64,000 bases of DNA from Gracilinanus agilis (taxonomy: Eukaryota): assembly GCF_016433145.1 (NCBI RefSeq), contig NC_058132.1:646539319-646603318 (forward strand), in the 5' to 3' direction. The translations under genes were made by a program, and so were the position numbers. Positions 1-64,000 of this stretch are shown piece after piece. Position 1 is the stretch's first letter; each line of letters opens with the position of its first letter. The notes under the pieces are model-generated. The model was not told where the DNA came from. It made no database searches and saw only the letters and a program-made list of their open reading frames with translations.

Positions 1-421
1 AGATAATATTAAGAGAAATGGAAAAACAGACAAAATGGAGTAAATTTATATTTCATAAAGAAGCGCATGGGGTGAACAGGAGAGAAGACCAATACAATGG
101 AAGGGTAAAGAGGTTGGAGAACAGAAACACCTAATTCTTAAGTGCATTGAAATTAACTTTGAAAGGGAAGAAAAATCAGATCCATTGGGGCAGAGAACTG
201 ATTTGTGCCCTATAGAAAAGTAGAAGGATAACAAACAGACTGGAAGGGAGGGAAGCAATACTGGGGGGGGGCAGGTACCTTTAAAGAACAGTAAGAGGAG
301 AATAAGAAGGGAGAGGGGAGAAACGGAAGTACAATTAGGGAGGGAACTGATTAAAAATAAAACACTGTTATAGAAGGAAATAGTGAAAGAAGAAAGGGCA
401 AGACAAGGAGAGGTAATCAAA

Positions 422-3400
422 AGGTCTGGGAATACACAGTTGATAATTATAACTCTGAATGTGAATGGGATGAACTTGCCCATAAAATAGAAGCAAATAT
501 CAGAGTGGATTAGAAACCAAAATCCTATCATATGTTGTCTACAAGAAACATACATGAGACAGGTAGACATACATAGAATAAAAATAAAAAGCTAGAGCAA
601 AATCTATTGGGCTTTAACTGAGAAAAAGAAGGCAGGAGCTGCAATCATGATTTCTAATGAAGCCAAAGTAAAAATAGATATGTTTAAAAGAGATAGGAAA
701 GGTAATTATATTCTGATAAAAGGCAGTATAAACAATGAAGAAATAGCAGTATTTGACATGTATGCACCAAATGGTATAGCATCTAAATTTCTAAAGGAGA
801 AACTGGCAATGATCAAGGAGGAAATAGATAACAAAACTATACTACTGGGTGACCTCAACCTTTCCCCCTCAGATCTAGGTAAATCAAACCAAAAAATAAA
901 TAAGAAAGAGATAGGAGAGGTGAATGAAATTCTAGAAAAATTAGAGTTAACAGATATATGGAGAAAAAGAAAGAGGGACAAAAAGGAATACACCTTCTTT
1001 TCAGCAGCACATGGAAGATTCACAAAGATTGACCATGTATTAAGGCATAAAAACATGGCAAACAAATGCAAAAAAGCAGAAATAATAAATGCAACCTTAT
1101 CAGATCATAATGCAATAAAAAGAGTAATTAGCAAGGATACATGGAGAGGCAAACCAAAAACTAATGGGAAATTAAATAATATGATTCTCCAAAATAAGTT
1201 AGTGAAAGAAAAAATCGCAGTAATAATTAATAATTTCTTTGAAGACAATGAAAATGATGAGACTTCTTACCAAAACCTATGGGATACAGCCAAAGCAGTT
1301 CTAAGGGGAAAATTTATATCCTTGAGTGCATATATTAACAGATTAGGGAGGGCAGAGGTTAATGAATTGGGCATGTAACTTTAAAAATTAGAAAGTGAAC
1401 AAATTAAAAATCCTCAGATGAAAACTAAATTAGAAATACTAAAAATCAGAGAAATTAATAAAATCAAAAGTAAAAGAACTATTGAATTAATGAATAAGAC
1501 TAGAAGCAAGTATTTTGAAAAAAACAGATAAAAGAGACAAAGCACTGGAAATCTAATTAAAAAGGAAAGAAGAAAACCTAATTAACAGTATCAAAGATGA
1601 AAAGGGAAACCTCACCTCTAATGAAGAGGAAATTAAGACATTCATTAAAAAATATTTTGCCCAATTATATGGAAATAAATATGGCAATCTAGGTGATATG
1701 GATGAATATTTACAAAAAATATAATTAACAGAAGAGGAAATAGAATACTTAAATAATTCAATATCAGAAAAAGAATTAAACACACCATCAAAGAGCTCCC
1801 TAAGAAAAAAATCACCAAGGCCTGATGGATTCTCTAGTGAATTCTATCAAACTTATTCAAAGAACAAATAATCCCAATACTATATAAATTTGACATAATA
1901 AGCAAAGAAGGAGTTCTACCAAATTCCTTTCATGACACTAATATGGTACTGATTCCAAAACCAGGCAGACCAAAAACAGAGAAAGAAAACTATAGACCAA
2001 TTTCCCTAATGAACATAGATGCAAAAATCTCAAATAGAATACTAGCAAAAAGACTATAGCAAGTGATCAAAAGGGTTATCCATCATGATCAGTTGGGATT
2101 AATACCAGGAATGCAAAGATGGTTCAACATTAGGAAAACCATCCACATAATTGACCATATCAACAGTCTAACAAACAAAAATCACATGATTATCTCAATA
2201 GATGCTGAAAAAGCCTTTGACAAAATACAGCATCTATTCCTATTGAAAACATTGAAAAGTATAGAAATAGAAGGACCCTTCCTAAAAATAATAAACAATA
2301 TATACCTAAAACCATCAACAAGCATTATATGCAATGGGGATAAATTAGAAGCCTTCCCAATAAGATCAGGAGTGAAACAAGGATGCCCATTATCACCTCT
2401 ATTCAACATTGTACTAGAAATACTAGCAGTAGCAATTAGAGAAGAAAAAGAAATTGAAGGTATTAAAATAGGCAATGAGGAGACCAAGCTATCACTCTTT
2501 GCAGATGATATGATAGTCTACTTAAAAAATCCTAGAGAATCAACTAAAAGGCTAATGGAAATAATCAACAACTTTAGCAAAGTGGCAGGATACAAAATAC
2601 GTGCACATAAATCATTTCCATATATTTACAACACATCTCAGCAGCAAGAGTTACAAAGAGAAACACTTTTTAAAATCACCTTAGACAATATAAAATACTT
2701 GGGAATCTATCTGCCAAAAACCACAGTAATTATATTAACACAACTACAAAACACTTTCCAAACAATTAAAACTAGATCTAAACAATTGGCAAAACATTGA
2801 CTGCTCATGGGTAGGATGAGCTAACATAATAAAAATGACCATTCTGCCCAAATTAATTTACTTATTTAGTGCCACACCCATCAAACTACCAAGAAACTTT
2901 TTTACTGAATTAGAAAAAAACTATTACAAAGTTCATTAGGAAGAACAAAAGATCAAGAATATCAAGGGAAATAATGGAAAAAAAATGTGAAGGAAGGTGG
3001 TCTAGCAGTACCTACGCTGTACTATAAAGCAGTGGTCATCAAAACAATATGGCCCTGGCTAAGAGACAGAAGGGTGGATCAGTGGAATAGATTTGGGGTA
3101 AATGATGTCAGCAAGACAGTCTATGATAAACCCAAAGACCCCAACTTTGGGGACAAAAATCCACTATTTGACAAAAACTGCTGGGAAAATTGGAAAACAG
3201 TATGAGAGAGATTAGGTTTAGATCAACATCTCACACCCTTCACCAAGATAAATTCAGGGGCAGCTGGGTAGCTCAGTGGATTGAGAATCAGGCCTAGAGA
3301 TGGGAGGTCCTGGGTTCAAATCCGGCCTCAGACACTTCCCAGCTGTGTGACCCTGGGCAAGTCACTTGACCCCCATTGCTCACCCTTACCACTCTCTTCC

Positions 3401-4410
3401 ACTTAGGAACCAAAACACAGAAGTTAAGGGTTAAAAAAACCAATTTAAAAAAAAGGTAAATTCAGAATGGGTGAATGACTTGAATATAAAGAAGGAAACT
3501 GTAAGTAAATTAAGTGAACACATAATAGTATACTTGTCAGATCTCTGGGAAAGGAAAGATTTTAAGACCAAGAAAGAGTTAGAAAAAAATTACAAAATGT
3601 AAAATAAATAATTTTGATCATATTAAATTTAAAAGTTTTTGTACAAACAAAAACAATGCAACCAAAATCAGAAGAGAAACAACAAGCTAGGAAAAAAATC
3701 TTTATAACAAAAAACTCTGAAAGAGGTCTAATTACTCAAATATACAAGGAGCTAAATTAATTGTATAAAAAATCAAGCCATCCCCCAATTGATAAATGGG
3801 CAAGGAACATGAATAGGCAATTTTCAGATAAAGAAATCAAAAGTATCAATAAGCACATGAGAAAGTGTTCTAAATCTTTAATAATTAGAGAAATGCAAAT
3901 CAAAACAACTCTGAAGTATCACTTCACTCCTAGCAGTTTGGCTAAAATGACAGCAGGGGAGAGCAATGATTGCTGGAGGGGATGTGGCAAAATTGGGACA
4001 TTAATGCATTGCTGGTGGAGTTGTGAACTGATCCAACCATCCTGGATGGCAATTTGGAACTATGCTCAAAGGGCTATAAAAAAAATGCCTGCCCTTTGAT
4101 CCAGTCATACCATTGTTGGGTTTGTACCCCAAAGAGATCATAGACAAACAGACTTGTACGAAAATATTTATAGCTGTGTTTTTGTGGTGGCAAAAAATTT
4201 GAAAATGAGGGTATGCCCTTCAATTGGGGAATGGCTGAACAAATTGTATCTGTTAGTGATGGAATACTATTGTGTTACAAGAAATAATGAACTGGAGGAA
4301 TTCCATGTGAACTGGAATGACCTCCAGGAATTTATGAAGAGTGAAAGGAGCAGAACCAGGAAAACTTCATGAACAGAGCTGGATACACTGTGCCACAATC
4401 TAATGCAATG
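422..4410 (+). pseudogene. Disrupted L1 ORF2p (APE endonuclease + reverse transcriptase)
   Basis: Translates as IITLNVNG..CCLQET (from 437), GDLNL, FTKIDH and SDHNAI. RT motifs [23 protein letters not shown] and LFADDM lie in 2063-2800, and CWRGCG lies near 3970. Many stops and frameshifts plus a SINE insertion; the probable start codon reads AGG. Confidence 0.95.
3258..3452 (+). mobile_element. SINE1_Mdo-like tRNA-derived CORE SINE inserted in L1 ORF2
   Basis: GGGGCAGCTGGGTAGCTCAGTGG head, B-box GGTTCAAATCC and A-tail. TSD aagataaattcag (3245-3257) / aaggtaaattcag (3453-3465). Confidence 0.93.
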
Positions 4411-5042
4411 GACTTCTCTACTAGCAGCAATACAATAATCCAGGACAATTCTGAGAGACCTATGAGAAAGAACACTATCCACATCCAGAGAAAGAACTGT
4501 GAGAGTAGAAACACAGAAGAAAAACAACTGCTTGATCACATGGTTTGATGGGGATATGATCAGGGATGTAGACTCTAAAGGATCACCCTAATGCAAATAT
4601 CAATAATATGGAAATAGGTCTTGATTATTGATTGATTAATCAATGATTAATTGACTATGGGGTGGGGGTTCGGGTGGGGGTGAGGAGGGGCAGGAATGAA
4701 CATGAATCATGTAACCATGGAAAAATATTCTAAATCAATTAATTAAATAAAAATTTTCAAATTAAAAAAAGTGATCATGCTCCACCTAACAGAGTTCTCA
4801 GAAGGGAAATGGAACAATGTATTCCAAGAAGCTCAAGAACTCGAAATACAGGGTAATATAGTCTGAAAAGCAGAGCAAAGTCACTAATGAAAATTAATGG
4901 ATGTCCAATTAAAACAAGCATTTCAAACATTTCTAGAAAGAAAAGTAGATGAGAGTAAAATATGTTTTTAAGCACTTAAAACAGAAATACAATAACATAA
5001 ATAAGTAGAATTACCAAGTGAGAAATTATAGGAGAATTGATG

Positions 5043-5275
5043 AGAAGTGGAGAGAGTGCCAGACCTGAAACCAGGAAGACTCATCTTCTTGAGTTAAAAT
5101 CTGGCCAAAGATTCTTCCTTGCTTTGTCAACCTGGGTGAGTCATTAACTCTATTTCCCTCATTTTCTTAATCTGTAAAATGAACTGGAAAAGAAATTGGC
5201 AAACCACTTCATTTTTTGACAAGACAACTCCAAATAGAGTCATAAAAATTCACGCATGACTGAAAAACATTAAAA
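5043..5275 (+). mobile_element. MAR1-like CORE SINE
   Basis: 'caggaagactcatcttcttgagtt...ctgtaaaatgaactggaaaagaaattggcaaaccac...gacaagacaactccaaatagagtca' resembles the MAR1 body. Confidence 0.8.
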
Positions 5276-5517
5276 AAGAAAGGTACCCTAAAATCTTTAA
5301 TCCAATGAAGAATACAAAAAGTAAATGACTTAAAAAGTAAAAGGGTCATGAAGCCAATAAATATATGAATAAAAGTCTAGAGTAGTCTGAAAGGAAAATA
5401 AATAATGAAATGGATAAGAGAATAAATTGTTCTTTTAGTAAAAGGTGAAGAAAATGAAACCTTACAATCTAACAAACAAAATAGTTTTATGGACAGGAAA
5501 TCAAGTAGTATTTTTCT

Positions 5518-6824
5518 TTTTTTTTAAATTTAGAGTATTTTCTATGGTTACATGATTCATGATTCCCCCACACACACCTCTTGACTCCCCCTTCCCAGAG
5601 GTGACAAGCAATTCCACTGGGTCATACATGGATGATTGTTCAAAACCTATTTCTATGTTTTTCATATTGTAGAAGAATGATCTTTTAACATCAAAACCCT
5701 AATCAAATCTCTATCGAACCATGTGAACGATCATGTTTTGCTTCTATATTTCTGTTCCCATGGTTCTTTCTCTGTATGTGGATAGAGTTTTTTTTTTTTT
5801 TTCATAAGTCCCTCAGAGTTGTCCTGGATCATTGCATTGCTGCTAGTAGAAAAGTCCATTACATTCAATTCTGCTAGAACGTATCAGTCTCTATACAATG
5901 TTCTCCTGGTTCTGCTCCTTTCTCTCTACATCCATTCCTGGAGGTCATTCCAGTTCACATGGGATTCCTCCAGTTCATCATTCCTTTCAGCACAATAGTA
6001 TTCCATCACCATCAGATACCACAATTTGTTCAGCCATTCCTCAATCAATTTTTTGCCACCACAAAAAGAGTGGCTATAAATATTTTTGTACAAGTATTTT
6101 TCTTTATTATTTCTTTGGGGTACAAACCCAGCAGTGGTATGACTGGGTCAAAGGGTAGACATTCTTTTAAAGCCCTTTGGGCATAGTTTCGAATTGCCCT
6201 CCAGAATGGTTGAACCAATTCACAACTCCACCAGCAGTGTATTTAATGTCCCAATTTTGCTACATCCCCTCCAGCATTTATCACTTTCCTTTTCTGCCAT
6301 ATTGGCCACTCCAATAGGTATAAGGTGATACCTCAGAGTTGTTTTAATATGCATTCCTCTAATCAGGAGGGATTTAGAACACTTTTTCATGTGCTTATTT
6401 TTTTTTATTTCATTATGTGAAAACTGCCTCTTCATGTCCCTTGACCTTTTGTTGATCAGGGAATGGCTTGGTTTTTTTGTAAATTTGATTTAGTTCCTTA
6501 CATATTTGGGAAATTTAACATTTTTCAGAGAGTGTTGTTATGAAAATGTTCTCCAAGTTTGTTGCTTTCCTTCTAATTTTGGTTGCATTGGTTTTATTTC
6601 TACAAAACCTTTTTAATTTGATGTAATCAAAGTCATTCATTTTACATTTTGTAATGTTCTCTATCTCTTGCTTGGTCTTAAATTCCTTCTTTTCCCACAG
6701 ATCTGACACATATACTATTCTATGTTCACCTAATTTATTTATGATTTCACTCTTTACATTTAAATCATTTACCCATTTTTAATTTATATTGATATAGGGT
6801 GAAAGATGTTGATATTAACCTAAT
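5518..6824 (-). mobile_element. 5'-truncated L1 (ORF2 3' end + 3'UTR)
   Basis: T-tract at left, then L1 3'UTR and ORF2 C-terminus on the minus strand (CWRGCSKIG in ORF 6220-6435). TSD aagtagtatttttct (5503-5517) / aagtagtgtttttct (6825-6839). Confidence 0.93.
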
Positions 6825-8643
6825 AAGTAGTGTTTTTCTAAACTATATATCCGAGAGGATAAAAAGAATGGTAGAATTGAATAACTAGAGGAAAATAGGG
6901 AGGAAAAGGAACTAAACTGGTAAGCCAAACTTTAAAACTAAATGTTTACAAATGGGAAGAATAGGGCATGGCTTGAGGGTTAGGGAAAGAGAGCCAGTAG
7001 GACTAAGATTTTCTTAAACCATATTAAGCTAAGAGATAAAGTATAATTTTCTTTTTCAGAAATATATTTCACATATATGTTTATTTCATATAACATATAT
7101 ACATGCATACAGAAACATACATACACACATATATTTATGAATGTGTATATGCATTTGTATAGTATTTCCTAATATTAAAAATTAAATTCCTAAAATTAAA
7201 TATTAAATGGACTAAACATCAAATAAAATTTTAAATAATAATAGGTTTAATGAGAAATCAAACCTCCATAATATGTTGCACAAAAATATCAGAAATGAAG
7301 CCTTTTAAAGAAAAAAAATGAGGTGTCAGAATCCAGTTTATTAAGAGTTGGTGGATTTTCTTTTTTAAGTAGGAGTTGTGATCATGCAATTAGACATTCA
7401 TATTAAAAAGAGAAACAAGGAAACTACAACATACTGAAAAGAACCATAAACAAGTCAATATCATTATAAAATGTAGAGGCTTTAAATACTTTAGCATCTA
7501 ATTTCGTACAGGAAAAATTAAGGACCACAAGCCATAGGCACGTGTGCATTACTGAGATAAGAGTTGTATCTTTCTTTCAGTTTTATGGAAGGGTATCAGA
7601 GAGATTAGCAAAATGTAAAACAGAAATTGGACTGATGTAGAAATTCAAACTCAAAGATTAATAGTATCCTTGAAATAATAATGTTAAGAATAAATATATT
7701 TCTCACCACATTATCAAGCTTTAACAAATTCTGACTGTGTATTAGGACACAGACATTGCAATAATTATGAAAAGACCAAAATTGTAAAACTTCTCCTTTG
7801 TAGATTATAAGGAAAAGGGAAATAGTAATCGTTTCAGAGAGCAAAAACAGATATCCAAATGGAGACTTAACTATGAAATTATAAATAATGAGTTGGTCAA
7901 TAAAAAATCATAGAAACCATCACTAGTTACATAAAAATAAATGATAATGATGAAGGAATATACCAATTTTTTTATATATGCAGTCAAAGCAGGATACATG
8001 AGAAAACATATACTCCTTAAAAATCCATGAAAAAAGGAAAGGATTAATGAAATGAATATTCTTTAAAATGAGAAATCTCAAAAAAATAAACAAATCTAAG
8101 ATTTGCCCAATAGAGGAGATATTAATAATTAGAGGAAAAAGCAATAAGAAATTTCAAAATAACTAGAAATGATAAAAATAATAAGGCTGGTTCATGGGAA
8201 AGACTGCTAAAATCGATAATTAAAAACCAATCTGATAAAAAGAAGGGTGTAGAAAATCAAGGACAAAGTGAAATCACAACAAAACTAGAAGAAATCAAAA
8301 TAATTATCAGAACCTATTATCAGCAGTTATATATTAGCAAAATTGAGAAATTTTAAAATATCTTCAAACACATAAAATATACAAATTAACAGAAGGTTAA
8401 GTAGAGATCTTAAATAATATTATCTCACAGAAAAAGTCTATAATTAGCAGTAAAATAACTACCAAAAAGAAGAGGGGGAAAAATCCTTCAAGAAGAGAAA
8501 ATTGAGTGGAATTCTATTGAAAGCTTTCCTGTGAATCAATTTTGGTTGCCATTTTAGAAAGCAATTTGGAGGAAATAAAGAGGCTACAATGTCCACACAT
8601 TTGAAAACAAACAAATTGTGGGACATTATTAAATATGTCCATC

Positions 8644-9058
8644 ATTTTCCTTATACACAGAGACTGATACACTGTGTCACAATTGAATGTAAGGGACTTC
8701 TCTACTAGCAGCAGTGCAATGGCCCAGGACAATTCTGAAGGACTTATGAGAAAAAATACTATTACATCCAGAGAAAGAATTGTGGGAGCAGAAACACAGG
8801 AGAAAAACAGTTGCTTGATCACATGGGTTGATGGCGATATAATTGGGGATGTAGACTCTAAGCAATCACCCTAATGCAAATATTAATAATATGGAAATAA
8901 GTCTTCATTAATGACATATGTAAAACCCAGGGGAATTGCCCGTTAGCTACAGAAGGTAGGTAGAAGGAGAGGAGGGAAAGAACCTGAATCAAGTAACCAT
9001 GGAAAAATTCTCTTAATTAATCAATTAAATAATTTTTTTTCAAATTAAAAAAATAAAT
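8644..9058 (+). mobile_element. Short 5'-truncated L1 3'UTR insertion
   Basis: Same 3'UTR type as 4380-4770. TSD aaatatgtccatc (8631-8643) / aaatgtgtccatc (9059-9071). Confidence 0.9.
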
Positions 9059-9482
9059 AAATGTGTCCATCTGTTAAGAAATTATAAATGTTGTGAATAT
9101 AGAAAATCATGGAAAGATCTGTACTAACTGATGAAGAATGGAGGAGAGTCAAGAAATTAGTGCTTGCACTAACTACAAAAAGGTAATATAAAAATCAACT
9201 ACGTATATGTAAATCATAAGTGAATGTTGAAGAATTCCAAAAACAAATCAAAGCTCCAACAAAAAAGGTTTCAGAAGACACCCCAGTCCTTTGTAGACAT
9301 AAGAGGTGCACAAATGTATTTTGCTCATTATTTAAGACCTTTTTTAATGTATTTGTCAGTTTTGCTTAATTTTTCTCTTATGTTCCTTTTCTTTCACCTT
9401 TAAAATTTATTATTTGTTCTGAAAAGGCTTTCTGAGAGAAGAAGAATTAAAGATCCTGGAACAATTATGGTGATTTCCTTTT

Positions 9483-9735
9483 TTTTTTTTTTAACCCTTG
9501 TACTTCGGTGTATTGTCTCATAGGTGGAAGAGTGCTAAGGGTATGTTTTTTTTTTTTTTTTTAACCCTTGTGCTTTGGTGTATTTCTCATAGGTGGAAGA
9601 TTGGTAAGGGTGGGCAATGGGGGTCAAGTGACTTGCCCAGGGTCACACAGCTGGGAAGTGGCTGAGGCTGGATTTGAACCTAGGACCTCCTGTCTCTAGG
9701 CCTGACTCTCACTCCACTGAGCTACCCAGCTGCCC
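9483..9735 (-). mobile_element. Full-length SINE1_Mdo-like SINE plus a second 3' SINE fragment in tandem
   Basis: Full copy at 9546-9735 and tail fragment at about 9483-9542. One TSD, gtgatttcctttt (9470-9482 / 9737-9749). Confidence 0.93.
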
Positions 9736-10379
9736 AGTGATTTCCTTTTGAAGGCAAACAATAGCTTATTTTTTAAAAAGTGATGTAGAAAAAATTAAGA
9801 AAATTGATTTGGCAATTAGCGGAAGATGAATGAGAGAAGAATGAAAGAGATAGGAGAACCAGTTATTAGGCTACTGTGGTAAACCAGGTGACAGGAAATG
9901 GGGTTTTGACCCAGGAGAGTGGCAAAGAAAAGTTTCCTAAAAGCATCAGTGATTGATAGAAAAGATTTAGGAAGAGTTCTGATGTAAACTAATTACACAC
10001 ACAAACATACACACCAGAATGAGAAATTTTAAGAATTTTTTATTATTGTTTTTGTACAATTGAATATCTCTTGTGATTAAATGCACTCAGTGAGGTTGAT
10101 TTTTTGTGGGTCTGCCAATTCGCTTGTTTATCATGTCATTTATAATTCATTTATTAATTCTTATTTCATAAATAATTTGGAGTTTATGAATAAATAGTTA
10201 GATTTGGGGTTATAAACAAATATTGGCTTGGCACTACTTTTCATTCTTTCTAGAAATCTAGTTCATCCTGATTCCCATGTGCCCAAGGGCCTCTCTGCCA
10301 CAGCTGCCAAGAGCCTTGGCACTAGCACTCCCTGGCCCACCTCCCAGTTACCATTCATCTACTCATTTCCTACTGTCCT

Positions 10380-11810
10380 AAATAATTAATATGTACCTAC
10401 TACGTGCAAGGTGCAGAAAAGTTAGAAAGAGAAGCTCGAGGCAGTCTTCTGAGTCTGATTTTTAATTAGGGATCTGAGAGTTGCCAAATGACTGCCTCGA
10501 AACATAAAAAGAAAGTCTCCCACTCAAGTTCTTTCCAGTTTCCTCACTGTAATGACTTCTCAAAGTTTCTGTCAGAGATCTCCCTGCTTAACCATCCTTA
10601 CCATTTACATATAACCTCCTACTATCTTCAGTGGCTCAGAGTGGGGTCAGAATCCTTTGCCTTTCCCCTATTACAGCTTTAGACGAATGACTCATAAAAT
10701 ATTGTGCAATCTGGGTGTCTGTGTATGGAATCAAAAGGAGACAGTTTGATGTTATGGACGGGGTCTGACCCCCTTGATTTGAAACTGGAACTTTCTTTTA
10801 AAAAGATAGGGCTTCTCTACGACCTTCCATTGGTTTCAACTCCTCTTCTAACAGGAGCCTTGAGATTTCTACAATTTCAGAGTCTACCCACAACTTGAGA
10901 TAAAAAAAAATAGAAGTTTTTTGACTGAGCATCCAGCGCACACAATAGATGATAGAGCCATTAACTGGATTCAGAGAGTGGATGAATTCAAGTCCTGCCT
11001 CTGACTTCTAGTAGTTGTGTGATCTTGGCCAAGTGGATCAATTTCTCACTGTACTAGGCGCTTCTCAAAGGGCTATTTTCTGTTGAGAAGACAAACTATA
11101 TTGATAGAGGGACTTACCTCACCTGGGAGTTCTCTATATCAATGAAATCATAGCAAAATCCAACCCGGATACACCTTGAGAGCAGACACATGCTGAGTTT
11201 TGCTTCTGTACCTGCAATCGCCACCCCATACTGGGTATTTAATAAATACTTATTTAAGAAAGGGTCAATGTAGATAGATGCAATTCTAAAAAGATCACAG
11301 CTTTCTTCACCCTTCAATCTTGTCAAATCAGGCTCTTTGGTGAGCCAACAGGCATGGATTAACCCATTTCTCTGTGCCTTATTAAGCTTTCAGGATGCAA
11401 AGAAAAAGCAGAAAGAAAGACTTCTCTAAAAATGCATTCTAATAGGAGACAAAATGCTAATAACTATGAATATAAAGGATATATAAGGGTTATATGAGGG
11501 ATAAATGGGAGGTCATCAAAGAGAAGACCCTCGTACTAAGGGAAACATTAAAGGCTACTTGTAGAAAGGGACCTTTTAACTAAAACTTGAAGGAAGTCAA
11601 TGAAGCTGAGAAGAGAGGATGAGGAAGGAGATTTGTTCCTGGAATTCCGAGTACCAGGAAAGCTAGTGAAAATGCTCAGTGTCAGGATATGGAATGACCC
11701 ATGTGATACGAAGCAAGGAGACCCGTCTCAGCATAAACCAAGAGAAGGTGATGAGAGGGAGGTGAACTGCCTTGTCTCCAGTCATTGATCCTTGTTTCTT
11801 GGGCTGAGAC
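10380..11810 (-). mobile_element. Cluster of old L2 fragments with a CORE-SINE (about 10,925-11,100)
   Basis: L2-like 'gtacctactacgtgcaaggtgc' (10,393) and 'aaaacttgaaggaagtcaatgaagctgagaagagagg' (11,582). CORE-SINE 'gaattcaagtcctgcctctgacttctagtagttgtgtgatcttgg'. Orientation is mixed. Confidence 0.6.
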
Positions 11811-12479
11811 CCTCGGAAGTGAATGAGAAGGGCACCGGTGAAAAATGCCCTGCGTCAGCCTGTTCACCACTCAAGTAGAATGTTTCTCACATCCAGCCAA
11901 GGGAATAGGTTGAGCCTTAGAACCTACAGACCTTTGGTGACTGTTCTGGGTTCGGGACTCATTTTTTCCCACCACAACTCACATACAGTAGCAATGGGAG
12001 AGGAAATCTGGAGCAAACATAGCTTCAGGACCATGAGTAGTAAAACCTGGTTAAGGAGCAAACCTAATGGAGCTGAGAGTGGCCCTCCAATTCGAGCTCC
12101 AGGGAGCTGGTCTGCTCTCCTTGGCTCTCCTTGATGTGGAATGAGATTTGCTTTGCTCACAGACACACTGCATTAAGTTTGGGCCACAGTCCATTTAGTC
12201 CCATTCGGAAGGAAAGCCGACAGCCTCATTTCTCAGTTCCCTGATTCTCAGTAAGTGCATGGGTAGGAAAGCCTTTTGATTTTAACAGTTAAGCAATGAT
12301 TGCCTTATTCCCCTTGAAGATTAACACAAAATCTTAAGATCTCAGAAATGTAGAGAACCTTAGGCAGAGATATATACAATATGACCTTGGGCTAAGAAGA
12401 CAACCTTTCTGGAGATGCTCCAACCCAGGTCCTCTGGCCTCTGTTTAGCAGACAACACCTTGAATAGTGAGCTCACCAT

Positions 12480-12850
12480 CTCACCAGAGGAGCCATTCCA
12501 TTTCTCCATGATTTTAATTGTTAGGAAAGTTCATTTGTTACTTTATTTTTATTAAATCAAACTTGATCTATTCAACTTTCAACTGTGGCTTCTCCTTCTT
12601 CCCTTTAGAGCCAAACCTCAGAAATGCCTCATTAATTTGGTGACTATTAAGACATTTGAAGGCATATTTCATGAACCAATTAAATTTTCTCTTCTCCAAA
12701 CTAACCATCCCCAAGTATGAAGCCCACTCTCCAATCACTCCATACCCTCAGTCACTTTCCTCTGGAGTTGTTCCAGCTGTGCTCCTGCTAAGCTCTGACC
12801 TCCAGACATCAATATGTCCCTCCAGAGGGGCCTGAACACGATCAAGAGCA
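12480..12850 (-). mobile_element. CR1/L3 LINE 3' fragment
   Basis: 'gccattccatttc...ttaattgttaggaaagttc...ttctcttctccaaactaaccatcccc' resembles antisense L3. Confidence 0.65.
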
Positions 12851-13989
12851 AAATGACAATCCTCCTGGTTCTACTCATCCCAGCTGAAATAATGTGCCCT
12901 AAATATCATAGACATGTGTCACATTGGACAGTTCCTATTTTAAGTCCTTGAAGATTATAAAATGCCCTTTATAAACTTCCATGAAGCAGCATTATCCAAA
13001 GTATTCAGATAGAATGAAGGATGGGGCCCTGGACAGGGAGTACACATTGAGCTTGATTCTGTTGTATTAGCAGTGAAAGGAGAATGATTTCTCTCCAAAG
13101 AGTAGTATATATATTTTTTTTTCTCCCTCAAATTTTGTGTCAGGTCATTAGCATCTTCTTAGTTTGGAAGATGCTCTTGTATACCAGGGAAATTGTGTGA
13201 ATGCAGGCATTCTTAGAAAAAACAAGCTACTTATTAAGTCCAGAGTTCCGTTGAATAGGACCTACTTCTAGAAAATTATTCCTCCAAGGAGGGTCCTCCA
13301 CTCTTGGCATGTTGAGAGTAGCCAGTCAGTTTTCCTACTCAACTTCTAGAAATGGAAGGAAAGGAGTTGAACTCTCTCAAAGAAGCAAGGCGAGATGTGA
13401 TTATTTTTTCTTTGAGGTCAAATATCCTCATTATAGTTTCAGAATTTTCAGTTTCAAAATGTTCGTGCTGTTCCTTTGTTTTTTAGTGAGTCATTGTATA
13501 AATTTTGTCACTAGTTCTGCTGACTTCCATCTTGCATCATTTCCTTGAAATAGCTTCATGCCTCTCATTGTCATTTATCATTTCATACAGCACGGTGAGG
13601 GTCCATCACATACACAGAGCACGAGTTGCTTAGCAGTCTCTAAAGTCACTAGGTATCAACATGGGCATCAACTGTGCTTCCAGTTCTGTGCCATCCCAAA
13701 GAGCACTGCTCTCAATATTTTGGTGGCTCCGTGTCCTTTCCTTTTGCCTTTGATTGGAGACTTCTTGAAGTGGCAGATGTTCCCTGCCCTCAGTCAAATC
13801 CTGACTATCACTTGCTTCTCTAAGTGAGGGAAATGTGTGAAAAAGCTCACCAAAGGACAGTTTGTTGGAATTCTTTACAGAAAAAAAAATGAGAGGTAGA
13901 ATCTGTTTGTTTGTATTTGTCTACAGAATGCATTGATCTTCTCTTGCAGGTAGAGCATAAGAGTAGATATTTTGGAAAAAGGGTTTTAT

Positions 13990-14170
13990 GGGATGGTTGA
14001 GAAAACTCTGGACAAGATAGAGATCAGAGGACCTGGGCTCTACTCCAGCACCACCACCTGCTTTCCCTACTTGTGACTTTGGCCTATTCACTTCTCTCTA
14101 TTGGCCATAGTTTTCTCATCTGTAAAAGAAAGGATTGAATTAGATTATCTGAAGATTCTTTGCAGTCAGT
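13990..14170 (+). mobile_element. MIR-like CORE SINE
   Basis: 'gaggacctgggctct...gtgactttgg...ttttctcatctgtaaaag'. Confidence 0.7.
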
Positions 14171-16473
14171 CCTAACAAGTTCTAATGTAGCCCAGACAAG
14201 AGAAGACTTAGAAGGAATGTGATCATTTTTGATCAAGTATTTGAAAATAAATCACAGGAAGAGGAGTTATTAGACTTCTTTTTCTTGGCCAGAGAGATGG
14301 TCTCTGAAGGCCCTTCAAATTGAGATTCTGCCATTCTGATTCTATGATTTACTCTGATTTACAATCCTGGGACTTACAAAATCAAAATACCCTTCCGTGG
14401 CTATCCTTCCCCACAATGTGTCTTTTCCTTGTATTATTGGAATGTCAGCACCTTGAGGGCAGGGACTACCTCACTTGCATAAACAAAATCCTTACACTTA
14501 ATAAAGCACCAGACCCATAATAGGTGCTGAATATTTTTGTAATTCATTTATTTATTCATTTATTCATGCTCATCCTATGACCTGGACTAGGGTGCTTTAT
14601 TCTTCTAGACCTCAGGTTTATTAATAAATGGCAAAAGGACTTCTGCTCATCTCACAGGAGAAAGCATTGGAAAAGCGAAGTTTCCTAGAGAGATGGTGGG
14701 GATCTTAAAGAGGAGCCTTCTATGTGAATCTAGATGAGGAATAGAACTGTTGACCTCCTGATCCTCTGTTAAGTCCGTACTCAAGCTGTTTGCATGTAAT
14801 TCCCTTGAATTTTACATGACCCCCTTCCCCTACGCCAGATACCAAAGCCAATTGAACTTCTGTTGAAAGACTAAAACTATTCATGCAGATGAAGATGATG
14901 ATAAAACCATGAATAGCAGTTGTAGTACAGGTAGCAGTAACTACTCTTACTACTACTACTAGTCACTAGATCTTTGATTCCATTGGTATCAAGAACTCCA
15001 AATTAAAGAATTCCCTCCACTTCTGTGGATTAGCATGTATTGAACAATTTAAGCTCTTGAGACCATAGGAAACAAGCTTGAAAAGCATTTCGAAAACTTC
15101 TGGTCAAAGCTTCACATTTTACAGATGAAGATGTGGTTGTGACGCTTCTGAGCAATCACTAAATTAGCAAGTGGCTGAGGCTGGACATGAGTTCAGGTTT
15201 TCCTGATTCCACAACTTTAGTCATGATGCTCCTCTGCCTACCTTATATTCTTGGAGTGTTTCCTGGGGCAAAGAGATGACCAAAGGCTTTCAGGAAGTCA
15301 TGTCACCAGAATGTGTCAGAGGTGGAACCTGGAGGAAAATTGTGAGAAAATTGTGGAGAGGATTAGGATAGTAAGTGGTCAATAGTGGGAATTGTGTGAA
15401 TCCCACTGACTCCTGACTCCATCTTGTGACTTGACTATGGAGCTCGTTTAATTTCCTTTCTACTCAATTATTGGCCCAGTCCAAATTCTGTCCTGTGAGA
15501 AAAAAAAATCAAGTATGGGAATTGGGAGAAAACCTTATTGCATTGTTTGAACCTAGCCCTACATGGCTGGGCAACTGGACCACCTGAACCTCCTCCTTTT
15601 TAGAGACCCCTAACTAAGCATCTAGATGAGGCTGACCAACAACACAGTCAGATCCAAAGATCTGGCTGTGAGGAGTTTTCTCGAGATTGTGTATCTTAAA
15701 CAATCCATATGTCTTATCTGCAAACATAAATAAAACTTATCTGAAAACAATCAATCGTCCTTGTCCTGTTATTTTGATTATTTGCAGACACTTGAGGAGG
15801 AGTGGGACACTTCCTTTTCTGAATTCAGGGAATTGTACCTGAAAATCTCTCTCCAAACTTGGGAAGAACTTACTCTTTCATCGAATTACAAATCTGATTG
15901 CCTAGTATTGTACTGCCTTATTTGATTGATTCATTTTTACTGTATAATAGTCTATCTCTCCCTATATTCAAAGTTCAGCCCTAAACTGAGGAAGGAGAAT
16001 GGTCCCGGTTTATTAAGCAATAGGCATGCCCTGCTCAATAAATTGATATTCTCGGAAGATCACAATTTGTTTCCTTAGTCTTTCCATCTTTTCCTCATTA
16101 CAGAACTTGAACCCAAGCATCCTTGACTCCTACCAATGCCACAGCACACTCCTTTAATCAAGTGATATTTTCATCACTCCACAAGTAATCTTTTCTCTGA
16201 ACCATTCCTACTGACTTCTGGAGATGATTGATGATCAATGAAATGTCTACCAGCTCTTTGAATATGTGACTTCAAATTCATTTCCTAAAGAAAGTCTAGC
16301 CAGATTGGGCCACTTTTCCACCATGCATTCCTCCTTCTGTGGCTTCATGACACTCATCTTTTGTGTTCTGATCTGCACTTTTGATGTTTGGATTGTCAAT
16401 GCCTTCTTAGATTTGTTTGGGAGCTCTCCAGAGGTGGAATGCATTTTTTAATACATTGGTTCCATCTCTCCAG

Positions 16474-16492
16474 TTGCCAGCAGAGGGTGGCA
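16474..16492 (+). promoter_or_regulatory. CTCF-like motif
   Basis: TTGCCAGCAGAGGGTGGCA. The core CCAGCAGAGGGTGG has 1 mismatch to CCASYAGRKGGCRS. Motif only, no binding data. Confidence 0.4.
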
Positions 16493-18530
16493 GTTAAGGC
16501 CAATACTCTATCCACTGTTTAAGATATCATTCAATGAGTATTTATTGAGGAACCCCAAGGCACAAGGAAAAATCTCCACACACTTTTGTTTTCATGTCAC
16601 ATTTAACCAAAGCCTATATGGCATAAGTAAAAGAATCTTATATATGGGACCATGAATCAATAAATATTTAAGCATTTTTTCTTTTTTATTTTCAAAGAGC
16701 TCTCTAATTGTGATTTTTTGTTTTTTAATAATTAAGATATCTTATTTTCCCAATGACACGTAATAACAAATATCTACAAAAGTTTTCCAAACTTAAATGA
16801 TTCAATTTGTCTCTTTCCTTCCCTTCCCTCCCCTGTCCCAGAGCTGGCAAGCAATTTGATTTGAGTTCTCTATGTAAAACATGAAAAATATATTTCCATA
16901 TTTTGTCATTTTTGTAAGAGAATAATCATATATAACCAAAACCCCAAAACAAAACCCAAATAAGCTAAAATGAACAATCACATGCTTTGATCTGCATTCC
17001 CATTCCAGTACTTCTTTCTCTGGATGTTAATAATATTCTTTGTTATAAGTTCTTCAGAATTGTTCTGGATTATTTTATTGCTGATAATAGTTAAGTCTAT
17101 CACAATTAATCATTCCATAATATTGCTGTTACTGTGTACAAGGTTCTCCTGGTACTGCTTATTTCACGCTGTATCATTTCATATAGGTCTTTCCAGTTCT
17201 TTCTGAAATCATCCTGTTCATTTCTTACAGCACAAAAGTATTCCATCACCATCATATACCACAATTTATTCAGCCATTCCCCAATTGATAGACATCCTTT
17301 CAATTTCCAATTCTTTGCCACCAAATAACAGACCAAGCTATGTATATTGTTGTACAAGTATGTCCTCTCCCCACCCTTTTTTTATTCCTTTGGGATATAG
17401 AACTAGTAGTGATATTAGTGAATCAAAGGGTGTGTGCAGTGTGTTATAGCTCTTTGGGCAGAGTTCTAAGTTGCTCTCTAGAATGATCAAACAAGTTCAC
17501 AACTCCATCAATGCAGTAGAGTTCCAATTTTGCCACATCCCCTCCAACATTTATCACTTTCCTTTGCTGTTATTATATTGGCTAATCTTACAGGTATGAG
17601 ATGGTACCTAAAGATAGTTTTAATTTGAATTTCTACAATCAAGAGTGATTTAGAACATTTTTATATGATTATTGACAACTTTGATTTCTTCATCTGAAAA
17701 CTATTTATCACATCCTTTGGCCATTTGTCAATTAGGGAATGATTTGTAGAAAAATTTCCCAGTGTATTGTTTCCCTTCTACACATGGTTACATTGACTTT
17801 GTTTGTATAATTTTTTTTAACTTAATAGAGTCAAATTAGTTATTTTATATCTTGTTCTGTTCTCAAGCCATTGTTTGGTCATAAATTCTTCCCTTCTCCA
17901 AGATCTAACAAATAAACTATTCTATGTTCCTCTAATTTACTTAAAGTATTACCCTTTATGTCTAAATTAGATACCCATTTTGTTCTTATCTTGGTAGAGG
18001 GTGGGAGACATTAGTCTATACTTAATTTTTGCCATACAGTTTTCCAGTTTTCCCAGCAGTTTTTTGTCAAAAAATGCATTCTTATCCCCAAAGCTGGATT
18101 GTTAAAGTCATTTATCCCTCTCTTCCATTAATCCACTATTCTATTTCTTAGCCAGCACCAGACTATTTTAAAGATTATTGATTTACAGTATAGTTTAAGA
18201 TTTGGTACTGCTAGGCTACCATCCTTCATGGTTTTTTCATTAATTGCCTTGATATTATTGATCTTTTTTGAAAGTGAATTTTGTTATTATTTTTCTAGTT
18301 GTATAAAATAGTTTTTGGTAGATTAATTTGCATGGCACTGAATAAGTAAATTAATTTAGTTAGAATTGTCATTTTTATTATATGAGTTTGACCTACCCAT
18401 GAGCAATTAATGTTTTTCCAATTGTTTAGACCTGTCTTTATTTGTGTGAAAAGTGTTTTGTAACTGTGATCATATAATTCCTGTGTTTGGTTTGGCAAAT
18501 AAATTCCCAAGTATTTTATATTGTCTAGAG

Positions 18531-19316
18531 CAGTGATAGGCAAACTATGGCCCATGGGCCAGATGTGGGAGGGGGGCCTCCTGAAATGTTCTATCAGGTC
18601 ATGTGACATTATTCCTAATCTGACGAATACAATGAGTAGGATACCATACAATGAAACTTTAAAAGAGTTGCCTTAGAAACAGACTGACAGAGAAGCATTT
18701 CCTTTCCTTTGGCCCCCTCTTTAAAAAGTTTGCCCATCACAAATTGGAAAAGGAGGGGATGTCCTTCAATTGGGGAATGGCTGAACAAACTGTGGTATAT
18801 GCGGGTGATGGAATACTATTGTGCTAAAAGGAATAATAAACTGGAGGAATTCCATGTGAACTGGAAAGACCTCCAGGAACTGATGCAGAGCGAAAGGAGC
18901 AGAGCCAGAAGAACTCTATACACAGAGACTGACATTCTGTGGTAAAATCGAATGTAATGGACCTCTGAACCAGCAGCAATGCAATGACCCAGGACAATTC
19001 TGAGGGATTTATGGTAAAGATGCTACCCACATTCAGAGGAGGGACTGCAGGAGAGGAAACATATAGGAAAAACAACTGCATGAACGCATGGGTCGGGGTG
19101 GACATGATTGAGGGTGTAGACTCGAAACTACCACACCAATGCAACTACCAACAATTTGGAAATTGGTTTTGTTCAAGGACACATGACAAAACTAGTGGAA
19201 ATGCACATGGGTGGGGGGAGTGCGGGGGGTGAAGGGGAAAGGTGGAGCATGAATCATGTAACCATGTTAAAAATAAATATTAATAAATGTTAAAAAAAAA
19301 AGTTTGCCCATCACTG
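18531..19316 (+). mobile_element. Non-autonomous hAT (Charlie-group) MITE, split by an L1 insertion
   Basis: TIRs CAGTGATAGGCAAACT ... AGTTTGCCCATCACTG. Perfect 8-bp TSD gtctagag (18523-18530 / 19317-19324). Confidence 0.93.
18741..19296 (+). mobile_element. Young 5'-truncated L1 3' end inserted in the right TIR of the MITE
   Basis: ORF2 C-terminus (ORF 18709-18945) plus a 3'UTR that retains CpGs. 18-bp TSD aaaaagtttgcccatcac (18723-18740 / 19297-19314). Confidence 0.93.
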
Positions 19317-19379
19317 GTCTAGAGTAATTCTAAATGAAATTTATCTCTCTAACTCTTGCTGCTGGACTTTGTTGGAAAT

Positions 19380-19433
19380 ATATATATGTAGATATACATA
19401 TATATATATATATAATATATATATATATATATA
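19380..19433. repeat. (TA)n microsatellite
   Basis: Directly visible. Confidence 0.9.
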
Positions 19434-20862
19434 AATGCTGGTGATTTATGGAGATTTGTTTTGTATACTACAACTTTGCTAAAGCTATTATTTCAACTAG
19501 ATTTTTAGTTGATTTTCTAGGATTCTCTAAGTATACCATCATATCATCCTCAAAGAGTAAAAGTACAAGTTCCTCTTTGCCTACTGTAACTTTTTCTTCT
19601 CTCATTGCTATAACTCACATTTCTAGTATAATATTAAAGAATAATAGTGATAATAGACACCCTTACATCACCCCTGATCTTACTGAAAAGGCTTCTAACT
19701 TATCCCCATTGAAGATGATACTTGCTGATGGTTTTAGTAAAACTACTTATTAGTTTAAAGAAACACCCATCTATTCCTATGATTTCTGGTGTTTTTAATA
19801 GGAATGGTTTTGAAATATTTTGAAGGTTTTTTTTTTCTGTATCTATTGAGATAATCATGTGATTTCTTTTAGTTTGGTTATTGATGTGGCCAAATTTGCT
19901 GGTAGTTTTCCTAATATTAAACCGGGTTTGCATTCCTAGCATAAATCCCACCTGATTATAGTAAATAATCCTTGTGAAATATTGCTATAGTCTCTTTGCT
20001 AGCATTTTATTTAAGATTTCTCTATCAATATTCATTAAGGAAATCGATCTCTAATTTTATCTCTGTTTTTGGTCTTCCACGCTTAGGTATCAGCACCATA
20101 TTTGTGTCAGAAAAAGAATTAGTTAGGAATCCTTCTTTGCTTATTTTGCCAAATAGTTTGTATAGTATTGGGATTAACTGCTCTTTAAAAGTTTGATAGA
20201 ATTCACTTGTGAACTCACCTGGCCATGGGGCTTTTTTTTAAGGGAATTCATTGATGGTTTGTTCAATTTCTTTTTCTGAGATGGGATTATTTAAGTATTG
20301 TATTCCCTCTTTTGTTAACCTGGGTAATTTATATTTTTATAAATATTTATCCTTTTCATCTAGATTATTAGATTTATTGTCATATAATTGGGGAAAAGAA
20401 CTCCTAATTATTGCTTTATATGTAAGCATTTATTAAGCGCCTACTATGTGCCAGGAAATTGTGCTTGGGAAACAAATAAACCAACAGACAACAAATAATT
20501 CAGGCAGGAAGGCTTCCGTCTAGTTTCAGATACCCTGGGTCTGAGGCAATGACTCAGTTGTAATCTCTCTCAATCCCAGTTTGCCTGTGTTTAAAGGGCA
20601 TAGAAGATGGAGGGGGCAGATAACTTGCACTCAAACTCTGACTTACTGGCCGTTGTGTTTTGTAAATCTACAAGCAAAATGACCACGAGAATCATCATTA
20701 CCATCACTTATTTTTGTTCAGGGTAAGTCTCTTCTTCCTTTTCAGGGAAGTGCAGTCCTCCAAAAAAGACCCAAGAACCAGCTAAGGAGGTACAGCTTCT
20801 CTCCTATTGCCTCAGCAGACTCTCTAAGGCAATGAGACACCCCTGAAGCTTTTTTCAAAACC

Positions 20863-21030
20863 NNNNNNNNNNNNNNNNNNNNNNNNNNNNNNNNNNNNNN
20901 NNNNNNNNNNNNNNNNNNNNNNNNNNNNNNNNNNNNNNNNNNNNNNNNNNNNNNNNNNNNNNNNNNNNNNNNNNNNNNNNNNNNNNNNNNNNNNNNNNNN
21001 NNNNNNNNNNNNNNNNNNNNNNNNNNNNNN
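20863..21030. other. Assembly gap (168 N)
   Basis: Run of N. Confidence 1.
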
Positions 21031-21123
21031 TCAGGAAAACAGGACATTTCCTCAACTTGACAATTAAATCATCACCTTTTCTGCATTTATTAAATGTCTA
21101 ATGTGTGGAAGCCCTGCCAGTCA

Positions 21124-21124
<1 letters not shown>

Positions 21125-21155
<31 letters not shown>
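21125..21155. repeat. (CA)n microsatellite
   Basis: Directly visible. Confidence 0.95.
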
Positions 21156-21157
<2 letters not shown>

Positions 21158-22305
21158 AATGCACATGTGCAGACACAAACACATATACAGAGTTTGACAA
21201 TGGGACTGAGGCAGGCTCCAGACAGATGGGTTCCCCAACTGGCCTCCTACAATCACTTGCCTTGGTTGGCTCTAGTATGCTGCTGAGGCAGAGCAAAGGG
21301 AACGAGGAAGGTTTTCTTTCATTCTACACACACAAATACACACATACACAGTCAAATTTTAAGCTTCCACAGAAGCAACTTTTCCTCCACTGTCAGTCGA
21401 GGCCAACTAACACAAGTTTGGGGATTCGGAGCCACAGATGCCAGCCTGATGAAGACAGGTTCAAAGTCCCTAGCAGCCTCTTGGTCTCTTTTGTGGCTCT
21501 GCCTCTTGGCTTTGACCCATATATATGTTACCTTTGGAAATCCCAATATGAAACCAGATATTCCAATTAAGACAAGAAATACAAAACTTGTTAAACACAT
21601 ACGGCTTCATTCCACCCCCTCCAAAGTGACCCTTCAGGGCACTATTACTTGCTGTGGACATAGATTGGTTGGTTGGTTGGTTTTTTCCCTTCTCTGCATC
21701 ATCTAAGTCCTCAGGAATGCCAAACTATTCTCCTGATGAGCAGCTTCAAAACAGATGCAGAGAAAGGAGAACATCATGTTTCCTCCTCGAGTCCAGGAGA
21801 ATGATTGAGTAACACGTGTGTCTCATGTCACACGTGAATAGTACAATGGATCCATGAGCTAAGTGGCACAGGTGCCCCCTCCATTGGCAGAGCACAAGCT
21901 CTATTTTCTGTTGTCTGCTTCCTCTTTCAGCTGTATCACATCTTTCCAGAAACTCTCCAGGGAGAATCTGCCTAATGGAGAAGACTAGATTAAGAGATGG
22001 AAAGGACATTAGGAGTTAATTGCTCCAAGCCCCTCATCATACAAATAAAGAAACTGAGGCCCAGATGAGTTAAGTGACTTACCCAAAGTCAGACAGAAAA
22101 TGTCTTAGGAAGTATTAATTTACAGATTCTTTATCTCCAAATATATTGACCTTTTGCATTGAAGACTTCAGCCTCTGCATTCTAATATTTTACTGCTTTC
22201 ATTATGGGACCAACCCATCTTCTTTTCTAATTTACCATGTTCCATCTGCTACTTCTCATAGGCAAGTCAGTCAGTCATTAAACATTTTTAAAACATATGT
22301 TGGGA

Positions 22306-22459
22306 GTCAGGCCTAGAGACAGGAGGTCCTAGGTTCAAACCCGGTCTCAGCCACTTCCCGGCTGTGTGATCCTGGGCAAGTCACTTGACCCCCATTGCCC
22401 ACCCTTACCAATCTTCCACCTATGAGACAATACACCAAAGCACAAGGGTTTAAAAAAAT
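22306..22459 (+). mobile_element. 5'-truncated SINE1_Mdo-like SINE within an L2 fragment
   Basis: Starts at 'gtcaggcctagagacagg'. TSD acatatgttggga (22293-22305 / 22460-22472). Confidence 0.92.
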
Positions 22460-22619
22460 ACATATGTTGGGAAGCACTGTATTAAGCCCTGAAAGTATAA
22501 AACAAGGGAAACCCCAGTCTTTGCCCACAAAGAGCTCTCAATCTAATAGTTGTGGTATTGTAGGTAGTATTCTGTAGTTTCTTTAAAACAAACAGAACCT
22601 TTCTGTGGCTCTTAGGACC

Positions 22620-24790
22620 TGGCATCTTTTTTTTTTATTCTGTCCTTCTCTATTCCATTTTGTTTTATATTTACAGTTCCAAATGTTTAACCCTCTTTCC
22701 ATGCCTTCCCAAACTAATTAAGAAATACAATATTCATTAAATACAAACAGCTTCATTATACATAGAAAGTCATGGAAAACATTTCTGCATTGACCATGTT
22801 CTGTAAAGAAAGAGAAAAATACTTTATTTGTTACTTAGAGTTCTTAAGTTCTCTAAATGGAGGAGGATAGAGTTTTTTATCTTGAGGTTTTGGAAATTGT
22901 GGTAGATCACTGTATTCATCAGAGTTCTTGGGTATTTCATAGTTATCTTTACAATATTAATGTTACCATGTGCAATGTTATCTTAGTTCTGTTTACTTCA
23001 TTCTGGAACAATTCGTATACATCCTTCCAAACTTTTCAGAAACCATCTCCTTCATTATTTCTTACATATACCATAACTAGTTTACTCAATTAATAGGCAT
23101 CCTCTTAATTTCCAAATCTTGCCACCACAAAAAATAATTACTATAAATATTTTTTGTACACATAGGTCCCTTTTATTCTTTTTCCTTGACCTCTGATTGG
23201 TATTGATATTGCTGGGTCAAAGGTTATGCACAGTTTTATAAACCTTTGGTCAGAATTCCAAATTTTTCTTTAGAATGGTAAGATGAGTTCACAGCTCCAC
23301 TGACAGTCCATTACTGTATTTATTTTCCCATATGACTTTGAACATTTATCATTTACATTCCTTTCATCTTAGTCCATCTAATGGGTGTTAGTTAAGTGAT
23401 GTTTAGATGTGTATTTTTCTAGTTACTTGTGATTTGGAGAATTTTTTCATTTGACTATTGATACTCTCTATTTTTCCCTTGGAAAACTGCTTCTTCTTTT
23501 CTTTCAACCATTTATCAATTGGTTCTTATTCTTATAAACTAGGTTTGATTGCCTATATTTCTTCTTTCTTTTTTTAATTAATTAAGAAAAATTTTACATG
23601 GTAACATGGTTCATGTTTTTCCCTCCCCTCCTTTCAGCTCCCTCCCATAGCCAACATGCAATTCCTTTGGGTTTTACATGTGTCATCAATTGAGACCTAT
23701 TTCCACATTATTGATATTTTCACTAGGATGATCGCTTAGAGCAGGGGTCGGCAACGTATGGCTCTCGAGCCATATCTGGCTGTACCTCCCGACCGGTCAG
23801 TCTGAGTTATTAATTTATTATCAAGTAAAACATAATCCCCATATTGGTCATTGTTGTAAGAGAATACTCATATAAAACCAAAATTCAAAATGAAAACACA
23901 AATAAACTAATGTGAAAAAACAGTATGCTTTTATCTGCATTCCTACTCCAACAAGTTCTTTTTATGGAGGTAGATAGTATTCTTTGTCATAATTCCTTTA
24001 GAATTGTCCTGGATAGCTGTGAGCAGCTAAGTTTCTGACAGTTGATCAGTCCACAATATTGCTGTTACTGTGTATGATGTTCTGTCTCTGCTTATTTCAC
24101 TCTGCATCAGTTCATATAGATCTTTCCAGTTTTTTTTGAATTCATACTGTTCATCATTTCTTGTAACACAATAGTATTTCATCACCATCATATACCATAA
24201 TTTTTTCAGTCATTCCCCAATTGATGAACATCCCTTCAATTTCCAATTCTTTGTTGCCACAAAAATAATTGCTATTAATATATTTGCACTAGTACTTTGA
24301 GATTTGGCACTTCTATGTCCCCTTCTTTCCTTTTCCCCATTGATTCCCTTGATAGCCTTGAACTTTTGTTCCTCCTGTTGCATTTAATTTTTTATTATTC
24401 TAGTTCTATTATTAGCATTATTATTTCCTACTACTTGGCATTTTGATTAATATGACATTCTATAAGTAAATTAAATGAGGGAGAAGAGACATTTTTTATT
24501 ATATTGCTTCAGATGACCCATGATAATTGTTGTTTCTCCAATTATTTAAATGTCTTTATTTATGTAGAGATTCTTATAATTGTGTTCATATAGTTCCTGG
24601 GTTTGTCTTGGCAGGTAGACTCCCAGGTACTTTATATTGTCTAAAGTTATTTTAAATTGAATTTCCCTTTCTATTTCTTACTGCTGAAAATTGCTGGTAA
24701 CATATAGTAATGCTGATAATTTATGTAGGTTTATTCTACATCCTGCAATTTTGCTAAAGTTGCTAATTATTTCAACTAGATTTTAGTTGG
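22620..24790 (-). mobile_element. Composite of several L1 3' fragments of different ages
   Basis: At least three 3'UTR/ORF2 C-terminal pieces (about 22620-23560, 23565-23741, 23830-24290) and an RT piece (about 24560-24790). Confidence 0.8.
23742..23781 (+). mobile_element. Left end only of a hAT-Charlie element
   Basis: CAGGGGTCGGCAACGTATGGCTCTCGAGCCATATCTGGCT after gcttagag. No right TIR or second TSD found. Confidence 0.7.
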
Positions 24791-25052
24791 TTTTTCTATT
24801 ATACTTCAAGTATATTATAGATTAAATTTTTAAATTTTAAATGTTAGATTTCATAGGAACAAAAACATATTCAAATGAAATTTTAAGTCATATTTCATTG
24901 CCTTGGTTAAACAGAAATAAAACATTTATGAATCCTATCTTGTTCACATTAATAAATGAAAATATCAAACTCTTATGTACATCCTCTTTATTTTGACACA
25001 TTCCAGATAACCATGATAAACCATCGAACAGTCTTTAAAAAATAAATTCCAT

Positions 25053-25238
25053 GGGGGCAGCTGGGTAGCTCAGTGGAGTGAGAGTCAGGCCTAGAGACAG
25101 GAGGTCCTAGGTTCAAACCCGGCCTCAGCCACTTCCCAGCTGTGTGACCCTGGGCAAGTCACTTGACCCCCATTGCCCACCCTTACCACTCTTCCACCTA
25201 TGAGACAATACACCGAAGTACAAGGGTTTAAAAAAAAT
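25053..25238 (+). mobile_element. SINE1_Mdo-like SINE, full length, young
   Basis: Intact head and B-box. TSD aataaattcc on both sides. Confidence 0.93.
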
Positions 25239-25852
25239 AAATAAATTCCTTTGCCTAATATTACAAAATTAACATTAGTATCTAGGTAGTAAAAGAAATA
25301 AAAGGCCTCCAGCATTTTAGGGTTCCTAGTATATTTATGAGAAAATATGACTAAGCATTGTACAAATTGTAAAAAATGGGAAGAAATGTAAGGTTTGCAG
25401 TCTGATCTGATGGAAAAAAATACTGATGAGACCATGAGTTTGTTGAGAGTTAACTGACAAGCTTCAAACAAGTTTTAAATCCTCTTCACTAATAACTGTA
25501 TACCCTTGGAAAAATTATTTGGTCTCTCTAGACCTCAGTTACTTCATTTGTAAAATATGGGGGAAAGGGTGGAGCTAATGTGACAAAACAATTTCTCTTC
25601 TTGTTTTCAAGATGTAGACCAGAGAAGGAGAAATGAGTTCCTAATTAAGACATGTGTCTTTCATGGTGATGAAGCAGGGCTCTAAGGTGCCCGAAATCTA
25701 AATGTGTGAATAACTATTAAAAAGAAAGAAAAGTAGGGGTTCAAAATGAAATCATCATGGGGAAGATGGAGATTTTAAAAATGGAATCCTATTTTCCTCT
25801 TTGGAATCCCTGAATATGAGAGTCAAAAAGGGACCTTAAAAGAGATGACCTA

Positions 25853-26006
25853 ATCTTGATCAATGACACGTGTTAAAAGCAGTGGAAATGCACATGGCCA
25901 TGGGTGGGGGGGGGGAGGTCAGGGGTAAGGGGAAAGTAAGAGCATGAATTATGTAAGCATGTTAACTTTTCTAAAAAATAAATATTTTTAGAATTTAATA
26001 ATAAAA
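25853..26006 (+). mobile_element. Very short L1 3'-terminal insertion
   Basis: G-rich 3'UTR end plus A-tail. 15-bp TSD aaaagagatgaccta (25838-25852 / 26007-26021). Confidence 0.88.
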
Positions 26007-26024
26007 AAAAGAGATGACCTAGAC

Positions 26025-26235
26025 CCATGATGGCAAACCTATGGCACATGTGCCAGAAGGGACACTCAGAACTCTCTCTGTGGGTACACATGCTATTGCC
26101 CCAAACAAATTTTGCCAGAGATAGTTACTAGAAAATAAGAGAGATACAGGGCCCATCTGTTCCCTTCTCCCTCTCCATGCCTGCCTGAGGATATTTCTCA
26201 CATTACCTGCCCCTCTAGAAAGTTCAACCTCGCAG
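26025..26235 (+). mobile_element. OposCharlie (OC1)-like non-autonomous hAT, internally deleted
   Basis: 'tgatggcaaacctatggcacatgtgccagaagggacactcagaactctctctgtggg' resembles the OC1-type MITE 5' end (from recall). TSD acctagac / acctaaac (26017-26024 / 26236-26243). Confidence 0.7.
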
Positions 26236-26272
26236 ACCTAAACCAAGTCATATCTTAAAAGATGTCTATGAA

Positions 26273-26299
26273 AGAGAGAGAGAGAGAGAGAGAGAGAGA
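26273..26299. repeat. (GA)n microsatellite
   Basis: Directly visible. Confidence 0.95.
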
Positions 26300-26729
26300 A
26301 TAGAACTAAAAACTTCTTTAGAGTGGGAGACATATTAATATATAAAATCAATACAATGAGCATTAATTGTTTTCCATTCAGCCCCTTATTATTTTTCCCT
26401 CATTTACCATTTAATAGTGTTTTGCAAGCCTAAAGTCACTATAGAAATGGTAGTTATAATTATAGGAGATAGTATTCATGCTGTGGCTTGAAAGGTACCC
26501 TCTACCATGTTATAGGCACATAGGCACTAGAACTAGGCTGTAAATGTCACCTAGAGACTGAATTATTGCCCTAATATTCAGTGCCATCTGGTCATCCACA
26601 AGTGGTTGAGAAGAAGGTTTTTCAAAGTGGTTCAAGGATGTGACATACCTGAGTCATGGGAAGTACCCAATAAATGTTTGTTGAATGACTGCCTGAAGGA
26701 GCTAAAGAAGGCACCCTATTAAGAGAAAG

Positions 26730-26915
26730 TCTGGCACAGTGGAAAGAAAATGATTCAGAAACCCAGGTTTCCAATCCTACCCTAGAGAGTAGCCATTTGG
26801 ACATAGTAGAGTTAGCTCCGCAGGGCTTCCATTTCTTTATCTCTAAAATGGGGAGACCAACGCCTCTAGTATGTGTCACACACAATTGTTATGAAGATCA
26901 AATTAACTAATATAT
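26730..26915 (+). mobile_element. MIR (donor of the 93-bp inverted copy)
   Basis: 'ggcacagtggaaag...acccaggtttccaatcc...tttctttatctctaaaatgggg...ttgttatgaagatcaaatta' follows MIR from head to tail. Confidence 0.75.
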
Positions 26916-27659
26916 ATTATACATATATATATATATACATATATAATACAAATCATCAGCCCTCAACTGTTCAAGAAATGACAAATATTATTGCCTTCCT
27001 TTAGGGGGTGGAAAAGTACATGTGAAGGTGTGTGAGTGTGCCCATGTACGTACGTGCACACATTTTTTTCCTAGCCAGTTTCGGTGTGAGCCCATCTTAA
27101 TTATCAGCTCCCATGAAGCCTGGATCCCTTGATGCTCCTTCACTGTGCCAGAGGTCCTTGTTCTATCTGAGGGAATGTTAACTCTACCAGGTAGATTATA
27201 TAGGCTAATTAGTAGAACTTGAACTCTGGAACCCTTCATTATGTTATAATTCCACACCACCCATCTGAAGGGGGAAAAAAGGCTCCTTCATTCATTAATT
27301 GCCTGCAGTGAAACTTCCTTGCCTTTGAACACACAGAAAGTCACAGTATTGTTAGAGGGAGAGAGGAGGAAAAGATGAGTCACTGGAGTATTTTTCTAGA
27401 GTGGTAATAGTTTGGGAGAGGCAGGGGTTGGACTCTGTCTTCAAATAGTTAATGTGTATGTCTGTGTTTATGGGTTTTTTTCTATCTGTGGTATGTGTGT
27501 GTATATGTGTGTATATATACATACACATATATATGTATTCACACACACATATACATATGTACCACTGAAGGACTATAGATTTAGCTAGAATCCAATCTTA
27601 TTTCATCCATGGAGAAACTGAGTCTGAAAAGCAATAACATTACATAGGATCGCCTAGAG

Positions 27660-27850
27660 CAGTGGTTCCCAAACTTTTTTGGCCTCCCACCCCCTTTCCA
27701 GAAAAAAATATTACTTAGCCCCTGGAAATTATTTTTTTTTAATTTTAATAGCAATTAATAGGAAAGGTAAATGCACTTGTGGCCATCACCACTCCCTGGA
27801 TCGCTGCAGCACCCACCAGGGGGCGGTGGCGCCCACTTTGGGAATCACTG
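27660..27850 (+). mobile_element. hAT-Charlie MITE (191 bp) carrying a CTCF motif
   Basis: TIRs CAGTGGTTCCCAAA / TTTGGGAATCACTG. Degenerate TSD gcctagag / gcccagat. CCACCAGGGGGCGG at 27813-27826. Confidence 0.9.
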
Positions 27851-28099
27851 GCCCAGATGCTAAGAGGCAGAATAGATAGAAAAGAAAGCTTCTTTGACTT
27901 CGGTGTGGGTGTTTGTTAGACAGAAACGCAGAGACAGAGAACTCTGGATGGTGTGATGTAGTAATAAAATCCATGACCTCAAATGTAAATACCCAAATGC
28001 ACAAACCATGACCATCAATTAAGAAGAACAGCACTTGTCTGGTGGCAAATTGGTCCTTGGAGAAGCCAGACTCAAAGGTAACATTGAGCCTGGGGGGAG

Positions 28100-28460
28100 G
28101 CAAACCATTACTGAAATGTGACTCTGGGGAGCTCGAGCCTACTCAGAAGCGGGGATGAAGGATAAGAGCATGAATAAGCAATTCTCATAGGGGGAAATCC
28201 AGCAGTAAGAGAGAAAAAGCATAATCGTGAACACTTCAAGGGGAGATCAATGGAGAGAGAAATGGGTGTTTTTGGTTGGTTTTTTTTTTGTCGTTTTATT
28301 TTTTTGTCAAAGTGTACTACAAACCACCTGAACAAAAACTGGGAACCATGGAGGAGTTTGGGAAATGTTGACAAGCATGGGACCTAAAGGCATGCTATCA
28401 CAGTGATGGGGTACTTCAATTATCCAGACATCTGCTGAAGCTCTCTCTCTGCCAAAAATC
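28100..28460 (+). mobile_element. CR1/L3 ORF2 endonuclease remnant
   Basis: Translates VYYKPP...EEFGK (from about 28313) and VMG(Y)FNYPDIC* (from 28403), matching CR1 GVYYRPP and GDFNYPDICW motifs. Confidence 0.8.
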
Positions 28461-29244
28461 CATGACTCACCTGCTCTCTGTGCCTAAAAGTAAGGGAGTG
28501 TGTTCTAATTTGTTTTTTGATTGTTTGGGGGGGCAGCATATTTTACCCCAAAACATTTGCAATATTGCATTGGCAAATATCTGTTTCTAAGAGATCATCA
28601 ACTGTGTAGCTAATTGATAATCATTTGAGAGCAAGCCAGATGAGGGTTCATGTGTGATAGACTTAGAGAAAAACGAAAACTTAGCCCTCCAGGGTTTTCC
28701 CTAGATTCCTGAGCATAAGAGTCATCAATCCTCTTGACACCCACCCTGTAAGTCACAGATGCGAATTAAGAAGCGGAGAGATGGAGTATTATAATTTGAC
28801 AAATAATTCATATATATATATACATATATTGCAAAAGATGAAGACATATGGAGGAGCAGATAATATAATTAGATTAATTGAGAACTGTTTGAATGACTAG
28901 ATTTAGAGCATGTCTGGTTCACTGTCACTTTGTCAAAAAATCTCCAGGGAGCAATATAAGATATAAAACAGATCGTTTCAATTCTATTAAATTAAAAAGG
29001 GTTTGTACAAACTAAACCAATGCAACCAAGATCAGAAGGAAAACAGAAAGCTGGGGTGGAGGTGTTTCATACCCAAATATTTCCAATAAAGGTCTCATTT
29101 CTCAAATATATAGAGAAATGAGTCAAATTTATGGAAAAAAGTCATCCTATTGGTAAAGGCTCAAAAACATATGAACAGGCAGTTTTCAGATGAAGGAATA
29201 AAAACTATCTGTAGTCATGAAAAAAATGCTCTCGACAACTCTTG

Positions 29245-29443
29245 TTTTTTTTTAACCCTCACCTTCCATCTTGGAGTCAATCCTGTGTATTGGTTCCAAG
29301 GCAGAAGAGTGGTCAGGGTAGGCTATGGGGGTCAAGTGACTTGCCCAGGGTCGCTCCGCTGGGAAGTGTCTGAGGCCAGATTTGAACCCAGGACCTCCTG
29401 TCTCTAGGCCTGGCTCTCACTCCACTGAGCTACCCAGCTGCCC
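29245..29443 (-). mobile_element. SINE1_Mdo-like SINE (long-tail variant)
   Basis: T-tail at 29245 and head end 'cagctgccc' at 29443. TSD ctctcgacaactcttg (29229-29244) / ctctcaataactcttg (29549-29564). Confidence 0.92.
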
Positions 29444-29448
29444 TCGTT

Positions 29449-29541
29449 CCCCATTTTAGAGATAAAGAAATGGAAGCCCTGCGGAGCTAACTCTACTATG
29501 TCCAAATGGCTACTCTCTAGGGTAGGATTGGAAACCTGGGT
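29449..29541 (-). repeat. Perfect 93-bp inverted duplicate of 26761-26853
   Basis: Base-by-base reverse-complement identity, 93/93. Confidence 0.95.
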
Positions 29542-30959
29542 CTGCCTCCTCTCAATAACTCTTGATTAGAGAAATGCAAATTAAAACAACTCTGAGGTAC
29601 CACCTCCCACCTACTGGATTGGTTTACATGACAGAAAAGGAACATGATAAGTGTTGGAAGGAATGTGGGAAAAAATAGACACTAATGGATTGATGGTTGA
29701 GCTGTGAGGTGGTTCGACCATTCTGGAGAGCAGTTTGTAACTATGCCCAAAAGGCATTAAAACTCTGCTTGCCCTTTCATCCAGCAGTACCACTACTAGG
29801 GCTCTATTCCAAAGAGATTTTTTTTTTAAGGAAAAGGATCTATTGGCATGAAAATTATTTGTAGCAGCCCTTTTTTGTGGTAGGAAAGGAGACTGAGGGA
29901 ACTTCCCTCTATTGGAGAATGGCTGAGTAAGTCGTGATATAGTATTGTAATGGAATATTATTGAATTATAAGAAATAATGGGCAGAATCGCTTCAGAAAA
30001 ATCTGGGAGGACGTATTAACTGATGAAATGAAGTGAGCAGAACCAGAAGAATATTGTACACAGAAACAGCAACATTGTATAATGAGCAACTTTGAAGGAT
30101 CTAGCCATTCTCAGCAATAGAGTGATCGGAGGCAATCGCAGATAAAAAAGGTGATCTAACTGCAGACAAAGAACTGATGTCATCTGAATGCAGACCAAAA
30201 CATACTCGATTTCCCTTCCTTTTCTCTTCTTTTTTGCTCAAGATCTCTCTCACTAATAGGACAAACAAATCGTTTTATGTGACTACGTATAAAATCTCTG
30301 TAAGATCCTTTGTGGTCTCAGGGAGGGAGAAAGCCAGGAAAGTCAGGGAGGGAAATATTTAAATTCAAAAATTTTGTAAAGTGGGTAACTTGCTTTCACA
30401 TGCCTTTGGGAATAATAGAAGAGAACGACGTCTCCAAGGATCTCCGTTTGGCCTCCGAGCTGACCTCGGCTTTGCAATGTCTTTGATGCACAATTTCCAG
30501 GTTCACAGGAGACACCAAATGAAAGGGCTAACGGCTAAGAGGGATGACGGACTGAAGATCCAAAGAGCAGCCTAAGAGCATTGGTCTGGCGCTGAGGACG
30601 TGCCATTCAATAGGGCTAAATCTAAAGCTCCATGGTTGAAAAAGAGAAAATATCACTCCAGCATATTGACTTTTTTCACTTGATTTTTCCTCATTTTGTG
30701 TTTCTTGCAACATGGCAAAGATGGAAAAACCTTTCATTTCACTTCACATGTGAAACTGATGACAATCGCTTGTCTTCTCGATGGAAATCAATTTTAAAAA
30801 TGTTCGAAACAAAGAAAATAAAAATTAAATCGGCTTCACAATTACAAAAGAGAGAGCGTAATAGTATAATATAATATAATAGCATAATAGGCTAACTGGA
30901 CAGCGTTCCAGGGATGCCTGGCTGCTTGGAGGTGAACCTTCTCAGGAGGAGATGTCCTT

Positions 30960-31660
30960 AGTCCTGGGGCCCCTGTCCTGGCCAGATGCCGTCTAGGGCA
31001 CTGTATTCAAATCTTGTCACTGCCATTTTGGAAGGACATTGAACGTGGGAGAAGATCCAAGGGAGGAAAAGGAGGAGAATAGAGGATCCTGAGTTCGAGC
31101 AAGATGAGTACCAAATAAAGGGTGTGAGGCTGCAGAAGAGAAGATTGACGGCGAATGTATCTGTATGTAAGCATCCGAGAGACTGGCATGGAGACCTTTT
31201 GTGCGGGACCCCAGAAGTCATAAGCACGAGTGATGGGTGAAAAATTCAAGGGAGGGACAGAAAGGCTGGCAAAGCTCCTACTGTGTGTCAGGGACTGAGC
31301 TAAGCAGTTGGTGTTTTTTTTTTTTTTACAAATATTCTTTGTCCTTCGATCTTCAAAACAATCCTGGGAGGTAAATCCTGTCGGCCCCATTTTACAGTTG
31401 GGCAAACTGAGGTAGCAGACATTAAGGGAGCTGCACAGGATCCCACGACTAGTAAGCATCGGAGGCTGAATTTCATCTCAGGTATTCTGGACTGCAGGAC
31501 CAGAGCTCTAACCGCTGGGCCACCAGCCACTTCTCTAGACCAAAAGTCTCTGCCTACAAAAGGTTTCTAAAACCTGAAGCTGTTTCCCAGTGGAATGGGC
31601 TGCCCGGAGCGAGGGCTCTTCAAGCAGAAGCAGGACATCCACTGGTGGGATCGGTTAGAA
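30960..31660 (+). mobile_element. CR1/L3 3' fragments with an inserted MIR (about 31250-31540, minus strand)
   Basis: 'tattcaaatcttgtcactgccattttggaaggacattgaac' and 'ggaatgggctgccc...ctcttcaagcagaagcaggacatccact'. Confidence 0.6.
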
Positions 31661-32118
31661 CAGAGATTCCTTTTCTACACGGCTCAGAGTTTCCGTCCAC
31701 ACACACACGCACATGTGTGTGCGCCAGGACACGTGTGTGTCTTCTGCAAACACGTCAGGATGCCCCCCTCTCTCCTTCAGGCCTAGAACAGGATTCTGTT
31801 CCTCAGGCTTGGCGTGGCGCTCCCAGCAGGGAGCCCGGCTCCGGCCAAGCCCCATCTCTGGACAGACACCTGACGGCTTCCCTGGGGAGGCTCCCCAGGA
31901 GGCACCATTTCCGACCAGGATTATTCTCTGCAAGACAATTTCCTGAGCAGCCCAGGAGGCCGGGGAGAAGCCCTGCTCTTCGGGAGGGAGGGAGGGAAGG
32001 AGGGAGGGAGGCCGCTTGTTTTTCAGACCTTCTCACGGAAGCTGAGCTCTTTCCTGAGGCCACTCTTCAAATGGGACGTTTATTCAGAGTTTTGTAGAAG
32101 AGATACTGGGGGGGGGAG

Positions 32119-32307
32119 GGGGGCGGCAAAGTGGCTCAGTAGATGGAGAGCCGGCCCAGAGGCAGGAGGTTCTGGGTTCAAATCTGCCCTCAGACACTTC
32201 CTAGCTGTGTGACACTGGGAGAGTCACTTACCCCCAATGCCTAGATCATTCTGCTCTTCAGCCTTGGGACCAATACTCGGTGTTGATTTTAAGACGAAAG
32301 GCAAGAG
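32119..32307 (+). mobile_element. Diverged SINE1_Mdo-like SINE
   Basis: 'gtggctcagtagatggagagc...ctgggttcaaatctgccctcagacacttcctagctgtgtg'. Confidence 0.85.
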
Positions 32308-32419
32308 TTTAGAAAAGCAAACAAACACCCGATGACTTGTCGGGTGTATTTTGCTTGGCAGGGGATGCTGCTTTGTTCAATCGGGGCTCAGAAAAGGTGG
32401 TTTCTGATATGCCAATAGA

Positions 32420-33900
32420 CTGGGGACTCCTGGGTCCACCCCTCTCGTTATACACAAGAGGAAACTGAGCCCCGGAGAAGGGAAGCAACTTGTCCAAGGA
32501 AGGCCCATAGTAAGTGTCCCCAGAGCCTTCGGAGTCCCTGCTCCAGTCACTGCACCGGGAACCTTTCCTCTCTTTCCGGGACTCTGTTTCTGTGATTCAA
32601 GGCCTTTCCCAATGTCAGACAACATGACACAGTGGAGCTCGACAACCGGGCTGCGAATCCCACCTCAGATATGTCCTGGCTGTGGGACCCTGGACAAGTC
32701 ACACGAGCTCCCTTTGCCTCCGTTTCCTCTACCCAAAGGGGATGATAATAGTGGCTACGTCTCAGGACGCTGAGGATCCAATGAGATGAAACCTCATTTA
32801 TAGGTCCCCAGAGCTAGAGCGGTAAAGGGGCTGGTCTGAGCCCCGGACTCTACAGACCCAGAGTTGGGCAGTTAGATCCTTCCTCAGGGTCTTCCTTCCT
32901 TCCTTCCTTAGGTCAGAAGAAGTTTTCTTAGAACTTTTAGTTAGGATCGGGACTTGAGCCTCCCTTTCCTCCGTTCTCTCTCCTCTCTGAACTTTACTCA
33001 AAATGGACGAATTGTTCTGTGTTTTATCAAGCTGCTCTCCTGCCCCACCCAAAACATTAACCCTTCACCCTCACAAGGTCACCCACGTGGGGTCCTGGAT
33101 CTAGACCAGAAGGAGCTTCAGAGGCCCCCACCTCCACGGCCCCGGCTCTGCACATCAAGGAGCTGAGAGAGAAGAACCTGGAGTAGCTCCCCCAGAGTCC
33201 AGGGGCCAGGAAGGCCTTCCTGACGTGCAGGCCGGGCCCTCCTCTGCCCACCCTACCACCCTGCCTTTGGAAAGGGTAGACGACCCAGGCAACCAGGAGC
33301 GCCATCGCCCCCATCTTTGATGGGGAGCACTAAGAATCCGACCCGGACTTTTGACTCCAGATGCGGAGCTCCGACCCCATTAAAGTGGCTTGTGGTTGGA
33401 GACTGTCCTGCTCATTCCTTGAGATAATTGGAAACACCCCGAGAGCTTGCAAAATAAAGGCTGGGAAGGGCTCTTGAGAAGGTTTTAGGATTTTGCAAAG
33501 CCTCGAGATCCCGCCCAACTGGAAGCACGAAGGGCCCAGGAGCTGTGGTTATGAAACGCTCCTGACAGTCGGAGGATTCATTGATTTTCATCAAGGCCTG
33601 AGCACTGGCGATGCTGCCGGCGCTGTCCTGAGTGCTCGGCATACAAGCAGGCGAAAGGGAAGCAGGAGAGGCTAGTTCTTGACCGACCTCAAGGAGCTCC
33701 CATGGAAATGAGGGAAGACAAAGCCCCGAAAGGAGAGAGAAGAGAAGGCAGGTAAGGAGGTCCGAGCGTGGCGTGGAAGCCCCGCCTGGGCCCCTTCCCC
33801 AAATGGAACACCAGAAGGGGCTCGCCAATGGGTGACGGGGGGTTGCGGCCTGGAGAAATATTGCAGGGTGAGGCAGCTCCGAGAATGGACGGCTCGTCCC
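32420..33900. mobile_element. GC-shifted MIR (about 32420-32580, 32630-32790) and L2 (about 33565-33900) remnants
   Basis: MIR 'ctgtgggaccctggacaagtcac...cgtttcctc'. L2 'gagcactggcgatgctgccggcgctgtcctgagtgctcggcatacaag...gacctcaaggagctcccatggaaatgagggaagaca'. Confidence 0.6.
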
Positions 33901-35006
33901 GAGTGAGGAGGCCCCCGTGCTGAGGAAGCTTCCAGAGGGAGACTTCTGAGTCATACTGTGGCAACCTACGATTGAGAAGCACAGAAGGGTGGGCCACGGC
34001 AAGCTGCCCCAGCCATTGGAGATTTTCTCCATGGCGATGCTGTCCTACGTGCGTTCTGCAGGAGGTACCAATATTGTCAAGTTTTCCATCTGGGAAAGTC
34101 CTGCATTGCTTGGAATTCCTCCTTCTCGGTTCCTGACAGTGAGTGCAGCTCGACCCCGGGCTTCCACACCCCAGGAGGAAAAGACACCTCTGGGTCCTCG
34201 TGGAGAACGTGCCGAGCTTCAAGCTGCCCCATGCCCACAGATGGAGACAGAGTTCTTCTTCCAGCTCAATCCTAGCTACCTCACACGCTCACCCAACGCT
34301 CTCAGGAGGCTCAAGCCGAGGGTTGAAGGAAGACCAAGGGAGGAAAGAGTTCAATCAGGGTATCAACCAAGTTAAAGCAACAGCATCCAGTATCTCGGAA
34401 AGGAAATTATTCGCTCCCAAGAGCCTGTGGGATGATCATCACTGATCATTTCCTCCCTTTATGGCTCATGTCTAGACAAAATAAAACTCTTCGATGTTTA
34501 TAAAGAATATTTCCAGGCTGGAAATATTCTTTCCCCACGTTACAGCCTGGAGGGAATGTTTTCTGCTTAAATTATTTAAATTTGGAGAGGCGGAGGAAAG
34601 TGTCGCGTGTCTAGATCTCCATGGCAGGCTGGTGGGCACATCTAGTCACAAAAATGGCTGGAGCGTCATTCTCTCCGGGACATTTGTGCCTTCTCTCAGC
34701 CTTTCCCTGGGTATTTTTTTTCCCTTTCCTTTTCCCTTTTCTTCTATCACGAGCTACTCTCCAACCCTAATGGACCTGAAAAATATTTGAGAATTTGTTA
34801 AATGAGGTGCCAAACTGTGAATTGAGGGATCCTTTGAGGGGGGTCAGTGAGAGCTATTTATTCTGACACTTCAGAAATTATCCCCATGGAAAAGCATCAC
34901 TTCAAGATTCAATCATGTCTTGTGGGATGACTGAGGGGAAAAACTCCCCACACTTGGCAGCATTTTTCTTCTTTAAACCTTAATGTGGCATTTCTGTTTT
35001 TCAAAG

Positions 35007-35054
35007 GTGTTGGGTCATTTCGACAAACATTCCAGCCTGGTGAATCAGGCACTG
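35007..35054 (+). other. Candidate isolated 48-nt exon
   Basis: Acceptor catttctgtttttcaaag| and donor CTG|gtaagt. Length is a multiple of 3 and two frames are open. No partner exons identified. Confidence 0.3.
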
Positions 35055-36636
35055 GTAAGTTGTTAGGGGTAAACAGACTTTTGCCTGATGGTCCTTTTAC
35101 TGCTACAAACTTTGATGAGCTAATTCTATCCTAGAAGTCATTGTAGCTGACAACGTAACAACAACAACAATAATATTTTTGTTCTAGACTTGTAATTTAA
35201 TTAGTACAGGAAATGTTGAACCAAGATATTTGCTTTACCCATGCAGTTTAACAACTGGGAAGAAGCTTGAGTCTGTTGCCTGAGGCTCTGAGAGTTTGTC
35301 CAGAGTTACACAGCCAAGAAGGTATCCTTGGTGAGACTTGAATCTAGAGCTTCTTGACAACTCTCCTGAGAGCAGCCTGCTCTCTCCAGATGACGGACTG
35401 CCTCAAAAGCACAAAACACCATCCGGGTCACAAAAGGTTGGAGGAGCAGAAACATCACCAATGGATCAATCAATCAGCTTTTGTTAAGCACCTACTCAGG
35501 GCTGGCTACTGTGCTAAGCACTAGGAATGCAGATACCGAATATACTCTGACAATAGTTTGAGCTTCTGACGCGAGGTATGGGCAAGAACAATAGGAATAA
35601 ACTTGGGAAATTCAGCATTCGCTAGTGGTCTACCCTTACTTGATCTGTGTACTTCTATGGCTCAAGGCAGAGAGATTTTCCTTTTCAGTATCGTCTATGG
35701 TCAACTGTGATTTTGACAATAACACATTATGACCAGAGTAAGAAGAGAGGCTCGGACTGGGCAGCTGAGACCCTTCCAGGTGGAGATCTAAGATCCCCAG
35801 AGTCCATAGCTTTTAGGTTGGATTAGAACTTTTAACTCTATGATCCTGTGATGCCGGGATTGTGTTATCTTATGATGAGAGGAATAAATCGGCCCTGGAA
35901 TTGAATGCGTGATGGCAGAAGTCAATTCCAAGGGGTGGGGGGGGAGTAAAAGTGATGATGAAAACAACCATATTTCAGCCCTACACAACACTGGTCACCT
36001 CTATTCATAACAGAGGCCCTGCCTCGGGATTTTCACGTTTTCTTTTTTAGAAGTGCAGCTTTGGGCCCTCCATTGTCCTGTTGGTTGAGTCTCTCCCCAC
36101 CCTGTATTTAGCAAAGACATCAGCTGTACTTCGCTTCATTCCTTATTCCCCAGCGTCCTTCTGGACAGCCTGGCCAAACATTTTCAGCCTGGCTCATGCC
36201 ATTCCTAACCCCAGGCCTCCTCCAGTTCCAGAAGGAAATCAATGTTCTCATCCTTCCTGACGCAGCCGTGTCCATCTATGTCCTTATGCTCTTTGGGGCC
36301 CCTTTTCCACTGGTAACTTTCCTAAAACTTCCTTTTTTAGCAAATGTCCAGATAAGCCACCTCACCCAGACTTAACCGCCATCCTCTCTACCCGTTTTGT
36401 ATATGTTATCTTTCCCCCGTTAGAATGAAAGCCTTTTGGACTCCCTTCTCTATATTCTCCATCCTTTTCATTTCAGGACTAAAGTGCCCTGCCCTGGACA
36501 CTCCTCCACTCTATTTGTGCTATTGACCCCAGTTAGAGTATAAGTTACTTGTGGGTAGGGATTCCCTTTATTTTTACACTTGTATCCCCATGTGGCATAC
36601 TCTAAGTATTTACTGATTCCTTTTGTCCTCCCACTC

Positions 36637-36671
36637 CATTCATTCATTCATTCATTCATTCATTCATTCAT
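36637..36671. repeat. (TTCA)n repeat next to a minus-strand MIR (about 36680-36890)
   Basis: Directly visible. Confidence 0.85.
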
Positions 36672-37389
36672 AATCCCTCGTCTTTTTAAGTGTGAATATT
36701 ACTTTCCATACATTATCTAAGTATGGCCTACAGCAGGCCTTTAATGTAGGTGTTACAGGTATTTTTCTTCCCATTTTAAAGGTGAGAAAACTGAGTCAGA
36801 GATAAGAGTGTTGCCACAATCACAGAGCTAATAATACATTAAGTGCCAAAGACAAGACTTGAATCCAAGTTTTTTGGATCGCAACTTCAGCACATTCCTT
36901 ATTATATAATAAGTAAAAGGAAGCTCATCTTATTTAAACTACTCATAGGCGGGGAATCAAAAACTATTTGGGGTCATCTTACTCTATTATGGTCCACGTG
37001 TAAGGTGATCCAACTCCCTTGTCCACTACAGTATACAATTGTACGGCACCTGGTGGCTGAAAGTAACCCAGACCGAGAGATCAGGCTACCTCGATTAGAT
37101 TTAACAACTACTGTTTCATGCATCCAAATTGGAAGCAAGGCCCTGAGATACGGGAGCAAAGGAGAAACGTGCTGCCTCTCTCTCTAGGAGTATGAATGCT
37201 GAATCCATTTGTATGTTGTTGGCAAACACCATAGTCAAACTGACCTCTTAAGAGATTTTTTTTTCTATTTCTCTTTGAATCGTATGATTACTGAACCAAA
37301 TCTCCCACCTCAGAAAAGAAAGGAATGATCATCTTTAGTATTTAGTCATGAGTAGAAAATAATTATTTTTATAATATTAAAAATAAATT

Positions 37390-37570
37390 GGGGCAGCTGG
37401 GTAGCTCAGTGGATTGAGAGTCAGGCTTAGAGACAGGAGATCCTAGGTTCAAGTCTGGCCTCAGCCACTTCCCAGCTGTGTGACCCTGGGCAAGTCACTT
37501 GACCCCCATTGCCCACCCTTACCACTCTTCCACCTATGAGACAATACACCGAAGTTAAGGGTTTAAAAAA
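37390..37570 (+). mobile_element. SINE1_Mdo-like SINE
   Basis: Full head, B-box and A-rich tail. Confidence 0.92.
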
Positions 37571-38937
37571 TAAATAAATTAAATTAAATTAAATATAATT
37601 AAACTAAATATATTACAAATGGACAAACCCTTGTACCTAAAACCCCAGCACTAACCCTATTAGTCCTGCCGATCATTCAGCCACTCAGTATTTCTTAAGT
37701 TCTTGCTGTGTACCAGGCACCAGCTAAGCTGCCACAGTGCCAAGAAGTGCCATGACGCCCCCTTGGTTATGATTTAGAGTAGCCTCTATTAACCATTAAC
37801 ACTTATTGTCAAATTAGTCTGCCATTTGATCTTGTGTCTCTGACAAAAGCACTGAAACAGAGAAAAAAGGAGTCTAGATATAGAAAAGGAAGCATAGAAA
37901 CCTCAGCCTGTTGGCATTGCTGAGGAGGCCAGGCCAAAGAGATGTGCTCCTGGAGGCAATTCTGGAAAGCTAGAGGCTCACACGAGGGTATTTGGTGTCC
38001 TGGAGAGTTGGATGGAGAGAAGACACTAAAAGGGAGGTGGAAGAGGAAGAAGGGATTTGGATTGTTTCTCAACTTAGTCTCAAACCAGTTATGACTCCAA
38101 CAAGTCAGTGATTCAAATAGTGATACTTCTTGGTATTTCTCATTATTAAATATGATTTCTTGAAAATTTTTTCATTCTTTGCCATTGCCTTTCAAGAGCC
38201 CTTCCAACCACATCAGGAAAGATTCCATATTGTGTTATCAGAATTCTATACTCATTTCAACCACCTCATTTTACAGGAGAGGAGACCGAGATCCAAAGAG
38301 GGGAAGTGATTTCTTGCTCAAGGTATTACAGGACAGAGGTGTGATTTGAACTTGGGTCTCTTGGCTCCACATTCATTGTTCTTTCCACTATATTGTGTTG
38401 TTTCATTAGAATAACCCAAAGCAGCAAGTATGTTCCCAGGCAGTTTTCCATTCAGGTATATAAGTAGGTCTGAAATCAGATATTACATGTGTTCGTTGCC
38501 AAAGGTCTCTAGACTCTAGTTTCAGCAATGCTCTCTTACTCACTGCTTCTATGGTTCTGACCACTTTTTGGCTCTCCTCTTTTGGTTAAAGAGAAAACTC
38601 CCCCTCTTTCACATTCTTTGATAGGTAGGGAGTGGACCAGGGCAGAGGATGGGGAAAGGTAAGAACTCAGCAAGTATCCAAGGACTTCAAGAGCTTTGTT
38701 CATCTTTCTGGAAAGTTTCCCATTTGAAAAAAAAAAAAGTCATTAGAGGAAAAGTCTACCATCCAAGACTTCCCTAAAAGAAACCTATGTACTCCCAAAG
38801 CCTAAAAACCCCTTTAAATCATGTAACTCTGGGACATCCTGTTTTTTACCTTAAATCAAATATTCTCCTAGAGATCTGACTTGTACACTGATAACCCTGA
38901 ACCCCTGAAGATGACTCAACCAGAAAGGTGGATGCTT

Positions 38938-39148
38938 GGGGGCAGCTAAGTAGCTCAGTGAATTGAGAACCAGGCCTTAGAGACGAGAGGTCCTAGGTTC
39001 AAATCTAGCCTCAGACACTTCCCAGCTGTGTGACCCTGGGCAAGTCACTTGACCCCCATTGCCTACCCTCACCACTCTTCTGCCTTGGAGCCAATACACA
39101 GTATTGACTCCAAGCCGGAAGGTGAGGGTTTAAAAAAAAAGGAAGAAA
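38938..39148 (+). mobile_element. SINE1_Mdo-like SINE (long-tail variant)
   Basis: TSD gaaaggtggatgctt (38923-38937) / gaaagatggatgctt (39149-39163). Confidence 0.92.
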
Positions 39149-40859
39149 GAAAGATGGATGCTTTGTTTGATAAGTCCTTGCCAAGAACTATCTTCTAAAT
39201 CACCAATCCAGGCAACCTGCTCAGTTTCTTCCTAGCTCTTTCTTCAGTCTCTTCCAATCTCCGACTGACTGCCTTGCCACCCTGATATCCCTTTTGTGTT
39301 GTCTTCTCCCACTAGAATGTCAGCTCTTTGAGGGCAGGGGCTGAATTTAGATTGTTCACTCCTTCATAAAGGACCAGTGATTGTTCCCTTTAGCTCAAGA
39401 TGTCCTGCTGGAAGAGTCCTGGCTTCTTTGATATGCCATAAGAGCCTGGGATGATCCACCATGAAATCTTTGACATCACACTAAGCAGTAGTCCTGAGTA
39501 TTTCCGGGAGGGATTTCTGAGGTGCCTTCCTCTCATAGCCTGCAGCCCCCACCAGCCCCATCACAACAGCCTCTCAGCTGGGCCCTGAAAGACGGGTACT
39601 CAAACAGTGGAACATGTGCCTGGAAACCGAAATCTTTGCTATCAGTCTTTCCATCTGATGCCCTGCCAGAGATAATTAAGCTGTGTTAATTCTGAAAAAC
39701 AAGCCAGCTTTCAATTTGGAAATCTTTCAGGGACATTAGTGTGGCAACATCCTTTTTTTATAGAGGTTTTGATCCTCGGGGTGTTTCTCTGAATTTAAAA
39801 AGAAAAAAAAAGCTTGTGAGACTTAATTAATAACAGCCCTAGCAGATGAGGGGCAAGGTTAAACAAACCGCTCTGACTACATTTCTGCTGATGTCAGGTA
39901 AACTGCATCTTTCCAGGGCAGCAGGGGTTCTACTTGATAAGTTACACTAGGAAGTGACTCCAGTGTATTAGATGATCTCAGGTGTCTTGCAAGAATTCAT
40001 TTTCTCCTCATAAAAGGAGGTCGTCTCCCTCCTACGGTGGGTCAGTCCTCTCGGTTTGGTTCGGAATCATGCTTCGTTTCATGCCCCGCTGAGATAAAGG
40101 AGTCTCTGTGCTCCTGGGAATGGGAGGGTACAGACCCATGTTCTCATCTGTCTTCTGGCCCCTGTTGCCTTCGAATCATAAGATCAGAGAAAGAAGAACC
40201 AGCGAGGTCCTCCAGCCTTGCTATCTTATTCTACCAATGAGGAGACACGAAGGGCAAGAGAGGGACAATTCAGTCAAGTCCTTGGACTATTGCTGGAGTC
40301 TCGAACATGGCATCCCTGTCCCCCTTCTCTGCCTTCTCTGATCCATCTTGCACACAGCTGTCACTGTGATCTCCCTAAGGCACACGTCACTCCCCTCGCC
40401 ACGTGCACACATCCATCCACACATACACAAACATCAATGAGCTCCAGTGGCCCCCATTACCTTTAAGGGCAGCTCTAAACTCTTTCCTTAGATCCTGAAA
40501 GCTCGACACTAAGTCTCCTCCCTTCCCAGGTCCCCTCAAACAACTACAATCCAGTCATACAGACTGGCATGCTATGACTCACATATGCCACTCGTCTCTG
40601 ATCTCCAAGTCTCCACGGCTTTCCTCCATAGTTGGAACACTCCGCCATCTTGTCACTCTGTCATACTCTAATGCTCTAATTTTCCATGTCTGATGGCTTC
40701 TTCACTGATGGCCACAGAAGTTCTGAAGACTTTCAGAAAGTCTTCATTTGACCTGACTGTTCCTGATAGTTCTCATTCCTTTTTTTGGAGGGGGAGAGAA
40801 GGAGGAGGGGGGGATGAATTCTTTAAGAAGGCCATCTCCGATGGGAAACATCACTTGGT

Positions 40860-41710
40860 TTCTTTTTATTGTCTGCAGTCTGGCATCTAACCTCATCAGT
40901 CAACTGAAACTGCTTTCCCCAGTATTAGCACTCACCTCTCCATTGCCACCTAGAGAGACCTTTTCTCCTTTCTCCTTCTTGGCCTCTCTGAAGGTGCTGA
41001 AATTGCAGACCCCCCCTTTTCTCTGGCTAATTGTCTCTCTCGATTCTAGTGATGCTGATCTCTTGGTTCTCTTCCTCTTCACCCATTCCTTCTCAAATTC
41101 CTTTGGCTAGACTTTCATTCAGGTTCTGACATCGAACCATAGCTCTCCAACAGGGTTCAGACCTTGGCTTTCTTCTCTCCTTCCTCTCATCCTGGCTCCT
41201 TTGGAGATTTCATGAAATTGCACAGATTCACTTACAACTGTGACTATGATTCTCAGAGTTACTTCTTTTGGCCTAACCTCCAACTCCCTAATGGATGTCC
41301 CAAAGTGGATGTCCCAGAGATATGTTGAACTCAATGAGGCCAAAATGGAACTCGGTATCTTTTCTCCCAGGCTCCCCCATCTTCCTAACTCCCTGTTAGT
41401 GCCTCAGGCACCACCATCCTGCCATTAACTCATACTTGCCCTCTAGGAATCCTTCTTGACCCTGCCCTTCTCTCACCTCCCATATCCAACATGGGGGCAG
41501 ATCTGGTGGCTTCTGCCTTTGGAATGTCACTCCTCTATACTCCCTTTTCTCCTCTGACACAAGTCACAGCATTAGTGTAGGCCCTCATTGCCTCACAGCT
41601 GAATTATTGGGGTATCCATGTGGGTTGATCTCAGCATCTCAAGTTTCTCCCTACTTCAGTCCATCTTCCGATCAACAAATCAAGGACCGTATATTAAATG
41701 CTTATTATAT
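40860..41710 (+). mobile_element. L2 LINE, long fragment
   Basis: 'ctcttggttctcttcctc...ggatgtccc...ccaaaatggaactcggtatctttt...caccaccatcctgcc'. Confidence 0.75.
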
Positions 41711-41714
41711 GCTA

Positions 41715-42655
41715 GGAGGGACATCTAGGTGGCATGGAGGACAGAGAATCAGACCTGAAATCAGAGGACTCATCTTCCTGAGTTTGAATCTGGCCTCAGA
41801 TGCTTCCTAGATGTGTGAACCTGGGCAAGTCACTTAACCCCGTTTGCCTCAGTTTCCTCAACTTTAAAATGAGTTGGAGAAGGAAATAGTGACCTCTCCA
41901 GTATCTATGCCAAAAAGAAAGCCCAAATAGGCTCGCAAAGAGTCAAAGACAACTGAAGTAACTGAACAACAACTATGAGCAACTATGTGCCAGGTACTGA
42001 GCTAAGCCCTGAAGGCACAAAATGGCAAATTAGAGTCTCTGCCTTCAAGGACCTTAAATTTTAATGGGAGAGGCTGCAGCTAGGTAGTTCAGGAGATAGA
42101 AAGCCAGGCCTAAAGAAAGAAGATCTGGGGTTCAAATCTGACCTCAGATACTTCTAGCTATGTCACCCTGGGGAAGTCACTTAACCCCTATCATCTAGTT
42201 CTTCCCTCTCTTCTACCTTTGAGCCAATACACAGTGTTGATTCTAAGATGTCATGTAAGGGTTTTAAAAAAATTAATGGGGAAGACAAAATCCATGCACA
42301 TTTATGCAAATAATATATATGCAGAATAATTTTCAAATGAGTAACAGAGGGAAGTCACTAGAATTAAGCAATATAAAGGCTTACTGTCTGACAGCGAGGT
42401 GGCACAATGGATAGAGCACCAAGCCTGGAATTACGAGGAGTCATCTTCCTGAGTACAAAGCTGGCCTCAGACACTTACTAGCTGTATGATCCTGGGCAAG
42501 TCGCTTTACCTTGTTTAACTCCATTTCTTCATCTTCTAAATAACCCAGAGAAAGAAATGCCAAACTACTTTAGTGTCATTGCCAAGAAAACCCCAAATGC
42601 TGTCACAAAGACCTGGAAACAACCAACTGACCAAAAAAAAAAAAAAAAAAAAAAA
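41715..42655 (+). mobile_element. SINE cluster: MAR1-like (41715-41985), SINE1-like (42075-42275), MAR1-like (42390-42655)
   Basis: 'gaggactcatcttcctgagtttgaatctggcctcagat', 'ggggttcaaatctgacctcagatacttctagc', and 'gagtcatcttcctgagtacaaagctggcctcagacac' ending in a long A-tail. Confidence 0.8.
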
Positions 42656-44239
42656 GGTTCCCTGTAAAAGCCTGGATTTTAGTTGGGATTTAAAGGAAGA
42701 TTTTTTGGAAGTTGCAGTTCAAGAAGATTTCTTCTCCATTAGACTTTGGTGAGCTCTCTGAGAGCTGGGATTGCTTCCTGCTTTGCCTTGGTCTCCACAA
42801 TGCCTAGGACAATGCCTGATACAGATTGAACACTTAGTAAATGGTTACTGATTGATTATAATCATGGTAACCTAGATTTACATCTGGAAAGGACTTTCAA
42901 GGCTATCTAGTCCAACTCCCTCATTTTACTAATGAGGAAACTGAGGCACTGAGAGGAGTGACAGCGTCAGAGTGTGCCATGATTGGGGAGTCAAATGAGA
43001 TTTGGAAGAAGCCATTTGGTCAAACCCTCTAATTTTAAAAATGAGGAAACCAACGCTCAGAGACAGGAAATAACTTGAACAGCATCATCCATACAGGTAA
43101 TAACTTTCAACCTCTGCTGCCAAATCTATCCTGGGTTTTCCCCCACACCATGTTGCCTCTTACCATATTATACTCCTCTTTGAACCCGGTTCTATTGGTG
43201 AAATGAGGTGATGAGGTTTCACAATTTCTAAGAAACCTTCTAGCTCTCAAGTCTGAGGCTTCACTTGGATTTTTCTGGGTTCCCTGGACTGCTGGGCAAA
43301 TTGAGTACACTCTCACCCACATTGATTTGAGAGGTCAGGACTCTCTTAGCTCAATGTGCAGGTATAGACAGGCACAGTTGGTGTCCACTGCTGGAAGCCA
43401 TACATCCAGGATCTACCTATGCTCAATATGGAATCTGAGAGCTCCCAGCCACCCAGCTTTGTCTTTTTTGGTCTCAGAAAGAGCCTTCCTTAACTGCCTT
43501 GGAAAGTTTCACCTCCAGCTAGGAAGCTCTCACAGGGCATGAGCCCAAAAGTTGGTTTTGCAGGACGCTCCAACCACCAGCCTCAAGCAGGAGGGCCAAT
43601 GTCACCGTGACCTCTCCTGCCTTGAAAGAGTGGAGTCATCGAATGCTGCATCCACAGACACGCCTTCTAAGCTGAGGAGGTAGATGGCACGACACCAGTA
43701 TCCACAAGGCAGTTTCTGGAGACAGGCAGGGCCCAGAAGCTTTTGGCAGAGCCAAGTCAGGGCACTGACTGGAATGGAAGAAAGGTGAAGTAGGCACTGG
43801 CCGGCCAGGAGGAATGTTGTGGTTCTTCTCCTTTTTTTTTTTTTTTTTTTAATCTATAGGCCCTTTGGGCTTCCTTTGTCTTTGCCCCACATCCTCCCAA
43901 TTCTAAAGGGGACTATGGGGAATGTGTAGAACATCTCCCCATTTCCCTGATGATTCTCATCAACCATTTGCCAAGTCTTCCTCTGTTGTTTTTTTCTCAC
44001 CCTTCCGCTCACTCTCTCTGCTTAGAATTCATCTCTTTATAGGCACCATCACCCCTCTAGCCAGGCAATGGTGGCCCAAACCAAGCCAGAAAAAGGCAAA
44101 AGGATGTGCTGCCTGGCAGGTGCCCCAGCATTTTCTTCTCTCATATTTTCCAAAATATTTAGAGAGTCAACATGGGATGAACAGAAAGTCTTCAAGCCAC
44201 TGTTTGCCAGGGACAATATTTCTTGGTGGCCTCCACACT

Positions 44240-45500
44240 GGGATTGCTACGGATCAGGACCTAGGAGCTGGAGGCCTGGTTTCAAATCCTGATCCTGCTG
44301 TTAAGTAGCTGAGTGACCCTAGCCGAGCCATTGAGCTGAGACTAAGGATTCTGGCTTAAATCGTCTCTAAGCCCCTTCCCGGTGAAACGTTAAATGACTC
44401 GAGGATCCAATGTTCTCTCTACATGCGTGAAAGGCAAATTCACTAAGTAGTAAACACCATTTCTTTTCTGAAAATTATTTCCTGTCTATGAAGCCTGTCT
44501 TTATTATCCTCATCACTGTCAGGCCTAGAGCTGAAGAAGTCTTTGTGGATGATCTTTTTACCACCTAAGGAAGTTAGAGGTCCTAGAAGTTAAATGACTT
44601 GTCTAGAGTCATCCGGCTCATGTGTCGAGGCAGAATGTGTATCTTTTGGATTTAACCCTTGTGCCCAGTTCAAGGGAGAGAGCTAACTTTCTACTAAATG
44701 GGCAGGCATTCGTTCCCTTTGTTTCCCCAGCAGCCAGCATGGTGCTTGGCAGGCATGTCAGAGGCACTTCATGCATTCATCCCGATTGTCCGAGTCCACA
44801 TTCCACCGGCATTTGTGGAGCGTGTCCTCTGGACAAGGTACTGCCCTGGACGCTGCCGGGACCGAGAGGGGAGTGAAGACGGAGAGGGCTTCGTCTCCCA
44901 GACCTCACCACTGAGCAGGGCTCGGCAGACGCCTATTTCCTTTGCTGGTTTGGTTTGAAGAGGGCGTAGGAAGTCCACCAGCGAGTGAGTGGGGTTCGCT
45001 GGAGAAAAGCAGTCCTTGGGAGATGGGGGAAATGGGGCCAGTTTCCTGTAGGAGGGGGCCCTGGGCGCGAATCGGAGAGGCCGGCTAGCGTTCCCCCATG
45101 GGGGTAGGAGATGAGGACAAGAACATTCGGTGATAGAAGGAAGCCAAGGTCACATCCAGACACCACGAGGCAGCCAATTTGGCTGGCGTGTCGGGAACAT
45201 GAAGAGCTGTTGGGTGAGACAATGCTGGAAAAGTACAGATTTGAACCAGATAATGAGGAGTCGGGAAACCCCAACAGAGAGTTCCAGCATCTTTATTCAA
45301 TATGGCCAAAGGAGCCCCGAATGGAGCCAGTATGGAGACTTCTTGGCCTGTAGAGTGTAGAAGGGACGGCAGGGTGGGGAGTCCAGAGGCCCAGAGGCCG
45401 AGGGGGAAGGTGGCTCCGGAATTCAGAGAGAGGTAAAAGGGCTGCAGCTGGGACGGTGGAGAGGGGGACACTGGGGTGGAGGCAGAAGCAGAGTGCAGGC
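44240..45500. mobile_element. GC-shifted MIR and L2 remnants
   Basis: MIR at about 44240-44400 and 44500-44690. L2-like 'cattccaccggcatttgtggagcgtgtcctctggacaaggtactgccctggacgctgccggg' (about 44800) and 45150-45500. Confidence 0.55.
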
Positions 45501-45849
45501 GCTGGTGAAGGACAGGCACGAAGGCATCACCGAGAATGCCAAAGAGTCCCAGACAAGGGCAGCCACCTCTAGCAGTGGCCCGGAGGTTCAGGGCCTGCAT
45601 CCTGTCCCTTTAAGTGGTCGAGTCCAATTCTAGCTCCTAATGTTGGCTCCGGGAAACAGAGCCTGGAAGCCGTTCACAGACAGAGCCTTGTTTTCCACAC
45701 ACGGCTTCATCCGCCTCCTTTAAAAAAATTAAAAATAAAAAAATGGGGGTTGACTTTGGAATTTGTTGATTTATAGTATTTTCTTTTTCTCTTTTTTTTT
45801 TCCTTAAAAAAACATTTCAACATATTTGAAGTACAAAACAGTTTTAGAG

Positions 45850-46850
45850 GAGTGGGGGCGGGCCGGGCGTCTCTGGGCCCAGCAGGGCCCCTCTCTGCCC
45901 ACAGGGGGCAGGCCATGCCATGGGATGGCCCTCGGGCTGGCCAGTGCTCCCGGGAGGCTGCCAGGGCCACTTAGCCAAGAGCCCGTGGGGGGAGGGGGCC
46001 TGGGTAGCCTTGGCCATGCTCCTCGCCCCCTCCCAGGCCTCCCTCCTCGGCGTCCCCCTCCCCGGCGGCATCTGCCATTTGGGCCGTCCCCAGCTCACTC
46101 GCCTGACGCTGTACCGTGACCTACTTAGGGCCAGCCAGGCCGGCTGCTCCCAGAGCCGGCTGAAGTCAGAAAGGGCCCTTCGGGAAGGGTGAGGCCGGCC
46201 CAAACCCCCCAAGAGGAGAGGCAAGGAGGGGGAGAGGGCAGGACCAGGGGCCGGGGAGCCTGCCAGCAAGCTCGGGGCGCCCCCAGCCTCTTAGGCTCCG
46301 AGTCCGCGGGAGCCAGGCTCGGCTTCGCCCTCACTGCCGGGGGAGCTGGCAGCTTCGCCGGCCTCGTCTCAGGCCTCGGGCCTCGCAGGCCCCATTCGCA
46401 CGGCAGAGGAAGCCCCCAAACTGAGTCTTGGATGGAGAAGAGACACATGTGGCTCCCCCCAGCTGTTCCTGCAGAGACCGCCGAGAGCTACCCTCCGGCA
46501 GCGGGGGTCAGAGCAAGTCTGAGGGCCGCGGGCCGAGCAGGGGGAGACGCTGTGGCCGAGGAGGCGGAGCGCGGCAGCCAGAAGCAGCCGCGGCAGCAAC
46601 GCGCACTTCCTGGAGGGCCTGAAGGCTCTCGAAGCTCGGCAGCCTGGTGAGCTCCGCACGTCGTGCCCGTCTCATGCCAGGCACGGCCCTGCTCACAGAG
46701 CTTCCAAATGTGGGAGGGTGCAGAGGAGGCCGGGAGCCCGGGAGGCCCGCGTCCGAGTCCGGAATGTTCCGCGCTCCGTCCTGCTGACTCTCCATCGAAG
46801 CCACGCGGCAACCTCACAGAGCTGGGTTCCTCCAAGAAGACCTGGATTCA
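45850..46850. promoter_or_regulatory. Orphan CpG island
   Basis: About 1 kb, very GC-rich with dense CpG and not recognisably repeat-derived. No gene could be assigned. Confidence 0.55.
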
Positions 46851-47047
46851 AATCTCACTGCGGAGACTTACTGGGCGTGTCTCCCTGCACCAGTCACGTA
46901 GGCTCTCTCGGCCTCAGTTTCCTCGTCTATAAAATGGTGAAAGTGACCCGCAGAATTAAGGCCCCGGGGGCCCTGATAGAGCTGGACGCTTCTTGCTTCT
47001 GGCCCTAATTAGCTTCTACAAAAGCACCAAGTGCAGGTAGGAAGAGG

Positions 47048-47066
47048 TAATGCCACCTAGTGGTCA
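47048..47066 (-). promoter_or_regulatory. Strong CTCF motif (reverse orientation)
   Basis: Minus strand reads TGACCACTAGGTGGCATTA. The core CCACTAGGTGGCA fits CCASYAGRKGGCR. Confidence 0.55.
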
Positions 47067-47809
47067 GACCCTGGCGCTGGACAGAGAAGTTGTCATTAAA
47101 TCTGGTATGGCCAGAACCTAGCAAGGAGCAAAGTTTAGTAAGCCCTGCCTCATCCCGAGTCTCGATTTCTACACCCATAAATATGAGAGTCGACGAGGGA
47201 CAGAAGCGAGGGACAATCAAATAACGGACGACAGAAGGACAGGGCACGTCCACTGCCATCCTCCTCCAATATCCCAGCAGAGATTTTTCAGGAATCCCAG
47301 GGAGGTCAGCGCTGGCCCTCCAGGACGGCCCACATCTGACCAACCACTGGCAAGGAAGCCGCCCAATCCAGTCTTCGGTTAGCCAATCTCTGCTGGGATG
47401 CTTTTTGCTTTGCAAGGCAGGCCCTTGGCCATTTGGACAGCTCCCAAAGGTAGAAGGTTTCTCATGAGCTCTCTTTGTGATATCTCCCTGTTGTTCCTCA
47501 TTTTACTTGCTGGGGGAAATGCTCCCTCCCTCCCACCCTCCCTCTCTTAGACTCAATCCCTGACTTTCCTAAGACTCAAATCACAGCCTACCTTCAGAAG
47601 AAGACCTTCCCCAGGCTGAAATCGCCTCCCATTTATACAACATATATCTTGTAGGTACAGAGATGTTTACGCGTTGCCTCCCCCCATTTGAATGGAAACT
47701 CCTGAAGGGCAGGGAGCTTGGTTCTTGTTGTTGCCTGCATCCTCACATACAGTAAGTGCTTAATAAGTGCTTGGTGATGATGAAGAAATCCAAGCCCTCC
47801 TCTCTCTGA

Positions 47810-48230
47810 TGGATTTTCAAATACTTGAAGATAGCTTTGATGCTCACCCCTCCCCAAGTCTTCTCTTCTCCATGAACAACTATTTATGAAGGCCTTTCCC
47901 GATCCTGGGTGTCTTGCTCCGAAGGCCTTCCGTCCAGAAGTACACTCACTGATCTACTCCAGAGGTTGTCTGACCAAAGCCCAGGGAGTAGATGGACCAC
48001 CATGTAATAGGTGGATATTAGGCCTCTTTAAATGCAGTCAGGAACACATTTGCTTTCTTGGCTGCCAAAGCAATCGAGGGCTTGGACCCAGCCAGGGACT
48101 GCATGGAACTTGACCAAGGCTTAGTCAACAGTGTCCGTGTTCACCAAGGCTTCCTAATCACTGGACTCCAGGAGAACTAATGTCTCAGCCACAGTAGTTC
48201 TTAGACAATATTGATTGAACTGTGAAGGGT
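47810..48230 (-). mobile_element. CR1/L3 fragment
   Basis: 'ttttcaaatacttgaagatagc...cccctccccaagtcttctcttctcc...ctttcttggctgccaaagc'. Confidence 0.65.
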
Positions 48231-49599
48231 TTGAAGATCGCTATTAGTAGTGGATCTCTGGCTTATTACAAATATATGTTAGTAAAGAAAAGCAGGAAAT
48301 TCCCAGCAACCTTTGCTTTGGGGATAAAGAGCTGGCCCTGCTAGTCCCATACCCTATGCACATGCCTGCCTTTGAATTGACCTGTTCAGAGTGCATGGAA
48401 ATAGGAGACCTGAGCCGGGTCCACGCCATAGCAGCAAGTTTCAGGACATCTTTTGTCATCGACCTTAAACCTGGCATCCAATTTCCCTAATGGCATAACA
48501 GGCCACCTGGGCAGTGAGAAAGTGGGTAATAATACATTGTCCCTAGTGTGAGGAGACTTCTACTACACCCAGCAGATACTGCTTATTCGTTTATACCATT
48601 TGGGCAGCTGGAGCCAATCCATTTGGACCAAAGGTCTAAGAGAGATATAACAGTATCAAAGGATGCTACCTTAAGAGCTAGAAAAGAGCTTTCAGTTCCT
48701 CTAGCCTAGCCATCCTATTTTAAATTTGAGGAAACTGAGGCCCAAAGATTGCAAGTGACAAATCTCATTGCAAGTAAATAACAGGCTGAGATTCAGACAG
48801 GTTTTCTGGTGAAAATTAGAGCTCCTTTTCTTTTGCCAGTTAACATTTACCTAGCTAAGAATTATAGGAAGGTGGGAGCTGGTTAGGACCTAGAAGAACC
48901 TAGAAACCCCACCCCCAACCAATGCTCCTGAAATGTCTAAAATTTGCCAGAAGGAAGGATGATGAAACGAGTCAAACCAAGTGACATATAAGCACCTCCA
49001 TCCATTCCAAATCTTCCAGCTTCCTATAATCTCCAAATAACACCACGGTCTGTCTAGCTGAGCTAGGGGCCAACCAGATCCAACACAGGAAATGAAATCG
49101 ATGACCACACAGGTAAACCTGGCTGGCCATAGTAGAAAGCAGGGCCAGACCAATGTGCTGAACGACTCCAGGAGAAAGAGCCATGGAAGCATCTGGGAAG
49201 CCAAGTCATTAGAGTCTTCCAAGAAGCCCATGAGAAGCACTATCCATTCAGATTGTGTCAAAGCATGTCAGGCTCACAAGAAGGGATAGAAGCAATTTGA
49301 GGTGTAGAACTAGGCCAGGAGAAGGAGGCAGAGAAGGATCCAAGGCCAAAACCAAAATCCAGACACCCGGAGACTGAGCCCAACTCTAGAAATTCTTATG
49401 AGAGAGCAAGGCATTGGCTTAGCTGCTGCTAAATATGGGTAAGGGTTGAGTATGACCCAAGCACAAGTGTCAATCCAGAAACTGAGGCTGGAGAAAGGTG
49501 CAAACCAAATAAAACTCAACAGAAAATAAAGGCATTCTATGGCCTGAGAGAAGTCCAAGGAAACCTGTAAACCCAAGAGAAGAATGAACTTCCCAAGAA

Positions 49600-50900
49600 G
49601 TAGTTAGCCAGTCAATAAATAATAAAAGTCTACTATGTAGAAACACTGTGCTGAGATAGCCAGAGATCCAAAGTAAAAGGAACCCCAGCGCTCTAGGAGT
49701 TCAAGGGGAGTTCTAGGAGAAAGACAAAATACAAACAACAACATATCACTAAGATATAGAGAGGGCAAACTGGAGCAAATCAAAAGAAGATGCTAAGATT
49801 AAGGAGGACTAGAAATAGGCCTTCTGTTGGAGAAAGTCACTTAATGGGCATTTGTAGGAAGCCAGAAAGTGGAGATAAGGAAAGTGAGAGTTCCCTGTAT
49901 GGAGGACAGTTAGGGAAAATGCCTAGTTGGGAAATGATGTATCTTGTCCTAAGAATAGCAAGGAGACTAGTGTCCCTAACATGGGAGTAGGTTTGATGGA
50001 AGATTACCAGAAAGATGGGGTGGGTGAAGATTATAGAGGACTTTGAATGCCAACAAGAAGAATTTATACTCGATCCTGGACGTAATGGGGAGCTATAGAC
50101 ATTCAGTGGGTGAGGAGATGACATAGTCTTACTTGTTACTTAAAAAGATTTATTTGACAACAAGTAGAAGATGGATTTGGGGCAGCCAGATCTATCAGAA
50201 GGCTACTATTGCAATGGTCCAGGCAGGAGAGGAGGACGGTTTGTCTGCTCCAGTGGGATCAGTGTCAGAAAAGAGGAGGGCCAAACATGAGTAATGCTAC
50301 AAAGATAATATCAATATGTCTTGACCACTGAATCAATGTGGAGGACAAGAGTATAGAGTTATAGATGACACTTAGGCCATGAGATTGGGGTGACTAGAAG
50401 TATATTGTACTGTCAGGATGAATTGACAAGTGGGAAGGGGGAAATGTTAAGAGGGGGATGAAGACAGAGTTCAGTTTAAGATTGAGGTGTCTATATAACT
50501 ACCACTCATCTGCCTTGGAACCGATACTTGGTGTGGTCCTCAGATAGGTGGTAAGGGTCTAAAATAAAGATGTCTCTAGGGACATCTAGTTGAAGATACA
50601 ATTGTGGATGACTTCAGTGGAAAGGTTATTGCCAGAAAAGTAGACTTAAGAATCTTCAGCATGCAGATGATGATTACAAAGTTGCAGAGTCTGAGGAGAC
50701 ATCCTCTTTGCTGGGTTTGACCTGGATGAAGGAGGTAAGAGGAGAACCAGGAGAAAGCCAATGTCACAAGGATTAAAAGTGAGCATCAGTGCCAAGATGG
50801 TGAAGGCTGCAGAAAAGTCAAGAAGTATGATATTGAGAAAAAGGCATTAATTGATTTTGCAATTAAGCCATCATTGGTTGGAGATAGAGGGTTGTGTATG
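49600..50900 (-). mobile_element. L2 LINE, long fragment
   Basis: Starts at 'gtcaataaataataaaagtctactatgtagaaacactgtgctgag' and continues with typical antisense L2 purine-rich body. Confidence 0.8.
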
Positions 50901-53299
50901 GAGGACATTGAACAGACCTGTTTGGCCTAGAATGATAAGTGGGAAGCAGATTCTGAAGAACATTGAATAAGAAGATATTAAAAGGAATCTCGACAGAGAA
51001 GGCAAGATAAATCTTTAGCCTTTTCACAGGCTCCAGTTGGTTTAGTCTGGAATTCCGGGGATGAGATGGGATAGGGATAATGTAACTGGCTGGCCCACAT
51101 CCTTTCCTGGGTGCTCAAGCACCCCATCTCTCCTGATGTTTCTCTAAACAAGATATAGGGCAAGAAACTCCAAGAGAATTGTGACATGGGGTAAGCCAGA
51201 GGGTTCATTACAAGGACTCATACTAGATTTCCCCCTTTGGACTCCAGACTCCTGCTGCAAAAGGGAAGTTCCCTGCCTTACTAGTCCTGCTCATCTCTGT
51301 GGATGCCCAAGTCTTTTCCTCTTGGATGAAGAGGAGACCTGGGTGGGCCATAGCAGATGGTCACCCAGGCACAGGGAGTTGGTGTGATAGGTCAAAGGGC
51401 TGCCCTCCTGAAGGTGTATTCTTGCATAACTAAATGTTCACTTTATTAAGGACAAATAGATCCCAGAAGGCTCCAAGGCTGGATCTTGAATGGGTATGAA
51501 CAGGAAGTTGTAGGCACTAGATCTCTCAGGTAGGTGTAATGCTTGTCATGGAAGCCAATGCCAATAGGCACATGGAATAATGATGAACCTATATCTAAGG
51601 GAGGTTGATGAGAGAGATGGAAAGTCCAAATAGTTCCCAAAAGGCAATGCTCCTCCAAAGAAGAAAAGCCTGCTTAACCAGCACCCGCTTCATCTGGAAA
51701 TTTCGTGACTTAGGACCATAACTATTACAAGAAAACATAATGACTCCCCTTCCAAGAAGTTTCTGAAAAGCATTGCAGATCTCACATGGACCAAATCCCA
51801 TCTGAATTTGGCCTCGAATGAGCTTGGACCCCGGTTTCCCAACCTGCTCCTCTATGAAGATTTCTTTATACTGTCACAGACCCCACACAGGAAGCAGTAG
51901 TTGTGCTAACAGTGAACATGGGGCGAGAACATGCATAATGACAAAAAGCTACTGGGAATTCTCTCACCCTCTTAAATACATTTCCTTTTTTCTCCCTTTT
52001 GTTTCCAATAGAATGTCAGCAGGGCAAAGACTGCCTTCATTCCTGCCTTTGAATCCCCAGAATCTAACAGAGTTTGGCACATAGTAGGAATGTAATAAAT
52101 GCTTATTGAATTAAGTTGAATGCTGAATCAAAACAGCATCTCCATATGTTTTAAAAGTCTATGTGTGAGGCATGTTATTTATCCAGGCTGCAGAATGTGT
52201 GGTGGCTGTTTTTAGGGATTTGCATATGGATTTGTGGACCCCTTGAAATAGCTCTGCTTTTCCCCAGGGTGCCATAGCCCAAAAGATGAGATCTTCTGTG
52301 TCTAATGGAAATGGAACTTGAAAGGAACTTAGAAGCAGCCTAGGTTTTCCCAAACTTTTTTGGTCTCCATAATCTTTGACTTTCAAGAGACCTTTTCATG
52401 AACTCTTTTATATATATGTATATATGTATATATATACATATACATATAAAATATATATATCCTTTTTTAATATAAAAAGAAATTGTTTAACTAGTGTTTC
52501 CCATATATATGTATATGATAAAACTTTCCCATCTCCCGTATTCAATATGAAAGAAAATTAATTGTAGAGTTCACCATGGATATGCCCAGAAGAGTTCAAA
52601 TAAAATGACATTTCAATAAAACAATTTACCAAATATTCTCTGTGCCTACTTGGCAATATCCCCTGGAGCTTTCATTCTCTGCTTTGAACCTCCACCTGGA
52701 TGCAGTCCATGATCTAGTCTAATATCTTTTTTTTTTTTAATAAGGAAATGAGGAGATGGAGCTTTAAAAAAGCTAAGTGACTGGCCCAAGGCAACACAGT
52801 AAGTTGCTGAGTTGAGACTTAAATACACATCCTGCAAATCCACTACACATCTAGATGAGTGAAAACACTAAAGAATCCCAGAATCAGAGATCTGTTAGAA
52901 GGGATCTGGGCTTCCACTTAGCCCTGCTCTTAGAGCAATCACTCCCATCCACAATACTGGGGCCTTATTAAGTAATTAAAAAAATAACCTTTACCTTACA
53001 TCTTATCACTACTGTGTATTACTTATACAGCAGAAGAGTGGTAAGGGTTAAGTGACTTGCCCAGAGTCTCACAGCTAGGAAGTGTCCGGGGTCAGATTTG
53101 AACTTAAGAGTAATTTGTTGACAAAAAAAAAAAAAGAGCTCTGAAGGGATCTCATCAGTGTCACTGACTCTCAGTCAAATTCTTTAGGAATCAGTTCCCT
53201 CTGCTCTCCCTGACTCTGATATGTCCTACTACAGTGTCCTACTTCCTGCTGTTCTTTACTTCAGTTCTTCAAGTAACAGTAAATTGAGGTTACCATCAT

Positions 53300-53700
53300 A
53301 TTCTGTAGAACTGAGAACTGAAGAGACCTCAGGAGTCTCTAGTCCAACCCATAAAGACAAGGAATCCACAAAAGAGGAGACCCAACAAGTGGTCGTCTAG
53401 CCTTTGTCTGAAGCCATCCTACATACCATCTCAAAAAGCAGCCCATTTCCCTTTGGAATCATTCTTATTGCTAGGAAGGAAATTTCTTTGTCTATCAGTT
53501 TGTTTTCCTGATTTCAAGTCTAAATTGCCCTATTTCCAATTTCAACTCACTGTTCTTATTTCTATCCTCTGGGACCAGGTAGGACAAGTCTAATCCCCCT
53601 GCCTCAAGTCAAGAGTTGTCCATGAACTCAATGCCATGACTCCTAGTGGTTGCCTTCCTCTGGACTCTGTCCAGGTCACTGATGTCCTCCTTGCATCACT
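53300..53700 (-). mobile_element. CR1/L3 3' end
   Basis: 'gaactgaagagacctcaggagtctctagtccaaccc...gcagcccatttccctttgg...ctctgggaccaggtaggacaagtctaatccc'. Confidence 0.75.
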
Positions 53701-54264
53701 ATGAGATGTTGCCACTGGGATTTCTTAGGCAAATCAGGCTATAACCTGATCACCACTGATGTCCACAGATTCTGGAAAGTTCTTTGAAAATTCTGTGTTT
53801 TAGATGCTAGGTCACCCACTAAGGTTCTCACCATTGGATTTAATTGGGCTCACTGGGTGTATCTCAGGATTCTTTGCACCTATTTCTCCAAGGCTCAGAT
53901 TGCCAGGTTTCTGGTTCCAGGGCCATAGCAGGCATGAAGCTCCTATTCTTCCATCCCAACCCCTCTCCTCAGGTCACCTTCCAGTTTGAAAATTATTTAT
54001 AGATACTATTCTGATTGTGAACCTAGAAAGAAAGAGTTTAAAAGTGCCCTCTCTGCAGGCCTCCTTCAACCACTGTTAGTTGTTGTTCTCATGACTCATT
54101 TAGACTCCAACTCCCTCATCCTCTTGGTGATGCCAGTGGTTCTAGCCTCTGCAATCTCTCCCATTGACCTATCAGTCCTAACTGTTGTTCCTGGGGTAAT
54201 GCCTTTGTAGGCTGTGATGGTTGTTTCTTCCTAAGCCTGGAAAAGTGATCTCCTTTGACTACTT

Positions 54265-54335
<71 letters not shown>

Positions 54336-54540
54336 AAGACATTTCAGTACTGGCCAACTTTTCATGACATCATTTAGGGTTTCCTTAGCAAAAATCCTAG
54401 AGTAGCTTGTCCTTTCCTTCTCCAACATATTTTGCATATGAGGAAACTGAGGCAAAGAGGGAAAAGAGAATTGTCCAGGGTCACACAACTAGTGTCTGAA
54501 AGTGGATTTGAACTCAAGTCTTCCTGACTCCAGGCCCTGT
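54265..54540 (-). mobile_element. MAR1-like SINE with expanded (GTT)n tail (54265-54335)
   Basis: 'tttccttagcaaaaatcctagagtagcttgtcctttccttctcca...tttgaactcaagtcttcctgactccagg'. Confidence 0.85.
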
Positions 54541-55094
54541 AGTCTATTACTAGCTCTCCTTTCTTTAACTGTTACCTACTAGGTACTGTGGGTTCTTTCT
54601 GCTCTGTAAGCCATGAGGCCCAGAAGCATGAGGTAAGGCCTTCAGAATGTACCTCCCCCTTACACTTTGAGATCCTCAAAGTACCCTCAGTATTCATTTC
54701 TGTCCAAGCCTCTCTGCTCTGCTCTAACACTGCACCCTTTTCTGGGCTTCCTCCATCTGCCTCCCTGCAGTTAGACTTTTTAGTCAGACACACACCTTCT
54801 CCTGCTTTATGTTTCCATTCTTTCATGTTGGCCCTGTTTTCCTAGCACTTCAGTTCACAATCAGGGGGAAAAATAATATGGTAAACAATTGGTAAATTCC
54901 ATAGAAACTATAGAAATAGCTGTTATCAGTGACATACTTTGGTGTGACTAAGTTTATCATGAAGAAATTTGGGTAGAGGTCAGGAAGAGGAGAAGATGGC
55001 CAATCTGGCATCTGAGGAGAGAGAGAAGAGAAAAGCAAGAAAGTCCAAGGAGAGGGAAAGGCATTAAAAATCCCTGGAGTAAAAGTTCTCTTCA

Positions 55095-56422
55095 CAGGTT
55101 TATAGGGAACAGAGTAGCCCCTTGAGAAAGCACATACTTCAAGGAACGTGGTTTATACCTAGTGTGCCTTTGGGCCCCTAGATTGGCTTCAGACACTTTA
55201 TAGTTGACAGAGCCATAAAGACACTTTGGACTAACTGAGGAAAAGCAGTAAAAAAGACAGGTCTTAACTTCCGCTCTGAAATCCTTCGGCAAGGCCAGGT
55301 TTTGAGAGAACTATGGCCCTTTCTTAGGAGCCAAGGTTAGCTCCAAGATACTAAATGAAGTCATTCCTCAAGTGAGCTCCAGCTGTCTGGCCAGACTCCT
55401 CAGACAAGCAATATCTGCAAGGTCTGGCACTGTTTTAGTTTTTATTTTATTTTATTTAATTGATTAATTAAGAGAATTTTTCCATGGTTCCATGATTCAT
55501 GTTCTTTCCCTCCCCTCCTTTCACCCCCTCCCATAGCCAACAAGCAATTCCACTGGGTTTCCCATGTGTCATTGATCAAGACCTATTTCCATATTATTGA
55601 TATTTGCATCAGGGTGATGTTTAGAGTCAACATCCCCAGTCATATCCCCATAAAAACATGTGACTGATCCTATGTTTTTCTTCTATGTTTCTGCTCCCAC
55701 AGTTCTTTCCCATAAGTCTCTCAGAGCTGTCTTGTGTCATTGCATTGCTGCTAGTAGAGAAGTCAGTTACATTCTATCATGCTACAATGTATCAGTCTCT
55801 GTGTACAATGTTCTTCTGGTTCTGCTCCTTTCACTCTGCATCACTTCCTCGAGGCCGTTCCAGTTCATGTGGAATTCCTCCAGTTTATTATTCCTTTGAG
55901 TACAATAATATTCCATCACCAGCAGATAACACAATTTGTTCAGCCATTCCCCCATCGAAGGGCACCCCCTCGTTTTCCAATTTTTTGCCACCACAAAGAG
56001 TGTGGCTTACCAATGTTTTAGTTTGAAGCTGTTTCTTCATAGACACATGTATGCTAAGATCAAAAACCCTTTGTATTCTATGATGACTTAATTGCATCTG
56101 TGCCCCATATCTCTTTGCTGCTCGAAAACTCGTAATTGGCTGATTCTGATGTAATCCCTATGATTCCTGATTGGCTTTCAATGATGTAATGCTTTTTTGG
56201 TAAAATCACATATTGGACCTATGTGCTCAACAAAACTGGAATCTGTGATCCCATTCAGAGACCCCTTGATCCTGTCAACTTCTCATCCATGCAGGACTTT
56301 TCTCTCTCTTCTCTCTTCTCCCCTGGAGCCAATCTCTGGAGAGAACCAGCACTCAACATATAATGGGTTTCAAAGCCCTGGACTTTTAGATTCACCTCCC
56401 TAAGAACCTTGCCTTGCCCACA
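55095..56422 (-). mobile_element. Probable solo LTR interrupted by L1
   Basis: Minus strand begins TGTGGGCAAGGCAAGGTTCTTAGG (56422). Two CCAAT boxes near 56107-56180. The left boundary is uncertain. Confidence 0.45.
55442..56013 (-). mobile_element. 5'-truncated L1 3' end
   Basis: ORF2 C-terminus (ORF 55782-55994) plus 3'UTR. TSD tgttttagttt (55431-55441 / 56014-56024). Confidence 0.92.
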
Positions 56423-56479
56423 TCTGATTTGTGTTTTTCAAAACTTCTGGTCTTGTGGCCTACAGCAGGAAGAAAGAGA

Positions 56480-56987
56480 GGAAGGAAGGAAGGAAGGAAG
56501 GAAGGAAGGAAGGAAGGAAGGAAGGANNNNNNNNNNNNNNNNNNNNNNNNNNNNNNNNNNNNNNNNNNNNNNNNNNNNNNNNNNNNNNNNNNNNNNNNNN
56601 NNNNNNNNNNNNNNNNNNNNNNNNNNNNNNNNNNNNNNNNNNNNNNNNNNNNNNNNNNNNNNNNNNNNNNNNNNNNNNNNNNNNNNNNNNNNNNNNNNNN
56701 NNNNNNNNNNNNNNNNNNNNNNNNNNNNNNNNNNNNNNNNNNNNNNNNNNNNNNNNNNNNNNNNNNNNNNNNNNNNNNNNNNNNNNNNNNNNNNNNNNNN
56801 NNNNNNNNNNNNNNNNNNNNNNNNNNNNNNNNNNNNNNNNNNNNNNNNNNNNNNNNNNNNNNNNNNNNNNNNNNNNNNNNNNNNNNNNNNNNNNNNNNNN
56901 NNNNNNNNNNNNNNNNNNNNNNNNNNNNNNNNNNNNNNNNNNNNNNNNNNNNNNNNNNNNNNNNNNNNNNNNNNNNNNNNNNNNNNN
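56480..56987. repeat. (GGAA)n array running into an assembly gap (N 56527-56987)
   Basis: Directly visible. Confidence 0.95.
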
Positions 56988-57587
56988 GGTACTTTCCAGA
57001 TAATTCCATATATCTTTAAATGTGGTAAAAGGTTCTGGCAATAATCATCTCTTTGTGTTTTTATATGATGGGTTACTTTTCTTATTTGACAGAAATAACC
57101 TTGGCCCCTAAAATCAGCTGTGAGAGCCTGGAAATGACCATGTCCATGAGTGAACCAGTCAAAAAGGAGGTTTGGTAGGGAAGGATATCCATAACTCCTT
57201 AGGACCACAACCTTGGAGGCCATTCCTCTGGGGCTGATCTCAAGGGGTCATTTTACATCATACATCTCTTGGCATAAGAGAGGCTGTTTTCTTCACTGAG
57301 AAAGGATCTGTGAGAGCATCAGATTGAAAATAGGGGTCAATGATTTCTGATCAATAACATATCTTCTCTCCTCCCACCTCTGAGCAAGAGCCCATCTCTA
57401 TTTACTTCTTCAATTCTGAGCCTGTCTCCACTATTGGAAAAGTTTTGTGCTGCACTTTTTTTTTGTCACAGAAATAATTAATCTATTAATTAAATCTGTG
57501 TAGGCTGGTTCTGAAAAATCCATTTAAATTCTTTTGTCTTTGCTACAATGAACCAGAACACTCATACAGCTTCACACTAATTATGTT

Positions 57588-57589
<2 letters not shown>

Positions 57590-57641
<52 letters not shown>
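57590..57641. repeat. (CA)n microsatellite
   Basis: Directly visible. Confidence 0.95.
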
Positions 57642-57645
<4 letters not shown>

Positions 57646-57739
57646 TCATCTCTGCTGTGGTTTATTCCCTTTAAATATTTTAGGACATTGACACTTGACA
57701 TTGATGATTTCTTTATCCTCAGAGCATCACCACAAAAGG

Positions 57740-57940
57740 ACCAGATAAGTTTTTTTAAACCCTTACCTTCTATCATAGAATCAATACTGGCATTGGTTCT
57801 AAGACAGAATAATGGAAAGGACTAGGCAATTCATTTGTCCAGGATCATAGAGCTAGAAAATGTCTGCAGTCAGATTTGAACCCAGCACCTCCCATCTCTC
57901 AGCCTGGCTCTCTGTCCACTGAGCCACCTGGCTGCCCATC
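57740..57940 (-). mobile_element. Diverged SINE1-like SINE
   Basis: 'ttttttaaacccttaccttc...gatttgaacccagcacctcc...ccactgagccacctggctgccc'. Confidence 0.85.
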
Positions 57941-58859
57941 ACCATATTTATCTTCCTTCTATCTTTTGAGGAGAAACTTCAGCAATATAATTCAGAAGTA
58001 AAATTTTTATCCAATCAAATTTCAGTAAAAAAGTTTGTTTTCTCTAACTCAAAATCCTTGTAATAGTTTTTGTTTTTTCATTTCACAAGATCAAGTTGTG
58101 AAGAAGGAGAAGAAAAGTTGATACACTCCCACATTCATCCATTTAGTTCACTCCTAGCTGCCATGAAGTGATCTATATAGTTTCCTTGTCTTGAAAACAT
58201 ATTTTCTCCATGAGTCTAAAAGTATAAGTATCAAAGAACTGCATAAACAGGACTTGGTTGTGTTTGACTTTTTAGATGTATAATAGACCTTCTGCTCAGC
58301 ACCATCTGTTGTTACCTGGTTTCCTGATTATATCTACTCATGTTAGAATTCACATCATTTTTAATCTCTTCTGTTTGCCAAGGCAAATAAAGTTTAAGGT
58401 ACCCTGGGACTCAGTTACCACAATACTAGGGACTATCTCTGAGAGACTCAGCAAGAGCAAGGAGTCCATTCATCTAGAAGTAGGAGGGAGAAACTAGACC
58501 CTTAGAAATACTGACAAGTCAGGCCTTCCTAGCACTCCATCCAACTTTTGCTATTTCTCCCCAAAATGAGAGACAATGCCTGACCCCACTGCCATTTGTC
58601 TAGTATTAAATTTATCCATATTTTCTGTCTTGTTATATGTACACAAGTCTCTTCCTCCTCTTCCTCCTCCTCTTTATCCTCCTTCTCTTCGTCTTCTTCC
58701 TCCTCCTCCTCCTCTCTGCATGGATAGGGATCATTTCATTCTAGCCTTTATATTCTTGATGACTAGCACAATGTCTGAGGGAGTGTAAGTATCTCATAAA
58801 TGTTTGCTGATTGTAGTGACATGCAAAACCAGGTAAAAGCTCTATTTAGGACATATGAT

Positions 58860-60260
58860 CAGCAATGTCAAGTTCTATGGAGAGGTCAAAAAAGATTAGG
58901 ATTAAGAAGAGGCCATCGCATTTGGCAATTAGCTTTGAATCCTCAATGATAGAAGAATATGAAGAGAACTCCTTGTTTAGGGATGAAGTCAGAAGCCAAT
59001 AAAAGTGGCAGAATAGTAAGTTAGAAGGAAGGAAGTGGAGGCAAGTAATATACACAGCTTTATCCAGGAATTTGATTTTGAAAGGGAGGCTAGATCGATG
59101 ATGTGAGCATGAGCAGGTGGCTAAGTCAAGTAAGAGGTATTTTCTTAAGGATGGGGGAGAGCTGGATATGATTTGAAGCAGAAAGGAAGGAGACTAAAAG
59201 GAAGAAGATAAACTAAAGATTAGAGCTAGGAGGTGACTATAAGGATGCTTTTCCAGAAGAGATATTGGGCGATGGAATCATGGAGAGGAAGAGTGGTCAG
59301 CTTTGTCCAGCAGGTCTACATTTTCACAAAAAAAAAAGTCAAGTCAAGTAAAGGGTGGAAGATGATATAAAGGGTTATGAGATATAGAGGGGAGAAGGAG
59401 GAGCCTTTGGTAAGTGGGCTCAATTTTGTCAACAAGGTAAGAGACAAGATCCTTAGCTAGAAGAGTTAGGACATGCCTAGGGTGAGAGGTTTGCTGAGAG
59501 AAAGGGTGTTTTGGAATAGTAGCTGTGTGCAAAGGATAGAGAATCAGTGAAGGAAGAATATGATTGCCTCACTGCTATGGGGTTCCAAGTGAATTTGGAT
59601 AGTGTGAATTTGTAGGACAATGAGTGAGCAAGATAAAATACATTGTTTTTTTCTTCTAGCTCCATTTAGCAGGGTGATAATCGCACAGGAATGGAAGGAG
59701 ATGTTGGAACTAATTCTTCATTGGCGTCTTGCACATTAAAGAACAGTGGTCAAAAAAGAGAGCCAGAGCAAAGGAATAGATGGCAAAGTCTTTTGAAACT
59801 CCATGAGTAAAAAGTAGAGTTTAAGAAGAGATTAAAATGAAACTGGTGGGGCAGCTGGGTAGCTCAGTGGATGGAGAGCCAGGCCTAGAGATGGGAGGTC
59901 CTGGGTTCAAATCTGACCTCAGACACTTCCCAGCTGGGTGACCCTGGGCAAGTCACTTGACCCCCATTGCCCACCCTTACCACTCTTGCACCTAGGAGCC
60001 AATACACAGAAGTTAAGGGTTAAAAAAAAAGTATAAAAAAAAAGAAACCAAAATGAAACTGGTGCAACATTAATGGCCTGGGATAGTATTGAGGGATGCA
60101 TGGACTGGAAATGGACATCATAGATAGATGGACACCATGATGAGGAAGAGTAATTTCTTTAGAAGTGAGTCAGAAGGAGAGATATGATGCTGATCCAATT
60201 AAGAGATTTCAGAAATCTTAATCATGGTACTAGAACTTTGCTGGTAATTGCGTGACTATA
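58860..60260 (-). mobile_element. L2 LINE, long fragment (interrupted by a SINE)
   Basis: 'caatgtcaagttctatggagaggtcaaaaagattagg...gatttggcaattag'-type L2 body. Confidence 0.7.
59849..60049 (+). mobile_element. SINE1_Mdo-like SINE
   Basis: Perfect 15-bp TSD aaaatgaaactggtg (59834-59848 / 60050-60064). Confidence 0.93.
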
Positions 60261-60284
60261 GGGAAGAGGAGTAGTAGGTCTTTT

Positions 60285-60475
60285 TTTTTCACCCTAACTC
60301 TCTTAGAATCAATGCTATGCATAGTTCTAAAGTAGAAGAGCATAAAGGATAGGCAATGTGGATTAAGTGACTTTCCCAGGGTCACATGGGTAGAAAGTGT
60401 CTGAGGTCAGATTCAAACTCAGGACCTCCCATCTCCAAACCTGACTATCCACCGAGCCACCTAGCTGCCTCCACA
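60285..60475 (-). mobile_element. Older SINE1-like SINE
   Basis: 'ttttttttcaccctaactc...gtgactttcccagggtcac...cagattcaaactcaggacctcc'. Confidence 0.8.
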
Positions 60476-60784
60476 AGTACTAGGTCTTATGTATGGAAGA
60501 GACTGTGTGTTTGAGATAATAATGTATTTGTTGATATTCCCTACTTTAATGGCAGGGTTTGACTAAAGAGGACTACTGTGACCCAGGCCTATGACAGTAT
60601 GACAGAAGTGTCTGTGAGTGAGGCAGTGGATCACAGTCACCGTGAGCTGGATAGAATGGTAAAGTTGGAGAACATGAGCCTCTAAGGAAGAGAAGTTGAT
60701 GGATTGACCCTCATTCTTCTTTCCATCTTCTCAATTCAGAGCTGCAGCACCGAGCATTGCCAGCCTTTGGGATTGCTTCCTTCC

Positions 60785-60940
60785 TCGTGTTTACACAATC
60801 CATGATTGGGTCTTTTACATAACCCATCCTAAATATAGAGCAGGACTCACACATGCAGGGCAGCGGTCCATCGGTCGCAGCAATAACGCTGCAGTGGGTA
60901 TATAAAGATGATGGCTTCCATATGTCCAGGCCAGCCTCAC
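60785..60940 (+). promoter_or_regulatory. Candidate Pol II core promoter (forkhead, inverted CCAAT, MEF2, TATA)
   Basis: TGTTTAC 60788-60794, ATTGG 60805-60809, CTAAATATAG 60829-60838 and TATATAAA 60899-60906, in unique sequence with a small CpG cluster. Confidence 0.35.
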
Positions 60941-61379
60941 AATGAACTTGATCTCAGCAATGTTTACATCATACTAACATTTCCAGCACTCCCTCTCCCT
61001 CCCGGTGGTGGTACATGCAGGGCTTGTGTTTCTAAACAGACTTCCTTGTGTTTTGCCACATTCCCCTCTGGCCCTAAAGAAGAGACTTGAAGAAAGGGGA
61101 CATTTCTGGCATCCTTCCTGCTCTCTATTTACAGACTAGGCTTGAACCAAATCAAAACTTTCCAAACATCTGTATCCTGCTGTGGCAGAAACCTTTGGGC
61201 CATTGCTCGTATGCCTCCTGAGTCGCTGAAGAGGATGAAGAAGGAGGCTGTTTTTCTTTAGGGGTGGGAATAATGGAGAAGAAAAGGGGACCTGATGGGT
61301 AGAGGAAACCTGATTCTAAAGATGGACCTCCTCAAAGAAGAATTTCATGGGAGCCACAGAAGTCTAAAATAGAACTAAT

Positions 61380-63700
61380 TTTGGTTCCCCTTAAACCTAC
61401 CTCTCTTCCCAATATCCCTGTTCCTTTGGGGGCACCATCATCATTCCAGTGATCAAGATTCACAACTTTAGTCATCTCTAACTTCTTCCCTTGGCCTTAT
61501 CCCAAATCCATCATGTTGTCCACTGACACCCATACCATTCTCTGCACATAGCCACCATCATAGTTCAGATCCTCATCACGTACCTCTTCAATTATTTCAA
61601 TTATCTTCTAAAAAGTATCTGGGTCCCAGCATTCCCCCTCTCTAACCTGTCCTCTAAACAACATCTTTAAGAATCTGCAGAAAGTCTTGATCTGGTTGGG
61701 TCACTCAAGATATTTCCCTGGCTCCCTATTGCTTCAAAGATATGTATGCCCCAACCTAGAATTGTAAACTGTTTTTGCACTTGCTCTTGTCTTCCTTTCT
61801 AAGTTTAGCTGTCTTTCCTGCCCTTCACACGTAGTGTAGCCAGGCTGGTCTACCTGTTCCTGCCATTCATCTCCTTGTTGCCATAGCTTTGTTCATGCTG
61901 CCTTTCAAACATGGAAGGATCTCCTTCCTTGCTTTTACCTCCTATAAGCCAGAGGTTCCTTCAAGACACAACCGACCTGCCTTCTGCACCTCCCAAGTGT
62001 TAATACTTACACCACACTCTAATTAGCCCAAATTCCCTTCTACATTTTATTCATGTTGCATCTCTCCAGTAGAAAAGAAACTCCTTGAGGGCAGAGAATG
62101 TTACCGTTTTGTTTTGCTAAGTGCAGCACCTAACATAAAATAAGGTCTTGCTCAAAAATGTGTTGAATGAATAAAGATATGTTGGTTTGGACCGAAGCAG
62201 AGGAATCAGGTAATTGCCTCCCCTTTAGTGCAAAATCCTTCTTTTCCTTTAAGGGCTGTTCTCCACTAAACCAGTACTAGAACTGCTTTCCCTAGATAGC
62301 TTTACATCCCCACCTTTTCCTTGAATTCATTGAGGGTTAGTTTACTTAATTAATCTACAATGAGCATGGCGCCTTCTCCATATTGCTGTCTGTCATTCAG
62401 TAATTTCTCAGTCTTGTCTGACTCTCAATGGCACCATTCAGGGTTTTCTTAGTAAAGATAGTGGAGCAGTTAGACATTTCCTTCTCCAGCTCATTTTACA
62501 GTTGAAGAAACTGATGCAAAAAGGATTAAACGATTTTCCCAGGATCACATAGCTAGGAAGTGTCTGAGGCTATATATGAACTCAAGATGAGCCTTCCTGA
62601 CTCCAGGCCCAACACTCTATCCACTATACCACATTGCTGCCTCTTGCACATAGTAGGTGTTTAATAACTATTTGTTTGATTTGATTAACTTAATTTTCAC
62701 ACTGAGAACTGATATGGAATAGTGGATAACATTCTATATTTTGAGTCAGAAATACCTAGGTTCAAATCCCACTTATTGGCTGCACATCACTGGGCACCTT
62801 GATTCATTTCACTGAGCTTCAGTTTCCTTGTCTGAAAAACGAGAAAGTTCGTCTGCTTCTCAGATTCCTTCTGACACGCGAGCTATAATCAGCTAACAGA
62901 AGCCTATGTTAACTTGCCCAGATCTCCCTCTTCTCCTCATCTTACATCTTGCTGACATCATTCCTTCATCCTATCTTTACCTTCATTCTAGCATCTGATG
63001 AAGAGGTGACCTTTCACTTTGTCAAAGACTAACTCCTCCTCTAATGCAATCTTGACCTTTCCCAGAAGATTTCCACCTCAAACCCCACTTCCTTTATAAT
63101 TTTCAACATCTTCCCAACTACAGGATCCTTCCCAATGCCTATAAACATGCTCATGCCTCTTGCATCCTAAAGCCAACAAACAAACAAAAAATAATTTATT
63201 CCTGCCATCTCTGATATCTAGAAATTAATATCTCTTTCCTTGAAAGAACTAAAGTCCTTGAAAAAACAATTATACTTCCTATCTCCCTTTTTCTTTACTC
63301 ACATTCTCTCCTAAGTCCACTAAATTCTGGCTTCCAATTTTATCATTTAATGGAAATTGACCTTTCTAAATTCACCAGTGACCTCATTTGACAAATTCTC
63401 AATTGATTTTTTTCAGTCTTCAACCTTCCAGACATCTCCGTAGCCTTTAATACATCAGATCACTCCCTCTTGGATATTCTCTCCTCTCTGAGTTTTCATG
63501 ACCCTGCTGTCTCTTGGTGCTTTTCTAACCTGTCTGACCATTCCTTCCCAATTTCCTTTGATGGATCATCATCTAGGTCACACCTGCTAAATGAGGCTAT
63601 CTCACAAGGCTCTGCCTAGGACCTCTTTATCTTATATCTCCCATACCTTCAATTATGATCTTTATGCAGAAGATTATCTGATTCACTCATCTCTACCTAC
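61380..63700 (+). mobile_element. L2 fragments with inserted MAR1-like (about 62400-62650, minus) and MIR (about 62710-62860) SINEs
   Basis: L2 3' end 'aaactccttgagggcagag' (about 62080). L2 RT-region 'cttccagacatctccgtagcctttaatac...ctgtctgaccattccttc' (63425-63550). Confidence 0.7.
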
Positions 63701-64000
63701 AGTGATAATTAGATTAAATCTACACTGCCCAGCTTTAGATTTAATTACCAAAGGTGAGAGCACCTCCAATTCTGGGAGGTCCTAACCCAAGCATGCTAGA
63801 GTGAGTGACGAATCAGAATGGACTGACTGCCCCCTAGGTGTAGAAGCATCTGTTGTGAGTGGACACAAGGACTAGGGGAAGGCACAGGAAGTGACACATA
63901 AGTGACCCCTTTAAAAAGAGGGAGTTGAGTGAGTGAGAGGAGCTTCTGGTGAAGAGGGCGGCTGATGAAGGAGCTCTTTCTGGTCCCTGAAGGAGGGTTG
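63701..64000 (+). mobile_element. Probable LTR (U3-like), truncated by the window edge
   Basis: Abrupt interruption of L2. Contains CCAAT-like gaatcag, an aggaagtg ETS site and tttaaaaag followed by a purine-rich R-like stretch. Confidence 0.45.

What the first reader, a model, noticed from the sequence alone, without database searches (positions are those of the whole stretch)
26761..29564. Perfect 93-bp inverted copy of an ancient MIR captured inside the TSD of a SINE 2.6 kb away
Seen: 29449-29541 is the exact reverse complement (93/93) of 26761-26853. The donor lies in the middle of a continuous, highly diverged MIR, so such identity cannot be ancestral repeat similarity. The copy sits directly at the 5' end of a minus-strand SINE1 (29245-29443). 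SINE, 5-nt linker (tcgtt), copy and 7-nt filler (ctgcctc) all lie between one TSD pair in the host L1 (29229-29244 / 29549-29564). The linker cgtt also matches the donor flank after skipping 5 nt. Known: L1-mediated insertions can carry locally templated DNA at the 5' junction through RT template switching or repair synthesis. Inference: the SINE insertion captured nearby genomic DNA in inverted orientation. Puzzle: the TSD copies differ at 2/16 and the SINE body is mutated (gggtcgctccgctggg at about 29348-29363 versus gggtcacacagctggg in sibling copies), yet the 93-mer is perfect. That points to later capture or ongoing gene conversion between the arms. The pair could form a 93-bp stem around a 2.6-kb loop containing the CTCF-bearing MITE, giving a potential inversion substrate, or a dsRNA/ADAR substrate if transcribed.
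Basis: partly seen in the sequence, partly recalled or inferred. Interest (0 to 1): 0.8.

Follow-up and report, generated by a model that had tools for sequence, protein, structure and literature searches.

The report
Inverted local DNA copy at SINE junction
A 94-base stretch of an old MIR-like repeat has been copied, flawlessly and upside down, into the exact seam between a SINE and its target-site duplication 2.6 kb away; it most likely records a messy but known kind of L1-driven insertion, though when it happened could not be settled.

Summary
Window 26761-26854 and 29448-29541 are a 94/94 perfect inverted repeat (not 93), and the linker is 4 nt. The copy lies between the 5' end of a full-length minus-strand SINE1 and the right target-site duplication (TSD), inside an L1 that is otherwise continuous. 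The source is internal to a MIR-like element that runs on past the arm, so copying went from 26.8 kb to 29.5 kb. Seven other SINE1 copies in the window have their TSD 0-7 nt from the 5' end.

Best reading (about 0.5): capture during the SINE's L1-mediated insertion. The cDNA 3' end folded back onto resected single-stranded DNA of the same broken end, copied 94 nt, and was joined to the other end. Strand, side and orientation all fit. This matches recently described remodelling of ORF2p-induced break ends.

Timing is unresolved. The TSD differs at 2/16 against 0/94 in the arms (p=0.02). All seven locus-specific changes hit A:T pairs and are partly clustered, unlike sibling copies, so they may not measure age.

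A later templated insertion, gene conversion and an assembly artefact remain open. Read-level validation failed: the read-laying run was lost.

The parts
26730..26918 (+). MIR-like (tRNA-head/CORE-type) old repeat that contains the source; its ends are approximate
   Evidence: It aligns colinearly with two other MIR-like copies found through the motif ATCTGTAAAATGGGGA (4 hits, 0.05 expected). The arm against 15035-15275rc gives z=6.6. The 3' flank 26868-26918 against 31308-31548rc gives z=5.1, with 0/500 shuffles reaching it. The 5' flank match alone is not significant.
26761..26854 (+). Source arm of the 94-nt inverted repeat
   Evidence: 94/94 complementary to 29448-29541. It lies inside the MIR-like element.
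26855..29228 (.). Spacer between the source and the insertion site (about 2.4 kb). Under the fold-back model it must have been single-stranded.
   Evidence: Coordinates. It holds one exact CTCF-core match at 27813-27826. That it was single-stranded is inference only.
28955..29228 (+). Host L1 (ORF2 3' region), left of the insertion
   Evidence: The joined flanks align across the junction with L1 copies at 3591-4289, 6109-6622, 17388-17702 and 23200-23504.
29229..29244 (+). Left TSD (ctctcgacaactcttg). It carries both TSD differences, at 29234 A>G and 29236 T>C.
   Evidence: The L1 consensus from four window copies matches the right TSD at both positions. TSD pair found.
29245..29253 (-). Poly(A) tail of the SINE (9 T on the + strand)
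29254..29443 (-). SINE1 body, full length to within 1 nt, of the long 3'-block subfamily
   Evidence: 88-91% identical to six siblings; the closest is 38940-39139. It has 5 private changes in 173 comparable sites.
29353..29357 (+). Cluster of three private substitutions in the SINE
   Evidence: The resulting GCTCCGC (29353-29359) equals 26815-26821 and the reverse complement of 29481-29487.
29444..29447 (.). 4-nt linker (tcgt) between the SINE 5' end and the copy
   Evidence: 'cgt' plus the first arm base matches source flank aacg (26859-26862) after a 5-nt skip.
29448..29541 (-). Inverted copy of the 94-nt source
29542..29548 (.). 7-nt filler (ctgcctc). 'ctg' matches the source flank after a 2-nt skip. 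The final 'ctc' repeats the start of the TSD.
   Evidence: The alternative parse, a 19-nt TSD with a 4-nt slip, is inference from the sequence.
29549..29564 (+). Right TSD (ctctcaataactcttg), the ancestral version
29565..29980 (+). Host L1, right of the insertion

Best explanation
The 94-nt copy was made during the L1-mediated (target-primed) insertion of the SINE1.

Shown from the sequence:
- The + strand was nicked after 29244.
- Its 3' end primed cDNA synthesis on the SINE RNA. That cDNA is the + strand text 29245->29443.

Inferred:
1. After the second strand was cut, the 5' end of the minus strand on that same (left, 'primary RT') DNA end was resected by at least 2.5 kb. This left the + strand single-stranded back to the MIR-like element.
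2. The cDNA 3' end, carrying a few extra bases (tcgt), folded back and annealed by microhomology near 26859-26862.
3. It was extended on + strand 26854->26761. This writes exactly the observed reverse-complement copy.
4. The nascent end then came off and was joined to the other (reciprocal) end through a short filler. That gave one TSD pair around poly(A), SINE, linker, copy and filler.

The polymerase is unknown: ORF2p copying DNA, or a host repair polymerase. A switch onto a + sense local RNA would give the same product. I rate it lower because it needs an internal fragment of an RNA as acceptor.

The perfect identity is most simply explained if the event is young. In that case the SINE and left-TSD changes were inherited from the source copy or made during the event. 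An older capture later homogenised by gene conversion is the fallback.
For: - The copy sits within 0-1 nt of the SINE 5' end and directly before the right TSD, with only 4 + 7 extra nt. Seven other SINE1 copies in the window have TSDs 0-7 nt from their 5' end. The seam is exactly where a cDNA 3' end would be.
- The host L1 is otherwise uninterrupted.
- The source lies on the poly(A) side and is inverted. Fold-back of the primary RT end predicts both (geometry worked out).
- The 2.4 kb distance is within the under-10-kb resection range invoked for L1-associated deletions. Inverted duplications and inversions made by self-annealing of resected ORF2p-induced break ends have been observed in L1-expressing clones and cancers, including one case on the primary RT end.
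- 5' extra nucleotides occur at 12.4% of full-length Alu insertions.
- Both ends of the copy show a 3-nt templated match after a short skip (joint chance about 0.01), as expected of unstable priming.
- All 7 locus-specific changes are at A:T pairs, against 7/19 in siblings (p=0.006). Five of the 7 lie in two tight clusters. They therefore need not measure elapsed time.
- The SINE cluster creates a 7-mer identical to part of the arm (p about 0.03). This hints that the SINE and the arm interacted during switch-prone synthesis.
Against: - If the SINE is as old as its divergence and TSD suggest, a co-inserted 94-nt pair should differ. TSD 2/16 against arm 0/94 gives Fisher p=0.02. At the sibling TSD divergence of 3/58, P(0/94)=0.007. 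At 3-4% per lineage, P=0.004-0.0005.
- The poly(A) tail is only 9 nt, and the nearest sibling is only 90% identical. Neither looks young.
- The nick site CTCTTG/ATTAGAG is not a canonical TTTT/AA site.
- Described inverted duplications at L1 insertions were adjacent to the break, with small hairpins. This one is 2.4 kb away with the intervening DNA kept.
- Many first-reader notes in this genome report locally templated inverted insertions away from SINE junctions (unchecked). If they hold, a retrotransposition-independent process exists here.
- No read-level confirmation was obtained.
Confidence: 0.5

Rival explanations
1. Later, retrotransposition-independent templated insertion. Long after the SINE inserted, a break or stalled fork at the SINE/TSD seam was repaired by microhomology-mediated template switching (MMBIR/FoSTeS or polymerase-theta-type synthesis). 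The repair copied 94 nt from 2.6 kb away in inverted orientation.
For: - It explains the perfect identity beside an apparently aged SINE and TSD without further assumptions.
- Both junctions carry short fillers and skip-and-match microhomology.
- First-reader notes in the same genome list many 100-370-bp locally templated, often inverted, near-perfect insertions in other contexts (unchecked leads).
- The only strongly matching run (X12) holds 9/16 sampled words of 29405-29600. That is the share expected if the junction words are absent (0.52-0.57). A SNP-block model gives a likelihood ratio of about 3.4 over 'present'.
Against: - The insertion would have to land, without loss of a base, exactly between SINE nucleotide 1-2 and the first TSD base. 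I estimate that coincidence at 0.1-1% per event.
- Nothing about the seam suggests fragility or an L1 endonuclease site.
- The atypical A:T-only spectrum of the SINE and TSD changes removes much of the age argument that motivates this rival.
Confidence: 0.25
2. Old capture at SINE insertion, with the two arms later made identical by gene conversion between the inverted repeats.
For: Arm identity (0/94) is higher than the TSD (2/16, p=0.02) and the sibling TSDs predict. Close inverted repeats are known conversion substrates (general knowledge).
Against: - The 94-bp arms are below the length usually needed for efficient mammalian recombination (general knowledge).
- The weak k-mer hint that another individual may lack the junctions fits a young event better.
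- Nothing in the window tests conversion directly.
Confidence: 0.12
3. Assembly or cloning artefact: the 105-nt insert is not in the animal's genome.
For: - The identity is perfect.
- The window comes from an assembly with sized gaps (N runs of 168 and 461 nt).
- Word share in X12 drops from 0.83 over 3.1 kb to 0.56 at the junction region.
- No read evidence was obtained.
Against: - An artefact would have to insert a short, distant, inverted segment at a single point that coincides with a biological seam. It would also have to add fillers showing microhomology to the source flanks.
- No assembler or cloning error I know of does this.
- X12 may be the assembly's own sample or a different individual, so its word share is ambiguous.
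Confidence: 0.08

Closest known systems
Inverted duplication or inversion of genomic DNA by remodelling of ORF2p-induced double-strand-break ends (bioRxiv 10.1101/2024.12.14.628481, section 9)
   Same: Local genomic DNA appears in inverted orientation between the 5' end of a TPRT insert and the other break end. A TSD-like overlap is kept. The proposed steps are resection, self-annealing by microhomology and priming of DNA synthesis. [quoted passage not shown]
   Different: Those cases are L1 insertions in cultured cells and tumours. The inverted duplications were next to the break (small hairpins) and on the reciprocal end. Large hairpins gave inversions with deletions. Here the event is a germline SINE insertion. 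The template is 2.4 kb away on the primary RT end, nothing is deleted or inverted, and only 94 nt were copied before release.
Chimeric retrocopies made by L1 reverse-transcriptase template switching or RNA ligation (U6/L1, Alu/L1 and similar; bioRxiv 10.1101/2025.02.02.635956, PMC4476161)
   Same: There are two unrelated parts in the same sense orientation. One poly(A) lies at the 3' end and one TSD pair surrounds the whole.
   Different: Known 5' partners are abundant, usually full-length small RNAs, Alu or spliced mRNA pieces from elsewhere in the genome. Here the 5' part is an internal 94-nt piece of a non-genic old repeat only 2.6 kb away, which points to a DNA template.
5' extranucleotides ('filler') at Alu/L1 5' junctions (PMC2912911)
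   Same: Extra bases lie between a full-length SINE 5' end and the TSD. This is seen at 12.4% of full-length Alu insertions.
   Different: Those fillers are typically a few bases. Here the filler is 105 nt, of which 94 are templated from a nearby locus.
Replication template-switch mutations and MMBIR templated insertions (PMC5453318, PMC7954356)
   Same: A reverse-complement copy of nearby sequence is inserted, creating a perfect inverted repeat with microhomology at the switches.
   Different: Short template switches span tens of bases within a few hundred bp, and they have no link to a retroposon seam or a TSD.
Twin priming (5'-inverted L1 insertions)
   Same: An inverted segment lies at the 5' side of a TPRT insert, within one TSD.
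   Different: In twin priming the inverted part comes from the same retroelement RNA. Here it is genomic MIR-like DNA. 5' inversion is almost absent from Alu insertions (1 of 5554).

Membership tests
L1-mediated (TPRT) SINE insertion | 3' poly(A) tail directly followed by a target-site duplication | tested here: met
   A 9-nt A tail (29245-29253) abuts the left TSD. The 16-nt TSD pair matches at 14/16.
L1-mediated (TPRT) SINE insertion | The host sequence is continuous once the insert and one TSD are removed | tested here: met
   The joined flanks align through the junction with four other L1 copies.
L1-mediated (TPRT) SINE insertion | First-strand nick at a TTTT/AA-like endonuclease site | tested here: inconclusive
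   The nick is at CTCTTG/ATTAGAG: pyrimidine-rich before a purine, but not canonical. Siblings show TCTT/G-type to TTTTTT/A-type sites.
Inverted duplication by remodelling of ORF2p-induced break ends | An inverted copy of local genomic DNA between the insert's 5' end and the reciprocal end | tested here: met
Inverted duplication by remodelling of ORF2p-induced break ends | The template lies on one of the two break ends, on the strand predicted by self-annealing of a 3' overhang | tested here: met
   The source is on the + strand on the poly(A) (primary RT) side. The + strand 3' end carrying the cDNA would copy it as observed (geometry).
Inverted duplication by remodelling of ORF2p-induced break ends | Microhomology at the inversion junction | tested here: inconclusive
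   Strictly there is only 1 nt. A 3-4-nt match (cgtt/aacg) appears after a 5-nt skip. A single-end match of this kind has a chance of about 0.1.
Inverted duplication by remodelling of ORF2p-induced break ends | The duplicated segment is adjacent to the break (small hairpin) | tested here: not met
   The source is 2.4 kb from the target site, and the intervening DNA is retained.
Chimeric retrocopy by RT template switch between RNAs | Both parts in the same sense, one poly(A), one TSD pair | tested here: met
   On the minus strand the MIR-sense copy precedes the SINE in sense orientation.
Chimeric retrocopy by RT template switch between RNAs | The 5' part is a copy of a cellular RNA, with its 3' end as acceptor | not testable with these tools
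   No expression data were obtained. The segment is internal to an old repeat, with no RNA end at 26854.
Twin priming | The inverted part derives from the same retroelement RNA | tested here: not met
   The inverted part equals 26761-26854. It shows no significant similarity to SINE1.
Palindrome arms kept identical by gene conversion | Arm identity exceeds that of sequence duplicated at the same time | tested here: inconclusive
   0/94 against 2/16 gives p=0.02. The TSD changes may not be clock-like, and simultaneity is unproven.
Palindrome arms kept identical by gene conversion | Substitutions shared by both arms relative to an outgroup | not testable with these tools
   No orthologous sequence could be fetched.

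The most novel reading that the evidence does not exclude
This locus may be a germline fossil of L1-ORF2p break-end remodelling. A SINE insertion intermediate was resected for more than 2.4 kb, primed DNA synthesis on itself, and left both a perfect long-range inverted repeat and a burst of A:T-targeted, partly templated substitutions in the new SINE and TSD. It may also be one visible case of a genome-wide class of local inverted templated insertions in this L1-rich marsupial genome that is driven by L1 activity rather than by replication errors.
Probability: 0.2. Interest if true: 0.6.

Novelty: new member of a known kind. Interest (0 to 1): 0.35.

Why it matters
If the capture was part of the SINE insertion, the locus carries experimentally described L1 break-end remodelling into the germline and to a trans-mobilised SINE. 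So far that remodelling has been seen in engineered cells and tumours. It would also show that kilobase-scale resection and fold-back priming can happen without deleting or inverting the intervening DNA.

It is also a caution for dating. The changes in the SINE and TSD have a spectrum unlike that of neighbouring copies, so divergence from consensus may overstate age at complex insertions.

The 94-bp perfect stem around a 2.6-kb loop is a potential substrate for inversion or, if transcribed, for long double-stranded RNA. Nothing here shows that either occurs. On its own this is one locus with unresolved timing, so the interest is moderate.

Tried and rejected
- **Read validation.** No read-level, polymorphism or RNA-editing evidence was obtained.
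- **Run searches.** Only X12 holds the locus well, and runs of other organisms hold 2/16 words in the junction-region search. I guess, but did not test, that these are conserved L1 words.
- **Fetching the locus from other assemblies.** Seven encoding-contig look-ups of window ORFs, including two that span the junctions, found nothing on record.
- **Gene context.** No convincing coding exon was seen in the GC-rich stretches at 31-34 kb and 45-47 kb. The transcript-strand question behind the RNA-template idea stayed open.
- **MIR identity via SINE1.** Testing it through homology to the SINE1 head/CORE gave colinear but non-significant alignments. A 16-nt version found the source, the copy and two further MIR-like elements, which then gave significant alignments.
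- **Rejected: 5' transduction from a SINE source gene.** The source locus would need this very diverged MIR segment upstream of a SINE, and the local MIR is followed by more MIR, not by a SINE.
- **Rejected: twin priming.** The inverted part is not SINE sequence.
- **Rejected: homology-guided pairing of the SINE cDNA with the MIR CORE.** It would place the 3' end at the MIR head, not at 26854.
- **Rejected: young multicopy element.** No other copy exists in the 64 kb. A genome-wide count was not possible.
- **Earlier notes.** None exist for this window.
Full report
**1. What is there**

Window 26761-26854 (+) and 29448-29541 (-) form a 94-nt, 100% complementary inverted repeat with 2593 nt between the arms. 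The extra base shortens the linker to tcgt (29444-29447). No 14-mer of the arm recurs elsewhere in the 64 kb. This is the only perfect repeat of at least 45 nt in the window.

**2. The neighbours**

- 29245-29443 is a minus-strand SINE1. It is 88-91% identical to six other copies and aligns from its first bases to a 9-nt A tail.
- Siblings begin GGGGCAGCTGG, and this copy reads a-GGGCAGCTGG. It is therefore full length to within one base.
- SINE1_Mdo is a CORE-SINE mobilised by L1, and the opossum still has identical, recently inserted copies (PMC4408412).
- The sequence on either side is one L1 fragment. With the insert and one TSD removed, the flanks align straight through the junction with four other L1 copies.
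- The TSD is 29229-29244 / 29549-29564 and matches at 14/16.
- The L1 consensus shows that the right copy is ancestral at both differing sites. Both changes (29234 A>G, 29236 T>C) therefore occurred in the left copy.
- Read on the minus strand, the order is: TSD, gaggcag, MIR-sense 94-mer, acga, SINE, A9, TSD.
- In seven other SINE1 copies the TSD lies 0-7 nt from the SINE 5' end. A 105-nt filler is exceptional here.

**3. Direction of copying**

A 16-nt MIR motif, recalled from memory and used only as a probe, hit the source, the copy and two other sites. That is 4 hits against 0.05 expected. Aligning those two elements with the source region gave two results:
- The arm aligns with 15035-15275rc (z=6.6).
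- The sequence after the arm (26868-26918) aligns colinearly with 31308-31548rc (z=5.1, 0/500 shuffles).

The 94-mer is thus an internal piece of an older MIR-like element that continues beyond it. The 29.5-kb copy is the derived one. Evidence for continuity on the 5' side is only suggestive: a tRNA-like TGGCACAGTGG box, not significant alone.

**4. Mechanism**

The + strand text TTTTTTTTT-AACCC...GCCC is the first-strand cDNA primed from the + strand 3' end at 29244. The left DNA piece is therefore the 'primary RT end'.

The next + strand bases, TCCCCATTTT...CCTGGGT, are what a polymerase would write if that same 3' end used + strand 26854->26761 as template. That template lies 2.4 kb back on the same DNA end. 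It becomes single-stranded if the minus-strand 5' end left by second-strand cleavage is resected.

Fold-back, priming, release after 94 nt and joining to the reciprocal end reproduce the locus exactly. This includes the side of the source and its inverted orientation.

A recent study of L1-expressing clones and tumours describes inversions and inverted duplications at L1 insertions. It attributes them to this kind of resection and self-annealing, on either break end (bioRxiv 10.1101/2024.12.14.628481, section 9). 5' extra nucleotides are common at full-length Alu insertions, at 12.4% (PMC2912911).

Both ends of the copy show a 3-nt templated match after a short skip:
- cgt(t) matches aacg at 26859-26862 after 5 nt.
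- ctg matches cag at 26756-26758 after 2 nt.

The joint chance is about 0.01, which fits unstable priming. The filler ends in ctc, repeating the start of the TSD.

An RNA template (classical chimeric retrocopy) would give the same product. It needs an internal fragment of a local + sense RNA as acceptor, and I could not test transcription.

**5. The age puzzle**

- TSD 2/16 against arms 0/94 gives Fisher p=0.02.
- At the TSD divergence of sibling SINEs (3/58), P(0/94)=0.007.
- At 3-4% per lineage, P is 0.004-0.0005.
- The SINE has 5 private changes in 173 comparable sites, as many as its nearest sibling.

Those changes are odd, however.
- All seven (5 in the SINE, 2 in the TSD) are at A:T pairs, against 7/19 in siblings (p=0.006).
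- Four of the five SINE changes are transversions.
- Three fall within 5 nt and the two TSD changes within 3 nt.
- The three-base cluster turns cacacagc into cgctccgc. This creates GCTCCGC, which is identical to 26815-26821 of the source and complementary to 29481-29487 of the adjacent copy. I estimate a chance of about 0.03 that such a match falls in the arm.

These features suggest error-prone or template-switching synthesis, or inheritance from a mutated source copy, rather than clock-like decay. The SINE may therefore be younger than it looks. That would dissolve most of the conflict. The tests are post hoc and rest on small numbers.

**6. Independent sequence**

Run X12 holds 0.83 of the sampled 31-mers of 26600-29700, but only 9/16 of those in 29405-29600.

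Words wholly inside the arm are supplied by the source locus. If the junction words were missing, the expected share would be 0.52-0.57, against about 0.83 if they were present. A model that loses words in SNP-sized blocks gives a likelihood ratio of about 3.4 for 'junctions absent'.

This is a weak hint of a polymorphic (young) insert or an artefact, and no more than that. Seven attempts to reach other assemblies through exact ORF look-ups failed.

**7. Weighing**

- *Capture at insertion* explains the exact position for free. Its cost is the identity, unless the event is young.
- *A later templated insertion* explains the identity for free. Its cost is the position, which I estimate at 0.1-1% per event. 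Unchecked first-reader notes list many locally templated inverted insertions elsewhere in this genome. That raises the base rate of the second class.
- *An artefact* would have to mimic a biological seam with microhomologous fillers.

I put capture at insertion at about 0.5 if the event is young. A further 0.12 goes to an old capture followed by conversion. A later insertion gets 0.25 and an artefact 0.08.

**8. Comparison and verdict**

This is a templated 5'-junction filler of unusual length and local origin. It is best filed with break-end remodelling at L1-mediated insertions, and it differs in four ways:
- It is in the germline.
- It is at a SINE.
- It is on the primary RT end.
- It is templated from 2.4 kb away without deletion.

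It is not twin priming, since the inverted part is not SINE sequence. It is not a 5' transduction either.

The 94-bp stem would be very stable, about -190 kcal/mol as an RNA duplex. No function is indicated.

Its timing and even its presence in reads remain to be checked, so the interest is moderate.

Noticed in passing
window 29353-29359 vs 26815-26821 and 29481-29487: The three clustered private substitutions in the SINE create GCTCCGC. This is identical to a 7-mer of the source arm and complementary to the adjacent copy about 125 nt away. It looks like a short template switch or quasi-palindrome correction. I estimate a chance of about 0.03 that such a match falls in the arm.
   Followed up: partly
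window 29229-29443: All 7 locus-specific substitutions (5 in the SINE, 2 in the left TSD) are at A:T pairs, against 7/19 in six sibling SINEs (p=0.006). Three of them create new CpGs that are still intact.
   Followed up: partly
window 9585-9735 and 25055-25205: Two SINE1 copies of the short-3'-end subfamily are 98% identical over 151 nt. They are much younger-looking than the focal subfamily. Next to the first, 9466-9514 and 9536-9584 repeat the SINE tail/poly(T) region in tandem.
   Followed up: no
window 27813-27826 (+): This is the single exact match in the window to the CTCF core pattern CCASYAGRKGGCRS (0.04 expected). It lies inside the 2.6-kb loop.
   Followed up: no
window 45000-47000: A GC peak (0.55-0.67), presumably a CpG island, with a second GC-rich stretch at 31-34 kb. 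No convincing coding ORF was seen in either.
   Followed up: partly
window 15035-15275 (-) and 31308-31548 (-): Two further diverged MIR-like elements. They were found by motif and used as comparators.
   Followed up: partly
same genome, other windows (notes s1-153848, s1-192303, s1-173200, s1-196753, s1-173186, s1-153951, s1-189344): First-stage readers flagged many 100-370-bp locally templated, often inverted, near-perfect insertions across this genome. If they are real, they form a recurrent mutation class worth a joint, read-validated survey. That survey should include whether breakpoints sit at L1 endonuclease sites.
   Followed up: no
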